Sequence record: KU686213.1
Direction: 5' to 3' (one strand)
DNA: 64,000 bases
Notes under the pieces: model-generated
What the model saw: only the letters and a program-made list of their open reading frames with translations
The model's database searches: none
Told to the model about the DNA's origin: nothing
Made by a program: the position numbers and the translations under genes
Shown: piece after piece, positions 1 through 64,000 of the stretch
How positions within the stretch are numbered: the first letter of the stretch is position 1
Layout: the number at the start of each line of letters is the position of its first letter

Positions 1-5
1 CTCAA

Positions 6-320
6 ATGCGCAAGATTGAAATCCAAATGAACCGCGCTGTTCAGTCTGGCACCAATTTCAGCCAAGCTAACACCTCAGTTCATCATCACGAGGGCGTAGC
101 AATTGTCCGCCTACACGGTAGCAAGATCGCTGAGGTAGGCGACGATTTCATCACTCTCTTCGATGGTGGCTTCCAATCCAATACTACCAAGAGCCGCCTC
201 AATGCCTTGATGGCTGAGTTCTGCTCACCCGGTGAGAACGTATTCCAGAAAGCTTACCAGTGGTTCATTCGCGCTAACGGCGTCACCATCCCATTTGAGT
301 CAGGTGTGACACTCCGCTAA
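6..320 (+). CDS. Hypothetical early protein (104 aa) of a type common in cyanophage hypervariable regions
   Basis: Clean ORF; its start context CTCAAATG is identical to the end of the cassette before ORF 1040, suggesting another cassette just upstream of the window. Confidence 0.75.
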   Translation: MRKIEIQMNRAVQSGTNFSQANTSVHHHEGVAIVRLHGSKIAEVGDDFITLFDGGFQSNTTKSRLNALMAEFCSPGENVFQKAYQWFIRANGVTIPFESGVTLR

Positions 321-321
321 A

Positions 322-387
322 CTGGCACACGCTCCCTAGCGGGAGCTCCCCCAGCTGCTACAATTGATTCATACCAAAGGAACCACA
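322..387 (+). promoter_or_regulatory. Early cassette copy 1: TGGCAC box, hairpin GCTCCC-TAGC-GGGAGC, -10 TACAAT (359-364), leader ATTCATACCAAA, RBS
   Basis: Shares GCTGCTACAATTGATTCATACCAAA with copies 2 and 3. Confidence 0.8.
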
Positions 388-957
388 ATGAACACCTTTC
401 TGACCTCCTCATTCCAAAACGTTCGCTCTTCAAAGCGTACTGACGAACTCCACACCGTCTTGCTAGCTGAGGTACTGGAAGCTAACCCCCAGTGGGCAGG
501 CTACGACTGGCAGTTCGAATACCGCCTTCCCGTTGACGGCTTCGGTGGAACCTTTGATATTGATATCGCCGGTTTCGTCAACGGTGAGCTGAAGGTGGCT
601 GTCCTGGCTAAGGCAATGAACTCAAACGTCAATAAGAATATCAAAAACTACGCTAACACCACCATTGGCGAAGCTGCCCGTCTGACCTATGCCCCTGGCT
701 TAGACCTCGAGGCTGTGCTCTTCGTTTCAGTCCTTCCCCGCACTGCCCCCCGCTTCAATAAGGCAGGCGAGGTTGTGGGACTTGACAACGTGCTAAGCGC
801 TAAGGCTCGCACCAACATCGGCAATATCATCGAAGCTCAGTACGGTGGGCTGGTTCAGGTCATCGACCTATTCTTCGATATCGACAATATCTCAGAGATG
901 CTGACCTCTGCCGACTTTCAAACTATCACCGTATCGAACGTCGATAAGGTGAGCTAA
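388..957 (+). CDS. Putative PD-(D/E)XK / restriction-endonuclease-like protein (189 aa from ATG 388)
   Basis: ORF; acidic/lysine pattern E..L..D.FGG.FDIDI...AK; ATG 388 follows the cassette RBS (track start 364 lies inside the promoter). Confidence 0.5.
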   Translation: MNTFLTSSFQNVRSSKRTDELHTVLLAEVLEANPQWAGYDWQFEYRLPVDGFGGTFDIDIAGFVNGELKVAVLAKAMNSNVNKNIKNYANTTIGEAARLTYAPGLDLEAVLFVSVLPRTAPRFNKAGEVVGLDNVLSAKARTNIGNIIEAQYGGLVQVIDLFFDIDNISEMLTSADFQTITVSNVDKVS

Positions 958-1039
958 GCCAATTGAGCCACTGGCACAAGGGAGCGGCACAGCTCCCCCC
1001 AGCTGCTACAATTGATTCATACCAAACAAAGGAACTCAA
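958..1039 (+). promoter_or_regulatory. Early cassette copy 2: GCCA-N10-TGGC palindrome, hairpin GGGAGC-GGCACA-GCTCCC, -10 TACAAT (1007-1012), leader, RBS
   Basis: Direct repeat of copies 1 and 3. Confidence 0.8.
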
Positions 1040-1318
1040 ATGAAAATCTCACTCGATCAGCAAGTCGCTCAACTCGCAGCCGAAGGTCATCAAGAGATTG
1101 CAGTCATCAAACTCCCTAGTCAGGCAACCCGCAAGCGTCGCAAGCCTAGCAAGCGTCGCACTACCTCTACGAATGCGGTCAGCCAAACTGCCTACACTCA
1201 AACCGAGAGCCGCAACCTAGGCAAGATCAATTCAGCCTATGCGCGTCAGCATAGTGCCGATAGGAGGGCAGCAGCTCAACAGCGAGCAGCCGAGCTTAAA
1301 GGTCAGCCAATCTTCTAA
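1040..1318 (+). CDS. Hypothetical basic (Arg/Lys-rich) early protein, 92 aa
   Basis: ORF with RBS AAAGGA from the cassette; RKRRKPSKRR stretch. Confidence 0.75.
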   Translation: MKISLDQQVAQLAAEGHQEIAVIKLPSQATRKRRKPSKRRTTSTNAVSQTAYTQTESRNLGKINSAYARQHSADRRAAAQQRAAELKGQPIF

Positions 1319-1388
1319 GAGGCACAAGGGGGCTAGGCAAGCCCCCACCAGCTGCTACAATTGATTCATACCAAACAAGGAACCCACA
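1306..1388 (+). promoter_or_regulatory. Early cassette copy 3: hairpin GGGGGCT-AGGCA-AGCCCCC, -10 TACAAT (1356-1361), leader, RBS
   Basis: Direct repeat of copies 1 and 2. Confidence 0.8.
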
Positions 1389-1835
1389 ATGGCTACTCTC
1401 AACTATTCACCCGCTCAGCAGACTCAACTCATTGAGTTCTATCAGCAATGGCTGCCTAGAGTCAATGCCTTCGGATACGACAATCTCCCCGACGGTTATC
1501 ACACATACTACCGCCACGGCAAGAAGCTGGCTAAGGCAGCAGCAGCCGCTAAGATAGTCGAAGCTAAAGCAGCGCGTCGTCGTGGCAATCCATACCTCCG
1601 TCCCGAAGTTGAATTTATTGTGCATAGCTACGTTCGGACCGATAGTCCTTCTATCGTTGCCGACGAATTTAAGGCAGCTTTTATCGACTCTCCCCATAGT
1701 CGCGAGAGCGTCCGCTCTTGTGCTGGGCAGCTTCGCTCATTAGACAACCTCTGCCCCGACGATACGGGCTGGACTGTAAAAAGCCTAGTCGCAGAAGTAG
1801 CTAGCGAATTATACCCCGAGCGCTTCGCCGCATGA
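1389..1835 (+). CDS. Hypothetical early protein, 148 aa
   Basis: ORF directly after the cassette RBS. Confidence 0.75.
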   Translation: MATLNYSPAQQTQLIEFYQQWLPRVNAFGYDNLPDGYHTYYRHGKKLAKAAAAAKIVEAKAARRRGNPYLRPEVEFIVHSYVRTDSPSIVADEFKAAFIDSPHSRESVRSCAGQLRSLDNLCPDDTGWTVKSLVAEVASELYPERFAA

Positions 1836-1841
1836 TTCTAT

Positions 1842-1906
1842 CAAGGGGCTAGCCACCTAGCCCCGATCTATGGTACAATTCATTCATACCAAACCAGGAA
1901 CCGACA
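1842..1906 (+). promoter_or_regulatory. Early cassette copy 4: perfect hairpin GGGGCTAG-CCAC-CTAGCCCC, -10 TACAAT (1874-1879), leader, RBS
   Basis: TATGGTACAATTCATTCATACCAAAC-CAGGAACC matches the other copies. Confidence 0.8.
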
Positions 1907-2125
1907 ATGCCTTTCTCACCTGCCTGCCGCCTTTCAGACCAGACCCGTGTATGGGTTGAGCGCTCAATCTATGAAGGGTGCGATTGGCAAATCGAAAAGC
2001 ACTTTGGACCAGCACAAGGGCAAGACGCCCAGACCATTGCCGCTCGCTTCGCTGCTACGTATTCAGAGGAGGGCAAGACGATGAGCCTAGCTAACCCCTG
2101 CAGCGGAATCAGAGCCGAAGATTGA
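1907..2125 (+). CDS. Hypothetical early protein, 72 aa
   Basis: ORF between cassette copies 4 and 5. Confidence 0.7.
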   Translation: MPFSPACRLSDQTRVWVERSIYEGCDWQIEKHFGPAQGQDAQTIAARFAATYSEEGKTMSLANPCSGIRAED

Positions 2126-2195
2126 CCAGCCAAGGGGGTTGACGGATCAGCCCCCTCTATGGTCTACAATTCTTACATACCAAACAAGGGAACCG
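2123..2195 (+). promoter_or_regulatory. Early cassette copy 5: hairpin GGGGGTTGA-CGGA-TCAGCCCCC containing -35 TTGACG (2139-2144), -10 TACAAT (2165-2170), leader, RBS AAGGGA
   Basis: Near-identical to copies 6 and 7. Confidence 0.85.
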
Positions 2196-2339
2196 ATGAA
2201 CGCCAAAATCTACATAGCATCGATGACCATTGGCTTCACGCTCTCCACCCTAGCCATTGTATTTGGGGCTATGTCCTTGGACTTCCAAGAGCCTTCGGCA
2301 GCAACCCCAGTTGCTCAAATCACCTGCCAAGGGGGTTGA
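2196..2339 (+). CDS. Small early membrane protein, 47 aa
   Basis: ATG 2196 after the RBS; hydrophobic N-terminal helix IYIASMTIGFTLSTLAIVFGAM; stop TGA lies inside the TTGAC of the next cassette. Confidence 0.65.
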   Translation: MNAKIYIASMTIGFTLSTLAIVFGAMSLDFQEPSAATPVAQITCQGG

Positions 2340-2390
2340 CGGATCAGCCCTCTATGGTCTACAATTCATTCATACCAAACAAGGGAACCG
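2325..2390 (+). promoter_or_regulatory. Early cassette copy 6: -35 TTGACG (2336-2341), -10 TACAAT (2360-2365), leader, RBS
   Basis: Near-identical to copies 5 and 7. Confidence 0.85.
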
Positions 2391-2597
2391 ATGACGACTC
2401 TTCACTCTATCGAAAATCTCACAGCCGAGCTCGACCGCCTAGAGGGAATCAAGAATCGCCTAGCAGGGCTGATCGTAGACCTTAAGCTCACCAACCCAGA
2501 CTCACTATTCATCGGACTCTATCAGGACCGCCTCAAGTTCAATGTTCTCCCCGCCATCAAACTCACCAAGGGCTACATTCTCAAGACCAGCAACTGA
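2391..2597 (+). CDS. Hypothetical early protein, 68 aa
   Basis: ORF between cassette copies 6 and 7. Confidence 0.7.
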   Translation: MTTLHSIENLTAELDRLEGIKNRLAGLIVDLKLTNPDSLFIGLYQDRLKFNVLPAIKLTKGYILKTSN

Positions 2598-2667
2598 CCA
2601 GCCAAGGGGGTTGACGGATCAGCCCCCTATGGTCTACAATTCATTCATACCAAACAAGGCAACCCAA
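2595..2667 (+). promoter_or_regulatory. Early cassette copy 7: -35 TTGACG (2611-2616), -10 TACAAT (2635-2640), leader, RBS
   Basis: Near-identical to copies 5 and 6. Confidence 0.85.
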
Positions 2668-2760
2668 ATGGACCCCATCTCATTCGCAATCGGTATGGTC
2701 GGCGCAGCTCTGGTCGGTATCGTCAACGCCGAGCTGATCAAAGCAAACAACAAAGATTGA
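2668..2760 (+). CDS. Small hydrophobic early peptide, 30 aa (MDPISFAIGMVGAALVGIVNAELIKANNKD)
   Basis: ATG 2668 after the cassette RBS; one predicted TM helix. Confidence 0.6.
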   Translation: MDPISFAIGMVGAALVGIVNAELIKANNKD

Positions 2761-2800
2761 TCAGCCCAGCTCATCCCACTCAATCAAAACTTTTTTTCAA

Positions 2801-3025
2801 ATGACTCCTTCCATCTTTATCGACACTGAGAACAGCTCAACAGCCGTTGATGCCATCGTGCTCACCCCCCGTAGAGTTCAGTTCGCTTGGGCGTCTGGTT
2901 CCGTCTCCGCTCACACCGTCCGCCTCCGCGATCAAGTGAGATTCTACATCCGCCACTTGATGCTCGATGAGGAGCTGAGCTATGGTGCTTGGTCCAACTG
3001 GGTGCTCGATAATCAAATCCTCTGA
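2801..3025 (+). CDS. Hypothetical early protein, 74 aa
   Basis: ORF; no cassette of its own, probably co-transcribed with 2668-2760. Confidence 0.65.
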   Translation: MTPSIFIDTENSSTAVDAIVLTPRRVQFAWASGSVSAHTVRLRDQVRFYIRHLMLDEELSYGAWSNWVLDNQIL

Positions 3026-3081
3026 CCCCTAGGCATCCTGCCCAATCCGTGCTACAATTCACTCAAGTCAATCAACCGACA
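3024..3081 (+). promoter_or_regulatory. Degenerate early cassette copy 8: -35 TAGGCA (3030-3035), 17-nt spacer, -10 TACAAT (3053-3058)
   Basis: GTGCTACAATTCA similar to the other copies; hairpin weak or absent. Confidence 0.6.
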
Positions 3082-3270
3082 ATGCTCAACATCACAGCCG
3101 ACCAGAATGGAACCATCTCTTGGCAAGAGGCTCTCCGCTTCGTGAATGAGGCAGCAGCTGATCAGCGCAACTTCCTCATCCGTGATTTCTTACAGTCTGC
3201 TTACGCTGGATTGAGAGGAGAGAGAATCGACCTAGGTGAGCTCAACGTCTGGATCACAGAGAACAGCTGA
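3082..3270 (+). CDS. Hypothetical early protein, 62 aa
   Basis: ATG 3082 in context AACCGACAATG, as in copy 4. Confidence 0.65.
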   Translation: MLNITADQNGTISWQEALRFVNEAAADQRNFLIRDFLQSAYAGLRGERIDLGELNVWITENS

Positions 3271-3278
3271 ATCACACA

Positions 3279-3302
3279 GCCTCCCGCAAGGGGGGCTTTT
3301 TT
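3279..3302 (+). terminator. Rho-independent terminator closing the early array
   Basis: GCCTCCC-GCAA-GGGGGGC followed by T6. Confidence 0.85.
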
Positions 3303-3565
3303 AATGCGTGCGTATCGACAGTACTCGTTCGTGATAGGACAGTGCTATCCATTCGTGCGTTGAGGACAGTGGTATGGCGTTGCGATCCATTGGGGGGTGG
3401 CGGCGTTACCTTCGTATATAAAAAGTACCTTCTATCTAAGCTATAAAAGTAAAGATCGACCTATACTTATCGCTATTTAAAAAATTCTCCCAGATATTCT
3501 ATGGACCACAGAGTTGGCTCAGAGTTGTCTCTATATTATACCACACTTCTTAAATATCCCCCCAT

Positions 3566-3600
3566 AAAAAAATCCCCCAGGTATTCAATGCCCCTAGGAG
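3566..3600 (-). terminator. Minus-strand intrinsic terminator
   Basis: On the minus strand CUCCUAGG/CCUGGGGG 8-bp stem (G-U pairs), 11-nt loop, then A-U7. Confidence 0.55.
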
Positions 3601-3708
3601 ATGATTATTATTAACTTGATAACATTCGCTTATCTCTGTGTAATCCCTCTACACAGAAGTATTGCGTATATCTTCAATAAGTACTTAAAGTGTCTTATCA
3701 ACCTCAAC
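3566..3708 (-). ncRNA. Candidate ~140-nt structured sRNA or primer RNA
   Basis: Bounded by a consensus sigma70 promoter and a terminator; stems TCTGTGTA/TACACAGA (3635-3657) and TTGATAA/TTATCAA (3616-3622/3695-3701); no convincing ORF. Confidence 0.45.
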
Positions 3709-3714
3709 AAGGCT
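3678..3714. repeat. 37-bp block, copy A (copy B at 51441-51477, 1 mismatch)
   Basis: TAAGTACTTAAAGTGTCTTATCAACCTC(A/G)ACAAGGCT read directly at both loci. Confidence 0.95.
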
Positions 3715-3743
3715 ATTCTACAAGTATCTCCGTGTGTTGTCAA
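3715..3743 (-). promoter_or_regulatory. Minus-strand sigma70 promoter TTGACA-N17-TAGAAT
   Basis: TGTCAA at 3738-3743, ATTCTA at 3715-3720, 17-nt spacer. Confidence 0.8.
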
Positions 3744-3870
3744 GCCCCCATCAAGAGTATCCCTTTAAGTATCTCAACCATCCCCTGACAAACTGCACAA
3801 GGCTATTTAGAGAGTCATAAAAGAAGTATTTTCATTGAGATGCCGTAGGCACACACCGTAGGTGTGTTAG

Positions 3871-3930
3871 TAGAGATACTTAAAGAACCATAGAGAATCT
3901 TAGAGAAACATAGAGGACCGCAGAGAGCGC
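3871..3930 (+). repeat. Six in-phase decamers, consensus TAGAGAANC(A/T)
   Basis: TAGAGATACT TAAAGAACCA TAGAGAATCT TAGAGAAACA TAGAGGACCG CAGAGAGCGC, exact 10-bp period. Confidence 0.8.
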
Positions 3931-4069
3931 GAAAAATCCCCCTCTCAAGTTATCTCCGAAGAGAGTATTACAGAGAGGGTTATACTATTACTAAGGAATA
4001 CCCATATACTCTACAACTCACTCCGAAGGGTATAGAAGAGCTTAGTGGTCAGGGGGGAAATATGCTGTG

Positions 4070-4077
4070 TATAAATA
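4070..4077 (+). promoter_or_regulatory. T4-type late promoter TATAAATA with no protein gene behind it
   Basis: Exact gp55 consensus. Confidence 0.65.
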
Positions 4078-4081
4078 GAAG

Positions 4082-4232
4082 TGGAATACAAGCCTAGGAG
4101 CGTCTCTAATAGGCTCTCATCCTACGGGGGATAGAGACACTCCGAGTTCCATTGAGGCTCCCCACAAAGGCATTTAGAGTACGTAGAAGAACATATAGTA
4201 ACGTAGAGGTCCATAGAGGTCCTCTTTTTTTA
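4082..4232 (+). ncRNA. Candidate late structured sRNA
   Basis: Late promoter upstream; stem GGAG-C-GTCTCTA/TAGAGAC-A-CTCC (4097-4143); terminator-like GAGGTCC/GGTCCTC plus T7 at 4205-4232. Confidence 0.35.
4175..4223 (+). repeat. Second phased TAGAG array (5 units, 9-10 bp period)
   Basis: TAGAGTACG TAGAAGAACA TATAGTAACG TAGAGGTCCA TAGAGGTCCT. Confidence 0.65.
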
Positions 4233-4283
4233 TGGGCGAACCCTTTTTATGACCCTAGGGGGCAAGCCCCCACAATGAGGACC

Positions 4284-4314
4284 CATAAATACCAATAGAG
4301 AATATTAACTTATT
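4284..4314 (+). promoter_or_regulatory. Late promoter plus leader, repeated before each of the three paralogs (also 5029-5059 and 5783-5813)
   Basis: (C/T)ATAAATAC(C/T)AATAGA(G/A)AATA(T/C)TAACTTATTATG in all three. Confidence 0.85.
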
Positions 4315-5028
4315 ATGGCAGTTAACATAAGCGGTAATGGAGCTATTGAGGGTATTACTTCTTTTAATGGGGAGGATATTGCTTCTTTTAATGAGGGAGG
4401 TCCTACTTTCCGCAATATACTCTTTAATGGTTGGGTGAACACCAGTATTGGAATAAACCAACGTGGCAAAACAATAGCTCAAGTTTCTAATGGGGAATAT
4501 TGGGCTGATAGGTGGCAACGTGTTTCATCCACAACTATGACCCAGAAGGTTGAAGGGGGTAACTATATACCAAATAGGACATATACGTTATCTGGTAATA
4601 ATGTAACAACAACACAAATCACATCCCCTGCTAGTGGAACTTGGGATTGGGGTACTGTGCCCTCCAATGCGTCATTGGTTCAGTTGGAGCTAGGTGATAC
4701 TGCATCTTCTTTTGAATATAGACCCTATGGGTTGGAAGTAATTTTGTGTCAGAGGTATTATGAAGTTGTTGATTGTGAATATGGTACAACCGCAGTACTT
4801 GATGCGGGGAATTCGAATAAAGCTATAAAAAAACCTTGGATATATAAAGTTAGTAAAAGAATTATACCAACCGCTATTGTAACTGCTCAAAGTGGTGCTT
4901 ATTCTACCAATGCTAGTGTGAGTGGAATACGAAGTTCTTTTTGCAATCTCAATTGGCAATGGCAACAGACATCTGGAAATTTTGATAGGACCAAGGCTGC
5001 TGTAGTTAACGTCGATGCCGAACTATAA
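4315..5028 (+). CDS. Putative virion or fibre-tip protein, paralog 1 (237 aa)
   Basis: FRN..NG..INQRG..Y.ADRW and QLE.G..AS.FE.R...LCQRYY motifs of a type common in cyanophage fibre-associated proteins; late promoter. Confidence 0.75.
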   Translation: MAVNISGNGAIEGITSFNGEDIASFNEGGPTFRNILFNGWVNTSIGINQRGKTIAQVSNGEYWADRWQRVSSTTMTQKVEGGNYIPNRTYTLSGNNVTTTQITSPASGTWDWGTVPSNASLVQLELGDTASSFEYRPYGLEVILCQRYYEVVDCEYGTTAVLDAGNSNKAIKKPWIYKVSKRIIPTAIVTAQSGAYSTNASVSGIRSSFCNLNWQWQQTSGNFDRTKAAVVNVDAEL

Positions 5029-5059
5029 TATAAATACTAATAGAAAATATTAACTTATT

Positions 5060-5782
5060 ATGGCAGTTAACATAAGCGGTAATGGAGCTATTGAGGGTAT
5101 TACTTCTTTTAATGGGGGCGGACTTACCTTTCGTAATATACTCTATAATGGGTGGGTAAACACCAGTAATGAAATAAACCAACGTGGCAAAACAATATCC
5201 GAGGTTTCTGATGGAGACTATTGGGCTGATAGGTGGCAACGTGTTTCCTCTACGACAATGACCCAAAAAGTTGAAGAGGGTAACTATATACCAAATAGGA
5301 CATATACGTTATCTGGTAATAATGTAACAACAGTGCAGGTAACATCACCTGCCAGTGGAACTTGGAATTGGGGAACTGTTCCCTCCAATGCTTCATTGGT
5401 TCAGTTAGAGTTGGGTGATACTCCATCTGCTTTTGAATATAGACCCAAGGGGTTAGAGTTGGGTTTGTGTCAGAGGTACTATCAAAATCTCAATGTTAGA
5501 ATGTTGTTAGATCAGGTGAATTATTTATTTTCTTCTCGCAATTCTTATGTTAATCCAATGCGAACTGCACCATCAGTAGGTTTTACAGGTAAGTTAAAGT
5601 GGGATGATTTAATTACCGGGCAGTTAAGTTCTTCTGGATTTGATTCGGATAATGTTAATGTTTCATCTAAGGTGATTCGGGCAACACAATTTTACGTTTA
5701 TGTTGCGTTGTCGGGGGTTCAGCCGAATGTCTTTAAAAGGTATCAATTTGAAGAGGCTATTAGCCTTGATGCCGAACTATAA
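5060..5782 (+). CDS. Putative virion or fibre-tip protein, paralog 2 (240 aa)
   Basis: Same N-terminal ~140 aa as paralog 1, divergent C-terminus, ends DAEL. Confidence 0.75.
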   Translation: MAVNISGNGAIEGITSFNGGGLTFRNILYNGWVNTSNEINQRGKTISEVSDGDYWADRWQRVSSTTMTQKVEEGNYIPNRTYTLSGNNVTTVQVTSPASGTWNWGTVPSNASLVQLELGDTPSAFEYRPKGLELGLCQRYYQNLNVRMLLDQVNYLFSSRNSYVNPMRTAPSVGFTGKLKWDDLITGQLSSSGFDSDNVNVSSKVIRATQFYVYVALSGVQPNVFKRYQFEEAISLDAEL

Positions 5783-5813
5783 TATAAATACCAATAGAGA
5801 ATACTAACTTATT

Positions 5814-6488
5814 ATGTCAGTTAACATAAGCGGTAATGGAGCTATTGAGGGTATTACTTCCTTTAATGGAGGAGGGCTTACTTTCCGCAATATTCTTTAT
5901 AATGGTTGGGTGAACACCAGTAGTGAAATCAACCAACGTGGCAAAACAATAGCTCAAGTTTCTAATGGAAACTATTTTGCAGATCGATGGGAAAGAGTTT
6001 CATCCACAACTATGACCCAAAAAGTTGAAGAAAAAAATTATATACCAAATAGGACATATACGATATCGGGTACTAACGTAACAACAGTGCAGGTAACATC
6101 ACCTGCTAGTGGGACTTGGGATTGGGGAACTGTGCCGTCTGATGCTTCATTGGTTCAGTTAGAGTTGGGTGATACTGCATCTTCTTTTGAATATAGACCC
6201 TATGGATTGGAGTTGAGTTTGTGTCAGAGGTACTATCAGTTTGCATATGCTAATATTAGAGGTAGGGGTGGGGGTATTTCTGAAAATGCAGTAACCTGGA
6301 ATACTCAAATGAGAATAGCTCCAACAATATTGCGCATTGCGGCAGCTTCAGGTGGAGGTCTCAATAATATAATTCGATATCTTGATATAGCTCCCTATGG
6401 GTGTCGTATGGAAGCAACAAACACCCAACCTGGCGGTACGGAGAGTTATGCACTTGCGCAAATCTTGGAACTAAATGCTGAACTATGA
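5814..6488 (+). CDS. Putative virion or fibre-tip protein, paralog 3 (224 aa)
   Basis: Same N-terminal ~140 aa, divergent C-terminus, ends NAEL. Confidence 0.75.
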   Translation: MSVNISGNGAIEGITSFNGGGLTFRNILYNGWVNTSSEINQRGKTIAQVSNGNYFADRWERVSSTTMTQKVEEKNYIPNRTYTISGTNVTTVQVTSPASGTWDWGTVPSDASLVQLELGDTASSFEYRPYGLELSLCQRYYQFAYANIRGRGGGISENAVTWNTQMRIAPTILRIAAASGGGLNNIIRYLDIAPYGCRMEATNTQPGGTESYALAQILELNAEL

Positions 6489-6574
6489 TTGGATTTATTG
6501 TAATACTATTATTCTTTCTTGGGATTATGGGTCTTATGACCTTCCTTTCCGTTTTTGGTGATTGGTTTGTATAG
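6485..6574 (+). CDS. Small membrane peptide, 29 aa (MIGFIVILLFFLGIMGLMTFLSVFGDWFV)
   Basis: ATGA overlap with the stop of paralog 3; entirely hydrophobic; below the ORF-track cutoff. Confidence 0.5.
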   Translation: MIGFIVILLFFLGIMGLMTFLSVFGDWFV

Positions 6575-6653
6575 TACAGTATATGAAGTGGTACATATTA
6601 ATAGATGCCCCCAGACCCATGGAGTATAATAACAAGGTATTCAGGAGGTTGAA

Positions 6654-6815
6654 ATGACTCAACTTTATGATATAATCATTGAAGGACAGACAATTCACAA
6701 AGGTGTTTCGGAAGAAACCTTCTTTGATGTTATGTCTGACCTCTCAACAGCATATTATGAGAGGGGCTATCCAGATCCCTCAACAGTTTCCCACACAACT
6801 TACATTAAGGAGTAA
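6654..6815 (+). CDS. Small hypothetical protein, 53 aa (MTQLYDIIIEGQ...)
   Basis: RBS AGGAGG at ~6643, -10 TATAAT at 6625-6630; resembles small ORFs near g25 in cyanophages (recalled). Confidence 0.7.
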   Translation: MTQLYDIIIEGQTIHKGVSEETFFDVMSDLSTAYYERGYPDPSTVSHTTYIKE

Positions 6816-6817
6816 CA

Positions 6818-6952
6818 ATGTTCGGCAAGACACAGGAAAAAATCGAAAAGGCTGGAAAAAAGACCCGTCAGGGTCGTTCCAACCGCACGAAACTCTCTGC
6901 AACTTCCGCGAGACCTAGGCAAAAGCGTTATCGTGGTCAAGGAAGGAGCTGA
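6818..6952 (+). CDS. Small basic protein, 44 aa (KKTRQG...KRYRGQG type)
   Basis: RBS AAGGAG at ~6807; motif recognised from cyanophage genomes. Confidence 0.7.
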   Translation: MFGKTQEKIEKAGKKTRQGRSNRTKLSATSARPRQKRYRGQGRS

Positions 6953-7017
6953 AATCCCCTTTTTAGTGCTCGAAAAACAAAACTAACCCTTTTTAGGGAC
7001 CCTACCCCTTCGGGGTA

Positions 7018-7025
7018 TATAAATA
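7018..7025 (+). promoter_or_regulatory. Late promoter TATAAATA, preceded by a TACCCC-TTCG-GGGTA hairpin
   Basis: Exact consensus. Confidence 0.75.
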
Positions 7026-7091
7026 TTTAAAGTTACGATGGGGATAGAACCCCCTTAAAAGTTCTAAAATGTAGTTTTTAGGACAAATTTA

Positions 7092-7208
7092 ATGGGAAGA
7101 CCCGTAGATCGCTCACCTGGCGTCGTTTTAGTCACCGATTATGGTGCTCTTGACCGCGCTCTCGCTCAAAAAGCTCGCCAAGAAGCCGAAAAAGCCAAGA
7201 AAAATTAA
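7092..7208 (+). CDS. Small hypothetical protein, 38 aa (MGRPVDRSPGVVLVTDYG...)
   Basis: SD AGGA at 7080-7083; late promoter upstream; terminator downstream. Confidence 0.65.
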   Translation: MGRPVDRSPGVVLVTDYGALDRALAQKARQEAEKAKKN

Positions 7209-7217
7209 ATAATCTTT

Positions 7218-7244
7218 AAAAAAGCTCCTTCGGGGGCTTTTTTT
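7218..7244 (+). terminator. Intrinsic terminator
   Basis: AAAAAAGCTCC-TTCG-GGGGCTTTTTTT. Confidence 0.85.
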
Positions 7245-7278
7245 ATGCCTATAAATAATGATAAATGTTGCTTATGCG

Positions 7279-7683
7279 ATGGCTGACGTAAATCGTATCT
7301 CTAGATCATTCAAAGACATCAGTTTATCGTTCCAGCCACATCCTGTAACGAAGGATATTGGTGTTTTGGTCAATGAAAGGGCAATTAATCGGTCAGTTCG
7401 CAATATTGTTCAAACAATTCCTGGCGAAAAGTTTTTCAATCCACTATTTGGGTCCAATGTTAGGTCTCAATTATTTGAAAACGCCAACTATGCCGTTGCT
7501 CTTGCGATTGAACAGGAAATTCTTACATCATTAAGGAATTTTGAGCCTAGAATTGCTAATGTTGGAGTAACAGCTAATTTATTCCCAGACAGGAATGAGT
7601 TTGACGTTACAGTTACATATGAAATTGTAGGACAAGCGTTTCCACCCCAAACTTATAACTTTATTTTAACGAGTACTAGGTAA
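7279..7683 (+). CDS. g25: Baseplate wedge subunit gp25
   Basis: FKDISLSF..HPVTKDI..L.NE.AI.RSVRNIV.T.PGEK.F.P.FGS gp25 signature; start moved to ATG 7279 because late promoter TATAAATA at 7250-7257 abuts the track start. Confidence 0.9.
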   Translation: MADVNRISRSFKDISLSFQPHPVTKDIGVLVNERAINRSVRNIVQTIPGEKFFNPLFGSNVRSQLFENANYAVALAIEQEILTSLRNFEPRIANVGVTANLFPDRNEFDVTVTYEIVGQAFPPQTYNFILTSTR

Positions 7684-9608
7684 TGGCTTTCACTAAGTTT
7701 ACAAATTTAGACTACGATCAAATTAGAGAGTCTATTAAAGATTATTTGCGAGCCAACTCAAACTTTAGTGGGTTTGATTTTGATGGTTCTAATTTTAGTA
7801 TCCTTATTGATACATTAGCCTATAATGCATATATCAACTCGGTAAATGCAAATATGATCGTCAATGAATCCTTTTTGGATTCTGCGACACTACGTAGAAA
7901 CGTTGTTTCATTGGCTGGTAACATTGGTTATCTCCCAAGATCACGCAAAGCTGCTAGAGCTAGAGTCAAGTTCACCGTACAGACCTCTTCTACGACCCCT
8001 ACGTTGACCTTGAAGGCAGGTCTAGTTGCTGTTGGGTCAGAAGCTAACAGTAGTTACGTATTTTCCATTCCAGAGGATATTACGACCACTGTGGTGAATG
8101 GTGTTGCTCAGTTTGGAACTGATGATGAGCCTATTGAGATCTACCAGGGAACATTTGCTAAGACATCATTTAATGTAGATACATCATTAGACCAGAGATT
8201 CATTATTGCTAACCCAGATCTAGACTATAGTACTCTAGTTGTTAGGATCAAGGATCCTAATGAAGTTGGGTTGGGTAAAGTATGGGAGCGTGTAGAGAAT
8301 ATTATTAAAATTGATAGTAATAGTGAAATTTATTTCTTAGCTGAAGTAAACCAAGAGAACTATGAACTTCTATTCGGTGATGATATCTTCGGCAAAGCTT
8401 TACAGAATGGTCAAGTAATTGATTCAACATATATTGTAACAAAAGGTAAAGAAGGTGATGGTCCAGCTAACTTTACATTCTCTGGTTCTCTAGTTAATGA
8501 TAATGGAGCAATTACTGCACCTTCTAACGTCATCACTGTAGATACTCTAGAATCGGCTAGAAACGGTGCAGACATAGAGACGGTAGATTCTATCAAGTAC
8601 TATGCTCCCCGCGTGTATGGAGCCCAATACAGGGCTGTGACGGGGCGTGACTACGAAGGCATCATTAAGAGCATCTATCCAAACACAGAATCCGTTTCTG
8701 TCGTTGGTGGTGAAGAACTTGTACCCCCACAATTTGGTAATGTATTAATTAGTATTAAGCCAGTAAATGGTCTTGATGTTAGTGACTTTGATAAGAAGCA
8801 AATCTTAGATGGATTAAAGCAATATACTATTGCGGGTATTAATCAAAAAATTGTAGACCTTAAAATTCTATTTGTTGAGCTTGATGCTTCTGTATACTAT
8901 GATGTTACTAAAGTTGGTAACTCAAATACACTGAAGACTGATATTATGCGGTCACTAAACTCATATTCAACTTCTATTGATATTAATAAGTTTGGTGGTA
9001 GATTTAAGTACTCTAAAGTGCAAAAAGTTATTGACGATACTGATATTGCTGTAACTTCCAACATCACTAAAGTTATTGTTAGAAGAAACCTAAATGCTGT
9101 TCTAAATCAGTTTGCTCAATATGAGCTTTGCTATGGAAATGCGTTCCATCCGATTGCATCTGGTGGTTCTATTAAGAGTAGTGGATTTACTATTGCTGGT
9201 TCACCATCCACTCTATACATAACAGATGCTCCAAACAAGGATAATAATGGAAACTTGGATGGGTCTGGTATGGGTACCATATCATTCATCAGTGAAAATA
9301 TTAATTCTACAGGTTCCTCCAATTACATAACTGTTGTTGAAGATGCTGGCTTTGTTGACTATGCAAAAGGTGAGATTCAGTTATTTACTACAAATATAAC
9401 CGGCACATCATTACCTAATGAGATTATTGAAATACAAGCATATCCAAATTCAAATGACGTTATTGGATTGAAGGATTTATATGTCGTATTTGATGTTTCT
9501 ACTAGTAGGATAAATATGGTTAAGGATACAATTTCTAGTGGTGAACAGATCTCTGGTGTTGGATTCCCAGTAACATCAAGTTACGGAAACGGCAAACTAA
9601 CAAGGTAA
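7683..9608 (+). CDS. g6: Baseplate wedge protein gp6
   Basis: LDYDQI..SIKDYLRANSNF..FDF.GSNFSILID.LAYN; RAVT..DY motif; position after g25. Confidence 0.92.
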   Translation: MAFTKFTNLDYDQIRESIKDYLRANSNFSGFDFDGSNFSILIDTLAYNAYINSVNANMIVNESFLDSATLRRNVVSLAGNIGYLPRSRKAARARVKFTVQTSSTTPTLTLKAGLVAVGSEANSSYVFSIPEDITTTVVNGVAQFGTDDEPIEIYQGTFAKTSFNVDTSLDQRFIIANPDLDYSTLVVRIKDPNEVGLGKVWERVENIIKIDSNSEIYFLAEVNQENYELLFGDDIFGKALQNGQVIDSTYIVTKGKEGDGPANFTFSGSLVNDNGAITAPSNVITVDTLESARNGADIETVDSIKYYAPRVYGAQYRAVTGRDYEGIIKSIYPNTESVSVVGGEELVPPQFGNVLISIKPVNGLDVSDFDKKQILDGLKQYTIAGINQKIVDLKILFVELDASVYYDVTKVGNSNTLKTDIMRSLNSYSTSIDINKFGGRFKYSKVQKVIDDTDIAVTSNITKVIVRRNLNAVLNQFAQYELCYGNAFHPIASGGSIKSSGFTIAGSPSTLYITDAPNKDNNGNLDGSGMGTISFISENINSTGSSNYITVVEDAGFVDYAKGEIQLFTTNITGTSLPNEIIEIQAYPNSNDVIGLKDLYVVFDVSTSRINMVKDTISSGEQISGVGFPVTSSYGNGKLTR

Positions 9609-9624
9609 CAACAGGTATCTTAGC

Positions 9625-12600
9625 ATGATTGGTACTGGTATTGATGTGAGAGTGAAGATTCAAGATATTGTTTCTTCACAACTTCCCGAATTTATTTTAA
9701 GTGAAGCGCCATTAACTGATGACTTCTTAAAACAGTTTTATGTCTCCCAGGAATTTCAGGGAGGGGCAATTGATTTTGCTACAAATTTAGACCAGTACCT
9801 AGACCTAAACAACCTAAGTTCAGATTCTCTCTACGGCACATTTGAACTAACCCAAGATATATCATCCACAGATACTGAAGTATTTGTAAATACAACAAAA
9901 AGTTTCCCTGGCGAGTGGGGGCTCTTAAAGGTCAATGATGAAATCATGACCTATACTGGTATTACAACCAATTCTTTCACTGGCGTTGTAAGGGGCTTCA
10001 GTGGAGTAACTTCACTTCATGCTGAAGGTGCTCCCGAAGAGATTGTATTTAACGCCACAGAGGCTTCTAGCCACCTCTCAGGTGCTTCTGTAACAAACCT
10101 AAGCACATTATTCTTAAAGGAATTTTATAAAAAGCTCTCATACACATTTGCTCCTGGTTTTGAGGACCTAGATGTTGACTCTGAACTTGATGTAGGTAAC
10201 TGGATTCGACAGGTTCGTTCATTCTTCCAAACAAAGGGAAGTGAGGAGTCAATCATTATCCTCTTCAAAGTTTTATATGGAGAGAAGCCAACTGTTATTG
10301 ACTTGGAAGATTTCCTAATCAAGCCATCAACCGCAGAGTACTCTAGGAGAGATTATGCGGTAGCTATTCCTGTTGAAGGAAATCCAATTGACCTCAAAGG
10401 TAAAACTATTTTTCAAGTAGGCAGCCCCAATGTATTTGGTGCTGTTTCTGAGATTGAAGCATTTACTCGTGATGGGAGATTGTATTATAGGATTTATTTC
10501 TTCGTATCTAATGAAGAGGTATTGAATGAAAGAAAGCTATTCACAATTCCTGGAAGAACTCAATGCCAGAGGGAATGGAATCCTGGTGATACAACGCTCA
10601 CCGTAGATACTACTATTGGCTTCCGCGATAATGGTGAGTTCATAACAGCGGACGGCATTGTATTCAATTACGAACAGAGGAGTGTTAATCAATTCCTAGG
10701 TGTTACTTGTTCTGTTCCAACAAAGAAAGTTCTAATTACTGATGAGATCATTGACAATATAATTGTCTCTGGTATGAATGATCTTGGGGAAGAAGTTACT
10801 TTGCGCCTAACTGGAGTTATTTCTGATATTAATTTTGGTGATGATATTCCATTTAATTTCCAAGGTGAGAAAATTCGTGTAGATACTCTAGGTGAAAGTA
10901 TTTTAAGTAATATCGCTACCAGAGACGAATCAACCGTACCAGAAATTATTGCTAATAGCTTTGTATATAATACAAGTGTTAGATTTGAAGTGGAAAGTGT
11001 TAATGGTACTTCATTCATTTTATCAGCACCTTACTTAGACAAATCATCTATTGATGTTGGAGATACTGTTGATATCCTTCCACGTGGTGGTCAGAATGCT
11101 TATATCATAGGTGCTCCAGTTACCGAAGTTGATTTTGTTAACTCTACCGTTACAATTAATAACTCATTCGGTATTCCAGTTAACCAGTCACTGGATATTA
11201 GGAGAAATCAAAAATATGCTAATAGTAGTGGAGCTAGAATTGACTATGGTAACAATGCCGTACTATCAAATGTTTTGAACTTATATGATGGTAGAGAGTA
11301 TGATTCAAATTACTACGTAGCAACTAATTCACTACCATCCTATGAAATCTCTGCCAATATTGTAGAGAGTTCATTAGTTAGTCCAACACAACAGAGCTTT
11401 GATGATTTTAATAGTTTCACTGGTGAGTATTCAACTATTATCTTTGCGGGTGATGTTAATTTTTATACCGGGGATTTAGTTACTTATTCCGTAAGTGAAG
11501 GAGCAACTTCATTAACTGAAACTGGGGAATATTATGTTCAAGTTCTATCTGATAGAAGAAAGGTTAAGCTTTTTGTTTCTCCATCATTTATTGGAAGTGA
11601 GAATTCAGTTGGACTTGTATATACTCCAGACTCAGGCTCACATTTCTTTACTCTAGAAAGTCAGAAGACACGTGAAATTTCAACTAAGCGTATTTTTAGA
11701 AAAATTCCTGTATCTGATAGTTTAGTTGCTATTGATAGAACTCCTGAAGAAACTACTCCTGGTTCTATCGCAGTATTGACTAATGGTGTGGAGATTGTTT
11801 CATATAAGTCTCCAAATAAAGTATACCTGGGTCCACTTGAGAGATTAGATGTTGGATCACGTGGTGAAGGATATAGTGTAATATCTCCACCCAAAATCTA
11901 CATTGCCGAACCTGATGTTCAGCTATATGAAGGTGGTACTGGTAGTGTAGTTCCTACTAAAGCTACAAGTACTCCAGTAATTAAAGGTGAGTTAGAGGAA
12001 ATTCTAATTGACCCACAGGACTTTGATATTAAAGAAGTATTCAGTATCACCGTCAGGGGTGGTAATAGCCGTGGTGCATCAGCTGTTCCTATTATTGATA
12101 AAAAGAATAGGGAACTACCTTTTGATAGTAGAGTTACTACATTGGGTGGCGGTGTTAATCCTGATGATAACAGCATCCTTTTTCAGAGCAATCATAATTT
12201 AACAGAAGGAACTGCATTAGTTTATAATAACAAGGGTGCTGATAGTATTGGTATTACCCTTTCAGATAATACTGATTTTAGTACAGGTGCAACTCTTTCT
12301 AATGGTGGAGTTTATTATGCTAAAATATTAAACAATAGAACTATTCAATTATTCGAGACTTTAGAGTCTTTGAATAATGGTGGAGATCCAGTATTTCTAT
12401 CATCAAATCTAACTGGGTATGGTTTTCAGTCATTTGATACATTAAGGGCTGATAGATTGATTGGAGCAACAATCACTGATGATGGTGGAGACTTTTTCTA
12501 TAGAAATATGTCCTTCAATCCATCAAATGTATTTGATGAGTATGATGAAATCAGATACGTATCCCACGGATTTAATAGTGGGGATATTGTAGAGTATGGG

Positions 12601-15600
12601 ACTACTGGAACTGTTATTAGTGGAATGTCCACACAGAATCAGTACTATGTCTACAAAGTAAATGATAATGTACTAAAACTATCTGATGCCGGTATTGGAG
12701 CAACTATATCCAGCAACTATGATAGGTTGGAATTTGTTGACTTTAATAGTTCTGGTACAGGCACTCATAATATCAAATATCCAGACATCACAGCCGATGT
12801 TGTAGTTTCTTTTGCTAGTAGTGCAACTGGAACAATTGTAGCTAGTCCTATTATCCGTGGATCAATTGAACAAGTCTATACAGATGATGGTGGATATTAT
12901 GGTAGTGATATTATTAATTTTGAAAAAAATCCAGAAGTATATCCAATTGGTGGGTCACTGGCTAAATTATCACCATCAATTGTTAATGGGATTGTTAATT
13001 TTGTTCAAATTATCAATACTGGAAAAAACTACTCTGATTGTCCTGAATTAGTTGTTAGTGATTCTAGCGGCGCTGGAACTGGTGCTAAATTAAGGGCAGT
13101 TGTTGTAGACGGCGAAATAATAGATGTTATCATAATTAGTGGTGGTATTGGTTATAATTCGGCATCTACAACTATTGAAGTCCTTGAGACTGGTAGAGAT
13201 GCGCTAATTATTCCTAGAATTAGAGACCTAACAATCAATCTAAATTCTAGATTTGGATTTGAGGTTCTTAGTCAAAATAACTATAGGATCGTATCATATA
13301 ATAGAGTCCTTAGAGAAGGCGTTTATAGTGATGTTGGTAACTTCCACTCACCTATTATTGGTTGGGCTAATGATGGTAATCCAATTTATGGTGGTTTTGG
13401 TTTCTCCGACCCCCAGGATACTAACTCAGAAATCCGTGCTATGGAGACCGCATATGAATTGGCTCCCAATGATGTATATGGTAGACCTTCACAGACAGCA
13501 TATCCAGCTGGTTTCTTCATTGAGGATTACAAGTATGTTGATGGTGGTGACCTAGATGAATACAATGGTCGTTACTGCCGCACACCAGACTTCCCCAATG
13601 GTGTATATGCATACTTTGCTGGAATTTCACCAGACCCACAGTCAAGTGCTAGAGAGCCACAGTTCCCATACTTCATTGGACCTAAGTTTAGGGATTCTGC
13701 AATTGATTCAAATAGTACTAATGTTGATCAGAGCTTTGATCTTAATGATAAGCCAATCTTTAGAAATACATTCCCATACTATGTTGGGAGTCCAGTAGCT
13801 GGTAGTGAGTTCATCGATCAATCATATCTATTTGATATTCAGGATAGTATTGTACAATCAACTTCTCCAGGAACTATTGATTCCATTTCAATTGTTGGTG
13901 ACGGAAAAGATTACTCCGTTGGTGATGTACCTTTATTTAATTCTGATGAAGATTTTATCAGTGCTACTATATCTCAGGTAACTGGTATTGGTGTATCAGA
14001 AGTTAGAGAAAATACCCTATCTTACAGTAAGTTAGATACAGCAGTAATTAGATTAGATCAGAAAACTATTCGCATATATGTTTCCCCCAATCACCAATAC
14101 AATGATAACGACTCTGTTATTATTAGTGGATTAAGTACGATTACATCCACTATTAGTGGATCAAGAATTGTAAATATAGATAACTCAGCAATGACTCTAT
14201 ATTCACCAGTTCAGCCTATCGTAAATGATGGTGTTACTGATATATTTGTAAATTCAATATCTCAAAATGTGAGTGTTGGATCTTCAATTGAAATTGGTAA
14301 TCCCGGCGAAACTGAATTGGTAAGTGTATTAAATATCTTCCCAATCAATAAGGCACTTCGTGTATATCGCCCTGTTGGGTTTAATACTGTCGCAAACATT
14401 GGTGATCTCGTATCACCATTACCAAACTTCTTTGATGTTAATGTTAGAACTCCCGAGTTTGAGTCCGAGCTTGACTATGCGTATAACTTCAATCCAAAAC
14501 AATCTTTAAGTATTGCTCCATCTCTTGGAGAATCTACTAGTAGAGTTTATAGTATTGGTAGTATTGATTACCCAATATCAGTACCTGCTGCGTCAATTTA
14601 TGCACCAAACCATCAATTTAAAAACTTAGAGGAAGTTGTATTTACTAAGCCAGCTAATGGTATTAGCCTTGATGGATTGGATTCAAATAATAATCCAGTT
14701 GTTGTTCCTATCATTGGCGATAGCCAAGTGCTGTATGTTCATAACATTTCCAAAGACTACATTGGGTTGAGATTTACTCCTAGTGACGAAGACATCATCT
14801 TCCTCACGGATGCTTCCGATCTATTCACATATTCTATAAAAACAAATAGGTTTGTTGAAACTGCAAACTTGGATAGAATTCGTGCCGAAGTCACTACTAT
14901 TAAACCTCATCAACTAAAGAATAATGATACTGTTACTATTAGTGTATCTGCGTTGAATTCTTCCGGCATTGGAACTGCTTCCGATGTTTATATTCAGTTT
15001 GATGAAATTTCGCAGTCATTGATCGTTGATCCAAAATTTGCTACATCAGCAGATATCTCAACTGAATTGAATCTCGTCTTCATTGAAGATCACGGATATA
15101 TTTTGGGAGACTATGTTTTATATGAGTGTGATGGAACTTCTATTTCTGGATTAACAACTCATTCCAAATATTTTATCATCCCATTTGATACCGATAGATT
15201 CTATCTAGCGGAAACTGCTATTGATGTTAAGATTGGATCTGAGCTTCCTATCATATTGGGTTCTACTGGTTCTGGTGAGCATAAGTTCTCCAAAGTTAAT
15301 CCAGAACTCAATATTACCGGCAATCACGATATATTGTTCGATGTATCTGATCCATCACTTTTAAATAGAGAGCTAAAGTTCTTCTACGATCAGAATCTAA
15401 CAGAAGTATTTGAGAATAATGGTATTGATCCCGTATTTGTTGTTAGTGGAGTTTCTAGTGAAGGAACTATTGGAGCAACTAAAGAGATTAGATTCTCTGA
15501 AAACAATCCTGGAGTAATTTATTACGGTATTGAGTCTGGTGGATACATCTCCACATCAGATACTAATGCAATCGCATATAACTCAATTAAGTATGTTAAT

Positions 15601-18600
15601 AGTGTATATTCTACTAAAGGAACTATCACATCAGAAGATGATAATGTATTCTCATTATCTTTATCAGAGAAGCCCGAAGTTCCTCTATACACATCCACCA
15701 ATTCCTTACTATCGTATACTACTTCATCCAAAAATACTGTTGGGGGTGTAGGTGAGGTTAGGATTATCTCTAGTGGAAATAATTTTAAGACTCTACCAGA
15801 ATTTATAACAATACAAAGTGAGACTGGAAACAACGCATCATTGAGAGCAAATTCCAGTGATATTGGTAGGCTTTCATCATTCAGGATTCAGAATGCTGGA
15901 TGGGCATATTCTGCAGATAAGACATTGAGTCCTAAGGGAATCGTCCAACCAAGTATTAAATTCACTAATTCTGACTTTGTATCTTCAATTGACGTTATTA
16001 ATGGTGGAATTGGATATCAGGTAAATCCTGATGTTGTTCTAATTGATGCTATCACTAGACAAACCATAGATAATGGCTCATTAATTGCAAATACACAATC
16101 ATCTAAGATTGTTGAAATTGAAATTGATGTTGCACCATCAGGTCTTTCAAAAAATCCTCACGAATTATACACAACTAATAATGGTAATGGTATTCCTATT
16201 CTTGAGATCATTGATATTGATTCAACCTCAGCAGAAGTGGTATTTTCCCTACAAACACCTATTATTGGTTATGCATCAACTCCATTTGAGATTGGAGACC
16301 AAGTATTCATTGAGAATATCTTCTCAGATAGTACTGATTCATCCAACTTAAATTCTAGTGATTATGGATATTCATTCTTTGATGTTGTTTCGGTAATTTC
16401 ATCCAATCCAACTATTATTACCGTTAAGTATCCAGAAAGTGCGGTTGATAACATCTATACTGGTATTGGAGCGACTAATCAAGGTGCCTTCTCTTCCATT
16501 GTTAATAGGAAAAATTATCCAGAATTCCAAGTAAATCAAACTACTGCAGTATTTGTTATTGGTGAGAGACTATCAGTTATTATTGATGGTGATGATAGAG
16601 AAACTGATTTAATTATTGAAGAATCCAATACTAATTTCTTTAAGGTCAGTGGTAATTATGACTTGCTTACAGGTGATACTGTTCGTGGAAACGTTAGTGG
16701 TATTGAAGCTACTGTAACGGATATCGACAAGAGTTTCTGTAGGTACGTTGTAGACACTGTTAGTCGCACAAGTATTGGTTGGAGAGATTCTATTGGATTT
16801 ACTAATGATGAATTTCAAGTAACACCAAATAATGATTACTATCAGAATCTTTCATATTCCATTAAGAGTACTATTGGCTTTGAGACACTTATTGGACCAG
16901 TCAATCGTCTAGTACATCCAGCTGGATTGAAAAACTTCTCGGATACTAAAATTGAGTCAATTGGTGTTGTTGGTCTTGGAACGACAGCTATTACAACCGA
17001 CCCATCAATCACCATTGATTTCATTGGATTGACTGATGTATCAGATACCCCATTGCGCGTTGATAGAATTAACGTATTTGATTTGGGGTATGATTCAAAC
17101 GTTAACAATAACAAGACCAATGAGATCCGATTTAATAGCGCTACACCTGAGAAGAGGTTAACTAATTATTTTGAAGTGAAGACTAACCGAGTATTACTAA
17201 TTGATGATATTAGTAGTTCATTTATTGATAGTGATAATCTAAGGGCTCAGAATGATTTTATAGACTTTGATGTTATTACTTCAGTTTATACTAGAGGTAT
17301 TATTCAAGTTAGAAATCCATCTACCGATCAAGTCCAACTATCAGAAATTATATCTCTAACATATGATGATAATGCATATACGCTTAGTAAAGCTAGTGTA
17401 TATGATGGAAACGTTCCGCACGGTATTTTCCAATCTACTTCATTAACTAGTAGTGATTATACATTGAGGTTTATTCCAACTGAACCAGATACATTTGATA
17501 TGGATCTAAAGCTATTGACTCAAAAGTTTGATAGTAACTCTATTGGTGCAAAGGAACTTGGATATGTAACTCTTGGAGGTCTTGCTAGAACTGCACCTGC
17601 ATTATCATCAACTCTTGTATATTCAGCGCCAAATAATTCCATTAATGCTGTAGCACTTCAAGTATATGTGCAGAAAGCAAGTGGTCAACCATCATACTAT
17701 GAAGTATATGCATTTGTTGCTAATGGTGAAGTTTTATCAAAAACATACAATTTTACTGGTGATCCCATTAGAGAGTCAAACTCACCTGGATTTGACTTTA
17801 TATCTATTCTAGATGGTGGTGGTAAGATTAGGATTTCTGTAGAGAACACGGATGCTGATTTCTTACGTATCAACACAAGAGAACTTGAGTATAAAGCAAC
17901 TGCTTCTGGAGAAAATCCATACAGGTTCAAAAAGGATAATATCTTTGATGGTTCTGAAAGAGGATTGAATCTTCTATCCGAGCAGACTGTTGGGTCTACA
18001 ACAGATTCATCCATCAATGTATTAACATTAAATAGTGAGCTATTCCAAACAGCCAAGTTGGTAGTATACATTGAGGGTACCACTATCGGTGCTATCCATC
18101 AAGTTATGGTAGCCAATTCTGATGGATCAACATACAACGAAACATATCCATTCATTACTGAGGGTGATGGATCTGGTGGTTCGGGTATTGGTACATTTGG
18201 AGCTACTATCAATGGTAGTGACTGGAACATTGAGTTCTATCCAGATTCTAGTTTTTCTGCGCAGTCATTGACCTTCACAACATATGCTGAAGCATTTTAT
18301 CGCGAGTATGATGCAGTTAACTATGATCCAAGACCACTTACTTACCAAAATAACGAAGAGGCATATTTCTTAGAGATATACAATACCCCTCTAGGTAATA
18401 GAACTAATAAGGTTAGTTTTCCAATTCAATATAATGGAATACCAGTATATGAAAAGGGGTTTGATCCAATTGCAGCCATTGATGATTCTAGTGATGTTAT
18501 TTCATTGAATAATCATTTCTTTAGTGATTCTGAAGAATTGTATTATGAGTTTGGTGATACCGTTAGTACAGTAATACCAGAGGCAATTGGAATTGTTCCT

Positions 18601-21600
18601 GTTATTGATTACTTGGGCATAAGTACCGACAAGATGCCTTCTAAGGTATGGGCAATTAAAATTGACTTAAATAAATTCCGAGTTTCAGCAACAAAAGAAG
18701 ACGCTGATCGGGGTATTTATATCGATATCGTTGATTTTGGTGTGGGCAACAACCATAAGTTTGGTATGGAAAAGAAATTGGAGAAATCACTCTATACAAT
18801 TGATGGAGTTATTCAATCCCCAATCGCACAAGCTAACTTAGTATATGAGTTGGATTCATCCACAACAGATAATGATAAGTTATTGCAACTAGTTGGAATA
18901 TCCTCTATTACTGCTGGAGATATCTTATTAGTTGATGAAGAATACATTATCATTGAAGATGTTGGATTTGCTGAGCAGGCTTCTGGTCCAATCTCTAATA
19001 CTGGATCTATACCACTTATCGAGGTTAAGCGTGGTACTTTAGGATCATTATCAACATCACATTCAGCAGGAGCAGAAATGTTCTTATTTAGGGGTTCGTA
19101 TAATATTGTTGGAAACAACCTCATTTTTACTGAAGCACCAAACGGTAGTGGTCCACAACAACCAAACCAAAGTAACTTAGTGGTTGTGAACTCATCTTTC
19201 CAAGGAAGAGTATTCTTACAGCAGAACTACGATAAGATTGCAATTTTTGATGATATTAGTTCTGAATTTGATGGAACTACTGAGCAATTCAAATTGACTT
19301 CTGGTGGAATAACAACAGGGGGAGTTGAGAATGGTAGTGGAGTATTGATAATCAATGATATCTATCAAACACCAACAACTACAAATAATGAGGGTAACAA
19401 TTATTACTTTACTGATGCCGAAAAGAATATTGTATATTCTTGGAGTGACCTTGGCGATACTAGCCAATGTTTAGTCGGTGAAATCAGAATAAGTGATTCT
19501 GAAGATGAAATTGGTCTATCCAACATAGACTTAAATTCCATTGATCAGGAAGCATATTTTAATACCTTAGTTGCGGGTGATGAATACGTAGTTAATGTTA
19601 AGTATAGTGAATCTCAGTTTGAGTATCGCGGTAATTATCAAGCATCTCTACCAGGAAATACTACCAGATTTGTAGGTGGTTCTGTTATTAGTGGAATTGT
19701 AACTACAACTGATGATGTCGTTGATGTTACCATTGTACCAGTTATTCCAAAATCAGATGTTGTATTTACCGGCATTAGATCTCCAATCACTGGACTACGT
19801 GTTGAATCTGAGTTTGATGTAAATCAAAACCAAATTCCTCGTGGTGGTCTCATCGTATCCCTCGGATCAACTCCTGGACTGGGTTATGCTCCACTAGTTG
19901 ATGCTATCTTGGAACCAGAAGTTGTTAGTGGTGAGATTGTCGGTGTTTACACAGGCAATAACATTGGAGAAACTACGCAAGTTAGATGGGCTGTCTATGA
20001 CAATGAAACTGGTGAGTTGACTGTTAGTTTCTATGGGAACGCCACTACAGCCCAGGAGCCCGTCAGTGGTGCTGTTTACTTTAAGGAGAGTGGTAGGCTA
20101 TTAGTTACTACACCAGCTTCTCTAAGCGGTCAGAGCATCCTTACAGGTGATTTGGTGTCATTGGACGCATTACTATTTGAGTGTAGTTCTGGTGGAGCAC
20201 CTTCACAGCAGATTTTTCCTGATCGGGACTCTGTATTTACTATTGAGTCTATTGTTAACGACAATACATTCTCAGTTTCTGTTGGAATATCCACTCTAGA
20301 TCATACATACATTGCGGGTGGTACATGGCAGAAAGTCCTACCATTTGAGTTTGGTCGCCAAGAGTTGAATCCAAGCTTTGTATATCTAAACAACCTGGAA
20401 TTTGAATGTCCAAGTGGTCAGACTGCTGGTTTGACTACAACTCTATTCCCAACAGACACCAATAACTTCCCAGTAATTACTAGGGATGATGGAGCACACT
20501 TGAGACTTCAAGTAGGTATTTCAACTCTAGTTCACAACTATGTTGGTGGCGGTACTATCGGGGAGATTACAAAGAACTCCGTTGGTTCGGGATATAACAG
20601 TGTAGTTTCTATTGGAATTACTGAAGCTGGTCATACGGGCGCGGCTGCGTCTATTCGCGGAATCCCTGGTCCTGGTGGAGAACTACAGATCGTGATTGAT
20701 GATCCTGGTAGTGGATATGTTGATCCATACATCTGGGCACCATCACCAAACTACTTCAATCTACCCATCAAGGGTATTTCACGCAGAGATGGAACAACAG
20801 ACACTGGTAAAAACTTGTTTGTTACTTGTGAAGTTGGTGGAGCCACAACCACTGCTATTGGTAAATCCGAATACTTTGAAGTTATTAATTATGAAATAAG
20901 TAACTTGGGTTATGGTTTTATGGAAGGTGATGTTGTAACTGTTGTTGGACTAGTTACTGATAAGAGTTTATCACAACCAATCGAAGAGTTTCAATTAACA
21001 GTATTGGATACATTTACTGACAATTTCTCTTACTGGAATTATGGTCAGCAAGACTATATTGATAGTATTTCATCATTGCAAGATGGAATCAGAACAAGAT
21101 TCCCTCTAATCTATAATGGAGAATTATTATCCTTTGAAAAAAATCCTTTGGATGAAGATTCTGATGCTATCGATTTAAACTCTATCCTATTAATCTATGT
21201 GAATTCTGTACTGCAAGTTCCTGAAGTTGCTTATAGGTTTAATGGAGGAACATCATTTGAATTTACAGAACCACCTTTACCCGCTGATGATATTGATATC
21301 TATTTCTATAGGGGAAATAGAGACCTTGATAGTATTGAGGTCACAACAATAACTGAGTCAATCAGACCTGGTGATGATTTACAAATCATGAAGAATGACG
21401 TTTATGATTTGAGTAAGACCCAGGATATTAGGTTGGTGACTCAAATCAAATCTTCAGATACTGTTAGGACTAACATCTATTCCGGCAATCGTGATTTGGA
21501 TACTATAAATCCACGCCCTGTTGCTTGGGATAAGCAGAAGAGAGATATCTTCATCTATGGAGAACCAGCATTCAAAACTAGAGATAGTCTTGAGTCTGAT

Positions 21601-22569
21601 ATTAGACCTGATGCATCTATTATTTCCCCATTGAATTCATCATCAATCAACTTGTACATTGATAGTCCACAACTCTTTAGATATGAGCAAGATGTTGATA
21701 ATAGTGTAGAAGACATATCAAGTTTGGCTGCTAATATTTACGGTCAATCTGATTTGTTTACCAATACCTCAGACACCTTTGAGGAGGCAGAAATTAAGGC
21801 TGTTGTTAACGCAAATGGACAAGTTTCTGATCTTCAGGTTATCAATCCAGGTAGAGGTTATCCAACTGATACTCAGATAACAATATCATCTCCGGTTGAT
21901 GGATCTAGGGCATTCCTAACAAACAAAATTATTATTGGAGGTACGATAATCTTCGTATCAACTCAGCCCAGTGGAGTTGGTTCTGGATATGATCCAGCAA
22001 ATCCCCCAATAGTATTGATTGAGAGACCCGCAATTAAGTATGAGTCTGGTATTAAGTTTAATGGTGATAATGTACGCGGTTATTCTGCAGCCATTACTCG
22101 TATTGTGGGAGCACCAAGTCCAAACTTTTCTGTTCCGTACTTCCTAAGGTTCTACTTCAACAAGTTAGACGATAGTCAAAATATTAATGATATTTTAGTT
22201 GGAGACTACATCGTTACTAGTCAAACTAATATTGGCTCTGGAGTAAATGCTATAGGGGGCAATCAACTGGATCTTGTGGGCACATCAAATCAGTTCCTAG
22301 ATTGTGTTTACAAAGTTAGTGGAATCGATGCTTCAACATATGAATACATTGACGTAAACGTTACTACAAATGTTTCTGGTATAGATGTATCTGGTGATCT
22401 TGGGTATTTCAGCTTTGGTGTTATCAGTAATGTATCCAGACCTAACGGCAAAACGTTTGATATTCCAAATCCAGAATATACTAATGATATGGACAACTTC
22501 CCAACATTAGTTAGGACTAAAGGTGGTCTTCGTGATAGGGGTGGACTCGCAAAGAAAGTTGTAACGTAG
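9625..22569 (+). CDS. g7: Giant baseplate wedge initiator, gp7-like (4314 aa)
   Basis: N-terminal V.IQDIV.SQLPEFI; K.KGSEESI.ILFK.LYG; position between g6 and g8; Gly/Ser-rich beta repeats; internal YHYH-like segment. Confidence 0.8.
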   Translation: MIGTGIDVRVKIQDIVSSQLPEFILSEAPLTDDFLKQFYVSQEFQGGAIDFATNLDQYLDLNNLSSDSLYGTFELTQDISSTDTEVFVNTTKSFPGEWGLLKVNDEIMTYTGITTNSFTGVVRGFSGVTSLHAEGAPEEIVFNATEASSHLSGASVTNLSTLFLKEFYKKLSYTFAPGFEDLDVDSELDVGNWIRQVRSFFQTKGSEESIIILFKVLYGEKPTVIDLEDFLIKPSTAEYSRRDYAVAIPVEGNPIDLKGKTIFQVGSPNVFGAVSEIEAFTRDGRLYYRIYFFVSNEEVLNERKLFTIPGRTQCQREWNPGDTTLTVDTTIGFRDNGEFITADGIVFNYEQRSVNQFLGVTCSVPTKKVLITDEIIDNIIVSGMNDLGEEVTLRLTGVISDINFGDDIPFNFQGEKIRVDTLGESILSNIATRDESTVPEIIANSFVYNTSVRFEVESVNGTSFILSAPYLDKSSIDVGDTVDILPRGGQNAYIIGAPVTEVDFVNSTVTINNSFGIPVNQSLDIRRNQKYANSSGARIDYGNNAVLSNVLNLYDGREYDSNYYVATNSLPSYEISANIVESSLVSPTQQSFDDFNSFTGEYSTIIFAGDVNFYTGDLVTYSVSEGATSLTETGEYYVQVLSDRRKVKLFVSPSFIGSENSVGLVYTPDSGSHFFTLESQKTREISTKRIFRKIPVSDSLVAIDRTPEETTPGSIAVLTNGVEIVSYKSPNKVYLGPLERLDVGSRGEGYSVISPPKIYIAEPDVQLYEGGTGSVVPTKATSTPVIKGELEEILIDPQDFDIKEVFSITVRGGNSRGASAVPIIDKKNRELPFDSRVTTLGGGVNPDDNSILFQSNHNLTEGTALVYNNKGADSIGITLSDNTDFSTGATLSNGGVYYAKILNNRTIQLFETLESLNNGGDPVFLSSNLTGYGFQSFDTLRADRLIGATITDDGGDFFYRNMSFNPSNVFDEYDEIRYVSHGFNSGDIVEYGTTGTVISGMSTQNQYYVYKVNDNVLKLSDAGIGATISSNYDRLEFVDFNSSGTGTHNIKYPDITADVVVSFASSATGTIVASPIIRGSIEQVYTDDGGYYGSDIINFEKNPEVYPIGGSLAKLSPSIVNGIVNFVQIINTGKNYSDCPELVVSDSSGAGTGAKLRAVVVDGEIIDVIIISGGIGYNSASTTIEVLETGRDALIIPRIRDLTINLNSRFGFEVLSQNNYRIVSYNRVLREGVYSDVGNFHSPIIGWANDGNPIYGGFGFSDPQDTNSEIRAMETAYELAPNDVYGRPSQTAYPAGFFIEDYKYVDGGDLDEYNGRYCRTPDFPNGVYAYFAGISPDPQSSAREPQFPYFIGPKFRDSAIDSNSTNVDQSFDLNDKPIFRNTFPYYVGSPVAGSEFIDQSYLFDIQDSIVQSTSPGTIDSISIVGDGKDYSVGDVPLFNSDEDFISATISQVTGIGVSEVRENTLSYSKLDTAVIRLDQKTIRIYVSPNHQYNDNDSVIISGLSTITSTISGSRIVNIDNSAMTLYSPVQPIVNDGVTDIFVNSISQNVSVGSSIEIGNPGETELVSVLNIFPINKALRVYRPVGFNTVANIGDLVSPLPNFFDVNVRTPEFESELDYAYNFNPKQSLSIAPSLGESTSRVYSIGSIDYPISVPAASIYAPNHQFKNLEEVVFTKPANGISLDGLDSNNNPVVVPIIGDSQVLYVHNISKDYIGLRFTPSDEDIIFLTDASDLFTYSIKTNRFVETANLDRIRAEVTTIKPHQLKNNDTVTISVSALNSSGIGTASDVYIQFDEISQSLIVDPKFATSADISTELNLVFIEDHGYILGDYVLYECDGTSISGLTTHSKYFIIPFDTDRFYLAETAIDVKIGSELPIILGSTGSGEHKFSKVNPELNITGNHDILFDVSDPSLLNRELKFFYDQNLTEVFENNGIDPVFVVSGVSSEGTIGATKEIRFSENNPGVIYYGIESGGYISTSDTNAIAYNSIKYVNSVYSTKGTITSEDDNVFSLSLSEKPEVPLYTSTNSLLSYTTSSKNTVGGVGEVRIISSGNNFKTLPEFITIQSETGNNASLRANSSDIGRLSSFRIQNAGWAYSADKTLSPKGIVQPSIKFTNSDFVSSIDVINGGIGYQVNPDVVLIDAITRQTIDNGSLIANTQSSKIVEIEIDVAPSGLSKNPHELYTTNNGNGIPILEIIDIDSTSAEVVFSLQTPIIGYASTPFEIGDQVFIENIFSDSTDSSNLNSSDYGYSFFDVVSVISSNPTIITVKYPESAVDNIYTGIGATNQGAFSSIVNRKNYPEFQVNQTTAVFVIGERLSVIIDGDDRETDLIIEESNTNFFKVSGNYDLLTGDTVRGNVSGIEATVTDIDKSFCRYVVDTVSRTSIGWRDSIGFTNDEFQVTPNNDYYQNLSYSIKSTIGFETLIGPVNRLVHPAGLKNFSDTKIESIGVVGLGTTAITTDPSITIDFIGLTDVSDTPLRVDRINVFDLGYDSNVNNNKTNEIRFNSATPEKRLTNYFEVKTNRVLLIDDISSSFIDSDNLRAQNDFIDFDVITSVYTRGIIQVRNPSTDQVQLSEIISLTYDDNAYTLSKASVYDGNVPHGIFQSTSLTSSDYTLRFIPTEPDTFDMDLKLLTQKFDSNSIGAKELGYVTLGGLARTAPALSSTLVYSAPNNSINAVALQVYVQKASGQPSYYEVYAFVANGEVLSKTYNFTGDPIRESNSPGFDFISILDGGGKIRISVENTDADFLRINTRELEYKATASGENPYRFKKDNIFDGSERGLNLLSEQTVGSTTDSSINVLTLNSELFQTAKLVVYIEGTTIGAIHQVMVANSDGSTYNETYPFITEGDGSGGSGIGTFGATINGSDWNIEFYPDSSFSAQSLTFTTYAEAFYREYDAVNYDPRPLTYQNNEEAYFLEIYNTPLGNRTNKVSFPIQYNGIPVYEKGFDPIAAIDDSSDVISLNNHFFSDSEELYYEFGDTVSTVIPEAIGIVPVIDYLGISTDKMPSKVWAIKIDLNKFRVSATKEDADRGIYIDIVDFGVGNNHKFGMEKKLEKSLYTIDGVIQSPIAQANLVYELDSSTTDNDKLLQLVGISSITAGDILLVDEEYIIIEDVGFAEQASGPISNTGSIPLIEVKRGTLGSLSTSHSAGAEMFLFRGSYNIVGNNLIFTEAPNGSGPQQPNQSNLVVVNSSFQGRVFLQQNYDKIAIFDDISSEFDGTTEQFKLTSGGITTGGVENGSGVLIINDIYQTPTTTNNEGNNYYFTDAEKNIVYSWSDLGDTSQCLVGEIRISDSEDEIGLSNIDLNSIDQEAYFNTLVAGDEYVVNVKYSESQFEYRGNYQASLPGNTTRFVGGSVISGIVTTTDDVVDVTIVPVIPKSDVVFTGIRSPITGLRVESEFDVNQNQIPRGGLIVSLGSTPGLGYAPLVDAILEPEVVSGEIVGVYTGNNIGETTQVRWAVYDNETGELTVSFYGNATTAQEPVSGAVYFKESGRLLVTTPASLSGQSILTGDLVSLDALLFECSSGGAPSQQIFPDRDSVFTIESIVNDNTFSVSVGISTLDHTYIAGGTWQKVLPFEFGRQELNPSFVYLNNLEFECPSGQTAGLTTTLFPTDTNNFPVITRDDGAHLRLQVGISTLVHNYVGGGTIGEITKNSVGSGYNSVVSIGITEAGHTGAAASIRGIPGPGGELQIVIDDPGSGYVDPYIWAPSPNYFNLPIKGISRRDGTTDTGKNLFVTCEVGGATTTAIGKSEYFEVINYEISNLGYGFMEGDVVTVVGLVTDKSLSQPIEEFQLTVLDTFTDNFSYWNYGQQDYIDSISSLQDGIRTRFPLIYNGELLSFEKNPLDEDSDAIDLNSILLIYVNSVLQVPEVAYRFNGGTSFEFTEPPLPADDIDIYFYRGNRDLDSIEVTTITESIRPGDDLQIMKNDVYDLSKTQDIRLVTQIKSSDTVRTNIYSGNRDLDTINPRPVAWDKQKRDIFIYGEPAFKTRDSLESDIRPDASIISPLNSSSINLYIDSPQLFRYEQDVDNSVEDISSLAANIYGQSDLFTNTSDTFEEAEIKAVVNANGQVSDLQVINPGRGYPTDTQITISSPVDGSRAFLTNKIIIGGTIIFVSTQPSGVGSGYDPANPPIVLIERPAIKYESGIKFNGDNVRGYSAAITRIVGAPSPNFSVPYFLRFYFNKLDDSQNINDILVGDYIVTSQTNIGSGVNAIGGNQLDLVGTSNQFLDCVYKVSGIDASTYEYIDVNVTTNVSGIDVSGDLGYFSFGVISNVSRPNGKTFDIPNPEYTNDMDNFPTLVRTKGGLRDRGGLAKKVVT

Positions 22570-22635
22570 AATTTGGTATTATTGAATGGAGTATAAATAC
22601 AACTAAAGGTATTTGTATCACCACTAAATTATACC

Positions 22636-24180
22636 ATGGCTGCTTTAATTACTGATGAATTTAGGCTATTTAATGCTGATAACTTCATCGAATCCGTAAC
22701 TGACCCAGATAATTCATATTATATCTTTGTTGGTCTTCCCAATCCCGTTGGTGAGGGCTATGGTCGTTCCGAAGATTGGAACAACGACCCCCTAGCCCCC
22801 ATCGACAATTTTTCATATATCCGCAGTTGTTATGACTGGATGATGTATGGTCGCCGTATTACTCCGGGTAATATCCGTAGGGTGATTCGTCGTGTTGATT
22901 GGACTAAAGGGACTAGATACGATCAGTATAGGGATGATTATAGCGTATATAACGTTTCTCCTAATAGTGGATCTACTAGACTTTATGATACAAATTACTA
23001 TGTTCTAAATAGTGATTTCCGTGTTTATGAGTGCTTGAGTAATGGTTCCAGTGGTGATAATCCAAAAGGTAATGGTTCTGAAGATGAGCCAAATTTCGTA
23101 GACACAGAGCCATCAGCAGCCGGTTCTAGTGGAGACGGATATATTTGGAAGTATCTATTTACGGTTTCTCCTGCCGACGTTATTAAGTTTGATAGTACTG
23201 AATTTATTACAGTACCTAGCGATTGGTTGACTACGGATTCCCCACAGATTGTTTCTATTAGAGAGAGTGGTGATTCTACGATTAATGACGCTCAATTGAA
23301 GCAGATTTATATTGATAAGCGTGGTTCTGGCTATAGTGGTGGTGCTGGGCAAGAACTTCCCATCTTAGGTGATGGTACTGGTGCTAGGGCAGTGGTTGAT
23401 GTTAATTCAGGTCAGATTACCAAGGCACTTGTTTCTAAAGGTGGTAAGGGCTATACCTGGGGTCTAGTTGACTTAGGTTCAATTAATACTAGTGCATCTG
23501 AAGCAGCTAAGTTAGACGTTATAGTTCCACCATCAATTGGTCATGGCTTTGATATCTATCAGGAGTTAGGTACTGATAGAGTTCTTGTGTATGCTAGATT
23601 TGATGATTCAACACAAGATTTTCCCATCGATACACAGTTTGCTCAAATTGGTATTTTGAGAAATCCAACTATTAATGACTCTATTACAGTATTTACAGAA
23701 AATACATTTACGGCTGCAGATTCTCTTAAGTTAACTCCATCATATAATGGAACTCTTGATGTTGGTGATGTTATTGAGCAATCAACAGTTGATGGTATTG
23801 CTAGAGGCTATGTAATTTCATTCAATCCCGATACACAAGTTATCAAGTATACTCAGGATAGGTCATTATATTATAATCCACCTGGCAAAACTAATACCGA
23901 TTATGTTGGAATTTCAACTAATGGTAACCAAGTTAGCTTTATCTCAAATAGTAATAACATCACAGGTCCAGGATTCTCTGGTGCATTAGACACATCCTTT
24001 ACTGGATCAACTTTGACTGTTGGTAATAGAGCAGTTGAATTGGGTGTTGAGTTCACAAAAGGCGTTGCTAGAAGTGAGATAAATAAACCTAGCGGAGAGA
24101 TTTTATATCTCGACAACCGTCCTTTGGTGACACGTAACCCACGCCAAAAAGAAGACGTTAAGATCATCTTGGAATTCTAA
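22636..24180 (+). CDS. g8: Baseplate wedge protein gp8
   Basis: YYVLNSDFRVYECL.NG, DGYIWKYLFT, SGEILYLDNR..RQKED.KIILEF; late promoter at 22592-22599. Confidence 0.9.
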   Translation: MAALITDEFRLFNADNFIESVTDPDNSYYIFVGLPNPVGEGYGRSEDWNNDPLAPIDNFSYIRSCYDWMMYGRRITPGNIRRVIRRVDWTKGTRYDQYRDDYSVYNVSPNSGSTRLYDTNYYVLNSDFRVYECLSNGSSGDNPKGNGSEDEPNFVDTEPSAAGSSGDGYIWKYLFTVSPADVIKFDSTEFITVPSDWLTTDSPQIVSIRESGDSTINDAQLKQIYIDKRGSGYSGGAGQELPILGDGTGARAVVDVNSGQITKALVSKGGKGYTWGLVDLGSINTSASEAAKLDVIVPPSIGHGFDIYQELGTDRVLVYARFDDSTQDFPIDTQFAQIGILRNPTINDSITVFTENTFTAADSLKLTPSYNGTLDVGDVIEQSTVDGIARGYVISFNPDTQVIKYTQDRSLYYNPPGKTNTDYVGISTNGNQVSFISNSNNITGPGFSGALDTSFTGSTLTVGNRAVELGVEFTKGVARSEINKPSGEILYLDNRPLVTRNPRQKEDVKIILEF

Positions 24181-24183
24181 ACA

Positions 24184-27100
24184 ATGTCTCAGATCAATCT
24201 AGATACCAGCCCATACTTTGACGATTTTGATGCTGATAAGGATTATTATAAAGTCCTTTTTAAGCCAGGATTTCCTGTACAGGCACGTGAGTTAACTACT
24301 TTACAGTCAATCTTACAAAATCAAATTAGTACTTTTGGAGAGCACTTCTTCAAAGAAGGTTCTATGGTGATTCCTGGTGGAATTACATACAATCCCCAAT
24401 ATACTGCTGTTATTCTTGAAGCGCAGCAAGGTGGTATTGACGTATCCTTGTATCTAGATCAACTGGTTGGTAAATCAATTCGAGGTGAAGTAACAGGAGT
24501 TCGTGCTAAAGTTATTGGATATGCTCTTCCCCCACAAGATGCTATAACAAATCCAACTATCTTTGTTACGTATACTGATAGTGGAAATGATGATACTACC
24601 GTATTTTTCACAACAAATGAGTCATTGCTATTAGATCAAGCAATTGTATATGGAAATACTACAATTACTGCAAATAGTATTTTTGCAACTACTGTTTCTA
24701 CAGATGCTACTGCGGTTGGTTCCGCTGCAGAGATTGCTGAGGGTGTATATTTCTTAAGAGGTACGTTTGTACAGGTTTCTAAATCATCTATTGTACTTGA
24801 GCCATATGTAAATACTCCATCATATAGAGTTGGTCTTCAGATTACCGAGCAGATTGTTACTGCGGGTCAAGATAATACTTTATATGATAACGCTAAAGGA
24901 TTTAATAATTTCTCAGCACCTGGTGCAGATAGATTAAAAATTACTCTCAAGTTAATTAAAAAACCTTTAAATGATTATAATGACTCAAACTTTGTTGAGT
25001 TATTGAGAGTTGATTTTGGTGAGGTTAAAAAGCTAGAAGAAAATAGTAACTATAATATTATTAAGGAGTATATTGCTGGTAGAACTTTTGATGAATCTGG
25101 TGATTATGTAATTAATGGCTTCCAACTAACTGCCGATGACTCATTAAATGATAATATGGGTAATGGCGGTATCTATAATGCCGAGCAGACTACTGAAGGA
25201 GGTAGCAAGCCCTCAGAAGATTTGGCTATTCTAAAAGTGTCTTCTGGTAAGGCATATGTTCGTGGTTTCGACATTAAGAACCCAGGAACTGTTAATATTG
25301 ATGCACCCAAAGCACGTACAACTGAAACCCAAACAAGTACTGGCGTTCCATTTGAAATGGGCAGTAAGTATTTTGTAAATAATGTTACTAGCACACCTGT
25401 AGTTGGATTAGATATTGCTGATAATATCATTCAACTTTATAGTGGTCGTCTAGATGACTCTAAAGAGCCTACAGGGGACTTAATTGGTGAGGCGCGTGTA
25501 TATAGCTATTCTTTGGAAGATGCGCCTTATACTTCTCCTGCTACCCCTTGGAACCTGTATCTATATGATTTCCAAATATTTACTAAAATTAACTTAAACC
25601 GAGATGTTACCAGTCTGCTGTTAGCAGGATATAGAGTTCGTGGTCTAAGTTCAGGTGCAACTGGATTTGTTAGGACAGTTTCTAGTGATAGTGCAACTCT
25701 AACTGAAGTTAGTGGTGAGTTTATTATTGGTGAAAGAATTTCTATTAACGGCTCTAGTATCGAATCTATTTCGATTGCATCATTAACAATCAATAAGCAA
25801 AATCAAGTAAAGTCTGTAAAGCAAAACACAAGTTCATTAGACCCAAATATTGCAGTAGATTTTAGTGCGGATACTAGATTATATGCAAGAGTTGCTAGAA
25901 ATTTTGCACCTAGCGATACATTTAGTATTGATACTTCAGGTTTCGTTACTTGTGCCGGAAGATCATTCGACTCATTTAAGGTTGGTGATATTGTTGTTTG
26001 GCAAGATTCTACCAATGCCACATTAGTTTACAATGAAGTATTGTTTCTACTCCCCAATGATTTGGGTATGAATGTTGGACCTGTTTCTAATGTTGCTGGT
26101 GTTGCAGCTGGCACTTTACCAACTAGTGATTTGACTGGTGTGAATTTACGTGCAACTGAATCACGTGTTCTTAATACTGAAAATTCAGCTCTATACGTAG
26201 AGATGGAGAAGGAAAATATTGCTAAGGTAAATCTAGATTCTTCACAACTATACTTTACTACACAGATTACTCAACAGGCTACTGTTGGATCTACACTCAC
26301 TCTTAATAGAACATTGACGGGTGTAAATGATGCATTATTTACATCATTTGATCAGGAAAGATATTCAATAGTATATAACGATGGCACAACCGAGACTATT
26401 GGATCTGAGCAAGTCTCTTTATCGGCAGATAGTACTGTTATTACATTCACTGGATTATCTAAGATAAATGAGATTGGAATTACTGTAAATGTAACAGCAA
26501 TCAAACCTTCTATTAAATCAAAAACAAAGGTTTTACTTAAGAGCCAATTACTACTAGTTGATAAAATTAGTCCCAATCTACCAGCTGATTTTGGATTAAC
26601 TTCTAATGAATTCTATGGATTGCGAGTTGATGATGAGGAAATCTCATTAAACGTTGCTGATGTTGAGTCTATCAGTGCTGTATATGAATCACTTGATGGT
26701 GGTGATCCCGTTTTAGATGTATTAGGTTTTGTTAATGGTCTATCATTAGATGCAAATACTGTTAAAGGTGAATTGATCTTGGGTTCTGTAAGCGGAACCG
26801 TTGCTAAGATGGTAGATACTACCTCACCCTCAAATGTTAGGATTGTATATTTCGGTCAATCCCGTTTTGAGGTTGGGGAGGAAGTTATTTTCTCTGAGTC
26901 AAACATAAAGACAAATTTGCAGGTAGTGCAGCCAGGTAATTATAATGATATTACCTCAAAATATACATTAGATAAGGGTCAAAGAGAGCAGTTCTACGAC
27001 TTCTCCAGATTGATTAGAAATGGAAATGCAGCAGCTCCAAATAAAAAGCTATTGATTGTATTCGATCAGTTTGGAGTACCTGCTGATGATAATGGTGATT

Positions 27101-30100
27101 TCTATACAGCAAACTCATATGTAGAGGAAATCTTTGCTACTGGTGTGCCTATGTTGAGGGGCGGTAGATTGCGTGCTTCTGATACATTGGATTTCCGTCC
27201 TCGTGTTGCTCCATTCACTGCTACAGACGCATCACCATTTGATTATACATCTAGAGATTTTGCTACTTCTGGGTCTACTGTAGTTCTAGTAACTGCTCCA
27301 GATGAAAGTATGGTTCTTGGATATGACTATTTTGTTGGTAGAAAGGACCGTGTAGTTCTAAACACATTGGGTGAATTGAAGTTGGTTATGGGTGCCCCCG
27401 CATTCTTACCCCAACTACCAGAGAGTGCTGAAGCTGCTTTAGAAATAGCTCGCGTTACATACCCACCATATGTCTATGATGTTGATGATATTACAATCAT
27501 CACACTAGATAATCGTAGATATACGATGCGCGATATTGGTGAATTGGAAGATCGTATTGAGACACTAGAGGAGGTTACTTCACTATCATTACTTGAAAGA
27601 GAAACACAGTCATTACAAGTTCTTGATGCTGATGGTAATGATAGATTTAAGAGTGGTTTCTTTGCGGATGACTTTAGGAATACTGACTTTATCGATTTTG
27701 ATAATCCAGAGGCTAGAGTTGTTGTAGGACCTACAGGCACTCTTGAAGTTGGAACACAGTTTGCATCAATCCCAATGCAGCTGCAACCTGAAAGTGGTAT
27801 TGATATTAATACACTTTCACTAGATCAAGATTTCCCTCTAATTGATTCAAATGTTAGAAAGACTGGTGACCTAGTTACTCTAAATTACAATCAAATTGAA
27901 TGGTTGAATCAGCCACTAGCATCACGTGTTGAAAATGTAAACCCATTCAACGTTATTCTATATGATGGTGGGATGACTCTAAATCCCGCTAGTGATGATT
28001 TTATTGTAACTAGATCTATCGGTAACCGCCAAGTCAATGTATTTGGTGAGTCTGATGAGGACTTCAGTAGAACTTTTGTTGAGGGTATTGAGGTTGCTCA
28101 ATTTATGAGGGAGCGCAATGTTGCCTTCAATGCGAGGGAGATCAAACCATTAACCAGATTCTATCCATTCTTTGAAGGTTCTGGTGGTATTGACTTTGTG
28201 CCCAAGCTCATTGAAATTACAATGCAGAATGGTACTTTCCAAGTAGGAGAGGCAGTAATTATTAGTGTAAACAATCAGACAATCTTCAGTGCTCGTGTAG
28301 CTGTACAGAATCACAAAACTGGTCCATTTAATAGTCCAACTACTAGATTTACTACAAATCCATATAATAGGGATGAATTAATTTCTGATGGGTACTCATC
28401 ATCATCAACAGTATTGAATGTTGATATTCAATCACTTTCAAATCTATCTGATGAAAGATACTTTGGTTTGATTGGTCCTGGTTTGAGATTGGTAGGAGAT
28501 CAAAGTGGTGCTATTGCAGTAATCACTGATCAAAGATTGGTTAGTGATGTGTCCGGTGATTTATTTGGATCGATATACTTTAGAGACCCATACACAGATC
28601 CAGCTCCGAACTTTAGGTTAAGAACTGGTATAAGGACATTTAGATTATCATCTAGCCCTACTAATGAGCTGCCACAGTTGGGTGAAACTATCATTTCATT
28701 TGCAGAGGCATCATTTACTTCAGGTGGTACTATCCAGAATAGGAGAACCGAATCAGTAAATATTCGCGAGCTTCCACCACCACCTCCACCTATTATTATT
28801 GACCGTACAGTTACTAATAACTTTACTACGGTTATTGATAGGACAGTTACTGTTAGACCACAGACAAATATCACTCAGATCACCAATATAACTCAGAGAA
28901 TCCGAAGAAGACGTAGGGACCCTCTAGCCCAAACATTTTTTGTTGATGGTACAGGTGCTTTCTTAACTGGTCTAGACATTTATATGAAGACCAAATCTGA
29001 AGTAGACAATCTAACAATTCAGATTAGGCGGACTGAGTTGGAAATTCCTCTAAGCTCACCTATACAAGATTTTGCGGAGGTTATTCTTACCCCCAATGAG
29101 GTTATAGTATCTGATGATGCTACATTACCGACTCCTATTACATTCCCATCTCCTATTTACTTGGAGCCAAATGTAACATATGCAGTTGTTCTTCTAGCAC
29201 CAACTACCGATGACTATACTGCTTGGATCGCTAGGATGGGTGAGAATAACATTACCACACCTGAGGGTGCTGCTAGTGGTGCTGCTGTTATTTCTCAGCA
29301 GTATTTGGGTGGTTCATTGTTCAAGTCTCAGAATGGTTCTCTTTGGACACCATCACAGTTTGAAGATTTGAAGTTTACTTTATATAAGGCACAGTTTGTT
29401 GATACTGGTACAGTATTCCTAAACAACCCATCAATATTTGAAACAACTGATCTTGATAGGAACCCAATTCAAACTCTACCAAGAAAACTAACAGTATTTG
29501 TAGAACCAACTACATATGCATTTGAAACTGGCGAAAAGTTAGCTTCTACTGCATCAGGAGTTAATAATATTGCTCGTGTTGTTGGTGAAGTTGAATTTGT
29601 TGGTGCTGGAGTAACATTATCATCTGTAACTGAAGGTGGTATTGGATACTTGGATGGATCATATAGTTCAGTTGAGCTAACACCAATCAATACTAATGGA
29701 ATCAACGTATTAGCTGATGTTACTATTACTGGTGGGCAAGTTGGTATAGTATCAATTACATCTTCAGGTAGTGGATATCGGGTTGGAGATACACTGGGAA
29801 TCACAACTTCCCTAGTTGGAGGTTCCGGTGGGGATGCAGTAGTCACTGTTGATAGTGTCGGAGATACCGATACTGTATTTTTAACTAATGTTATTGGTGA
29901 AAAAATCAACATCACAGACTCACTCAACTCATATGATGAAGTTGGTAATGTACTAACTGCTATTGGTACTACTATTAGTGCAGAAAGTGAAGTTACAGAT
30001 CCTATGAATACTGGATCAGTATTTGTACTAGATCTAGCAGCACATGGTATGATGGCTGATAACAATATCGTTAGAATCAATGGATGTTTGCCTGATACAT

Positions 30101-31371
30101 TGGGTACTGACCTAGTTGAAGGTATTGATATTTCATCTAACCAAATTACAGTCGTTAGTCCAGAACTATTCTCAACCTTTGAAGGTATTTCCAGTAGTAT
30201 TGGTTATCTATTGGTTGGTGGTGAGATTATGGAATATACGGACAATGGTGATGGCACATTGGGAATTACTTCTCGTGGTGTTGATTCAACATTGATTAAT
30301 ATTCATGATCAAGGCTCTAGGGTATTCAAATATGAGTTGAGTGGTGTTTCTCTCAGGAGAATTAACACAGAGCACCAATTACCTACTGACCAGATTCTAG
30401 GAAATACTAGAGACTTTAATACTCTTCCATTGGAAATTGATCGTGGAGTTAGATCTATTGATGTTGGAATTACTCCATATACACCACAACTAAGTTTCAA
30501 CCAAGAGCAACAATCTGGTGGAAATTCTGTTAGATCATCACAAAACTTCCAGTATAATGCGATATTCCCTGCATTTGGGGTACTTACTCCTGGTGCAACT
30601 ACCCAAATTGATACTTTGGTAAGAACTGTTACAGGAACTAGTGCTGGAGGTAATGAGGCATCATTTATTGATCAGGGTAGTGAGCCTATCGTATTAAATG
30701 CATTCAATGACTTTGATTCTCCTAGATTAGTTGCATCCATATACAATGAGAATGCATACTTACAAGATCTACCTAATAATAAGTCACTAACTATGGCTTT
30801 GACTTTTAGAAGCTCAGATCCAAACTTAAGTCCCGCATTGGATATCAACCAAGCAACAGTCTTTAGTGCTAGATCTGCTCTTAATAATCCAGTAAGTAAT
30901 TATGCTGATGATCCAAGAACAAACCAGTTACTTGGAGATCCACATACCTCAATCTACATCTCCCAGAAGGTTGATTTGGATAATCCAGCAACATCTCTCA
31001 AAGTAATTCTTACTGCATATAGAGATGAGACGGCTGATTTCCGAGTTTGCTATAGGTTGTTTGGTGCTGATACACAAGGAAGCACAGAGCCAAGTTGGGT
31101 GTTATTCCCTGGGTACGACAACTTATTAGATACTACTGGTAATGGTATTGGTGATAAAATCATTGACGTATCCAAGTTCAGTGGTCTTCCCAATAAGAAA
31201 GTTCGTGCTAGTCGCTTAATTGGTCCATCAGGTTTTGAGGATCTTGAGTATCTTTATGAGATCGATTCTCTACCTGAGTTCTCAGCTTTCCAGTTGAAGA
31301 TTGTATTCAGTGGAACCAATGAGGCTAGACCACCTTCACTCAACGACATCCGAGCAATCGCACTAGCTTAA
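24184..31371 (+). CDS. Large virion structural protein, VrlC/DUF4815-like (2395 aa)
   Basis: N-terminal SPYFDDFD..KDYYKVLFKPGFPVQARELT.LQS.LQNQI; APGADRLK; DPLAQTF; ends DIRAIALA. Confidence 0.85.
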   Translation: MSQINLDTSPYFDDFDADKDYYKVLFKPGFPVQARELTTLQSILQNQISTFGEHFFKEGSMVIPGGITYNPQYTAVILEAQQGGIDVSLYLDQLVGKSIRGEVTGVRAKVIGYALPPQDAITNPTIFVTYTDSGNDDTTVFFTTNESLLLDQAIVYGNTTITANSIFATTVSTDATAVGSAAEIAEGVYFLRGTFVQVSKSSIVLEPYVNTPSYRVGLQITEQIVTAGQDNTLYDNAKGFNNFSAPGADRLKITLKLIKKPLNDYNDSNFVELLRVDFGEVKKLEENSNYNIIKEYIAGRTFDESGDYVINGFQLTADDSLNDNMGNGGIYNAEQTTEGGSKPSEDLAILKVSSGKAYVRGFDIKNPGTVNIDAPKARTTETQTSTGVPFEMGSKYFVNNVTSTPVVGLDIADNIIQLYSGRLDDSKEPTGDLIGEARVYSYSLEDAPYTSPATPWNLYLYDFQIFTKINLNRDVTSLLLAGYRVRGLSSGATGFVRTVSSDSATLTEVSGEFIIGERISINGSSIESISIASLTINKQNQVKSVKQNTSSLDPNIAVDFSADTRLYARVARNFAPSDTFSIDTSGFVTCAGRSFDSFKVGDIVVWQDSTNATLVYNEVLFLLPNDLGMNVGPVSNVAGVAAGTLPTSDLTGVNLRATESRVLNTENSALYVEMEKENIAKVNLDSSQLYFTTQITQQATVGSTLTLNRTLTGVNDALFTSFDQERYSIVYNDGTTETIGSEQVSLSADSTVITFTGLSKINEIGITVNVTAIKPSIKSKTKVLLKSQLLLVDKISPNLPADFGLTSNEFYGLRVDDEEISLNVADVESISAVYESLDGGDPVLDVLGFVNGLSLDANTVKGELILGSVSGTVAKMVDTTSPSNVRIVYFGQSRFEVGEEVIFSESNIKTNLQVVQPGNYNDITSKYTLDKGQREQFYDFSRLIRNGNAAAPNKKLLIVFDQFGVPADDNGDFYTANSYVEEIFATGVPMLRGGRLRASDTLDFRPRVAPFTATDASPFDYTSRDFATSGSTVVLVTAPDESMVLGYDYFVGRKDRVVLNTLGELKLVMGAPAFLPQLPESAEAALEIARVTYPPYVYDVDDITIITLDNRRYTMRDIGELEDRIETLEEVTSLSLLERETQSLQVLDADGNDRFKSGFFADDFRNTDFIDFDNPEARVVVGPTGTLEVGTQFASIPMQLQPESGIDINTLSLDQDFPLIDSNVRKTGDLVTLNYNQIEWLNQPLASRVENVNPFNVILYDGGMTLNPASDDFIVTRSIGNRQVNVFGESDEDFSRTFVEGIEVAQFMRERNVAFNAREIKPLTRFYPFFEGSGGIDFVPKLIEITMQNGTFQVGEAVIISVNNQTIFSARVAVQNHKTGPFNSPTTRFTTNPYNRDELISDGYSSSSTVLNVDIQSLSNLSDERYFGLIGPGLRLVGDQSGAIAVITDQRLVSDVSGDLFGSIYFRDPYTDPAPNFRLRTGIRTFRLSSSPTNELPQLGETIISFAEASFTSGGTIQNRRTESVNIRELPPPPPPIIIDRTVTNNFTTVIDRTVTVRPQTNITQITNITQRIRRRRRDPLAQTFFVDGTGAFLTGLDIYMKTKSEVDNLTIQIRRTELEIPLSSPIQDFAEVILTPNEVIVSDDATLPTPITFPSPIYLEPNVTYAVVLLAPTTDDYTAWIARMGENNITTPEGAASGAAVISQQYLGGSLFKSQNGSLWTPSQFEDLKFTLYKAQFVDTGTVFLNNPSIFETTDLDRNPIQTLPRKLTVFVEPTTYAFETGEKLASTASGVNNIARVVGEVEFVGAGVTLSSVTEGGIGYLDGSYSSVELTPINTNGINVLADVTITGGQVGIVSITSSGSGYRVGDTLGITTSLVGGSGGDAVVTVDSVGDTDTVFLTNVIGEKINITDSLNSYDEVGNVLTAIGTTISAESEVTDPMNTGSVFVLDLAAHGMMADNNIVRINGCLPDTLGTDLVEGIDISSNQITVVSPELFSTFEGISSSIGYLLVGGEIMEYTDNGDGTLGITSRGVDSTLINIHDQGSRVFKYELSGVSLRRINTEHQLPTDQILGNTRDFNTLPLEIDRGVRSIDVGITPYTPQLSFNQEQQSGGNSVRSSQNFQYNAIFPAFGVLTPGATTQIDTLVRTVTGTSAGGNEASFIDQGSEPIVLNAFNDFDSPRLVASIYNENAYLQDLPNNKSLTMALTFRSSDPNLSPALDINQATVFSARSALNNPVSNYADDPRTNQLLGDPHTSIYISQKVDLDNPATSLKVILTAYRDETADFRVCYRLFGADTQGSTEPSWVLFPGYDNLLDTTGNGIGDKIIDVSKFSGLPNKKVRASRLIGPSGFEDLEYLYEIDSLPEFSAFQLKIVFSGTNEARPPSLNDIRAIALA

Positions 31372-31595
31372 TGGAAGATAAAAGAATAAAAGTAGAGGGA
31401 CATAACACCCTCTACAGGACTAGTAAAGGTTCTATTGTAAATTCGGACAAAGATGCCTATGAGGCATATATGACGAAAAGGGCACTTTCTAAATCAAAAA
31501 ACGAAACATTAAAATGTTTAAGTAATGAGTTGGAAAATGCTAAGGCTGAGATTGAAGAGCTTAAATGTTTGATAAAACAAATTATTCATAAATAG
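31371..31595 (+). CDS. Small hypothetical protein with C-terminal coiled coil, 74 aa
   Basis: KVEGH..LYR...G.IVN motif; usual position after VrlC. Confidence 0.75.
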   Translation: MEDKRIKVEGHNTLYRTSKGSIVNSDKDAYEAYMTKRALSKSKNETLKCLSNELENAKAEIEELKCLIKQIIHK

Positions 31596-31622
31596 AAATA
31601 GTATAGAATTAACTTAACTTCC

Positions 31623-32156
31623 ATGGCTAGTGCCTACGTATCAAACATTACTATTGATCAAGGTACTGACTTTTCGGCTAGCTTTAAGTTGGACGACGCT
31701 GGAACTGCTATTCCAATTAACTTAACCCAATTTAGAGGTGTAAGTCAGTTGAGAAAGCATTCTGGTGCTAAATTTGGAGTGGGATTCGATGTCTCCATTC
31801 TAAATCCAAAGTCAGGTGAAATTATCATTAGACTCACCGCCGCCCAAACATCTGTCCTCAGGGAGGGTAGATATGTATATGATGTCATATTGATTAATAA
31901 TACAGACGGTAAAATTTATCGAGCTGTTGAGGGCATGGCTCTAGTAAATCCAGGAGTAACAGACATGCATTCAGGAATTATTCCACCATCAACTCCACCA
32001 GTTGCTGTTGGTCCAAATCCCCCAGAAAATCCAATCGAAGGAAATCTCTGGTGGAATACTCACGAAGGTCGTATGTACATCTACTACACCGATCAAGATA
32101 GCTCACAGTGGGTACAAACTAACCCATCTAGTAAAGATAACGAGAGGTCTTTCTGA
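31623..32156 (+). CDS. Virion structural protein (BppU-like N-terminus, fibre-type C-terminal motif)
   Basis: NITIDQGTDFSA.F; GRYVYDV; P.P..P..G.LWWN...GRMYIYY.D.DS.QWV; late promoter at 31587. Confidence 0.65.
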   Translation: MASAYVSNITIDQGTDFSASFKLDDAGTAIPINLTQFRGVSQLRKHSGAKFGVGFDVSILNPKSGEIIIRLTAAQTSVLREGRYVYDVILINNTDGKIYRAVEGMALVNPGVTDMHSGIIPPSTPPVAVGPNPPENPIEGNLWWNTHEGRMYIYYTDQDSSQWVQTNPSSKDNERSF

Positions 32157-32413
32157 TGGCAAATCTACTCGACCAAATTGGGCAAAGAAATGTTGTCCGT
32201 GTTCTTTCTAATGGAGTTCCATCTTCACTAGAGGGTCTAACTGATACCGACTTTAATGGTATCCAAGACGGATCTGTTCCTGTGTGGAATGGTGAAGTTT
32301 TTAGTCAGAAAGTTGAATCATGCCAGCTAAGTACATCATCTTGTATCCTTACTGTTGATCCTGTAACTAAAAATACAGCATTTACAGACACTCTAGATGG
32401 AGGTTTCTTCTGA
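32156..32413 (+). CDS. Hypothetical structural protein, 85 aa
   Basis: ORF coupled to neighbours; ends LDGGFF. Confidence 0.6.
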   Translation: MANLLDQIGQRNVVRVLSNGVPSSLEGLTDTDFNGIQDGSVPVWNGEVFSQKVESCQLSTSSCILTVDPVTKNTAFTDTLDGGFF

Positions 32414-33297
32414 TGGCTAAGCCAAGTACAAGGCAAGAGCTTGTAGAATACGCTCTAAGGCGTCTAGGTGCCCCTGTATTGGAGATTAACGTTGCTGATG
32501 AGCAACTCGATGATATCCTTGATGATACCATCCAGCACTTCCAGGAAAGGCACTACGATGGGGTTATTCGTACTTATCTAAAGTATGAATTTACCGAAGA
32601 AGACATTATGAGGGGTACTGATTACAACCCATTCTTCCAGGCAGGTATTAGTACTGCTTCCCAGACTTATCCAGGAGCCACTGGTGCTACTGTAGATAAG
32701 TTTGTAGAAAACTCAAACTATATCCAAATACCAGACCATATTATTGGTATTGAGAAAGTATTCACTCCCCCTAGTGCAACTGGTGGCGGTAGTGGATACT
32801 ATCCTGGTGGTGGTATCTTGGGTCCAGGAGCATCCTATTATGGGATGAATGGATATGGATACCTCGGTGGTATGGGTGGATTTGGTAATGGGGGAATGGT
32901 TACCCTTTATATGGCTGAAATGTGGAGATCTACTTATGATTTCCTAGCCAACCCACCATCAATCATTCGCTTCAACAAACGCCAAAATCGTCTGTACCTA
33001 GATATTAACTGGAACAGACTTTCAGCGGGTAGTGTGATTATTGTTGATTGTTACAGAGCACTAGATCCAGAGCATTTCTGTGAGATCTACAACGATAGTT
33101 GGGTCAAAAAGTATCTAGTTTCTGCTATCAAGAAGCAGTGGGGTCAGAACCTAATCAAATTCACTGGTACCAAACTACCTGGTGGAGTTGAGATGAATGG
33201 AAGACAGTTATATGATGATGGCGTTAGAGAGCTTGAAGAAATCAAGCGAGATATGTCTAGCGCATATGAACTACCACCCCTAGATTTCGTCGGTTAA
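32413..33297 (+). CDS. g13: Neck protein gp13
   Basis: MAKPSTRQEL.EY.LRRLGAPVLEINVADEQ; QWGQNLIKF.G.KLPGG.E.NG; YELPPLDF. Confidence 0.93.
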   Translation: MAKPSTRQELVEYALRRLGAPVLEINVADEQLDDILDDTIQHFQERHYDGVIRTYLKYEFTEEDIMRGTDYNPFFQAGISTASQTYPGATGATVDKFVENSNYIQIPDHIIGIEKVFTPPSATGGGSGYYPGGGILGPGASYYGMNGYGYLGGMGGFGNGGMVTLYMAEMWRSTYDFLANPPSIIRFNKRQNRLYLDINWNRLSAGSVIIVDCYRALDPEHFCEIYNDSWVKKYLVSAIKKQWGQNLIKFTGTKLPGGVEMNGRQLYDDGVRELEEIKRDMSSAYELPPLDFVG

Positions 33298-33302
33298 TTA
33301 CA

Positions 33303-34766
33303 ATGGTCGTCAATCCTTTCTTTTTACACGGCTCTACTCAAGAGCAAAACCTACAACAGGATCTCATTAATGAGCAGATCCGAATGTATGGTATGGATGT
33401 ATATTACATTCCTCGTAATTTTGTTAGGGAGGCGACCATTATGAGGGAGGTAACTTCCTCTGCCTTCAGATCTTACTTTATTATTGAGGCTTACCTCAAC
33501 AACTTTGATGGCTACGGCGGTCAGGGTGATATTATGTCTAAATTTGGTATCCAAGTTAAAGACGAGATCACCTTGACCTTATCAAGAGAGCGATATGAGA
33601 ATTATATTGCTCCTTTCTTGAATTCTAGGATGCTATATCTTATGAATTCTGCTGCCGATGATGGCGCACTTCAAACAATTCAAAGACCTAGAGAAGGGGA
33701 CTTAATCTATTTCCCACTAGGCAGAAGACTTTTTGAAATCAAATATGTAGAGCACGAACAGCCATTCTATCAGCTAGGTACAGGATATACCTACGAATTG
33801 CAGTGTGAGCTATTTGAATATGAAGATGAAATCCTCAATACCTCTATTGATGAGATTGATACTACCATCATTAATAAAGGTTTCATCAATACACTAAATC
33901 TAGTACCATTAAGTAATAGAGCAGAGGTTACTGCTAATTTGGGTACTGGTTACATTAGAGAGTTGGTTATATTAAATGAAGGTAATAACTTTAGAGAAAC
34001 TCCTTCAATCTATATCACTCCACCCCCAGAAGGTGGGGTTGAGCCTAATGTTGTCGCACTATTAACTAAAGCAGACTCAAATATTATTGAGCCAGCTATT
34101 AAGCAACTAGTTACATTTAGTAGTGGTTCTGGTTATATTGAAGATCCAGAAGCAATTGCTGTAGGTGGAGGTGGTGAAGGTTCGATTATTAGGGCAACAA
34201 TCAATACAGAATCTTTAGGTATTATTGATTTTGAGGTTACTAATGCCGGTGCTGGTTATCCCGAAGATGCTGCGATTATTGTATATGATAAAGATAATAA
34301 CCCAGTAGCCGAAGGTTTAGCATTGACTGACGGGGAAAAAATTGTATCCGCAATCATTAAAAATCCTGGTGCTGATCTAAAAGATGATATTAATGTTGTA
34401 GTATCTGCCCCAGCAACTTCTGGTGAAGGTGCTTACCTTTACAATGAGATTATTGTAGGTAAAGAATCTGGTATGCAGGCACGTGTTCGTGGTTGGAATG
34501 CTATTACTTGTCAATTAGAAGTCACTAACCTTGACCCAGAGAAGAACTTTGTTAATTTCCAGCCAGGTGAGATTATTGAAGGTGAGAAGAGTGGTGCTAG
34601 GTATTCATTGAAAAACTTCAACTCAGATCAGACCCCAGCGGATGGTTTCAGTCAGAATGATGGAATCCAAGAGGAAGCTGATGTGGTTGTAGATACAAGT
34701 GAGTATAACCAGTTCTTTGATCCCAACCAAGATTACTTCTCATCTGATAATCCATTTGGCGAATAA
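33303..34766 (+). CDS. g14: Neck protein gp14
   Basis: NPFFL.GS..EQ.L.QDLINEQI.MYG.DVYY.PR; RP.EGDLIYFPLG; ends NPFGE. Confidence 0.93.
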   Translation: MVVNPFFLHGSTQEQNLQQDLINEQIRMYGMDVYYIPRNFVREATIMREVTSSAFRSYFIIEAYLNNFDGYGGQGDIMSKFGIQVKDEITLTLSRERYENYIAPFLNSRMLYLMNSAADDGALQTIQRPREGDLIYFPLGRRLFEIKYVEHEQPFYQLGTGYTYELQCELFEYEDEILNTSIDEIDTTIINKGFINTLNLVPLSNRAEVTANLGTGYIRELVILNEGNNFRETPSIYITPPPEGGVEPNVVALLTKADSNIIEPAIKQLVTFSSGSGYIEDPEAIAVGGGGEGSIIRATINTESLGIIDFEVTNAGAGYPEDAAIIVYDKDNNPVAEGLALTDGEKIVSAIIKNPGADLKDDINVVVSAPATSGEGAYLYNEIIVGKESGMQARVRGWNAITCQLEVTNLDPEKNFVNFQPGEIIEGEKSGARYSLKNFNSDQTPADGFSQNDGIQEEADVVVDTSEYNQFFDPNQDYFSSDNPFGE

Positions 34767-34794
34767 ATAAAGCATACTGATACTGTTTATTGCT

Positions 34795-35601
34795 GTGGGT
34801 GAATATTTCTATCACGGAATATTTAAGAAGACTACCGTTGCTTTTGGTAATCTCTTTAATAATATCCAAATCCAAAAAGTAAATAACGCTGATAAAACAA
34901 TCAATGTTATGAAGGTAGGTCTTGGCTATGGACCTACTCAAAAGTTTTTGGCTAGATTGAATCAAATGGGTGAGTTGGATCAGCCAACACAGATCACTCT
35001 ACCTAGAATGTCCTTTGAGATGACTGGGATTTCTTATGATGCAACTAGAAAAACCAAGCCAACACAGACATTTAAGACCACTGATCGGGGTGAAAAGTTA
35101 CAGAAAGTATACTTACCTGTTCCGTATAATGTTGAATATGAGCTTACCATTATGGCTAAGCTTAATGAAGATTGTTTGCAGATTGTAGAACAGATTCTTC
35201 CATACTTTCAGCCAGCATATACAACGACAGTTGATCTATTAGAAGAAGTTGGTGAGAAGAGAGATATTCCTATTGTACTAAACTCAATCAATTTTACTGA
35301 TGATTATGAAGGTGACTTCGCTAGTCGTCGTATCTTATTGTATACATTAAGCTTTACGGCTAAAACTTATCTATTCGGTCCTCTTGATGAGACTGGTGAT
35401 GGTCTTATCAGGAAGGTTCAGGTTGATTATCATACAACTCATAAGAGACCTCCTGTTAGAGAAGTTAGATATACCGTCACACCTGACCCAGTTGACGCTG
35501 GTCCCGATGATGACTTTGGGTTTAATGAAGAGACTGAACTATTCTTTGATAGTAAGGTCTATAGCCCAACACAAAATATAGACTATACACCTGATAAATA
35601 A
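34795..35601 (+). CDS. g15: Tail sheath stabilizer / completion protein gp15
   Basis: YFYH....K..VAFGNLFNNI; LPRMSFE; PVPYN; QIVEQILPYFQP; GTG start. Confidence 0.93.
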   Translation: MGEYFYHGIFKKTTVAFGNLFNNIQIQKVNNADKTINVMKVGLGYGPTQKFLARLNQMGELDQPTQITLPRMSFEMTGISYDATRKTKPTQTFKTTDRGEKLQKVYLPVPYNVEYELTIMAKLNEDCLQIVEQILPYFQPAYTTTVDLLEEVGEKRDIPIVLNSINFTDDYEGDFASRRILLYTLSFTAKTYLFGPLDETGDGLIRKVQVDYHTTHKRPPVREVRYTVTPDPVDAGPDDDFGFNEETELFFDSKVYSPTQNIDYTPDK

Positions 35602-35623
35602 ACATAGTAAACCCCATATTCCT

Positions 35624-36070
35624 GTGAGTAATTTCGATCCCATTGATGAAGCTCTGAATATTGAGTCTGAGATTGTTAAGCAACCAAAGACCTATGATCT
35701 AACTCGGATTGATGATGAGGAAGAACTTGTCGTTTCTGATCGGAATGATAAGCAGAAGGATTATGAGTATGCTAGGGCTAATCTATACAGCCTAATGGAA
35801 AAGGGACAGGAAGCCGTAGCAGGTGCCCTAGAACTAGCCCAGGAGGGCGACAGTGCCCGTTCTTATGAAGTAGCCATCAATGGCGTCAAAAGTATGGCAG
35901 AGGTCGCAGAGAAGCTCCTAGACCTTCAGAAGAAGGTTAAGGACTTGGATGAGGTTTCTGTAACCAATACTCAAAATAATGTAACAAACAATTCCGTCTT
36001 TGTTGGTTCTACAACAGAATTGCAGAAGATGATTAAAGAGGGAATGCTAAATAAACTACCAGAATCGTAA
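35624..36070 (+). CDS. g16: Terminase small subunit gp16
   Basis: KDYEYAR.NLY.L..KGQEA; VTNN.VFVGST.ELQK; GTG start. Confidence 0.88.
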   Translation: MSNFDPIDEALNIESEIVKQPKTYDLTRIDDEEELVVSDRNDKQKDYEYARANLYSLMEKGQEAVAGALELAQEGDSARSYEVAINGVKSMAEVAEKLLDLQKKVKDLDEVSVTNTQNNVTNNSVFVGSTTELQKMIKEGMLNKLPES

Positions 36071-36074
36071 GGCT

Positions 36075-36485
36075 ATGGCTAAGAAAGATAAAAAGCGCTG
36101 TAAAGAGTGCGAAGGTATGGGAAAGGACTGTAAGTGCTCTAAAAAAGGAAAGGGTGGGTACTTTGGCTTTGACCAAAATATGGATGACTATACTATGGAT
36201 TCCGGTCACGGATCGGATGAAGGTGGAGACGGTGGTGGGATGTCGGAAGGTATTAGGATGCCTAAAGCACCTTCAGATGCCGACAAATCAATGCAAGGTG
36301 CATCTAGACAAAGAAAGGAGAAAACATTGTCCGATTTTAGATCTGCTGCTGATGACGCCAAAAAACGTCAGAAGTATAAAGATGAGAATGATGACCTTGC
36401 GGTTACTCGTATGAAGAAAGGTGTTCGTTTCTATGATAAGAAGGGATCTGGATACCTTAAAGGTGGTAAAAAAACGTATGACTAA
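36075..36485 (+). CDS. Hypothetical Lys/Gly-rich protein, 136 aa
   Basis: ORF; C-terminal KKGVRFYDKKGSGY.K.GKK module. Confidence 0.7.
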   Translation: MAKKDKKRCKECEGMGKDCKCSKKGKGGYFGFDQNMDDYTMDSGHGSDEGGDGGGMSEGIRMPKAPSDADKSMQGASRQRKEKTLSDFRSAADDAKKRQKYKDENDDLAVTRMKKGVRFYDKKGSGYLKGGKKTYD

Positions 36486-36583
36486 ATAAGTGTGAAGGGC
36501 AATATAATGAAGGACGGCTTTATATGTCGTCGATGCAGTTCTTGGAGCCTTTCACATTATTTTATTAAATCCTGTTATTAGAT

Positions 36584-37702
36584 ATGGCTAAGAAAAAGGG
36601 TCTATGGGATAATATCCACGCTAAACGTAAGCGCGGTGAAGCCCCCGCTAAAAAAGGTAGCAAAGACTATCCCGAGACACTAGATATTGGTGAAGGTATG
36701 AAGACCGCTCGCAAGAATGTGGGCGCTGATACTTGCTGGGATGGTTACAAAGCCAAAGGAACTAAAAAGAAAGATGGTAAAGAAGTCCCAAACTGTGTAA
36801 AGGAAGGTAAGACCTTTGCGGAGTTTTGTGCTGAAGGTAAGTCACGTATTGAGACTGATCCAGATTATAGAAAAAGATTTAAGGCTTTAGCTGATAACTT
36901 TGCAGAAAAGCGCAAGGAGCAAACAAAGGCAAAGATGAAGAAGGAATCTGTAGAGATTCTTGATGTTGACGGGAATATGGTTGCTGAAATAACAGACCTA
37001 ATTTCACCAGAGCCTATGAGTGGTTGGAAGCAGCAGATGGGTGAAGGTGCTATTGCTGATAGGATGAGAGCAAATCTCAAAGCCAAAAAGAAGGAATGGG
37101 ATGAGAAGGGAGAGAAAGCCAAGAAAGATGGCTATGATGCCCTAGAAAAAGTCAAAAAGACCCAAGATGACCTTGAGAAGAGTGACTATATCCAAAATGT
37201 AGGTGAAGACTACAAGAAACTTCCCAAGCGCAAGATGGGAATGAAGGCTGGTAAAAAGATTATCAGTGCTATCGGTCACGCTGGTAAAGCTGGCGAAGAG
37301 GATGAAGGCACTATTGAAGACCAGATCCGTATGCAAAAGGCAGGTAAAAAAACTAAGCAAGCTGACAAAATCCATAAGACTGCCAGCAAGCATAGTGAAA
37401 CTCTATCTAAAATGAAATCTTTGAAGAATAAGCTTAAGGGTCTTACCAAAGAAGAGTATGTAGATGAGGCTGCTTGGACTAAAAAAGAGGGAAAGAATAA
37501 AGCCGGGGGGCTTAACGAGAAGGGACGCAAATCCTATGAACGAGAGAACCCCGGCAGTGACCTAAAAGCACCACAACCAGAGGGTGGAGATCGCAAGGAC
37601 TCCTTTTGTCGTAGAATGAAAGGGATGCGTAAGCGCCAAAAGCCAGAGAATAATACTGGCGATGACCGTCTATCCCTATCACTTAAAAAATGGAAATGCT
37701 GA
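36584..37702 (+). CDS. Lys-rich modular protein, 372 aa (candidate internal head protein; C-terminal DUF6321-like module)
   Basis: Modules KKGLWDNIHAKRKR, CWDGYK..GTKKK.GK.VPNCVKE and AAWTKKEGKN..GGLNEKGRKSY. Confidence 0.7.
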   Translation: MAKKKGLWDNIHAKRKRGEAPAKKGSKDYPETLDIGEGMKTARKNVGADTCWDGYKAKGTKKKDGKEVPNCVKEGKTFAEFCAEGKSRIETDPDYRKRFKALADNFAEKRKEQTKAKMKKESVEILDVDGNMVAEITDLISPEPMSGWKQQMGEGAIADRMRANLKAKKKEWDEKGEKAKKDGYDALEKVKKTQDDLEKSDYIQNVGEDYKKLPKRKMGMKAGKKIISAIGHAGKAGEEDEGTIEDQIRMQKAGKKTKQADKIHKTASKHSETLSKMKSLKNKLKGLTKEEYVDEAAWTKKEGKNKAGGLNEKGRKSYERENPGSDLKAPQPEGGDRKDSFCRRMKGMRKRQKPENNTGDDRLSLSLKKWKC

Positions 37703-37797
37703 TACACGCATTAGGGCATAAATGGTTCCTAGGACTACTATGCTATGCACTTGTTATGATACCCACACTAGGTATAATGTACATTCACAAAGAATGA
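37690..37797 (+). CDS. Small membrane protein, 35 aa (MEMLIHALGHKWFLGLLCYALVMIPTLGIMYIHKE)
   Basis: Hydrophobic small ORF overlapping the end of the upstream gene. Confidence 0.5.
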   Translation: MEMLIHALGHKWFLGLLCYALVMIPTLGIMYIHKE

Positions 37798-37830
37798 TAT
37801 ATAATGCGTCAGTAATACTTCTTTACCTCA

Positions 37831-37908
37831 ATGGGTCATTTTTACGAAGGCGCTGCCTGCCTATTTGCATTCATCTTTGTTCTAAATATTATTAAAGTAT
37901 CCAAGTAA
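37831..37908 (+). CDS. Possible small membrane peptide, 25 aa (MGHFYEGAACLFAFIFVLNIIKVSK)
   Basis: Fills the gap and stops 1 nt before the next ATG. Confidence 0.35.
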   Translation: MGHFYEGAACLFAFIFVLNIIKVSK

Positions 37909-37909
37909 G

Positions 37910-38179
37910 ATGTCTAATCAAAACTACATAAGATATGATGAGACTCCAGGTGATGTGGCTTCACCCCAACCAACTACAACTCCAGGTACTGTTGATCCGG
38001 GCAGTACTTGGGAAACCAAGCCATATCTAAACTTTAACGGCGACTACGAAAGGTATAGTGATACCGCAGGAATCTCAACTGCACCTCAACCAACTCCAAA
38101 TGGTGGGGATTATGTTAGATATAGTGATGTTCCAGGTGTTGCTGCACCCCCCGCACAGCCCTATGTAAGAACTCCCTAA
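37910..38179 (+). CDS. Hypothetical Pro/Thr-rich protein with three Y.RY....G repeats, 89 aa
   Basis: YIRYDETPG, YERYSDTAG, YVRYSDVPG each followed by a PQP/AQP segment. Confidence 0.7.
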   Translation: MSNQNYIRYDETPGDVASPQPTTTPGTVDPGSTWETKPYLNFNGDYERYSDTAGISTAPQPTPNGGDYVRYSDVPGVAAPPAQPYVRTP

Positions 38180-38185
38180 TAAACT

Positions 38186-38210
38186 GCCCTACATACAGTA
38201 GGGCTTTTTT
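38186..38210 (+). terminator. Intrinsic terminator
   Basis: GCCCTAC-ATACA-GTAGGGC followed by T6. Confidence 0.75.
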
Positions 38211-38216
38211 AATGCA

Positions 38217-39866
38217 ATGGCTGATACACAGTATCTCGGTAATCCAAATCTAAAAAAGACTAATGTGCCTGTTCAGTTCTCAAGAGAACAGGTGATGGAG
38301 TATATTAAGTGCAAAGAAGACCCAATTTATTTTGCTCTGAATTATATTAAGATTGTATCACTGGACCACGGTGTTATTCCTTTCAGGCTATATGACTTCC
38401 AGGAAAACTTGATTCGGAGTTTTCACGAGAAGAGATTTACTATTTGTAAGATGCCTCGCCAGACGGGTAAGTCTACCACTTGCGTTGCGTTTCTACTTCA
38501 CTATCTAATTTTCAACGATAATGTTACTATCGGCATCCTAGCCAACAAAGCGTCCACTGCGAGAGAGATTCTTGGGCGTTTGCAGTTGGCTTATGAGAAC
38601 CTACCACAATGGTTACAGCACGGTATTATTTCTTGGAACAAAGGTTCCGTTGAACTTGAGAATGGTTCCACTATCCTAGCTGCTTCCACATCAGCATCTG
38701 CTGTTCGTGGTATGTCCTTCAACATTATTTTCTTGGACGAATTTGCGTTCGTTCAAAACAACATTGCCGACCAGTTCTTCGCTTCTGTATATCCAACAAT
38801 TACTTCTGGTAAATCTACAAAGGTTATTATCGTTTCTACGCCTCACGGTATGAACCACTTCTACCGAATGTGGAACGATGCTGAAAAGGGGAGGAATGAT
38901 TATAACCCCATTGAGGTTCATTGGTCACAGGTTCCTGGTAGGGATGATGTCTGGAAAGAGACTACAATTAAGAACACAAGTGAAGAACAGTTCAAGGTTG
39001 AGTTTGAATGTGAGTTCATTGGTTCTGTTGATACACTAATCTCTCCGATGGCATTGAGGTCTATGGAGTATCGTGAACCAATCACAAAAAATAAAGGATT
39101 GGATATTTTCACAGACCCCGAGGATGACCACACATATGTAATAACTGCTGACGTTGCTCGTGGAGTCGGTAAAGATTTCTCTGCGTTTATTGTTTTTGAT
39201 ACAACAACCTTCCCGTACAGAGTTGTTGCGAAGTATAGGGATAATGAGATTAAACCTATGGTATTCCCAAGTATCATTGAGAGAGTTGCTAAATCCTATA
39301 ATAAAGCTCACGTTCTTATTGAAGTCAATGATATTGGTGATCAGGTTGCTTCTATTTTGAATTATGACTTGGAATATCCCAACGTAATGATGTGTGCTAT
39401 GCGTGGAAGAGCAGGACAGCAGCTTGGAGCGGGCTTCAGTGGCTCTAAAACACAATTAGGCGTAAAGATGAGCGTAGCCACTAAGAAGCTCGGGTGCTCC
39501 AATCTGAAGGCACTGGTGGAGGAGAAGAAATTAGAGTTCTGTGACTTTAATATTGTTCAGGAACTAACTACCTTCATTTCTAGGAACAACTCATATGCCG
39601 CTGAAGATGGTTGTAATGATGACCTTGCTATGTGTATGGTTATTTTTGCTTGGTGTGTAGCACAGGATTACTTCCGTGAAATGACTGATAATGATGTCCG
39701 TAAGGAAATCTACAGCGATAAGGAAGGTCAGATTGAGCAGGATATGGCTCCGTTTGGTTTCATTAGTTCTATGGATGATGATAGTAGCTTCGTTGATGCT
39801 CAAGGTGACCGTTGGAATACAGTTGATGAGTATGGGAGTATGAGTTATATGTGGGACTATAGCTAG
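38217..39866 (+). CDS. g17: Terminase large subunit gp17
   Basis: YLGNPNLKK; Walker A KMPRQTGKST; Walker B IIFLDEFAF; nuclease ADVARG, DDL.M. Confidence 0.97.
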   Translation: MADTQYLGNPNLKKTNVPVQFSREQVMEYIKCKEDPIYFALNYIKIVSLDHGVIPFRLYDFQENLIRSFHEKRFTICKMPRQTGKSTTCVAFLLHYLIFNDNVTIGILANKASTAREILGRLQLAYENLPQWLQHGIISWNKGSVELENGSTILAASTSASAVRGMSFNIIFLDEFAFVQNNIADQFFASVYPTITSGKSTKVIIVSTPHGMNHFYRMWNDAEKGRNDYNPIEVHWSQVPGRDDVWKETTIKNTSEEQFKVEFECEFIGSVDTLISPMALRSMEYREPITKNKGLDIFTDPEDDHTYVITADVARGVGKDFSAFIVFDTTTFPYRVVAKYRDNEIKPMVFPSIIERVAKSYNKAHVLIEVNDIGDQVASILNYDLEYPNVMMCAMRGRAGQQLGAGFSGSKTQLGVKMSVATKKLGCSNLKALVEEKKLEFCDFNIVQELTTFISRNNSYAAEDGCNDDLAMCMVIFAWCVAQDYFREMTDNDVRKEIYSDKEGQIEQDMAPFGFISSMDDDSSFVDAQGDRWNTVDEYGSMSYMWDYS

Positions 39867-39940
39867 AAAAGGGGGGTCTAAATGTATTTTTTTATAAATA
39901 TTTTTAGATTATTTCGGACTTTCATAGGGAGACCCAAAAG

Positions 39941-42127
39941 ATGCCTGTAAACTTAGCATCGCCCGGTGTTTTAGTTAGAGAAGTTGACCTTACACTAGGT
40001 CAAGTACAAACTTCTTCTAGCAAAACCGGCGCTATTGTTGCCCCCTTTGCTAGGGGACCTGTTGACGAGCCTGTATTAATCGCAAGTGAGAATGAACTAC
40101 TTGATGTTTTCGGACAGCCATCTTCTACTGATAGACAGTATGAAGGTTGGCTAACAATTGCATCATACCTTTCTTATGGCGGTATAATGCAGGTCGTCCG
40201 CTCGGACAACGACAAAATTAACAACAGCTACGCTGGCGTAGCATCAACTGATATTAAAATTAAGAGTATTGAAGATTATAACGCTCTAGCGTATGATGAA
40301 AATATTATTCCTGGATACACTGTAATTGCTAGAAACCCCGGTTCTTGGGCTAACGGTGTTAAAGTTGCTTTCATTGATGGTAGAGCAGACCAGACTTTTA
40401 CTGGAATCGGAACAACATCTGCCCCTTCACTAGTTGAAGGTTATGGTTTTACTCAACTAATCAGTAAGGTTGCTGCTGGCGCAGGAACAACTAGCTTGGT
40501 TGAAGGGGAACTAAAGGGCATCATTACTGGTGTTACTTCAACTACAACAGACTATAGTGTAGACGTTAAGGTTCTATCATTCACCCCAACTGGCGGCAAA
40601 GAGGTAGAAGTTGATTATCAGCAAGGGGGTACTTGGTCCTTTGTTGCTGGAAATTTTGATATCTATGATTCAGGTGGATTGGTTGAAACTGTTAACAACT
40701 CCATCTCCCCAAGAGATTGGTTTGATGATCAGGAAGTTTCACTTCAGAGTGGAAGAGTAAGCGTTCCTTGGAACACAATTGCTAACCGCCCAACAACTAC
40801 TGAGTATGCACGTAACCGCAACTCACGTTTTGATGAAGTCCATATCGTCATCTTTGATGATACTGGAGAAGTAACAGGTAATGCTGGTACTATTCTAGAG
40901 AAGAACATTGGTATTTCTAAAGGTAAGGATGCTGAGTTCTCTGTTGGCACACCTTCTTACTGGAGAAAGTTCCTAGCAAACACATCACGTTACCTATTCG
41001 GTGGCTCTGAGCCAGAAGGTGCTGTTCCAACTTCATTTGAAGCAGGTGGTAATGGATTCGATCCAGAAACCGGTGGTGAGTGGGATCAACAGATCCGTAA
41101 CACCAGATTCTTCAGCTGCGGTAACAAGCAACTAATCCTAGAGAACGGAACAAACTATGACGGCGGTACGGACATCGAACAAACTGGTGCTCTACAAGTT
41201 TCCGTAGGAGACATTGCTGCTGGTTACAACAACTTTGAGTCAGACGATGAGACCAATGTAGATTTCCTACTAATGGGATCAGCTGCTTATAACGAAGCAG
41301 AAGCTCAATCACTTGCTAACAAGCTAATCTCTATTGCTGAGAGACGTAAGGATGCCCTAGCATTCGTTAGCCCATATCGCGCATCACAGATCATCGATGG
41401 TCAAAGTGGCGCTCAAACTGTTATTGATTCTGAAACAATCACTGGTAAAGTCATTAGTTTCTACAGTACAGTTGCTTCATCTTCATACGTTGTATTCGAT
41501 ACTGGATACAAGTACATGTATGACCGCTTCGCAGACAAGTTCCGCTATGTTCCTCTAAATGGAGACATCGCTGGTTGCTGTGCTCGTACTGACCAGATTG
41601 CGTTCCCTTGGTTCTCACCTGCTGGTACAACACGTGGCGCTATCCTAAATGGTGTACGCCTAGCATACAACCCAACATTGATTCAAAGAGACAGACTATA
41701 CTCTGCAAGAATCAATCCAGTTATCTTCTCCAACGATGTTGGTGGTATCACCCTCTTCGGTGATAAGACTGGACTATCCGCATCTTCCGCTTTCGATAGA
41801 ATCAACGTTCGCCGTTTGTTCATCTATGTTGAAGAAGCAATCACAGCTGCTGCACAAGATCAGCTATTTGAATTCAATGACGAAGTTACTCGTACCAACT
41901 TTGTTAACATTGTTGAGCCTTTCCTCCGCGACGTTAAGTCAAAGCGTGGTATTACAGACTTCCTAGTAGTTTGTGACGAGACCAACAACACACCAGCGGT
42001 CGTAGATCGCAATGAGTTTGTTGCTGACATCTTTATTAAGCCCACCCGCTCCATCAACTTCATCGGTCTAACATTTGTTGCTACCCGCACAGGTGTTAAC
42101 TTTGAAGAAGTTGTAGGAACTGTTTGA
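39941..42127 (+). CDS. g18: Tail sheath protein gp18
   Basis: LASPGV.VREVDLT; WFSPAG..RG; FDRINVRRLF; KP.RSINFI.L.FVATRTG; late promoter at 39893-39900. Confidence 0.97.
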   Translation: MPVNLASPGVLVREVDLTLGQVQTSSSKTGAIVAPFARGPVDEPVLIASENELLDVFGQPSSTDRQYEGWLTIASYLSYGGIMQVVRSDNDKINNSYAGVASTDIKIKSIEDYNALAYDENIIPGYTVIARNPGSWANGVKVAFIDGRADQTFTGIGTTSAPSLVEGYGFTQLISKVAAGAGTTSLVEGELKGIITGVTSTTTDYSVDVKVLSFTPTGGKEVEVDYQQGGTWSFVAGNFDIYDSGGLVETVNNSISPRDWFDDQEVSLQSGRVSVPWNTIANRPTTTEYARNRNSRFDEVHIVIFDDTGEVTGNAGTILEKNIGISKGKDAEFSVGTPSYWRKFLANTSRYLFGGSEPEGAVPTSFEAGGNGFDPETGGEWDQQIRNTRFFSCGNKQLILENGTNYDGGTDIEQTGALQVSVGDIAAGYNNFESDDETNVDFLLMGSAAYNEAEAQSLANKLISIAERRKDALAFVSPYRASQIIDGQSGAQTVIDSETITGKVISFYSTVASSSYVVFDTGYKYMYDRFADKFRYVPLNGDIAGCCARTDQIAFPWFSPAGTTRGAILNGVRLAYNPTLIQRDRLYSARINPVIFSNDVGGITLFGDKTGLSASSAFDRINVRRLFIYVEEAITAAAQDQLFEFNDEVTRTNFVNIVEPFLRDVKSKRGITDFLVVCDETNNTPAVVDRNEFVADIFIKPTRSINFIGLTFVATRTGVNFEEVVGTV

Positions 42128-42160
42128 TCACTACTACCTAACTAATAAGGAGAAATACCA

Positions 42161-42757
42161 ATGGCAAGTACAAGAGTTCAGGTAGAATCCCCAGTATTGA
42201 GGACTATCAGCGACTTCAAAGCAAAAATGACTGGTGGCGGTGCTCGCCCCAATCTATTTGAAGTTGTTCTTCAGTTCCCTCTTTCAGCACCTACCGACAC
42301 AGATACACTACAGAAATCACGCTTCCTAGTCAAGGCAGCTGCCCTTCCCGCTTCTAACATTACACCCATCGAAGTTCCCTTCCGTGGTCGTACATTGAAG
42401 ATTGCAGGAGACCGCACCTTCGACACCTGGACCATTACCGTTCTAAACGACACCGACTTCGCTATTCGCTCTGCGATGGAGAATTGGATGAACACAATGA
42501 ACCGTATGGAGAACGCCACAGGCACCCAGGATCCCGCTGAGTACCAGTCCGACGCATATGTCTACCAGATTGACCGCGACGGCTCCACGCTCCGCACATA
42601 CCGTTTCCACGATGTGTTCCCAACGAACATCTCAACGATTGATCTTAACTACGATACAACTGATACCATTCAGGAGTTCACCGTAGAGATGCAAGTTCAG
42701 TGGTGGGAAGCGATTAAGGGCACAGGTCCTAACGCAGGTGGTCAGGATATCTTCTGA
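42161..42757 (+). CDS. g19: Tail tube protein gp19
   Basis: GGGARPNLFEV; IEVPFRGR.LKIAGDRTF..WT.TV.ND. Confidence 0.97.
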   Translation: MASTRVQVESPVLRTISDFKAKMTGGGARPNLFEVVLQFPLSAPTDTDTLQKSRFLVKAAALPASNITPIEVPFRGRTLKIAGDRTFDTWTITVLNDTDFAIRSAMENWMNTMNRMENATGTQDPAEYQSDAYVYQIDRDGSTLRTYRFHDVFPTNISTIDLNYDTTDTIQEFTVEMQVQWWEAIKGTGPNAGGQDIF

Positions 42758-42780
42758 TTCCAACACAAAAAACACACAGA

Positions 42781-42805
42781 GGATCCCGAAAGGGGTCCTT
42801 TTTTT
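42781..42805 (+). terminator. Intrinsic terminator after g19
   Basis: GGATCCC-GAAA-GGGGTCC followed by T7. Confidence 0.85.
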
Positions 42806-42853
42806 ATGCGCTAAATATAAATGTAAGACGGTATACACCCACTTTTTATTATT

Positions 42854-44590
42854 ATGGGAAAGCTATTTGGTTTTTCAATTGAAGACTCTGATGTCCAACG
42901 CCCCGGATCTATCAGCCCCGTCCCCGAAAATAATGCGGACGGTGTTGATTACTATGCATCTGGTGGTTTTGGTGGAGCTTATGTTGATCTTGAGGGTGTC
43001 TATAGGACAGAATATGAACTTATTCGCCGCTATAGGGAGATGGCTCTGTATCCAGAAGTGGACAGTGCTATTGAAGATATTGTAAACGAGGCAATTGTTA
43101 GTGACTTGTATGAGTCACCTGTTCAAGTTGAGTTGAGTAATGTAAACGCTAGCGATAAAGTAAAAAACATTATTCGCGATGAATTCAAATACATTAAAGA
43201 GTTATTGGATTTTGATAAGCGTTCTCACGAAATTTTCCGTAATTGGTATATTGACGGGAGAATGCATTACTTAAAAGTTATTGATATGAAAAATCCCCAA
43301 GATGGGATTATGGATTTGAGATACATTCCCCCAACGAAAATTAAGTTTGTTCGTAAACTTAATGATAAGGCAGCAACCAATGGTATGGCTAGTCAAGTAT
43401 TAACCAAAAATAATACTGGCGGTCAGAATCCACTTGGACGTAATAATATTTTTAGTCAAGAAATTGATGAATATTATCTTTACACCCCAGGCGCAAGTAA
43501 TACTACTGGATACGGTGGGGGTATGGGTAATAACTCAACAGCTTCTATCAAAATTGCTAAAGACTCTATTGCATATTGCAATTCCGGTTTGGTTGATAGA
43601 AATAATAATACAACTCTTTCTTGGCTACACAAAGCAATCAAATCCACCAATCAACTAAGAATGATTGAGGATGCGATTGTAATTTACAGACTATCACGTG
43701 CCCCAGAGCGCCGTATCTTCTACATTGATGTTGGTAATTTGCCTAAAGTAAAGGCAGAGCAATATCTACAGCAGGTTATGAGTCGTTATAGGAATAAGCA
43801 ATCCTACAATGCCCAAACTGGTGAGATGAAGAATGATAAGAAAGTGATGTCTATGCTAGAAGATTTCTGGCTACCCCGCCGTGAAGGTGGTCGTGGTACA
43901 GAGATTTCTACTCTACCTGGTGGTCAAAACCTAGGTGAGATCAGTGATATTGAGTACTTCCGTAACAAGCTATATGCTTCTTTGGGTGTACCTTCATCCA
44001 GATCACCTGGCGGTAGCGAAGGTTTCAATATGGGACGTTCTAGTGAGATTTTACGAGACGAGGTAAAGTTTTCCAAGTTCGTTGCTCGCCTTCGCAAGCG
44101 CTTTGCTGGTTTATTCAGCGATCTACTAAAAACTCAACTTATCCTAAAAAATGTTATCACCCCTGATGATTGGGAAGGTATCAAGGATAATATTCAGTAT
44201 GACTTCTTATATGATAATCATTTTGCTGAACTAAAAGAAACAGAACTCTTCCAAGAGCGTCTAAATCTACTAGCTCAAGCAGAACCTTATATTGGTAAGT
44301 ACTACTCACAAGAGTATATCCGTAGCAAAATCCTCCGCCAAACTGATGGTGAGATGGAAGAGCAGGATAAGCTCATTGAGAAAGAGATTGCTGATGGTAC
44401 TATTCCAGATCCCTCAACTCTAGATCCAATCACAGGTGAGCCACTACCAGCAATGGAAGGCGAAGGTGATCCTGCTGGTGCAATGGCTGATATGGCTGGC
44501 GCAGCAGCTGATATTAATGGTGCTGCAGGAGCTGTACCAACGGATCCAGCACCCCCTAAGCTCCCCAAGAGCGGTGAAGGTGAAATCTAA
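42854..44590 (+). CDS. g20: Portal protein gp20
   Basis: IYRLSRAPERRIFYIDVGNLPK.KAEQYL; EDFWLPRREGGRGTEISTLPGGQNLG. Confidence 0.98.
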   Translation: MGKLFGFSIEDSDVQRPGSISPVPENNADGVDYYASGGFGGAYVDLEGVYRTEYELIRRYREMALYPEVDSAIEDIVNEAIVSDLYESPVQVELSNVNASDKVKNIIRDEFKYIKELLDFDKRSHEIFRNWYIDGRMHYLKVIDMKNPQDGIMDLRYIPPTKIKFVRKLNDKAATNGMASQVLTKNNTGGQNPLGRNNIFSQEIDEYYLYTPGASNTTGYGGGMGNNSTASIKIAKDSIAYCNSGLVDRNNNTTLSWLHKAIKSTNQLRMIEDAIVIYRLSRAPERRIFYIDVGNLPKVKAEQYLQQVMSRYRNKQSYNAQTGEMKNDKKVMSMLEDFWLPRREGGRGTEISTLPGGQNLGEISDIEYFRNKLYASLGVPSSRSPGGSEGFNMGRSSEILRDEVKFSKFVARLRKRFAGLFSDLLKTQLILKNVITPDDWEGIKDNIQYDFLYDNHFAELKETELFQERLNLLAQAEPYIGKYYSQEYIRSKILRQTDGEMEEQDKLIEKEIADGTIPDPSTLDPITGEPLPAMEGEGDPAGAMADMAGAAADINGAAGAVPTDPAPPKLPKSGEGEI

Positions 44591-44624
44591 TCTTCATAAA
44601 TAACTCTATATTGGTTTTTTTATT

Positions 44625-44798
44625 ATGGCTTCAAACATTGTAGATGCAATCGCATCAGGCTCTTCACCATCTGAAGTGACTCAGGAAATCAAAGACATTC
44701 TTTTCGCTAAAAGCAGTGAGAGAATTGATGACTACAGACACGCAGCTGCATCTCACCTATTTCAGGGACAAGATCAGACAGAAGCTGAAGAGGAGTGA
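44625..44798 (+). CDS. Small acidic protein between g20 and g21, 57 aa (prohead-core type by position)
   Basis: ORF MASNIVDAIASG...; late promoter CATAAATA at 44595-44602. Confidence 0.65.
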   Translation: MASNIVDAIASGSSPSEVTQEIKDILFAKSSERIDDYRHAAASHLFQGQDQTEAEEE

Positions 44799-44842
44799 TC
44801 CTAATTCAAACTAATCTCATTCTAGAGTAAGCATTTACTAAA

Positions 44843-45493
44843 ATGAAACTAATCACAGAAGAAATTAACAAGGTTGAGTTTATCGTTGAGGAAATCGACG
44901 GTAAAAAGTCTATGTTTATTGAGGGAATCTTCCTTCAAGGCAATCAAAAGAACCGTAATGGTCGTGTCTATAGGACAGAGACCCTTGAGCGTGAAGTTGG
45001 TCGTTACAACGAGCAGTATGTAAATAGTGGTCGTGCCCTAGGAGAACTAGGTCACCCCGATGGACCTACTGTGAACTTAGACCGCGTATCCCATAAAATT
45101 GTTTCTCTAACTAAAGAAGGAAACAACTTTATCGGTAAAGCTAAGCTACTTGAAACCCCAATGGGTAAGATTGCTAAAAGCTTGATCGGTGAAGGAGTAA
45201 CTCTAGGGGTTTCTTCTCGTGGTATTGGCTCACTAACAGAAACCAAGCAAGGTTATAAGTTGGTGGGTGAAGACTTTATGCTTGCTACTGCTGCTGATAT
45301 TGTAGCCGATCCTAGTGCCCCTGATGCGTTTGTTCAGGGAATTATGGAAGGAAAAGAGTGGGTTATGGAGGGAGGAATCCTAAAAGAGCACGAAGTAGAT
45401 GGGGCTAGATCTACTATAAATAAACTAGTTGAGACAAGGGAACTCGAAGAGAAGAAAATTCAACTCTTCCAGAACTTTTTGTCCAATCTATAA
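44843..45493 (+). CDS. g21: Prohead protease gp21
   Basis: IEGIFLQ....NRNGRVY; ALGELGHP; GVSSRG.GS; DIVADPSAPDAFV. Confidence 0.97.
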   Translation: MKLITEEINKVEFIVEEIDGKKSMFIEGIFLQGNQKNRNGRVYRTETLEREVGRYNEQYVNSGRALGELGHPDGPTVNLDRVSHKIVSLTKEGNNFIGKAKLLETPMGKIAKSLIGEGVTLGVSSRGIGSLTETKQGYKLVGEDFMLATAADIVADPSAPDAFVQGIMEGKEWVMEGGILKEHEVDGARSTINKLVETRELEEKKIQLFQNFLSNL

Positions 45494-45564
45494 ATCTTAT
45501 AAATAATTGTAGATTTATACTGTTAAATCATTTACTCGTCGGTAGCAACTAATTTTTACAAGAC

Positions 45565-46710
45565 ATGGAAAACGTAGTAACGAAAGGTGCTAAGGCTGCT
45601 GAACCAATGGAAAAGGTTCCGACCAGCGTAGTTCCCGGACAATCAATCACTGATCTCGGTGGTCCAACCCCCGAGAACTATACTAACGAACCTGACGGTC
45701 CTGCCAAGCTAAAGGATGCATCTGCACCCCTTAAGCAGGTTAAGGATGTAGTCAATAAGGGCGCAGCTAGTGCTGATGGCATGAAGGAAATTGTAGGCAA
45801 GTCCGCAATCCCTTCTGGCGAAGGCACAACTGATGCTCGTTCCGCTGGTTCACAAGCTGAAAAGGTACCCGCTTCTGTAGTTCCCGGTCAAACCCGCAAG
45901 GAAGAGATCGAAGCTGAAGGTGAAGTTGTAGCTGAAGAGGAGATTTCTTCCGAAGAAATCGCCATGGCTGAACTAGACATCGAAGAAGACGTTACTGCAC
46001 TTCTAAGTGGTGAAGAACTCTCCGAAGAGTTCCAGAGTAAAGCTCGCATCATCTTTGAAGCCGCTATCCGTAACAAGGTTGCTGTCGCCAAAGAAGAGCT
46101 ACAAGCTGCATATGAAGAGAAGCTAACTGAAGAGCTAGCTACTGTTCGTACCAGCCTAAGTGAGCGTGTAGACGCTTACCTAGAGTACGTAGCGGACGAG
46201 TGGATGGCTGAAAATGCCATTGCCGTCGAACATGGTCTACGCACCGAAATGACTGAAAGCTTCCTAAAAGGAATGCATTCACTCTTCTCAGAGCATTATG
46301 TCTCTGTACCTGAAGAGCGTTTCGATGTTGTTGAGTCCATGGTTGAAAGACTTGATGAAATGGAATCAAACCTCAATGAGCAAATTGAGCGTAATGTAGC
46401 TCTTAACAGCCGCCTAAGCGAAGCTGTTTCTGAGACCATTCTCGCTGATGTTTCTGAAGGGCTCGCTGAGACCCAGAAAGATAAGCTCGCAGCCTTGGCT
46501 GAGAACGTTGAGTTTGATAGTGAAGTAGGTTATCGCGGAAAGCTAGAGTCCCTAAAGGAGAGCTATTTCTCTTCAGGCAGTTCTGCTAGTTTGAGCGCAA
46601 GAAACAGTGTCGAAGACCTAACTGAGGAAGTCGGTACTCAAGATATTAAGCCTGAGTATTCATCTCAAATGGCTTCACTCCTAGAGCATCTCGACAGATT
46701 TTCTAAGTGA
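45565..46710 (+). CDS. g22: Prohead core scaffold gp22
   Basis: LSEEF..KA..IFEAA; YLEYV..EWM.EN; acidic coiled coil; position. Confidence 0.92.
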   Translation: MENVVTKGAKAAEPMEKVPTSVVPGQSITDLGGPTPENYTNEPDGPAKLKDASAPLKQVKDVVNKGAASADGMKEIVGKSAIPSGEGTTDARSAGSQAEKVPASVVPGQTRKEEIEAEGEVVAEEEISSEEIAMAELDIEEDVTALLSGEELSEEFQSKARIIFEAAIRNKVAVAKEELQAAYEEKLTEELATVRTSLSERVDAYLEYVADEWMAENAIAVEHGLRTEMTESFLKGMHSLFSEHYVSVPEERFDVVESMVERLDEMESNLNEQIERNVALNSRLSEAVSETILADVSEGLAETQKDKLAALAENVEFDSEVGYRGKLESLKESYFSSGSSASLSARNSVEDLTEEVGTQDIKPEYSSQMASLLEHLDRFSK

Positions 46711-46765
46711 ATTTTAGATCATTAGATCAAACTTTAATTTTTTTCACCTAAAAGGTATTAATCAA

Positions 46766-48184
46766 ATGTATAACAATGCTAACGCAGAACAGCTCATGGA
46801 GAAGTGGGCTCCTGTTCTAGAGCACGGAGACGGTATCCAGGACGCACACAAGCGTGCAGTAACCGCACAACTCCTAGAGAACCAGGCTGTAGCCCTTCAA
46901 GAAGAGCGCACCTTCCTCTCCGAGACTCCTATCACAACTGGCTCCAACGCAACTCCTGGTGCTGGTGCAGGCAACGCTGGCTTCTCAGCTGACGCTACCG
47001 ATGCAGGTCCTGTTGCTGGTTTCGATCCAGTACTAGTGAGCCTAATTCGCCGCTCAATGCCTAACCTATTGGCTTACGACATCTGTGGTGTTCAGCCAAT
47101 GAACGGTCCTACTGGACTTATCTTCGCAATGCGTTCACGCTACGAAGGTCAGAACGGTCCTGAGACCTTCTACAACGAAGTTGATTCTGCTTACTCCGGT
47201 CAGCCCCAGAGAAGCGAGCAGTTCTATGTACAAGGTTCTGAAGGCGAGTCTGTTGGTCTAGGTACCACAGCACAGCAAGGTTCTAACCCAGGTCTACTTA
47301 ACCCAACTTCAGGCGCTCCTGCTAACCAGGTTGCGTATAACGAAGGTCAGGGCATGGGAACCGATGACGCAGAAGTCCTCGGTACCGCTGGTAACGAATT
47401 CCGCGAAATGGGTTTCTCAATCGAGAAGCTTACTGTTACTGCTAAGAGTCGCGCACTCAAGGCTCAGTACAGCATGGAACTCGCACAAGACCTTAAGGCA
47501 ATCCACGGTCTAAATGCAGAAGCTGAGCTAGCTAACATTCTCTCCTCTGAGATCCTAGCTGAAATCAACCGCGAAGTTATCCGTACAGTATACAAGACTG
47601 CTGTTCCTGGTGCTCAAGCTAACGTTGCTCAAGCTGGCGTATTTGACCTTGACGTTGACTCCAACGGTCGCTGGTCTGTTGAGAAGTTCAAGGGTCTTAT
47701 CTTCCAAATGGAAAGAGACGCTAACGCAATCGCTCAGCAAACTCGTCGTGGGAAGGGCAACATCATCATCTGTTCCGCAGATGTTGCTTCCGCTCTAACT
47801 ATGGCTGGTGTGCTTGATTACACCCCTGCTCTTAACGCCAACCTTAACGTTGACGACACCGGCAACCTATTCGCTGGTACTCTACAAGGTAAGTACAAGG
47901 TCTACATCGATCCTTATGCTGCTAACGTATCCTCACAGCAGTTCTACGTTATGGGCTACAAAGGTACTTCACCTTATGACGCTGGTCTATTCTACTGCCC
48001 TTACGTTCCTCTTCAGATGGTTCGTGCAGTTGGTCAGGACACCTTCCAGCCTCGTATCGGCTTCAAGACTCGCTACGGCATGATCGCTAACCCATTCGCT
48101 GAAGGTGCAAACCAAGGCTTGGGTGCTCTTCGTACCAACAGCAACGTCTACTACCGCCGCGTACAGGTCAAGAACCTTATGTAA
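46766..48184 (+). CDS. g23: Major capsid protein gp23
   Basis: FDPVL.SLIRRSMPNL.AYDICGVQPM.GPTGLIFAMRSRY; ELAQDLKAIHGL; QPRIGFKTRYG. Confidence 0.98.
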   Translation: MYNNANAEQLMEKWAPVLEHGDGIQDAHKRAVTAQLLENQAVALQEERTFLSETPITTGSNATPGAGAGNAGFSADATDAGPVAGFDPVLVSLIRRSMPNLLAYDICGVQPMNGPTGLIFAMRSRYEGQNGPETFYNEVDSAYSGQPQRSEQFYVQGSEGESVGLGTTAQQGSNPGLLNPTSGAPANQVAYNEGQGMGTDDAEVLGTAGNEFREMGFSIEKLTVTAKSRALKAQYSMELAQDLKAIHGLNAEAELANILSSEILAEINREVIRTVYKTAVPGAQANVAQAGVFDLDVDSNGRWSVEKFKGLIFQMERDANAIAQQTRRGKGNIIICSADVASALTMAGVLDYTPALNANLNVDDTGNLFAGTLQGKYKVYIDPYAANVSSQQFYVMGYKGTSPYDAGLFYCPYVPLQMVRAVGQDTFQPRIGFKTRYGMIANPFAEGANQGLGALRTNSNVYYRRVQVKNLM

Positions 48185-48220
48185 GTTAAACTCCGACGAG
48201 TTAATCTTCACAGTACTAAG

Positions 48221-48246
48221 GGGGCTCCGAAAGGGGCTCCTTTTTT
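48221..48246 (+). terminator. Intrinsic terminator after g23
   Basis: GGGGCTCC-GAAA-GGGGCTCC (G-U pairs) followed by T6. Confidence 0.85.
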
Positions 48247-48284
48247 ATGCCTCTAAATAGTACACGGTCTATTATATTATTAGA

Positions 48285-48851
48285 GTGCCTGACATCTATT
48301 ACAAGCAGATAACCAATAGGAACTATATGAGTCCTCTTGGCTTTGACTTTACCATTGCTAGATTCCCAAAGGTATCATTCTTTGCAAATACCGCATCACT
48401 TCCTCAAATCTCTTTAGGTGGAGCGGAGCAATCGAATTACCTAAAGCAGCTTATGCATCCAGGAGATCGTGTTGAGTATGGTGAACTACCTATTCAATTT
48501 CTAGTTGACGAGGATATGATCAACTATACTCTAATTCATAATTGGATGACTGGATTAGGATTTCCTGAATCTTGTCAGCAGTTTTTGGAACAAACTACCG
48601 ATGATTCTGGAGATAGGGATCTTGAATTGCAGTATAGTGATGCTTCATTAAGAATTCTAAACAGCAATTACAATACGATATCTCAACTTAAGTTTTGGAG
48701 TATTTTTCCAACATCATTGTCATCCCTTGACTTTACAACCTCCGATACGGATGTTAATTACTTCACTGCTAATGTAACATTCCAATTCCTGTATATGCAA
48801 ATTTTAGATAAGGATGGTAAAGCCTTATCACCTGATTATGTTAACTCGTGA
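48285..48851 (+). CDS. g3: Tail completion / sheath stabilizer gp3
   Basis: NRNY.SP.GF.F.I...PKVSFF; FLVDED..NY..IHNW.TGLGFPE; GTG start; late promoter at 48253. Confidence 0.88.
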   Translation: MPDIYYKQITNRNYMSPLGFDFTIARFPKVSFFANTASLPQISLGGAEQSNYLKQLMHPGDRVEYGELPIQFLVDEDMINYTLIHNWMTGLGFPESCQQFLEQTTDDSGDRDLELQYSDASLRILNSNYNTISQLKFWSIFPTSLSSLDFTTSDTDVNYFTANVTFQFLYMQILDKDGKALSPDYVNS

Positions 48852-48861
48852 CTTTTAATTA

Positions 48862-49296
48862 ATGAATTTAGAAAAAATCCAGGAAATGTGGGAAGCTGAT
48901 TCCAAGATTGATATGGATAATCTCCACGATGAATCAATCAAAATCCCACAGCTACATCAAAAGTATTACACACTGTATACTACAATTAAACTTCTACGGA
49001 CAAAATGTAATGATACTCTAGCTAAAACTAGGTTAGAGAGATACAACTACTACAGTGGTAAGGCACCAGCAGAAGCATATGTCGAAGAGCCATTCCCATA
49101 TAAGGTAAGGGATAAGGAGTCAATGTCTATGCATTTGAATGCCGATGATAAGCTAGCAAAAATCAAGCTTAAAATGGATTACTATGATGTGATGATTTCT
49201 TTCTTGGAAGATATTCTAAAGATGATTCACAATAGAGGCTATCAAGTAAAAAATAGTATTGACTTTCTCAAATTTCAATCTGGTATGGGGTTCTAA
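48862..49296 (+). CDS. uvsY: Recombination mediator UvsY
   Basis: LH.ES.KIPQLH.KYY; YYSGKA; RGYQ.KN.IDF.KF. Confidence 0.92.
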   Translation: MNLEKIQEMWEADSKIDMDNLHDESIKIPQLHQKYYTLYTTIKLLRTKCNDTLAKTRLERYNYYSGKAPAEAYVEEPFPYKVRDKESMSMHLNADDKLAKIKLKMDYYDVMISFLEDILKMIHNRGYQVKNSIDFLKFQSGMGF

Positions 49297-49487
49297 TGGA
49301 TAATATTCCTGACTATACAGTAGATCTTACAATTGAAGACATTAGGCTTATGCATCAATGCATTGAGTATCGTATTAAGTATTGGGAAGGATCCCCAGCA
49401 AGACCACCAGAGGAGCAGGAGCATCTTTGGAAGGTTAGAGATTCTCTCTATGCGATGATGCTTGACTATACTTTTCACAATTTGTAA
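49296..49487 (+). CDS. Small hypothetical protein, 63 aa
   Basis: W.G.PARP.EEQE.L motif; coupled to uvsY. Confidence 0.7.
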   Translation: MDNIPDYTVDLTIEDIRLMHQCIEYRIKYWEGSPARPPEEQEHLWKVRDSLYAMMLDYTFHNL

Positions 49488-49531
49488 CCTCCTGAACATC
49501 GGCTAAATAACTTTAGCTGATGTTTTTTTTA

Positions 49532-50992
49532 ATGTCCGACTTGATTATCAGCAAGAAGAACGAGGTGTTTCTTCAAATTGATTGTGAGCCACATATTCAA
49601 TATGAGTTGCGTGATGCATTCTCATTTGAGGTTCCTGGTGCTAAGTTCCATCCATCATTCCGTAAGAGGCATTGGGATGGGACAATTAATTTATTTTCCC
49701 CACAAACCAAACAGATCTATGTTGGGTTGCTAGATCGTGTTATTGCGTTTTGTGAACAGTATGGTTATACATATGAATTCAGGGACAATAAGTTTTATGG
49801 ATTGCCTTATGAAGAAAATGAAGAGATCTCTCCTATTGGTGTTACTGATTGGGTTAAATCCATTACTTCTTATAAGCCCAGAGATTATCAGCTCCACGGG
49901 ATCTATACCGCTCTCAAATCAAATAGGAAACTTATCGTTTCTCCAACTGCGTCTGGTAAGTCGCTAATGATCTATGCCCTAGTGGCATACTATGCTCAAC
50001 GCAATGAGAATATTCTTATTGTAGTTCCTACTACATCTTTGGTAGAACAAATGTATAAGGACTTTGAGGATTATGGATTTGATGTTGGTTCTTATTGCCA
50101 TAAGATCTATGGTGGCAAAGAACTTAAAACTGATAAGCAAGTCACTATTACCACTTGGCAGTCTGTATACAAATTACCTAAACCATTCTTCCAAAAGTTT
50201 AATGTAGTTATTGGTGATGAGGCACATAACTTTAAGTCAAAGAGTTTAGTTAGTATTATGACTAAGCTATGTGACGCAAAGTATCGCTTTGGTTTCACAG
50301 GTACTCTTGATGGAACACAGACAAATAAGCTTGTATTAGAGGGACTATTCGGTCCAGCATATAACACCATTAGAACAAAGGAGCTAATGGAAGCTGGTCA
50401 CGTAGCTAAACTTGATATAAAAGTTCTCTTATTAAAGCATGATGAGCAAACATTTAATAGGTATGAGGATGAGATTCAGTATCTTATCGGACATGAGAGA
50501 AGAAACAAATTTATTAGCAATCTAGCATTAGGTTTGGAAGGTAATACTTTGGTTCTATTCACAAGAGTAGAAAATCACGGTAAACTCCTTCACGATCTTA
50601 TAAATAATAAGAAAGATGAGAAACACCAAGTATTCTTCGTACATGGTGGTGTTGATGTAGAAGAACGAGAACAAGTACGAGAGATCACAGAAAGAGAAAA
50701 CAATGCGATTATCATCGCATCCTACGGTGTATTCAGTACTGGTATCAATATTAAAAATCTACACAATGTAATTTTTGCTTCTCCATCTAAATCTCGTATA
50801 CGTAATTTACAAAGTATAGGACGTGTTCTTAGAAAAGGTGCTAATAAAGATAAGGCTATGTTATATGATATAGCTGATGATACGACAAAGAATGGTAAAA
50901 AGAACTACACTCTTAATCACTTAATTGAACGTATTAAAACATATAACGAAGAAAAATTTAATTATGACATAATCAATGTTAATTTACGGTAA
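49532..50992 (+). CDS. uvsW: DNA helicase UvsW (SF2)
   Basis: SPTASGKS, IGDEAH, GFTGT, LQSIGRVLR; start ATG 49532. Confidence 0.96.
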   Translation: MSDLIISKKNEVFLQIDCEPHIQYELRDAFSFEVPGAKFHPSFRKRHWDGTINLFSPQTKQIYVGLLDRVIAFCEQYGYTYEFRDNKFYGLPYEENEEISPIGVTDWVKSITSYKPRDYQLHGIYTALKSNRKLIVSPTASGKSLMIYALVAYYAQRNENILIVVPTTSLVEQMYKDFEDYGFDVGSYCHKIYGGKELKTDKQVTITTWQSVYKLPKPFFQKFNVVIGDEAHNFKSKSLVSIMTKLCDAKYRFGFTGTLDGTQTNKLVLEGLFGPAYNTIRTKELMEAGHVAKLDIKVLLLKHDEQTFNRYEDEIQYLIGHERRNKFISNLALGLEGNTLVLFTRVENHGKLLHDLINNKKDEKHQVFFVHGGVDVEEREQVREITERENNAIIIASYGVFSTGINIKNLHNVIFASPSKSRIRNLQSIGRVLRKGANKDKAMLYDIADDTTKNGKKNYTLNHLIERIKTYNEEKFNYDIINVNLR

Positions 50993-50997
50993 GTATT

Positions 50998-51423
50998 ATG
51001 ACTGATAAGAAGATAGCATCTATTAAACTAGTATCGGGTGAAGAAGTTGTATGTACATTACTGAGTATTGAAAAGGATGGTTCTTATACAATCTTATCTT
51101 TTACCAATCCATTAAGAATACAATTACGGGATAGAAGGAGGAACAAAAGGTATTCATTAGAGCCTTGGTTGTGTCTTAAAAATGATACGATTCATTGTAT
51201 TGATGTTACTAAAATTATTACAGTAAATGAAATTACTGATGAGGATGTTCTTAGTGACTATAACTCATACTACAGGAAAAAGATTAACTTAATGCCTAAA
51301 CCTAAAAGGGAGATATCAACTTCTAATAAAATAGGTTATGTAGGTAATACAAAAGACTTTAAAGATGTTCTAGAAAAACTCTATAGAGATACTGATTCAT
51401 ATGAGAAGCCAACTGACGTATAA
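50998..51423 (+). CDS. Conserved hypothetical protein (Sm-like N-terminus), 141 aa
   Basis: ASIKLVSGEEV; usual position between uvsW and g55. Confidence 0.75.
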   Translation: MTDKKIASIKLVSGEEVVCTLLSIEKDGSYTILSFTNPLRIQLRDRRRNKRYSLEPWLCLKNDTIHCIDVTKIITVNEITDEDVLSDYNSYYRKKINLMPKPKREISTSNKIGYVGNTKDFKDVLEKLYRDTDSYEKPTDV

Positions 51424-51440
51424 GTATCTCTATGTCTCTC

Positions 51441-51477
51441 TAAGTACTTAAAGTGTCTTATCAACCTCGACAAGGCT
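51441..51477. repeat. 37-bp block, copy B (copy A at 3678-3714)
   Basis: Direct sequence identity, 36/37. Confidence 0.95.
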
Positions 51478-51478
51478 G

Positions 51479-51507
51479 ATTGTACTCCATTTTGAGACCC
51501 TTGTCAA
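51479..51507 (-). promoter_or_regulatory. Minus-strand sigma70 promoter TTGACA-N17-TACAAT, divergent from g55
   Basis: TGTCAA at 51502-51507, ATTGTA at 51479-51484. Confidence 0.8.
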
Positions 51508-51530
51508 GTCTTTACCATTTATTGTGAATC

Positions 51531-51541
51531 TGTGCTATAAT
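51531..51541 (+). promoter_or_regulatory. Extended -10 promoter TGTGCTATAAT for g55 (same motif at 57971-57981 and 60625-60635)
   Basis: TGnTATAAT; ATAATGTGCTATAAT is identical at 57967 and 60621. Confidence 0.7.
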
Positions 51542-51567
51542 GTACACATATAAGCAGTAGAAGTGCT

Positions 51568-52044
51568 ATGGCTAAAGCTAAAACTGAACATTACGTTAAC
51601 AATAGAGATTTTCTTGATGCTCTTATCGAGTACCGAGAGAAGGTAGCTGAAGCTGCTGCTAATGATCGCCCTAAGCCTAGGATTACTAACTATATTGGGT
51701 CTTGCTTCCTTAAGATTGCTACCCACCTTAGCTATAAGTCTAACTTCGTAAACTATATGTACCGTGAGGATATGATCTCCGACGGTATTGAGAACTGCGT
51801 ACAATACATCCATAACTTTGACCCAGCTAAGTCAAAGAACCCATTCGCATACTTCACCCAGATTAGCTACTTCGCATTCCTACGTCGTATTCAGCGAGAG
51901 AAGAGACAGCTTGATATTAAAACTAAGATTGTAGAGAAGAGTGGATTTGAAGCACTAATGACTTCTGATGCTAATCTAACCAACGAATACCGTAACGATT
52001 ACAACGCAATCAAAGAAAACATCATTACCAAGCTTAACTCATGA
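51568..52044 (+). CDS. g55: Late transcription sigma factor gp55
   Basis: HYVNN..FL.AL; YIG.CFLKIATHLSYK.NFVNYM.REDMI.DGIENC; KNPFAYFTQI. Confidence 0.97.
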   Translation: MAKAKTEHYVNNRDFLDALIEYREKVAEAAANDRPKPRITNYIGSCFLKIATHLSYKSNFVNYMYREDMISDGIENCVQYIHNFDPAKSKNPFAYFTQISYFAFLRRIQREKRQLDIKTKIVEKSGFEALMTSDANLTNEYRNDYNAIKENIITKLNS

Positions 52045-53096
52045 GTTTAGTTGCTATTATCACCGACACCCACTATGGGGCACGTAAAGGTGCTGACTAT
52101 CTACACAATCATTTTGAGAAGTTCTACTCAGAAGTATTCTTTCCTACACTAAAAGCTCGTGGTGTAAAGACTATCCTTCACTTGGGTGATGCTTTTGATA
52201 GTAGAAAATCTATTGAATACAATTCCTTACAGTGGACCAAGCGTGTAGTCTTTGATCCAATGAAAGACTTTGACGTTCATATGGTTGTAGGAAACCACGA
52301 CTGTTATTTCAAGTCAACGAATAGGACCAACTCCCCTGATCTTCTTCTACAAGATTATAGTAACGTTAAAACCTATTCAGATCCCACTGAAATCACAGTA
52401 AATGGTGAAAAAATCCTAATGTTGCCTTGGATATGTGACGAGAATGTTACTAGAACCAAGGAAATGCTTACTAATAGTGACGCAAAGTATGCTATGGGTC
52501 ACCTAGAACTCGGTGGCTTTGAAGCATATCGCGGTCATAAGTTTGAGGATGATAAGGGGCTAGTAAAGCCTTCTGAGTTCAGTAAGTTTGATAAAGTATT
52601 ATCAGGTCACTTCCACACAAGATCCGATGACGGTCACATCTATTATATGGGTAATCCATATGAGATGTATTGGAATGATGTAAATGATGCCCGTGGTTTT
52701 GTTCTATTTGATACTGAGACAGGTGAGATTGAGTATGTAAACAATCCAAACACACTATTCTCAATCGTATATTACGAGGACACAAAGCATCAATTATTCA
52801 ATGCTACCGAGTATCGGGGTAAGATTGTAAAGGTTGTTGTCCGTAAGAAGACCAAGCAGAAGGACTTTGATAAGTTCCTAGATAAACTATTCAACGTCAA
52901 TCCAATTGATATGAAGGTCGTTGAGAACTTCAATATCCAAGAGACAGAAGACTTTGACGCTAGCGATGCCGAAGAGAATACACTCTCAATCCTAAATCGC
53001 TATGTTGATGACGCTGACTTTGAGGATAGTGCCTTGGATAAGAATGAAATTAAAAACTTATTATCCACCATTTACCAAGAAGCCTGTGAGGTCTAA
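52041..53096 (+). CDS. g47: Recombination endonuclease subunit gp47 (Mre11/SbcD-like)
   Basis: IITDTHYG, HLGDAFD, VGNHD, GHLE, SGHFH. Confidence 0.95.
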   Translation: MSLVAIITDTHYGARKGADYLHNHFEKFYSEVFFPTLKARGVKTILHLGDAFDSRKSIEYNSLQWTKRVVFDPMKDFDVHMVVGNHDCYFKSTNRTNSPDLLLQDYSNVKTYSDPTEITVNGEKILMLPWICDENVTRTKEMLTNSDAKYAMGHLELGGFEAYRGHKFEDDKGLVKPSEFSKFDKVLSGHFHTRSDDGHIYYMGNPYEMYWNDVNDARGFVLFDTETGEIEYVNNPNTLFSIVYYEDTKHQLFNATEYRGKIVKVVVRKKTKQKDFDKFLDKLFNVNPIDMKVVENFNIQETEDFDASDAEENTLSILNRYVDDADFEDSALDKNEIKNLLSTIYQEACEV

Positions 53097-53392
53097 TGAA
53101 ATCAGAAGATCAATGCTATCTTCTAACTAGTGTAGATAGTGATGGTACCAACATATACTCTTTAAGAGATAATGGGAAGGAACCAGAGGTCCTTATTTTC
53201 CAAGACCGTGACGATGCCGAAAGGTATGCTATAATGTTAGAGCAAGACGACGGCTATATTGTTGGCGAAAGCTTAACTATGGATATAGCCGAAGTTGAAC
53301 TGGGTGCCGCTATTGATATTTTAAATGAAAAAAAACGTAATTACATCCTTGTAAAAAAAGAAGACTTATTTATTCCACCCCCTATTGACTAA
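53096..53392 (+). CDS. Hypothetical protein, DUF3110-like
   Basis: V.IFQDRDDAERYA..LE motif. Confidence 0.6.
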   Translation: MKSEDQCYLLTSVDSDGTNIYSLRDNGKEPEVLIFQDRDDAERYAIMLEQDDGYIVGESLTMDIAEVELGAAIDILNEKKRNYILVKKEDLFIPPPID

Positions 53393-53393
53393 T

Positions 53394-55109
53394 ATGTTGA
53401 TCTTCAAAAAGCTTCGTTATAAAAACTTCTTATCTTCTGGTGACTCTTTCACTGAGATAGATTTTCTTGCGAATAACACAAATTTAATTATTGGTAGTAA
53501 TGGTGCGGGTAAATCTACTATCCTAGACTCTCTCACCTTTGTTTTATTTAACAAGCCGTTCAGAAAAATCAATAAGCCACAGTTAGTTAATAGTGTAACT
53601 GAAAAAAATTGTCTTGTCGAAATTGAGTTTAGTAATAATAATCGTAATTATTTGGTTAGGCGCGGTATCAAGCCTAATGTATTTGACATTGAGGTTGATG
53701 GAAAGCTCCTTGATAAGAGGGGTGACGATAGAGACAATCAAGTCACATTAGAAGAAAACATCCTTAAAGTAAATTATAAGTCCTTTACCCAAATTGTTAT
53801 CCTTGGTAGTTCTACTTTTGTTCCTTTTATGCAGCTATCTGCTGCTCACCGTCGTGAGGTTATTGAAGATCTTCTAGACATCCGTGTATTCAGTTCTATG
53901 TCTTCCATTGTTAAGGATCGCACTAGGACTGTTAGAGATGAGCTAAAACTACTTGATCTTAAGAGGTCTTCCCTAAAAGAGAAGGGTGAGATGCAAGCTA
54001 AGTTTATTGATGATATTACTAAGCGTGGTCAAGCCAATATTGAGAAGAAGCGTGAGAGTATTAAGCAGCATATTCTTGAGCAGCAGCAACTCCAGGAAAG
54101 CTCTGTAGATGTTCTAGCCCAGATTGAAACTCTAACCGCTGAATTAGAAGAACTCAAAGGTGCTGGTGATAAGTTGCGTGAGCTTGGTGGTATGAAGGGC
54201 AAGATTCAGCAGAAGATTACTACCCTATCAAAGAATCATAAGTTCTTTAATGATAATACTAGTTGCCCAACCTGTACCCAAGACATTGATGAAGCTCTAA
54301 GGCAAACAAAACTATCTGAATTAGGAACAGAAGCCAAGACTCTCAAGACTGGATATCAGGATCTTGAAAAGGCTATTGAGGCAGAAGAAACTCGTGAAGC
54401 TAGTTTTACTGAAGTCTCTGGTAACGTTTTAGATCTAAATCGCAAGCTAAATTCAAACAATACGAATATAACTAATATCAATAAGAATATTAGTAACCTT
54501 GAAACGGAAGTTGAGAGTATTCGTGAGTCTATTGAAAACCAGGGAGAAGCTAAGGAGCAGCTGTCTAGTATTGCTACCAAACTATCAGAAGTGACTGATA
54601 AGAGATCTGAACTCAATACTGAAATGGAAAGGTATAAGTTTCTCAACGAACTTTTGAAAGACGGTGGTGTAAAGACCAACATCATCAAACGATACATCCC
54701 CCTCATTAATAAGCACGTTAATAAGTATCTTCAAATGATGGAGTTCTACATTAACTTCAACCTTGATGAAGAGTTCAATGAGACTGTTGTATCACCTATC
54801 CACGAACGATTCTCTTATGCTTCATTCTCAGAGGGTGAGAAAATGCGTATTGACCTAGCATTACTATTCACTTGGCGTGAGGTTGCTAGAGTCCGTAATT
54901 CAGTCAATACCAATCTACTAATTATGGATGAAGTATTTGATAGCTCACTTGATGGTTTTGGAACCGAAGAGTTCCTTAAGATCATCCGCTATGTTGTTAA
55001 GGATGCTAATATCTTTATCATCAGTCATAAGACAGAGCTACACGAGCGTTTTGATTCTGTTCTCAAATTTGAGAAAGAACGAGGATTCTCCAAACTAATT
55101 TCTAAATAA
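53394..55109 (+). CDS. g46: Recombination endonuclease subunit gp46 (Rad50/SbcC-like ATPase)
   Basis: GSNGAGKST; zinc hook CPTC; FSEGEKMRIDLALLF; LLIMDE. Confidence 0.96.
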   Translation: MLIFKKLRYKNFLSSGDSFTEIDFLANNTNLIIGSNGAGKSTILDSLTFVLFNKPFRKINKPQLVNSVTEKNCLVEIEFSNNNRNYLVRRGIKPNVFDIEVDGKLLDKRGDDRDNQVTLEENILKVNYKSFTQIVILGSSTFVPFMQLSAAHRREVIEDLLDIRVFSSMSSIVKDRTRTVRDELKLLDLKRSSLKEKGEMQAKFIDDITKRGQANIEKKRESIKQHILEQQQLQESSVDVLAQIETLTAELEELKGAGDKLRELGGMKGKIQQKITTLSKNHKFFNDNTSCPTCTQDIDEALRQTKLSELGTEAKTLKTGYQDLEKAIEAEETREASFTEVSGNVLDLNRKLNSNNTNITNINKNISNLETEVESIRESIENQGEAKEQLSSIATKLSEVTDKRSELNTEMERYKFLNELLKDGGVKTNIIKRYIPLINKHVNKYLQMMEFYINFNLDEEFNETVVSPIHERFSYASFSEGEKMRIDLALLFTWREVARVRNSVNTNLLIMDEVFDSSLDGFGTEEFLKIIRYVVKDANIFIISHKTELHERFDSVLKFEKERGFSKLISK

Positions 55110-55110
55110 T

Positions 55111-55740
55111 ATGAGTAAATTTAAGAACAACCTTATAGATGCTAATTTATTTCCTAGTTTTCTTTTATCTACTGATCTAAGATCTCTTGTTAGTAATAAT
55201 GATATAAACTCAGAGTTTACTATTATTAGAAATATTGATAGTGGGTTGAATAAAACAAACGTTGGTGGGTGGCACTCCACTCTTTATACGAAGAATAGTG
55301 ATTTGTGTGATTACACTAACATAAAAAAACTATATGAACTTGTTTCTGAGTTTGTTGATGAATTTTTAGAAAATGATAAAACTAATTTATATACATCGAG
55401 TGTTAACTCATGGTTGTTGGAAAATGATTGTGGGTCATATAATACACTACATAATCATGGTAAAACTGATCTAATTGGGGTATATTATGTTAATATTCCT
55501 GAGGACTGTGGTGGATTAACTCTAATAAGAACCGACGCATTTACTCATACTGCGCTATGTGGTTCAAATAATTCTACACAATTTGCAAATTCCTTTACCC
55601 CAGATATTGATATCGGTAGATTGTATGTTATGCCTGGTCATCTTTATCATCATGTAAGACCATTTGATAGTGAAGGATTGAGGAGATCTATTGTATTCAA
55701 TATTAATTGTCAAGATATAAGTTATAGACAATCTGAATAG
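55111..55740 (+). CDS. 2OG-Fe(II) oxygenase family protein (TIGR02466-like)
   Basis: HNH...GVYYV.IP; L.VMP..L.H.V; R.SI.FN; late promoter CTAAATA at 55102. Confidence 0.8.
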   Translation: MSKFKNNLIDANLFPSFLLSTDLRSLVSNNDINSEFTIIRNIDSGLNKTNVGGWHSTLYTKNSDLCDYTNIKKLYELVSEFVDEFLENDKTNLYTSSVNSWLLENDCGSYNTLHNHGKTDLIGVYYVNIPEDCGGLTLIRTDAFTHTALCGSNNSTQFANSFTPDIDIGRLYVMPGHLYHHVRPFDSEGLRRSIVFNINCQDISYRQSE

Positions 55741-55784
55741 TGTCCACTGCCCCGCCAAGGGGCTTTTTAATGCTCTATAATAAT
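55738..55784 (+). promoter_or_regulatory. Terminator/promoter cassette before the CobT-like gene
   Basis: AGTGTCCACTGCCCC-GCCAA-GGGGCTTTTT-AATGCTCTATAATAAT; near-identical copy at 58974-59019. Confidence 0.8.
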
Positions 55785-55804
55785 TTCATTGAAACGGATA
55801 CGCT

Positions 55805-57970
55805 ATGTCAGTCAACCTAGAAGTCAAAGGCACACTTGCCCGTCTGCTCGCAACAGAAGACCTTTTGGTTGAGCACAAGAATGTAAGCACCGCTAGCTTT
55901 AACGTCCATAGCCGTGTCCTTACGCTCCCACGATGGGAGAAAGCATCCAATAATGTATTCAACCTCCTTATCTCCCACGAAGTAGCCCACGCTCTCTTCA
56001 CACCAGATGAGGATTGGAGAAAGAAAACTAAAATCCCACAGGGCTTCATTAACGTCACAGAAGATGTGCGTATTGAAGTATTGATGAAGAAAAAATACGC
56101 AGGTCTCCCCAAAACATTCTTCCGTGGATATCAAGAACTCCACGATCAAGACTTCTTCGGCATTGCTGATGAAGATGTATCCGCAATGAATATTGCTGAT
56201 CGTGTAAACCTACACTTCAAGATCGGCAACTTCCTAAAAGTTCCTTTCACAGCTGCCGAGATGGTTGTTGTGGACCAATGTGCTGCCGCTGTAACCTTCG
56301 ATGATGCTATCGCAGCAGCAGAGGCACTCTATGCCCTCCACGAGCAGCAGAAAGAAGAGCAGCAGCAATCTGCTGATGAAGAAGTTAGTTCTTCTCCAGA
56401 GAGCACCGAGGAGCCACAGGGAACTGATGGTGGAGAAAGCGAAGAGCCCGAAGAGGCACCATCTGATAGTGAAGGTGAATCAAGTGAGGGTGGCGCTCCT
56501 CAAGAAGGTGAGGGTGATGAGGAACCTATTGAGAGAACTGAGAGTGATGATAGTGAGAATGTTGGTGGAGATTCTGCTGGTAATCTTACTGATGAAGTAA
56601 GTACTATGGAAAACTTCAATGAGAACCTTGAAGATATGGCTACAAAGAGTACCTATAATGAGCCTCTTTACCTGACTTATCCATCATTCCCAGCTGATAA
56701 GTATGTTGCTACTAACAAAGATGTTCACGAATATATTAGTACTTCATTCACAATGCAACGCCAATTCTTTTATGATAATAACCCAGAAAATGCTGATTAC
56801 TTTATCAATAATCTATTTGGGGTATATGATAAAAAGTATGCCGAATTCAAGCGAAATATTCAAAGTGAAGTCAACTATATGGTAAAGGAGTTTGAGTGTA
56901 AGAAGTCTGCTGCCGCATACTCTCGCGCATCAACATCCAGAACTGGTGTTCTTGACTGCACTAAACTCCATACCTATAAGTACAACGAAGATTTATTCAA
57001 GAAAGTAACAACTCTCCCACAGGGGAAGAATCACGGTCTTGTATTTGTTCTGGATTGGTCTGGCTCTATGTGTTATATCCTAGAAGATACTATCAAGCAA
57101 CTACTCTCTATCGTTATGTTCTGCGATAAAGTGAATATTCCCTTTGAGGTCTATGCATTCACTAACGAGTGGAACCGAGATAATGCAAGCTTCCAAGCAA
57201 ACTCTGATACTCCAAATGAGTTTATGGTTGGTGATGAGTTTAGTATGATGAATATTCTTACTAGCACAGTCAATCGCAAAGAACTACAACGCCAAATGCA
57301 AACAATCTTTATGATTGCTGCATCCTATAATACTAGGGGTGGTGATATTGTTCCTAGCAGAGTAGGTCTTTCTGGTACTCCACTCAATGAGGCACTAATC
57401 TCACTACGCAAAATCCTTCCACAATTCAAAAAGAATAATAATGTTGAGAAAGCACACGTAATGGTTCTCACTGATGGTGAAGCTGGTTGGACTAGGTATA
57501 CCACTGAAATCCAGTCATATGATGGTCAAAGTAAAATTAGTGTGGGGCGATTGGGTCATCAGAATGGATATCTTCGTAACCGAGTTACAGGTTCTGTCCG
57601 TAAGATTGATAAGAGTAGATTGGGTGGTGTGACCACATCAATCCTTGAAGACTTGCGCGATGAGTTCCCAGAAAGCACTTTCACTGGATTCCGTATCCTA
57701 GAGAGGCGTGGTAACTGGTTTGTCCGCCAAGCAGTTCAGTATGATGAAACTCAAATATCCAAGTGGAAGAAGGAGAAGTCAATTGCTCTAACTAATGCTG
57801 GGTATAATAAGTACTTCATTGTTGCTTCTGATAGCATCCAAGAATCCACTGAATTTGATGTAGATGATGGAGCCACCAAAGCTAAAATCAAATCAGCATT
57901 TACTAAATCACTAAAAAGTAAGAAGAGTAACAAAAAAGTATTGGGTGATTTCATCTCTCTCATCGCATAA
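55805..57970 (+). CDS. Metallopeptidase-motif plus VWA protein (CobT-like), 721 aa
   Basis: HEVAH (HExxH), acidic linker, MIDAS DWSGS, GTPL, LTDGE. Confidence 0.85.
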   Translation: MSVNLEVKGTLARLLATEDLLVEHKNVSTASFNVHSRVLTLPRWEKASNNVFNLLISHEVAHALFTPDEDWRKKTKIPQGFINVTEDVRIEVLMKKKYAGLPKTFFRGYQELHDQDFFGIADEDVSAMNIADRVNLHFKIGNFLKVPFTAAEMVVVDQCAAAVTFDDAIAAAEALYALHEQQKEEQQQSADEEVSSSPESTEEPQGTDGGESEEPEEAPSDSEGESSEGGAPQEGEGDEEPIERTESDDSENVGGDSAGNLTDEVSTMENFNENLEDMATKSTYNEPLYLTYPSFPADKYVATNKDVHEYISTSFTMQRQFFYDNNPENADYFINNLFGVYDKKYAEFKRNIQSEVNYMVKEFECKKSAAAYSRASTSRTGVLDCTKLHTYKYNEDLFKKVTTLPQGKNHGLVFVLDWSGSMCYILEDTIKQLLSIVMFCDKVNIPFEVYAFTNEWNRDNASFQANSDTPNEFMVGDEFSMMNILTSTVNRKELQRQMQTIFMIAASYNTRGGDIVPSRVGLSGTPLNEALISLRKILPQFKKNNNVEKAHVMVLTDGEAGWTRYTTEIQSYDGQSKISVGRLGHQNGYLRNRVTGSVRKIDKSRLGGVTTSILEDLRDEFPESTFTGFRILERRGNWFVRQAVQYDETQISKWKKEKSIALTNAGYNKYFIVASDSIQESTEFDVDDGATKAKIKSAFTKSLKSKKSNKKVLGDFISLIA

Positions 57971-58010
57971 TGTGCTATAATAAACACATTAGTATTACTA
58001 TTAGATAATA

Positions 58011-58211
58011 ATGAAACTAACCAAAGAACTAATCGCGGAGATTGAATGTGCTCTGGATATGCGAAAGAAAAATGGTGATGTAGTCTGGGAAGACGGTGAC
58101 GATATTGAAGTACAAATCGCTGGCGTATATGCTGGCGATAAGTTTATTGTTCTAAAAAATAGAACAAAGAGTCCCGTTATTAGTAGTGTCGCACCTACGG
58201 TAAGTGAATGA
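58011..58211 (+). CDS. Small hypothetical protein, 66 aa
   Basis: ALDMRKKNG..W.D.D.IEV.I motif; extended -10 upstream. Confidence 0.7.
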   Translation: MKLTKELIAEIECALDMRKKNGDVVWEDGDDIEVQIAGVYAGDKFIVLKNRTKSPVISSVAPTVSE

Positions 58212-58948
58212 AAAAAGTAGCAATCTTTGGTTCATCTAGAACTGACCCAGACAGTAAGCTCTATGCTGCCGTAGAGCGGCTAGGAAAGCGTTGCGCTCAA
58301 TCTGGCTGGACTGTAGTCACTGGCGGTGGACCAGGCACTATGGAAGCAGCAAACAAGGGTGCATCATCTGTTGACCTTACTAGGTCAGAAGCAGAGGCAA
58401 TCTATCTACCATTTGAAGAGGCAGTCAACCAGTATGTATATGACTATACAAAGCACGATGATTTCTTCACTAGACTGGATACTTTCTCAAATTGTGATGC
58501 CTTTATTGTTACCCCTGGTGGAATTGGTACTCTCCTAGAGATGGCTATGATCTACCAGCTGGTTCAAGTCAATCACATTGAACAGAAGCCAATCATCTGT
58601 GTTGGTAGAATGTGGAGAACTCTCAAAGACTGGTTGGAAGAAGAGATGGTTGAGAATGGTTTTCTCTCCAATAAAGAGATGGATTACATTCACTACGTTG
58701 ACCGTTTCGGTGAAGCCACTGCTCTCCTTAATTATTTACACGCCGGACCACTGGAACCAACCGAAAAAGATTACTCGACAGTTGTTAGGAATGAAGAACC
58801 CACAAGTAGTGAAATCGATAAGCTTATGAAAGAATCTGGTATGTCTTGGTATGAGTCAAGAGAATACCTTAGAGACCTTTCGTATAGGGGAGAACATCTA
58901 AATAAACCCAACAACCAAAGTTGGGGTGATTTTTGGAAAAGTTATTAA
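58208..58948 (+). CDS. LOG family nucleotide phosphoribohydrolase with C-terminal extension
   Basis: VAIFGSSR, VTGGGPG.MEAANKGA, PGGIGTLLE (PGGxGTxxE). Confidence 0.88.
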   Translation: MKKVAIFGSSRTDPDSKLYAAVERLGKRCAQSGWTVVTGGGPGTMEAANKGASSVDLTRSEAEAIYLPFEEAVNQYVYDYTKHDDFFTRLDTFSNCDAFIVTPGGIGTLLEMAMIYQLVQVNHIEQKPIICVGRMWRTLKDWLEEEMVENGFLSNKEMDYIHYVDRFGEATALLNYLHAGPLEPTEKDYSTVVRNEEPTSSEIDKLMKESGMSWYESREYLRDLSYRGEHLNKPNNQSWGDFWKSY

Positions 58949-58973
58949 TTTAATCAATTTGACCACCTATCAA

Positions 58974-59019
58974 AGTGACCACTGCCCCACTATGGGGCTT
59001 TTTTATGCTCTATAATAAT
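58974..59019 (+). promoter_or_regulatory. Terminator/promoter cassette before cobS
   Basis: AGTGACCACTGCCCC-ACTAT-GGGGCTTTTTT-ATGCTCTATAATAAT. Confidence 0.8.
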
Positions 59020-59040
59020 CACATACAACACAAGCCAACT

Positions 59041-60159
59041 ATGCCTCGCAAACTCGCTATGACTACCCAAGAGATGCTGGACAATCTGCGCTCCAATTTT
59101 AGTGAGGAGATTTCTGCTGCTGATGTTCGTGCCTTCTGTGCCTCACAAGGCTTGGCTTATCAGACAGTAACCCGCCGCCTAGAAGAATATAAGTCAGGTC
59201 GCGGTAAGTGGAACCTTAATATCTCCCAAGTAAAAGCAGAACTTGAGCACACAGTAGAAGCTCCTTCTGCTGTAAAAGCAACTCCTATGGTTGAGCAGAA
59301 CCTAGTTCCTGCTAAAGACTCAACCTTTGTTCCATTCGGAAACTTCGCTGATGTAAAGCAAGTAATCAAGTCAAATCTATTCTATCCCACATTCATTACT
59401 GGTCTTTCTGGTAATGGTAAGACTTTCAGTGTGGAGCAAGCTTGCGCTCAACTAGGACGCGAACTTATCCGTGTAAACATTACTATTGAAACTGATGAAG
59501 ACGATCTTATCGGCGGTTTCCGTCTTGTTGATGGTGCTACTGTTTGGCATAATGGTCCCGTTATTGAGGCACTCCAGCGAGGTGCAGTCCTCTTGCTTGA
59601 CGAGATTGACCTGGCATCCAACAAAATCCTATGTCTGCAGAGCATTCTTGAGGGCAAGGGGATTTTCCTTAAGAAGATTGGACAGTACATCACTCCAAGA
59701 GAGGGATTCAATGTTATCGCGACTGCGAATACAAAGGGTAAGGGATCAGATGACGGTCGTTTTATCGGCACCAACGTTCTGAATGAAGCCTTCCTTGAGC
59801 GCTTTCCAATCACCTTCGAGCAGTCATATCCTTCCGTAGCAATCGAAACCAAGATGCTCAAGGGATACGCCAAGACCTTGAATATTGATGATGCTATCTT
59901 CTGTAAGCGCCTAGCTGATTGGGGTGATATTATCCGTAAGACCTTCTATGATGGTGGTGTTGATGAAATCATCTCTACCCGCCGCCTAGTCCATATCCTT
60001 CGCGCTTACAGCATCTTTGGAGATAAAGGTAAGGCAATCAACATCTGTCTCAACCGATTTGATGATGAAACTCGCCAGTCCTTTATGGACCTATACGGTG
60101 CTGTGGACAATGAAGTTGACTTCCAAGAAGGTCAGCAAAACAATGAAACCGTGGTATAA
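59041..60159 (+). CDS. cobS: CobS-like MoxR-family AAA+ ATPase
   Basis: GLSGNGKT; LLLDEID; ATANTKG.GS.DGRF; EAFLERF; start ATG 59041 after the cassette. Confidence 0.9.
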   Translation: MPRKLAMTTQEMLDNLRSNFSEEISAADVRAFCASQGLAYQTVTRRLEEYKSGRGKWNLNISQVKAELEHTVEAPSAVKATPMVEQNLVPAKDSTFVPFGNFADVKQVIKSNLFYPTFITGLSGNGKTFSVEQACAQLGRELIRVNITIETDEDDLIGGFRLVDGATVWHNGPVIEALQRGAVLLLDEIDLASNKILCLQSILEGKGIFLKKIGQYITPREGFNVIATANTKGKGSDDGRFIGTNVLNEAFLERFPITFEQSYPSVAIETKMLKGYAKTLNIDDAIFCKRLADWGDIIRKTFYDGGVDEIISTRRLVHILRAYSIFGDKGKAINICLNRFDDETRQSFMDLYGAVDNEVDFQEGQQNNETVV

Positions 60160-60174
60160 TATAGAGGTAATCCT

Positions 60175-60624
60175 ATGACTAACTCCTGGGCTATGCTACA
60201 AGAAGAACTAGAAGCGATGCGTGATCGTGGTTATGAAATGTCCGCTGAAGGCATCTGGATGGGACGAGATCAATTAACCGAAGAAGTTGTCGTCACAGAG
60301 ACTGCAAAAGATGCTAACTTTTGGAAGTATAGTGAGGGCAAAATCCTCCGTGAGATTGAAGCATACTTATCTGGTACCTATAAGGGTCACTATGTAGCCG
60401 ATGATAGTAAGATCCAAACTCTGGACCTTATTGATTCCATTGGCGATAGTGAGGCATTCTGCCGCAGTAATGCTATCAAGTATCTTTCACGCTTCGGTAA
60501 GAAGAATGGTAAGAATCGCCAAGACATCTTGAAGGTTATTCACTATGCTATCCTTCTATATCACTTCGCAGATCTTCCATTCAGTGAAGATGCAGTAGAA
60601 ACACATAGCCCAACCGGGCGATAA
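60175..60624 (+). CDS. Conserved hypothetical protein (DUF3310-like)
   Basis: KY.E..IL.EI..Y...TY..HY; FCRSNAIKYL.RFGKK; extended -10 TGGTATAAT at 60152-60160. Confidence 0.7.
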   Translation: MTNSWAMLQEELEAMRDRGYEMSAEGIWMGRDQLTEEVVVTETAKDANFWKYSEGKILREIEAYLSGTYKGHYVADDSKIQTLDLIDSIGDSEAFCRSNAIKYLSRFGKKNGKNRQDILKVIHYAILLYHFADLPFSEDAVETHSPTGR

Positions 60625-60676
60625 TGTGCTATAATCATTACACTCCTCAAACAACCCCCAAAAATATCTATTTGTT

Positions 60677-61345
60677 ATGAAACTATCTGACTCAACTATT
60701 TCAGTTCTTAAGAACTTCAGCTCTATCAACCAGAGCATCATCGTTGGTGAAGGCAACACCTTGAGAACTATTTCAGTTATGAAAAATATACTAGCTGAAG
60801 CAACTGTTGAGGAGACCTTCCCTCGCACCTTCGCAATCTATGATCTCAATGAGTTCCTAAACGGTCTATCACTCCACGATGACTACACCCTAGACTTCTC
60901 TAACGACACCTACGTTGTTATCCGTGAAGGTCGCCGCCGTGTGAACTATCACTTCGCTGACCCAGAGGTCATCGTAGCACCCCCTGAGAAGCAGCTTGTA
61001 CTCCCTTCTAGCGATGTACGCTTCCAGTTGGATCATTCACAGCTTCTACAGCTTGTGAAGGCAGCCAGCGTCTATAAGCTCCCTGACCTTTCTGTTGTTG
61101 GTGAAGAAGGAACCATTAGCTTGGTTGTCCGCGATAAGAAGAATGACTCTTCTAACATCTTCTCTGTTGATGTTGGTGAGACCACTGATGACTTCTGCTT
61201 CAACTTCAAGGTTGAGAACACAAACAAAATCCTCGCAGGAAACTACGATGTTGTGATCTCCCAGAAGCTTCTAGCACAGTTCACAGGGCAGAAGAATGGG
61301 GTCGAGTACTTCATTGCTCTTGAACCAGATTCCAGCTTCGGCTGA
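60677..61345 (+). CDS. g45: Sliding clamp gp45
   Basis: MKLS..T..VLKNFSSINQSI; FAIYDLNEFL; YFIALEPDS. Confidence 0.96.
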   Translation: MKLSDSTISVLKNFSSINQSIIVGEGNTLRTISVMKNILAEATVEETFPRTFAIYDLNEFLNGLSLHDDYTLDFSNDTYVVIREGRRRVNYHFADPEVIVAPPEKQLVLPSSDVRFQLDHSQLLQLVKAASVYKLPDLSVVGEEGTISLVVRDKKNDSSNIFSVDVGETTDDFCFNFKVENTNKILAGNYDVVISQKLLAQFTGQKNGVEYFIALEPDSSFG

Positions 61346-61353
61346 TACACAGA

Positions 61354-61378
61354 GCCTCCCGTAAGGGGGGCTTTTTTT
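61354..61378 (+). terminator. Intrinsic terminator after g45
   Basis: GCCTCCC-GTAA-GGGGGGC followed by T7; same stem as 3279-3302. Confidence 0.85.
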
Positions 61379-61407
61379 ATGCTATATATTATAGATTAGA
61401 TTATATT

Positions 61408-61602
61408 ATGACTTATATCGCTACACCTAGACTTACAGAATATACAGTAGTATTCAGAGCGCATCCCAGACCAGACGGAGCCAAATCATTTCGTACCATC
61501 TATGCATATACATTAGAAGAGGCAACAAAGGGTATCTATCATTTACCGAACACAAATAATATCGTTGAAGTCACTGATTGCTTTCCTACCATCCGAAACT
61601 AA
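61408..61602 (+). CDS. Small hypothetical protein, 64 aa
   Basis: ORF only. Confidence 0.55.
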   Translation: MTYIATPRLTEYTVVFRAHPRPDGAKSFRTIYAYTLEEATKGIYHLPNTNNIVEVTDCFPTIRN

Positions 61603-61619
61603 AATGAGTGTAAATACTC

Positions 61620-61772
61620 ATATCTATTAAAAGTGTAATGGGTTATACTGTATCCATAGCGAACCGAGCGCTTTATATTCGGCTTTCCTTGTAAATTCCA
61701 AGGACATGGTTACGGAATCTGGGGAACGGAAAGCCCTAGATGCTATACTGCCCCCGTAAGGGGGTTTTTTTT
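61620..61772 (+). ncRNA. Candidate structured RNA
   Basis: No long ORF; GTAAATA late-like box at 61610-61616; perfect GGCTTTCC/GGAAAGCC stem (61681-61688/61728-61735); ATAGC/GCTAT; terminator CCCC-GTAA-GGGG-T9 at 61752-61772. Confidence 0.35.
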
Positions 61773-61804
61773 GTGCCTAAATAAATCAAAATACTTTTAA
61801 TATT

Positions 61805-62260
61805 ATGTCTGGTATTACTACATATCGTTGGGCAGATGAACTTGGCGAATATCTACTTGGAATTACAGCAGATCCTGGTGTTGAATATACAATTCCTGCC
61901 ATTGTAGGTAATAGGGATTATGATACTTTTGTTGCTCTTGGAGTTACTGCACTACCATATGTACCCCCAGTAATAGTTCATAGTCCAGATTATATGGCAT
62001 TTTGGATTGGTTTGATATCATCCCCATATTATGTTAAAGTTAAAACTGGAGCATCTACCGACTTACAAACAAACACCTCAGCAACGGAGTTTATTGCATT
62101 GATGGGAGATGCTAAAGGTGGTATGCGGATCGAATCAGCACTACAAACCTCATTCGATGAACTTCTCACCTTAGTTCCTGCTGATGCTGCGGATCAGTTG
62201 TACTTGGATAATCTTCTAGTACAGACTCATTTAGATCAGACTTTCACCTTAAATTATTGA
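61805..62260 (+). CDS. Hypothetical late protein, 151 aa
   Basis: Late promoter CTAAATA at 61777-61783. Confidence 0.7.
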   Translation: MSGITTYRWADELGEYLLGITADPGVEYTIPAIVGNRDYDTFVALGVTALPYVPPVIVHSPDYMAFWIGLISSPYYVKVKTGASTDLQTNTSATEFIALMGDAKGGMRIESALQTSFDELLTLVPADAADQLYLDNLLVQTHLDQTFTLNY

Positions 62261-62313
62261 TAGTTTTATCATATGATAAATACTATTGATTATGTGTAAA
62301 TGTTATAATTGTC

Positions 62314-63345
62314 ATGGGTCGCAAAAAAAATACTTACCAAATCTATAGAGAGGATGTTTTTGATATAGATCTTCCTGAAATAAATTATTCTTTCGATTCT
62401 GTTTTTGCAGAACTTAAGGGTGAGTTGAAGGAAGGTAGTATCAGAAACTCCAAAAAAATTAAAAAGCGGGCACCACCCAAGCCAAAGAAAACTGTAGTAG
62501 AGCAAAAACATACCTTACGTAGTGTAGAAGATATTGCATCTAAGTTGGATAGGCTTGAAAGAACGCATCCAACTATAACTGAAAACACAAATGATCCATT
62601 AGCATTATCCAACACTCCCGAGTATATGACTCAAAGGGAGTTTCAGAAGCATTATAAGTTACTATTAGATCGCGTACAGATACAGTTAGGTTCATTAGGT
62701 GGCGGTGGTGCTGTTGCTATCCGAGATATGGAGGATGTTGAAACAGCTTTCATAACGGATCCAGCAACATTAGATGGCGCAACGATGAAGATGCGCTATA
62801 ACTCAACTCAAAAAGTATTGGAGTTTTATGGTGATAATACTACATTATTAGATCAAAGAACTATATCTGGTACGGCAGATATTAATGTTAATTTCCTCAA
62901 TAATAATTTTGAAATTTCATTGAGTGAGAGTATAACACTTCCAGGTACACTTAATACCATTGGAATCACCTCATTAGCTTCAAGTGGTGCAGATACTAAT
63001 ATTGGTGGAGATATTCTAGTAACAGGAATGGCAAAAGCTACTAAATTTACTACAACTTCAGATGAAAGATTAAAAACTAATATTGCAAAGATTGAAGATC
63101 CACTTGAGGTTATTTCACATCTTGAGGGTGTTAAGTTTAACTGGATTGCTGATGGTAGCGATGATGTTGGACTAATCGCTCAGGATGTTGAGAGGTGTTT
63201 ACCTGAAGCTGTTACAGAACATAAAGATGTTAAGAGTGTTAATTACAATGGGGTAGTAGGATTGCTTGTGGAATCTGTTAAGGAGTTGTCGAAAGATAAT
63301 CAATTACTGAGGATGGAGATTGAATCATTAAAGAGAAGACTCTGA
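62314..63345 (+). CDS. Fibre-associated protein with C-terminal intramolecular chaperone (peptidase S74) domain
   Basis: SDERLKTNI..I..PL..I..L.GV.F.W; GLIAQDVE..LPEAV; VNY.G.VGLLVE.VKEL; late promoter at 62275. Confidence 0.85.
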   Translation: MGRKKNTYQIYREDVFDIDLPEINYSFDSVFAELKGELKEGSIRNSKKIKKRAPPKPKKTVVEQKHTLRSVEDIASKLDRLERTHPTITENTNDPLALSNTPEYMTQREFQKHYKLLLDRVQIQLGSLGGGGAVAIRDMEDVETAFITDPATLDGATMKMRYNSTQKVLEFYGDNTTLLDQRTISGTADINVNFLNNNFEISLSESITLPGTLNTIGITSLASSGADTNIGGDILVTGMAKATKFTTTSDERLKTNIAKIEDPLEVISHLEGVKFNWIADGSDDVGLIAQDVERCLPEAVTEHKDVKSVNYNGVVGLLVESVKELSKDNQLLRMEIESLKRRL

Positions 63346-63447
63346 TATACATATTTTTATAAATATTAACCGTATTCCCATGTTTAATTGGGGGGAATAT
63401 GCTACATCATGTGTACGTACTCGTGTAGTGTATAAAAGAAGGTAAAG

Positions 63448-64000
63448 ATGTCATACGAAATTAACGAAGTCGTCATTATTGACGGAAGTCGTAATATTGT
63501 AAACGCTGGTGTTGGTACTTTTACTAAAGTTCACCCAGCAGAATTAGAAGTTGGAACCTCAGGACTAGCTATCTCTGATGTTCTAAACGAGACAGATCTA
63601 AGTAGTGATAGTGCATCAGCACTACCTACCCAACACGCCGTTAAGGCATATGTTGATGCTGCAATCTCAACTGTTCAGTCAGATATAGATGCTAATGAAC
63701 TAGCTTCCGACAACGCAGAATCTGCTTTGTCTGGTCGTCTAGACACTCTAGAAGCTGATCCAACAACAGCAACTGCTCTAGCAGCAGTTCAGGCTGATGT
63801 GGATGCCAATGAACTAGCTTCCGATAATGCTGAATCAGCATTGTCTGGTCGCCTAGACACCCTTGAGGCTGATCCAACAACTCAGACTCTATTGACTGCC
63901 GAGGCAAGTGCCCGCACTAGTGCGGATTCAGCATTGTCTGGTCGCCTAGACACCCTTGAGGCTGATCCAACAACTCAGACTCTATTGACTGCCGAGGCAA
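63448..64000 (+). CDS. Partial (3'-truncated) repeat-rich coiled-coil fibre or structural protein
   Basis: Open from ATG 63448 to the window end (absent from the track); PTQHAVKAYVD motif; SALSGRLDTLEADPTT three times; late promoter at 63358-63365. Confidence 0.8.
   Translation, partial: MSYEINEVVIIDGSRNIVNAGVGTFTKVHPAELEVGTSGLAISDVLNETDLSSDSASALPTQHAVKAYVDAAISTVQSDIDANELASDNAESALSGRLDTLEADPTTATALAAVQADVDANELASDNAESALSGRLDTLEADPTTQTLLTAEASARTSADSALSGRLDTLEADPTTQTLLTAEA
63835..64000 (+). repeat. Intragenic tandem repeat, 93-nt period
   Basis: 63835-63907 is identical to 63928-64000; an earlier 114-nt-period degenerate copy starts at 63688/63802. Confidence 0.9.

What the first reader, a model, noticed from the sequence alone, without database searches (positions are those of the whole stretch)
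4284..6488. Triplicated late-gene units with constant ends and a swapped C-terminal domain: candidate receptor-tip variation cassette
Seen: three ~0.7-0.75 kb units, each with its own late promoter and near-identical 31-nt leader. About 140 N-terminal residues are near-identical up to LCQRYY, then an ~80-100 aa region differs almost completely (only a KR..PT / MRTAPS / MRIAPT motif is shared), then the sequence returns to a conserved (D/N)AEL-stop. In units 1 and 2 the conserved tail GATGCCGAACTATAA runs straight into the next TATAAATA. The variable segment therefore has homology arms on both sides. Unit 1 also carries a degenerate 24-nt tandem duplication (4348-4395). Inference: independently expressed alternative binding tips on a common scaffold, exchangeable by homologous recombination, giving mixed-specificity virions or host-range switching without an invertase or RT.
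Basis: partly seen in the sequence, partly recalled or inferred. Interest (0 to 1): 0.7.

Follow-up and report, generated by a model that had tools for sequence, protein, structure and literature searches.

The report
Three tandem phage receptor-tip genes
A marine cyanobacterial virus (Synechococcus phage S-CAM7) carries three side-by-side late genes for small, free-standing tail-fibre tip or spike proteins with a shared body and a different lectin-like end domain each; this is an ordinary kind of phage host-recognition module, and relatives show its end domain and gene number changing by recombination.

Summary
The window is Synechococcus phage S-CAM7, and the units are gp121-123 (237, 240 and 224 aa).

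- **Layout.** Each unit follows a NATAAATA late-promoter motif and a near-identical leader. The first ~141-149 residues are 83-88% identical. The last 83-99 residues are about 20% identical, and each protein ends in (D/N)AEL.
- **Family.** This module is the extreme C-terminal part of thousands of phage tail-fibre proteins.
- **Solved relative.** A family profile also hits the vertex spike GP13 of vibriophage NO16 (PDB 9T9R). GP13 is a trimer with a 20-residue N-terminal anchoring stalk and two beta-sandwiches joined by a short helix. AlphaFold models of the units agree with that layout.
- **Variable domain.** It weakly resembles H-type lectins and the C-terminal domains of tailspikes and R-pyocin fibres.
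- **Exchange in relatives.** The end domain is replaced exactly between CQRYY and xAEL. Locus copy number is 1, 2 or 3.
- **Between S-CAM7 isolates.** The end domains of units 2 and 3 are the divergence hot spot of 47 kb.
- **Not a switch.** The paralog cores are old (dS about 0.45), so this is evolutionary modular exchange, not programmed switching.
- **Untested.** Virion presence, the docking partner and the receptors.

It is a new member of a known kind.

The parts
4258..4271 (+). GC hairpin (GGGGG-CAAG-CCCCC) 12 nt upstream of the unit 1 promoter motif. The stem is kept and the loop differs in relatives.
   Evidence: Read. The same position in L005, L006, L009, L093, L103, L105 and L106 has the stem with other loops. 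Function unknown.
4284..4291 (+). Late-promoter-like motif of unit 1 (CATAAATA, fits NATAAATA)
   Evidence: Cyanomyovirus late motif NATAAATA per PMC2984593. A gp55-type late sigma factor is annotated in the window. Expression not tested.
4292..4314 (+). Leader of unit 1. It is near-identical in the three units: 1-2 differences between unit 1 and the other two, 3 between units 2 and 3.
   Evidence: the 33-nt pattern occurs 3 times, 0 expected.
4315..5028 (+). Unit 1 CDS (S-CAM7 gp121, 237 aa): N-terminal stalk-like segment, constant core, linker helix, variable C-domain type 1
   Evidence: PHROG 4492, E 5.9e-47. Identical in isolate 0809CC03.
4348..4400 (+). 24-nt tandem duplication (2.2 copies). 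It adds 8 residues to the stalk-like N-terminal segment of unit 1.
4762..5025 (+). Variable C-domain of unit 1 (aa 150-237), after CQRYY and ending DAEL
   Evidence: The same type occurs in P0011 (41% over 81 aa) and P0015 (34% over 83 aa) on more distant cores.
5029..5036 (+). TATAAATA late-promoter motif of unit 2, directly after the stop of unit 1
5060..5782 (+). Unit 2 CDS (gp122, 240 aa)
   Evidence: PHROG 4492, E 1.1e-52.
5483..5779 (+). Variable C-domain of unit 2 (aa 142-240): six-strand sandwich with an insertion after strand 3
   Evidence: AlphaFold model m76eb0d248a86, pLDDT 75. Foldseek hits to tailspike ends, the C-terminal parts of R-pyocin fibres and H-type lectins. 54% identical to the P0010 C-domain, whose core is only 57-59% identical. 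Isolate differences pN/pS 1.6.
5783..5790 (+). TATAAATA late-promoter motif of unit 3, directly after the stop of unit 2
5814..6488 (+). Unit 3 CDS (gp123, 224 aa)
   Evidence: AlphaFold model m4e1b577ae957: pLDDT 88.5, pTM 0.82.
6237..6485 (+). Variable C-domain of unit 3 (aa 142-224). It is the strongest divergence hot spot between S-CAM7 isolates in 47 kb.
   Evidence: 8.8% differences in bin 6001-6500 against about 0.4% background. pN/pS 1.9. Changes fall in three clusters around alternate loops.

Best explanation
gp121, gp122 and gp123 of S-CAM7 are three paralogous, separately promoted late genes for free-standing receptor-binding tips (spikes) of the adsorption apparatus.

Each protein is predicted to have four parts:
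- a ~20-residue N-terminal segment that, by analogy with the solved homologue NO16 GP13, forms a trimeric stalk plugged into a virion partner;
- a conserved beta-sandwich core (in GP13 a carbohydrate-binding module with a cleft);
- a short helix (…LCQRYY);
- a ~85-100-residue six-stranded, lectin-like C-terminal sandwich that differs completely in sequence between the three genes.

The stalk and core are shared, so the three proteins probably dock on the same kind of site and give the virion up to three different binding surfaces, most likely for cell-surface glycans.

Over evolutionary time the C-domain is replaced by homologous recombination. The crossovers use the conserved core on the 5' side, and the xAEL codons plus flanking DNA (or the next unit) on the 3' side. 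The number of units changes by unequal crossing-over in the identical 5' stretch.

What is shown:
- sequence anatomy and family membership;
- predicted fold;
- domain replacement and copy-number differences in relatives;
- the hot spot between isolates.

What is inferred:
- late expression and trimer formation;
- virion location and docking partner;
- glycan binding and different specificities.
For: **Identity.** The window is 100% identical to S-CAM7. RefSeq calls the three genes 'tail fiber protein'.

**Family.**
- All three match the C-terminal third of PHROG 4492, tail fiber (E 1e-47 to 1e-53).
- HMMER finds 5446 cluster representatives at E<=1e-3, 200-1135 aa long, with the module at the C-terminal end.
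- Every one of 157 complete modules lies within 10 residues of the C-terminus, and 134 end in AEL.
- Foldseek against BFVD gives 77 hits at E<=1e-3. The named ones among the top 50 listed are mostly tail-fibre or tail proteins of phages with contractile, long and short tails.

**Solved homologue.**
- The family profile hits PDB 9T9R chain H, 'Spike (GP13)', 235 aa, E 2.7e-8. The match covers the NxxINxxxxINQ...DxWK core and the C(K/Q)R(F/Y) helix with the M(H/R)xxP motif.
- In the NO16 paper, GP13 was found in virions by mass spectrometry and is trimeric.
- It is anchored by residues 3-20 and built of two beta-sandwiches linked by a small helix. A CBM16-like cleft sits in the N-terminal sandwich (bioRxiv 10.1101/2025.11.28.690173).

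**Models.**
- Unit 3 model: pLDDT 88.5; low confidence for residues 1-20; a strand-rich core; helix 130-138; then six strands.
- Unit 2 C-domain model: same topology.
- Both models retrieve the same weak PDB set: AP22 gp54, phi297 gp61 and LKA1 gp49 tailspikes, R1/R2 pyocin fibres, and the lectins SLL-2 and Helix agglutinin.

**Selection.**
- Paralog cores: dN/dS 0.15, so all three are kept under purifying selection.
- Between isolates, the C-domains of units 2 and 3 carry 58 differing positions in 546 nt against a 0.4% background (p about 1e-61).
- Those changes are about 39 non-synonymous to 6 synonymous. This differs from the regime in the cores (Fisher p 3e-6).
- In unit 3, 23 of 24 changed positions fall in three clusters around alternate loops.

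**Exchange.**
- L010 and L094 come from the same sample and are 97% identical in DNA. Their similarity is lost from just after CQRY(Y/F) to 25 nt before the stop.
- L103 has both S-CAM7 flanks but a single unit with a fourth C-type.
- Among 174 protein pairs with cores at least 80% identical, 107 have C-domains at most 25% identical. The reverse also occurs (core 42%, C-domain 86%). Overall r = 0.11.
- The unit 2 C-domain is 54% identical to that of P0010, whose core is only 57-59% identical.

**Copy number.**
- One unit in L006-L009, L103 and L105.
- A tandem pair in L104.
- 2-4 paralogs in 10 of 79 IMG/VR loci.
- L005 equals isolate 0809CC03 (99.97% over 6.7 kb) minus units 1-2. Its junction lies inside the 43-nt stretch that is identical in units 1 and 3.

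**Context.** Host resistance to S-CAM7 maps to galE, a gene of LPS synthesis (bioRxiv 10.64898/2026.10.08.757702). That agrees with sugar-binding tips but does not link to these genes.
Against: - **No direct evidence for S-CAM7.** There are no data that any of the three proteins is in the virion, and no transcript data. The promoter is a motif match only, and TATAAATA is not strongly over-represented in the window (12 found, 6.5 expected).
- **Weak link to GP13.** It holds only at profile level; single-sequence searches find nothing in the PDB.
- **Weak fold matches.** Foldseek PDB matches for the C-domain have E 0.004-0.1 and TM 0.42-0.55 normalised to the length of the small lectin targets.
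- **No shared sequence between C-domain types.** The three types cannot be shown homologous by sequence profiles beyond the MRxxPT motif (hhalign probability 3-38%). 'Same fold' therefore rests on two AlphaFold models, one of them of moderate confidence.
- **pN/pS not significant.** pN/pS above 1 is not significant on its own (p 0.14).
- **The sugar site may lie elsewhere.** In GP13 the proposed sugar cleft is in the conserved N-terminal sandwich, so the variable domain need not be the specificity determinant.
- **L005 may be an artefact.** It could be an assembly collapse, since Logan contigs use short k-mers.
- **Docking partner unknown.**
Confidence: 0.7

Rival explanations
1. The three proteins are virion tips, but the conserved N-terminal sandwich does the binding, as proposed for the CBM cleft of NO16 GP13. 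The variable C-domain is then only a trimer cap under weak constraint, and the paralogs are largely redundant rather than alternative specificities.
For: - The NO16 paper places the carbohydrate-binding cleft in the N-terminal sandwich.
- The core has many nearly invariant polar and aromatic residues across 139 sequences (N, Q, R, Y, D, R, W).
- pN/pS above 1 in the C-domains is not significant by itself.
Against: - A mere cap would not be expected to be replaced wholesale again and again between near-identical cores (107 of 174 close pairs).
- Nor would it be the top divergence hot spot of 47 kb, with changes clustered around alternate loops.
- Three intact copies are kept, with cores at dN/dS 0.15 and dS about 0.45. 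That argues for retention of different functions.
- The nearest solved folds for the C-domain are lectins and fibre or spike ends.
Confidence: 0.15
2. The array is a programmed variation system. Frequent recombination among the units, or with a silent partial copy, reshuffles C-domains or unit number within a lysate, giving rapid switching of host recognition.
For: - Identical 43-72-nt stretches sit at the 5' ends of the units.
- L005 looks like isolate 0809CC03 after loss of units 1-2 by crossover in that stretch.
- A coevolution study reports many deletions in S-CAM7 lines.
- L093 has a 124-aa ORF made of a short N-terminal piece plus a C-domain only.
Against: - The cores of the three units are equally and substantially diverged (dS 0.42-0.47), so there is no ongoing homogenisation.
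- The four S-CAM7 records all have the same three units in the same order, three of them with 100% identical DNA across the array.
- No recombinase, invertase or reverse transcriptase is annotated near the array or in the parts of the genome I read.
- Substitutions between isolates are not adenine-specific.
- L005 may be an assembly artefact.
Confidence: 0.08
3. The proteins are not virion components. They could be assembly factors for other fibres, or soluble glycan-binding proteins acting in the infected cell or after lysis.
For: - There is no proteomic evidence for S-CAM7.
- The proteins are short and lack a fibre shaft.
- They lie at the edge of the hyperplastic region rather than inside the core baseplate block.
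Against: - The module is the C-terminal end of fibre proteins in thousands of phages.
- Its one solved free-standing homologue is a virion spike.
- The genes sit directly upstream of gp25 and gp6, on the same strand, behind late-promoter motifs.
- There is no match to known fibre-assembly chaperone families in Pfam, NCBIfam or PHROGs.
Confidence: 0.05

Closest known systems
Vertex spike GP13 of the non-tailed vibriophage NO16 (PDB 9T9R; bioRxiv 10.1101/2025.11.28.690173)
   Same: - Free-standing protein of the same size (235 aa).
- Profile-level homology in both halves (E 2.7e-8).
- Same order of parts: a ~20-residue N-terminal anchoring segment, a beta-sandwich, a short helix, a second beta-sandwich. 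The AlphaFold model of unit 3 agrees.
- Virion protein thought to bind host carbohydrates.
   Different: - NO16 is a membrane-containing, double-jelly-roll virus of another realm, with one such gene docked on a penton. S-CAM7 is a T4-like tailed phage with three tandem paralogs and an unknown partner.
- Single-sequence similarity is undetectable.
- The NO16 authors place the binding cleft in the N-terminal sandwich, whereas the S-CAM7 variation is in the C-terminal one.
Long tail-fibre proteins carrying the same module at their C-terminus, e.g. Synechococcus phage ACG-2014f tail fiber (771 aa) and PHROG 4492
   Same: Core 49% identical over residues 23-141. Foldseek E 1.5e-16. Same CQRYY…xAEL end.
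   Different: - There the module is fused to a ~530-residue shaft, with one gene per locus.
- The first 131 residues of the ACG-2014f fibre are instead homologous to the N-terminus of a different S-CAM7 protein, gp217 (52%). The parts are therefore distributed differently.
Receptor-binding proteins of lactococcal siphophages (p2, TP901-1 and bIL170 types) with exchangeable head domains (own knowledge, not tested here)
   Same: A conserved N-terminal attachment part, a linker, and a C-terminal binding domain that is swapped between otherwise close phages at a conserved border.
   Different: Unrelated sequence and fold as far as the searches show: no such hit in Pfam, the PDB or Foldseek. One gene per phage, not a tandem set.
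gp38-type adhesins of T2, T6 and S16-like phages (own knowledge; no hit obtained)
   Same: A small separate protein at the tip of the adsorption organelle. It has a conserved N-terminal attachment part and a variable C-terminal part whose loops set specificity.
   Different: - No homology was detected in any search.
- gp38 caps the long fibre gp37, which cyanomyoviruses lack.
- gp38 is a single gene.
Multi-tailspike phages (ViI/CBA120-like, K1-5/SP6-like) and C-terminal lectin-like domains of tailspikes and R-type pyocin fibres
   Same: - Several receptor-binding proteins are expressed together with a related attachment part.
- The nearest solved folds for the variable domain come from phi297 gp61, LKA1 gp49, AP22 gp54 and R1/R2 pyocin fibres. 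That the match is to their C-terminal domains is my inference; the tool gives no target coordinates.
   Different: - Those proteins are large enzymes or fibres of about 600-700 residues or more (R1/R2 pyocin fibre 691-701).
- The similarity here is to one small domain, at weak scores.
- Simultaneous display is not shown for S-CAM7.
Invertible tail-fibre segments (Mu G, P1 C) and diversity-generating retroelements (Bordetella phage BPP-1) (own knowledge)
   Same: A constant N-terminal fibre part is combined with alternative or variable C-terminal binding parts.
   Different: - Those use a site-specific invertase with inverted repeats, or a reverse transcriptase with adenine-specific mutagenesis.
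- Here all units are direct repeats on one strand, each with its own copy of the constant part.
- No invertase or RT is annotated, and the substitutions are not adenine-specific.

Membership tests
GP13-like spike / tail-fibre C-terminal tip module (PHROG 4492 C-terminal part; PDB 9T9R chain H) | Sequence homology to the family | tested here: met
   PHROG 4492, E 5.9e-47, 1.1e-52 and 7.5e-47, on profile positions 752/776-1096 of 1096. 5446 HMMER representatives. A3 profile against 9T9R_H, E 2.7e-8.
GP13-like spike / tail-fibre C-terminal tip module | Order of parts: short N-terminal stalk, beta-sandwich, short helix, second beta-sandwich | tested here: met
   AlphaFold model of unit 3: residues 1-20 at pLDDT 51-58, core strands 59-118, helix 130-138, six strands 141-221. 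This is compared with the written description of GP13. It is a prediction and was not superposed on 9T9R.
GP13-like spike / tail-fibre C-terminal tip module | Module at the extreme C-terminus, ending in xAEL | tested here: met
   157 of 157 complete modules lie within 10 residues of the end, and 134 end in AEL. The units end in DAEL, DAEL and NAEL.
GP13-like spike / tail-fibre C-terminal tip module | Trimer anchored in a virion partner; present in virions | not testable with these tools
   No multimer prediction and no proteome of S-CAM7 were available. Shown only for NO16 GP13.
H-type lectin fold / lectin-like C-terminal domain of tailspikes and R-pyocin fibres | Six-stranded antiparallel beta-sandwich of ~100 residues superposable on solved members | tested here: inconclusive
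   Two independent models (whole unit 3, and the C-domain of unit 2) retrieve the same set: 3wmp, 4q56, 2ccv, 4ru5, 4ru4, 4y9v, 6cxb, 6cl5. The scores are weak: E 0.004-0.1, TM 0.42-0.55 normalised to the length of the small lectin targets.
H-type lectin fold / lectin-like C-terminal domain of tailspikes and R-pyocin fibres | Sequence membership in the curated lectin family; sugar-binding residues | tested here: not met
   No Pfam or NCBIfam family at E<=1. Binding residues were not examined.
T4-type late gene (gp55-dependent) | NATAAATA motif at the -10 position shortly upstream of the start codon | tested here: met
   CATAAATA, TATAAATA and TATAAATA end 23 nt before each ATG. 11 of 12 TATAAATA in the window are on the coding strand. 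Motif definition from PMC2984593. Transcription itself was not tested.
gp38-type adhesin of T-even phages | Homology to gp38 | tested here: not met
   No gp38 family or structure appears in Pfam, PHROGs, NCBIfam, PDB sequence or Foldseek results.
Diversity-generating retroelement | Reverse transcriptase, a template repeat, adenine-specific changes in the variable repeat | tested here: not met
   No RT is annotated in NC_031927 at 1-50 kb or 58.5-216 kb. Isolate substitutions involve all bases.
Invertible tail-fibre segment (Gin/Cin type) | Invertase gene and alternative C-terminal exons in opposite orientation between inverted repeats | tested here: not met
   All three units are complete genes in direct orientation on the + strand. 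No invertase is annotated.

The most novel reading that the evidence does not exclude
The array may work as a receptor-tip 'accordion'. Unequal crossing-over in the 43-72-nt identical 5' stretches (leader plus stalk codons) would regularly produce one-, two- and three-unit genomes and chimeric units within S-CAM7 populations. Standing variation in the tip repertoire would then exist in every lysate and be sorted by host resistance. The L005 contig (isolate 0809CC03 minus units 1-2) would be one such product, and the many deletions reported in coevolved S-CAM7 lines would include this locus.
Probability: 0.2. Interest if true: 0.65.

Novelty: new member of a known kind. Interest (0 to 1): 0.42.

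Why it matters
**Candidate receptor-binding proteins.** Marine T4-like cyanophages lack recognisable homologues of the T4 fibre genes, and their receptor-binding proteins are largely unassigned. This locus gives three concrete candidates in S-CAM7, a phage used in host-resistance and pilus-binding studies.

**An uncurated module.** These proteins belong to a very large module family that is absent from Pfam and NCBIfam. One relative has now been solved.

**Natural markers of diversification.** The clean borders of the variable domain, the natural alleles and the 1-versus-3 copy-number differences are ready-made markers. They can be used to follow host-recognition diversification in cyanophage populations.

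**Shared across virus realms.** The same module serves tailed phages and a non-tailed double-jelly-roll phage. That is a small but clear case of host-recognition parts being shared across virus realms.

The underlying principle, modular and multiplied receptor-binding proteins, is well established, so the finding is useful rather than surprising.

Tried and rejected
- **Curated families.** Pfam and NCBIfam scans of the three proteins found nothing at E<=1.
- **PDB by sequence.** Single-sequence searches found nothing. Only the profile search found 9T9R.
- **IMG/VR.** The scan with the three-unit alignment gave no relatives. The wide alignment gave only distant ones, useful solely for counting paralog sets.
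- **JGI metagenome scans.** Both failed: the protein patterns gave nothing, and the leader DNA pattern gave one chance hit in a transposase gene.
- **RNA genes.** Rfam and tRNA scans of the window found nothing.
- **Diversity-generating retroelement and invertase models.** Rejected (see the membership tests).
- **Homology among C-domain types.** Profile-profile comparison aligned only 16-24 columns around MRxxPT, at probability 3-38%. Sequence homology among the types is not shown.
- **Neighbouring genes.**
  - PHROG scans of the 292-aa partner in L010, the 149-aa gene in L096 and the 124-aa ORF in L093 were uninformative.
  - The L010 partner has no similarity to the S-CAM7 gene at the equivalent place.
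- **Docking partner.** A short-peptide search for the stalk sequence in the S-CAM7 genome gave only a 6-residue chance match.
- **Origin of run SRR12470689.** It could not be traced in the literature.
- **Coevolution preprint.** Its supplementary tables, which would say which S-CAM7 fibre genes mutated, are not held.
- **Recent duplication with fast divergence.** Rejected as the sole explanation. The C-domain type of unit 2 also occurs on a core only 57-59% identical, while the cores within the array are 86-88% identical.


Full report
**1. What the window is.** The region is 100% identical to three records of Synechococcus phage S-CAM7, a T4-like cyanomyovirus (Kyanoviridae, Mazuvirus). It is 97.7% identical to a fourth isolate, 0809CC03 (MT586120). 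The three units are gp121-gp123. RefSeq calls them 'tail fiber protein'; GenBank calls them 'hypothetical protein'. They lie on the + strand at the downstream edge of a region of small unknown genes. They sit about 0.8 kb upstream of the baseplate genes gp25 and gp6 and a 4314-aa structural giant.

**2.
- **ORFs.** They lie at 4315-5028, 5060-5782 and 5814-6488 (237, 240 and 224 aa), with 31-nt spacers.
- **Shared and divergent parts.**
  - The first 141-149 residues, up to LCQRYY, are 83-88% identical.
  - The rest is about 20% identical and shares only (K/M)RxxP(T/S) and the last residues (D/N)AEL.
- **Promoter and leader.** A 33-nt promoter-core, leader and ATG pattern occurs three times against 0 expected.
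- **Promoter motifs.** Units 2 and 3 have TATAAATA directly after the preceding stop. Unit 1 has CATAAATA. That fits the cyanomyovirus late motif NATAAATA (PMC2984593). The late sigma factor is annotated in the window.
- **Duplication.** The 24-nt duplication in unit 1 is real. It adds eight residues near the N-terminus.
- **No terminator.** No convincing terminator separates the units: the only +-strand match inside the array is a weak one within the unit 3 coding sequence (5857-5875). Read-through transcription is as possible as separate starts.

**3. What the proteins are.**
- **No curated family.** Pfam and NCBIfam have no family for them.
- **PHROGs.** All three match the last third of PHROG 4492, tail fiber (E 1e-47 to 1e-53).
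- **Exhaustive HMMER search.**
  - It finds 5446 cluster representatives at E<=1e-3.
  - The proteins are 200-1135 residues long, with the match placed near the C-terminus.
  - In my sample, all 157 complete modules end within 10 residues of the C-terminus, and 134 end in AEL.
  - 61 are free-standing proteins of at most 280 residues, like the S-CAM7 genes.
- **Examples.**
  - The ACG-2014f fibre (771 aa) carries the module at residues ~530-771.
  - An N4-like vibriophage carries it in a 361-aa protein next to its tail protein.
- **Model of unit 3.**
  - The AlphaFold model is confident: pLDDT 88.5, pTM 0.82.
  - It shows a low-confidence first 20 residues, a strand-rich core, a helix at 130-138 (…LCQRYY) and a six-stranded sandwich at 141-221.
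- **Foldseek against predicted viral structures.** There are 77 hits at E<=1e-3; the named ones among the top 50 listed are mostly fibre or tail proteins of phages with contractile, long and short tails.

**4. A solved relative.**
- **The hit.**
  - A profile of 139 family members hits PDB 9T9R chain H, 'Spike (GP13)', 235 aa, at E 2.7e-8.
  - It aligns collinearly in the core and around the C(K/Q)R(F/Y) helix and M(H/R)xxP motif.
- **What 9T9R is.** It is the vertex of the non-tailed marine vibriophage NO16 (bioRxiv 10.1101/2025.11.28.690173).
- **What its authors report**.
  - GP13 is in virions by mass spectrometry and forms trimers.
  - Residues 3-20 of the three chains form a stalk that plugs into the penton.
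  - The body is two beta-sandwiches joined by a small helix.
  - The N-terminal sandwich has a CBM16-like cleft.
- **Agreement with S-CAM7.** This matches the predicted layout of the units part for part. It also gives a role to the N-terminal ~20 residues.
- **The stalk segment is the best-conserved stretch.**
  - With the leader, it is the most conserved DNA of the array.
  - There are 0-1 synonymous differences in the first 19 codons, where about 4-5 are expected from the rest of the core.
  - Identical stalks suggest that the three proteins use the same kind of docking site. This is inference.

**5. The variable domain.**
- **Model.** I modelled the unit 2 C-domain alone (residues 120-240). 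It is of moderate confidence (pLDDT 75). It shows the same helix plus six strands, with an insertion after strand 3.
- **PDB matches.**
  - Searched against the PDB, it returns the same set as the whole unit 3 model.
  - The set is the tailspikes AP22 gp54, phi297 gp61 and LKA1 gp49; R1/R2 pyocin fibres; and the H-type lectins SLL-2 and Helix agglutinin.
  - Scores are E 0.004-0.1, with TM 0.42-0.55 normalised to the length of the small lectin targets.
- **Reading.** The lectin-like resemblance belongs to the variable domain. Two sequence-unrelated types appear to share one fold, but the scores are weak.
- **Sequence profiles.** Profiles of the three types align only around MRxxPT.
- **Why the ends are constant.**
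  - In the model, MRxxPT begins strand 3 and xAEL ends strand 6.
  - In an up-and-down sandwich both lie at the end next to the core.
  - That would explain why they are constant while the rest varies. This is inference.

**6. Selection and variation.**
- **Paralog cores.** dS is 0.42-0.47, dN is 0.064-0.073 and dN/dS is 0.15 for all three pairs. The copies are old, about equally distant, all under purifying selection and not being homogenised.
- **Isolate comparison.**
  - Isolates 0910CC49 and 0809CC03 align collinearly over 47 kb at 99.4% identity.
  - Most 500-nt bins differ by 0-1%.
  - Bin 6001-6500 differs by 8.8%, the highest in the block, and bin 5501-6000 by 2.4%.
- **Where the differences fall.**
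  - They sit in the C-domains of units 2 and 3.
  - There are 58 differing positions in 546 nt, including one 12-nt indel (p about 1e-61).
  - Unit 1 and all three cores are essentially identical.
- **Kind of change.**
  - The changes are mostly non-synonymous: pN/pS is 1.6 for unit 2 and 1.9 for unit 3.
  - This is not significantly above 1 (p 0.14).
  - It is very different from the regime in the cores (p 3e-6).
- **Loop clusters in unit 3.**
  - 23 of 24 changed positions fall in three clusters: 150-156, 169-185 and 202-210.
  - These surround the strand 1-2, 3-4 and 5-6 loops of the model, which in such a sandwich lie at the same, distal end. This is inference.

**7. Exchange and copy number in relatives.**
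- **Replacement at fixed borders.**
  - Two contigs of another cyanomyovirus from one sample (L010, L094) are 97% identical in DNA.
  - Their similarity is lost from just after CQRY(Y/F) to 25 nt before the stop, then resumes at 95%.
  - The two proteins are 89% identical in the core and 24% in the C-domain.
- **A single-unit relative.**
  - L103 is a k141 contig.
  - It has the S-CAM7 upstream flank, one unit with a fourth C-type, and the S-CAM7 downstream flank at 95%.
  - Similarity resumes 14 nt before the stop.
- **Family-wide decoupling.**
  - Among 169 proteins, 174 pairs have cores at least 80% identical, and 107 of these have C-domains at most 25% identical.
  - The converse also exists (core 42%, C-domain 86%). 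Overall r is 0.11.
- **C-domain types on distant cores.**
  - The C-domain of unit 2 is 54% identical to that of P0010, whose core is only 57-59% identical to any unit.
  - Unit 1-type and unit 3-type domains likewise occur on more distant cores.
  - Simple duplication and divergence in place cannot produce this. It requires either import of C-domains or homogenisation of cores.
- **Copy number.**
  - One unit at the same locus in L006-L009 (several assemblies), L103 and L105.
  - A tandem pair in L104.
  - Three in all four S-CAM7 records.
  - 2-4 paralogs in 10 of 79 distant IMG/VR loci.
- **A possible deletion product.**
  - L005 is 99.97% identical to isolate 0809CC03 over 6.7 kb.
  - It joins the unit 1 promoter, leader and second codon to the body of unit 3.
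  - The junction lies inside the 43-nt stretch identical in those units.
  - This is either the product of unequal crossing-over or a short-k-mer assembly collapse.
- **A different locus.** In L010 and L094 the gene sits between a DUF6321 gene, a 292-aa gene and the terminase. The gene therefore also moves as a unit.

**8.
- **Borne out.**
  - The anatomy.
  - The 'binding tip' idea and the lectin-like guess.
- Exchange at conserved borders.
- **The 3' 'arm'.** The 15-nt 3' homology arm is a protein motif of the whole family. Real 3' homology is the flank or the next unit.
- **The constant part.** It may itself bind sugar.
- **No switch.** There is no sign of frequent switching. This looks like slow modular evolution plus occasional unit loss or gain.
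- **No invertase or RT.**
  - None is annotated in record positions 1-50 kb or 58.5-216 kb.
  - The 8.5 kb between them was not read.
- **Open.** Virion presence, partner, receptors and mixed virions.

**9. Context from the literature.**
- Resistance of Synechococcus WH7803 to S-CAM7 maps to galE, a gene of LPS synthesis. Evolved S-CAM7 lines carry mutations in fibre genes and many deletions (bioRxiv 10.64898/2026.10.08.757702). The tables naming the genes are not held.
- S-CAM7 also binds type IV pili more often than two other cyanomyoviruses (bioRxiv 10.1101/2025.09.20.677514).
- Neither paper links these traits to gp121-123.

**10. Novelty and score.**
- Multiplied receptor-binding proteins with exchangeable ends are well known in phages.
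- What is specific here:
  - a compact tandem triple of free-standing tips in a T4-like cyanophage;
  - its assignment to a huge uncurated module family with one solved member from a different virus realm;
  - natural evidence for border-exact domain replacement and copy-number change.
- I rate it a new member of a known kind, with interest 0.42.

All comparisons used the sequences as they stand.

Noticed in passing
window 6485-6574 (+): An unannotated 29-codon ORF encodes a strongly hydrophobic peptide. Its ATG overlaps the stop of unit 3 (ATGA). The peptide is conserved after the single unit in L103 and L105 and after the first unit in L093. Function unknown; it may be translationally coupled to the last tip gene.
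   Followed up: partly
window 3298-4284: About 1 kb has no sizeable ORF.
- It lies between a good intrinsic terminator (3278-3297) and the unit 1 promoter.
- It holds a TATAAATA at 4070-4077 with no gene behind it, and many TAGAG-type repeats, including a 10-nt tandem at 4204-4222.
- It also holds a T-run and the GC hairpin at 4258-4271.
- The CATAGAGG-type repeats and the hairpin recur upstream of the tip gene in L093, L103 and L105.
- There is no Rfam match.
   Followed up: partly
L093:1292-1666: A relative carries, after its full-length tip gene and the small hydrophobic ORF, a 124-aa ORF with its own ATAAATA-like motif. The ORF consists of a short N-terminal segment joined directly to a C-domain (PMRTSPT … LDAEL) and lacks the conserved core. 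It could be a remnant or a separately used domain.
   Followed up: partly
L101:6630-7046 (S-CAM7 gp217, outside the window) and L003:3399-5714: The first 131 residues of the ACG-2014f tail fibre are 52% identical to the N-terminus of S-CAM7 gp217 (1041 aa). gp217 lies just downstream of a collagen-repeat protein. The C-terminal module of the ACG-2014f fibre matches gp121-123. Fibre parts are therefore distributed differently between the two phages, and gp217 is one candidate partner for the tips.
   Followed up: partly
window 970-1044 and 1305-1386; L006 and L009, several sites: Two ~60-80-nt intergenic stretches in the window each match three or more intergenic sites of the related contigs at 80-84% identity. 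They look like a repeated regulatory element in the region of small genes upstream of the array.
   Followed up: no
PDB 9T9R chain H versus the family profile (A3): The same host-recognition module occurs in tailed phages (Caudoviricetes fibres) and in the vertex spike of a non-tailed double-jelly-roll vibriophage of another virus realm. The NO16 paper does not mention the link to tail fibres in the passages I read.
   Followed up: partly
window 1-2500 and 10001-10500: Between the two S-CAM7 isolates, the first 2.5 kb of the window (small unknown genes) differ by 3-11%, with gaps in the alignment. One bin inside the 4314-aa giant gene reaches 2.0% against a background of about 0.3%.
   Followed up: no
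L010:5084-6675, L094:1476-3052: In another cyanomyovirus lineage, the free-standing tip gene sits at a different place: after a DUF6321 gene and a 292-aa gene (PHROG 3552, unknown function), just before the large terminase. It has a different leader and no TATAAATA.
   Followed up: partly
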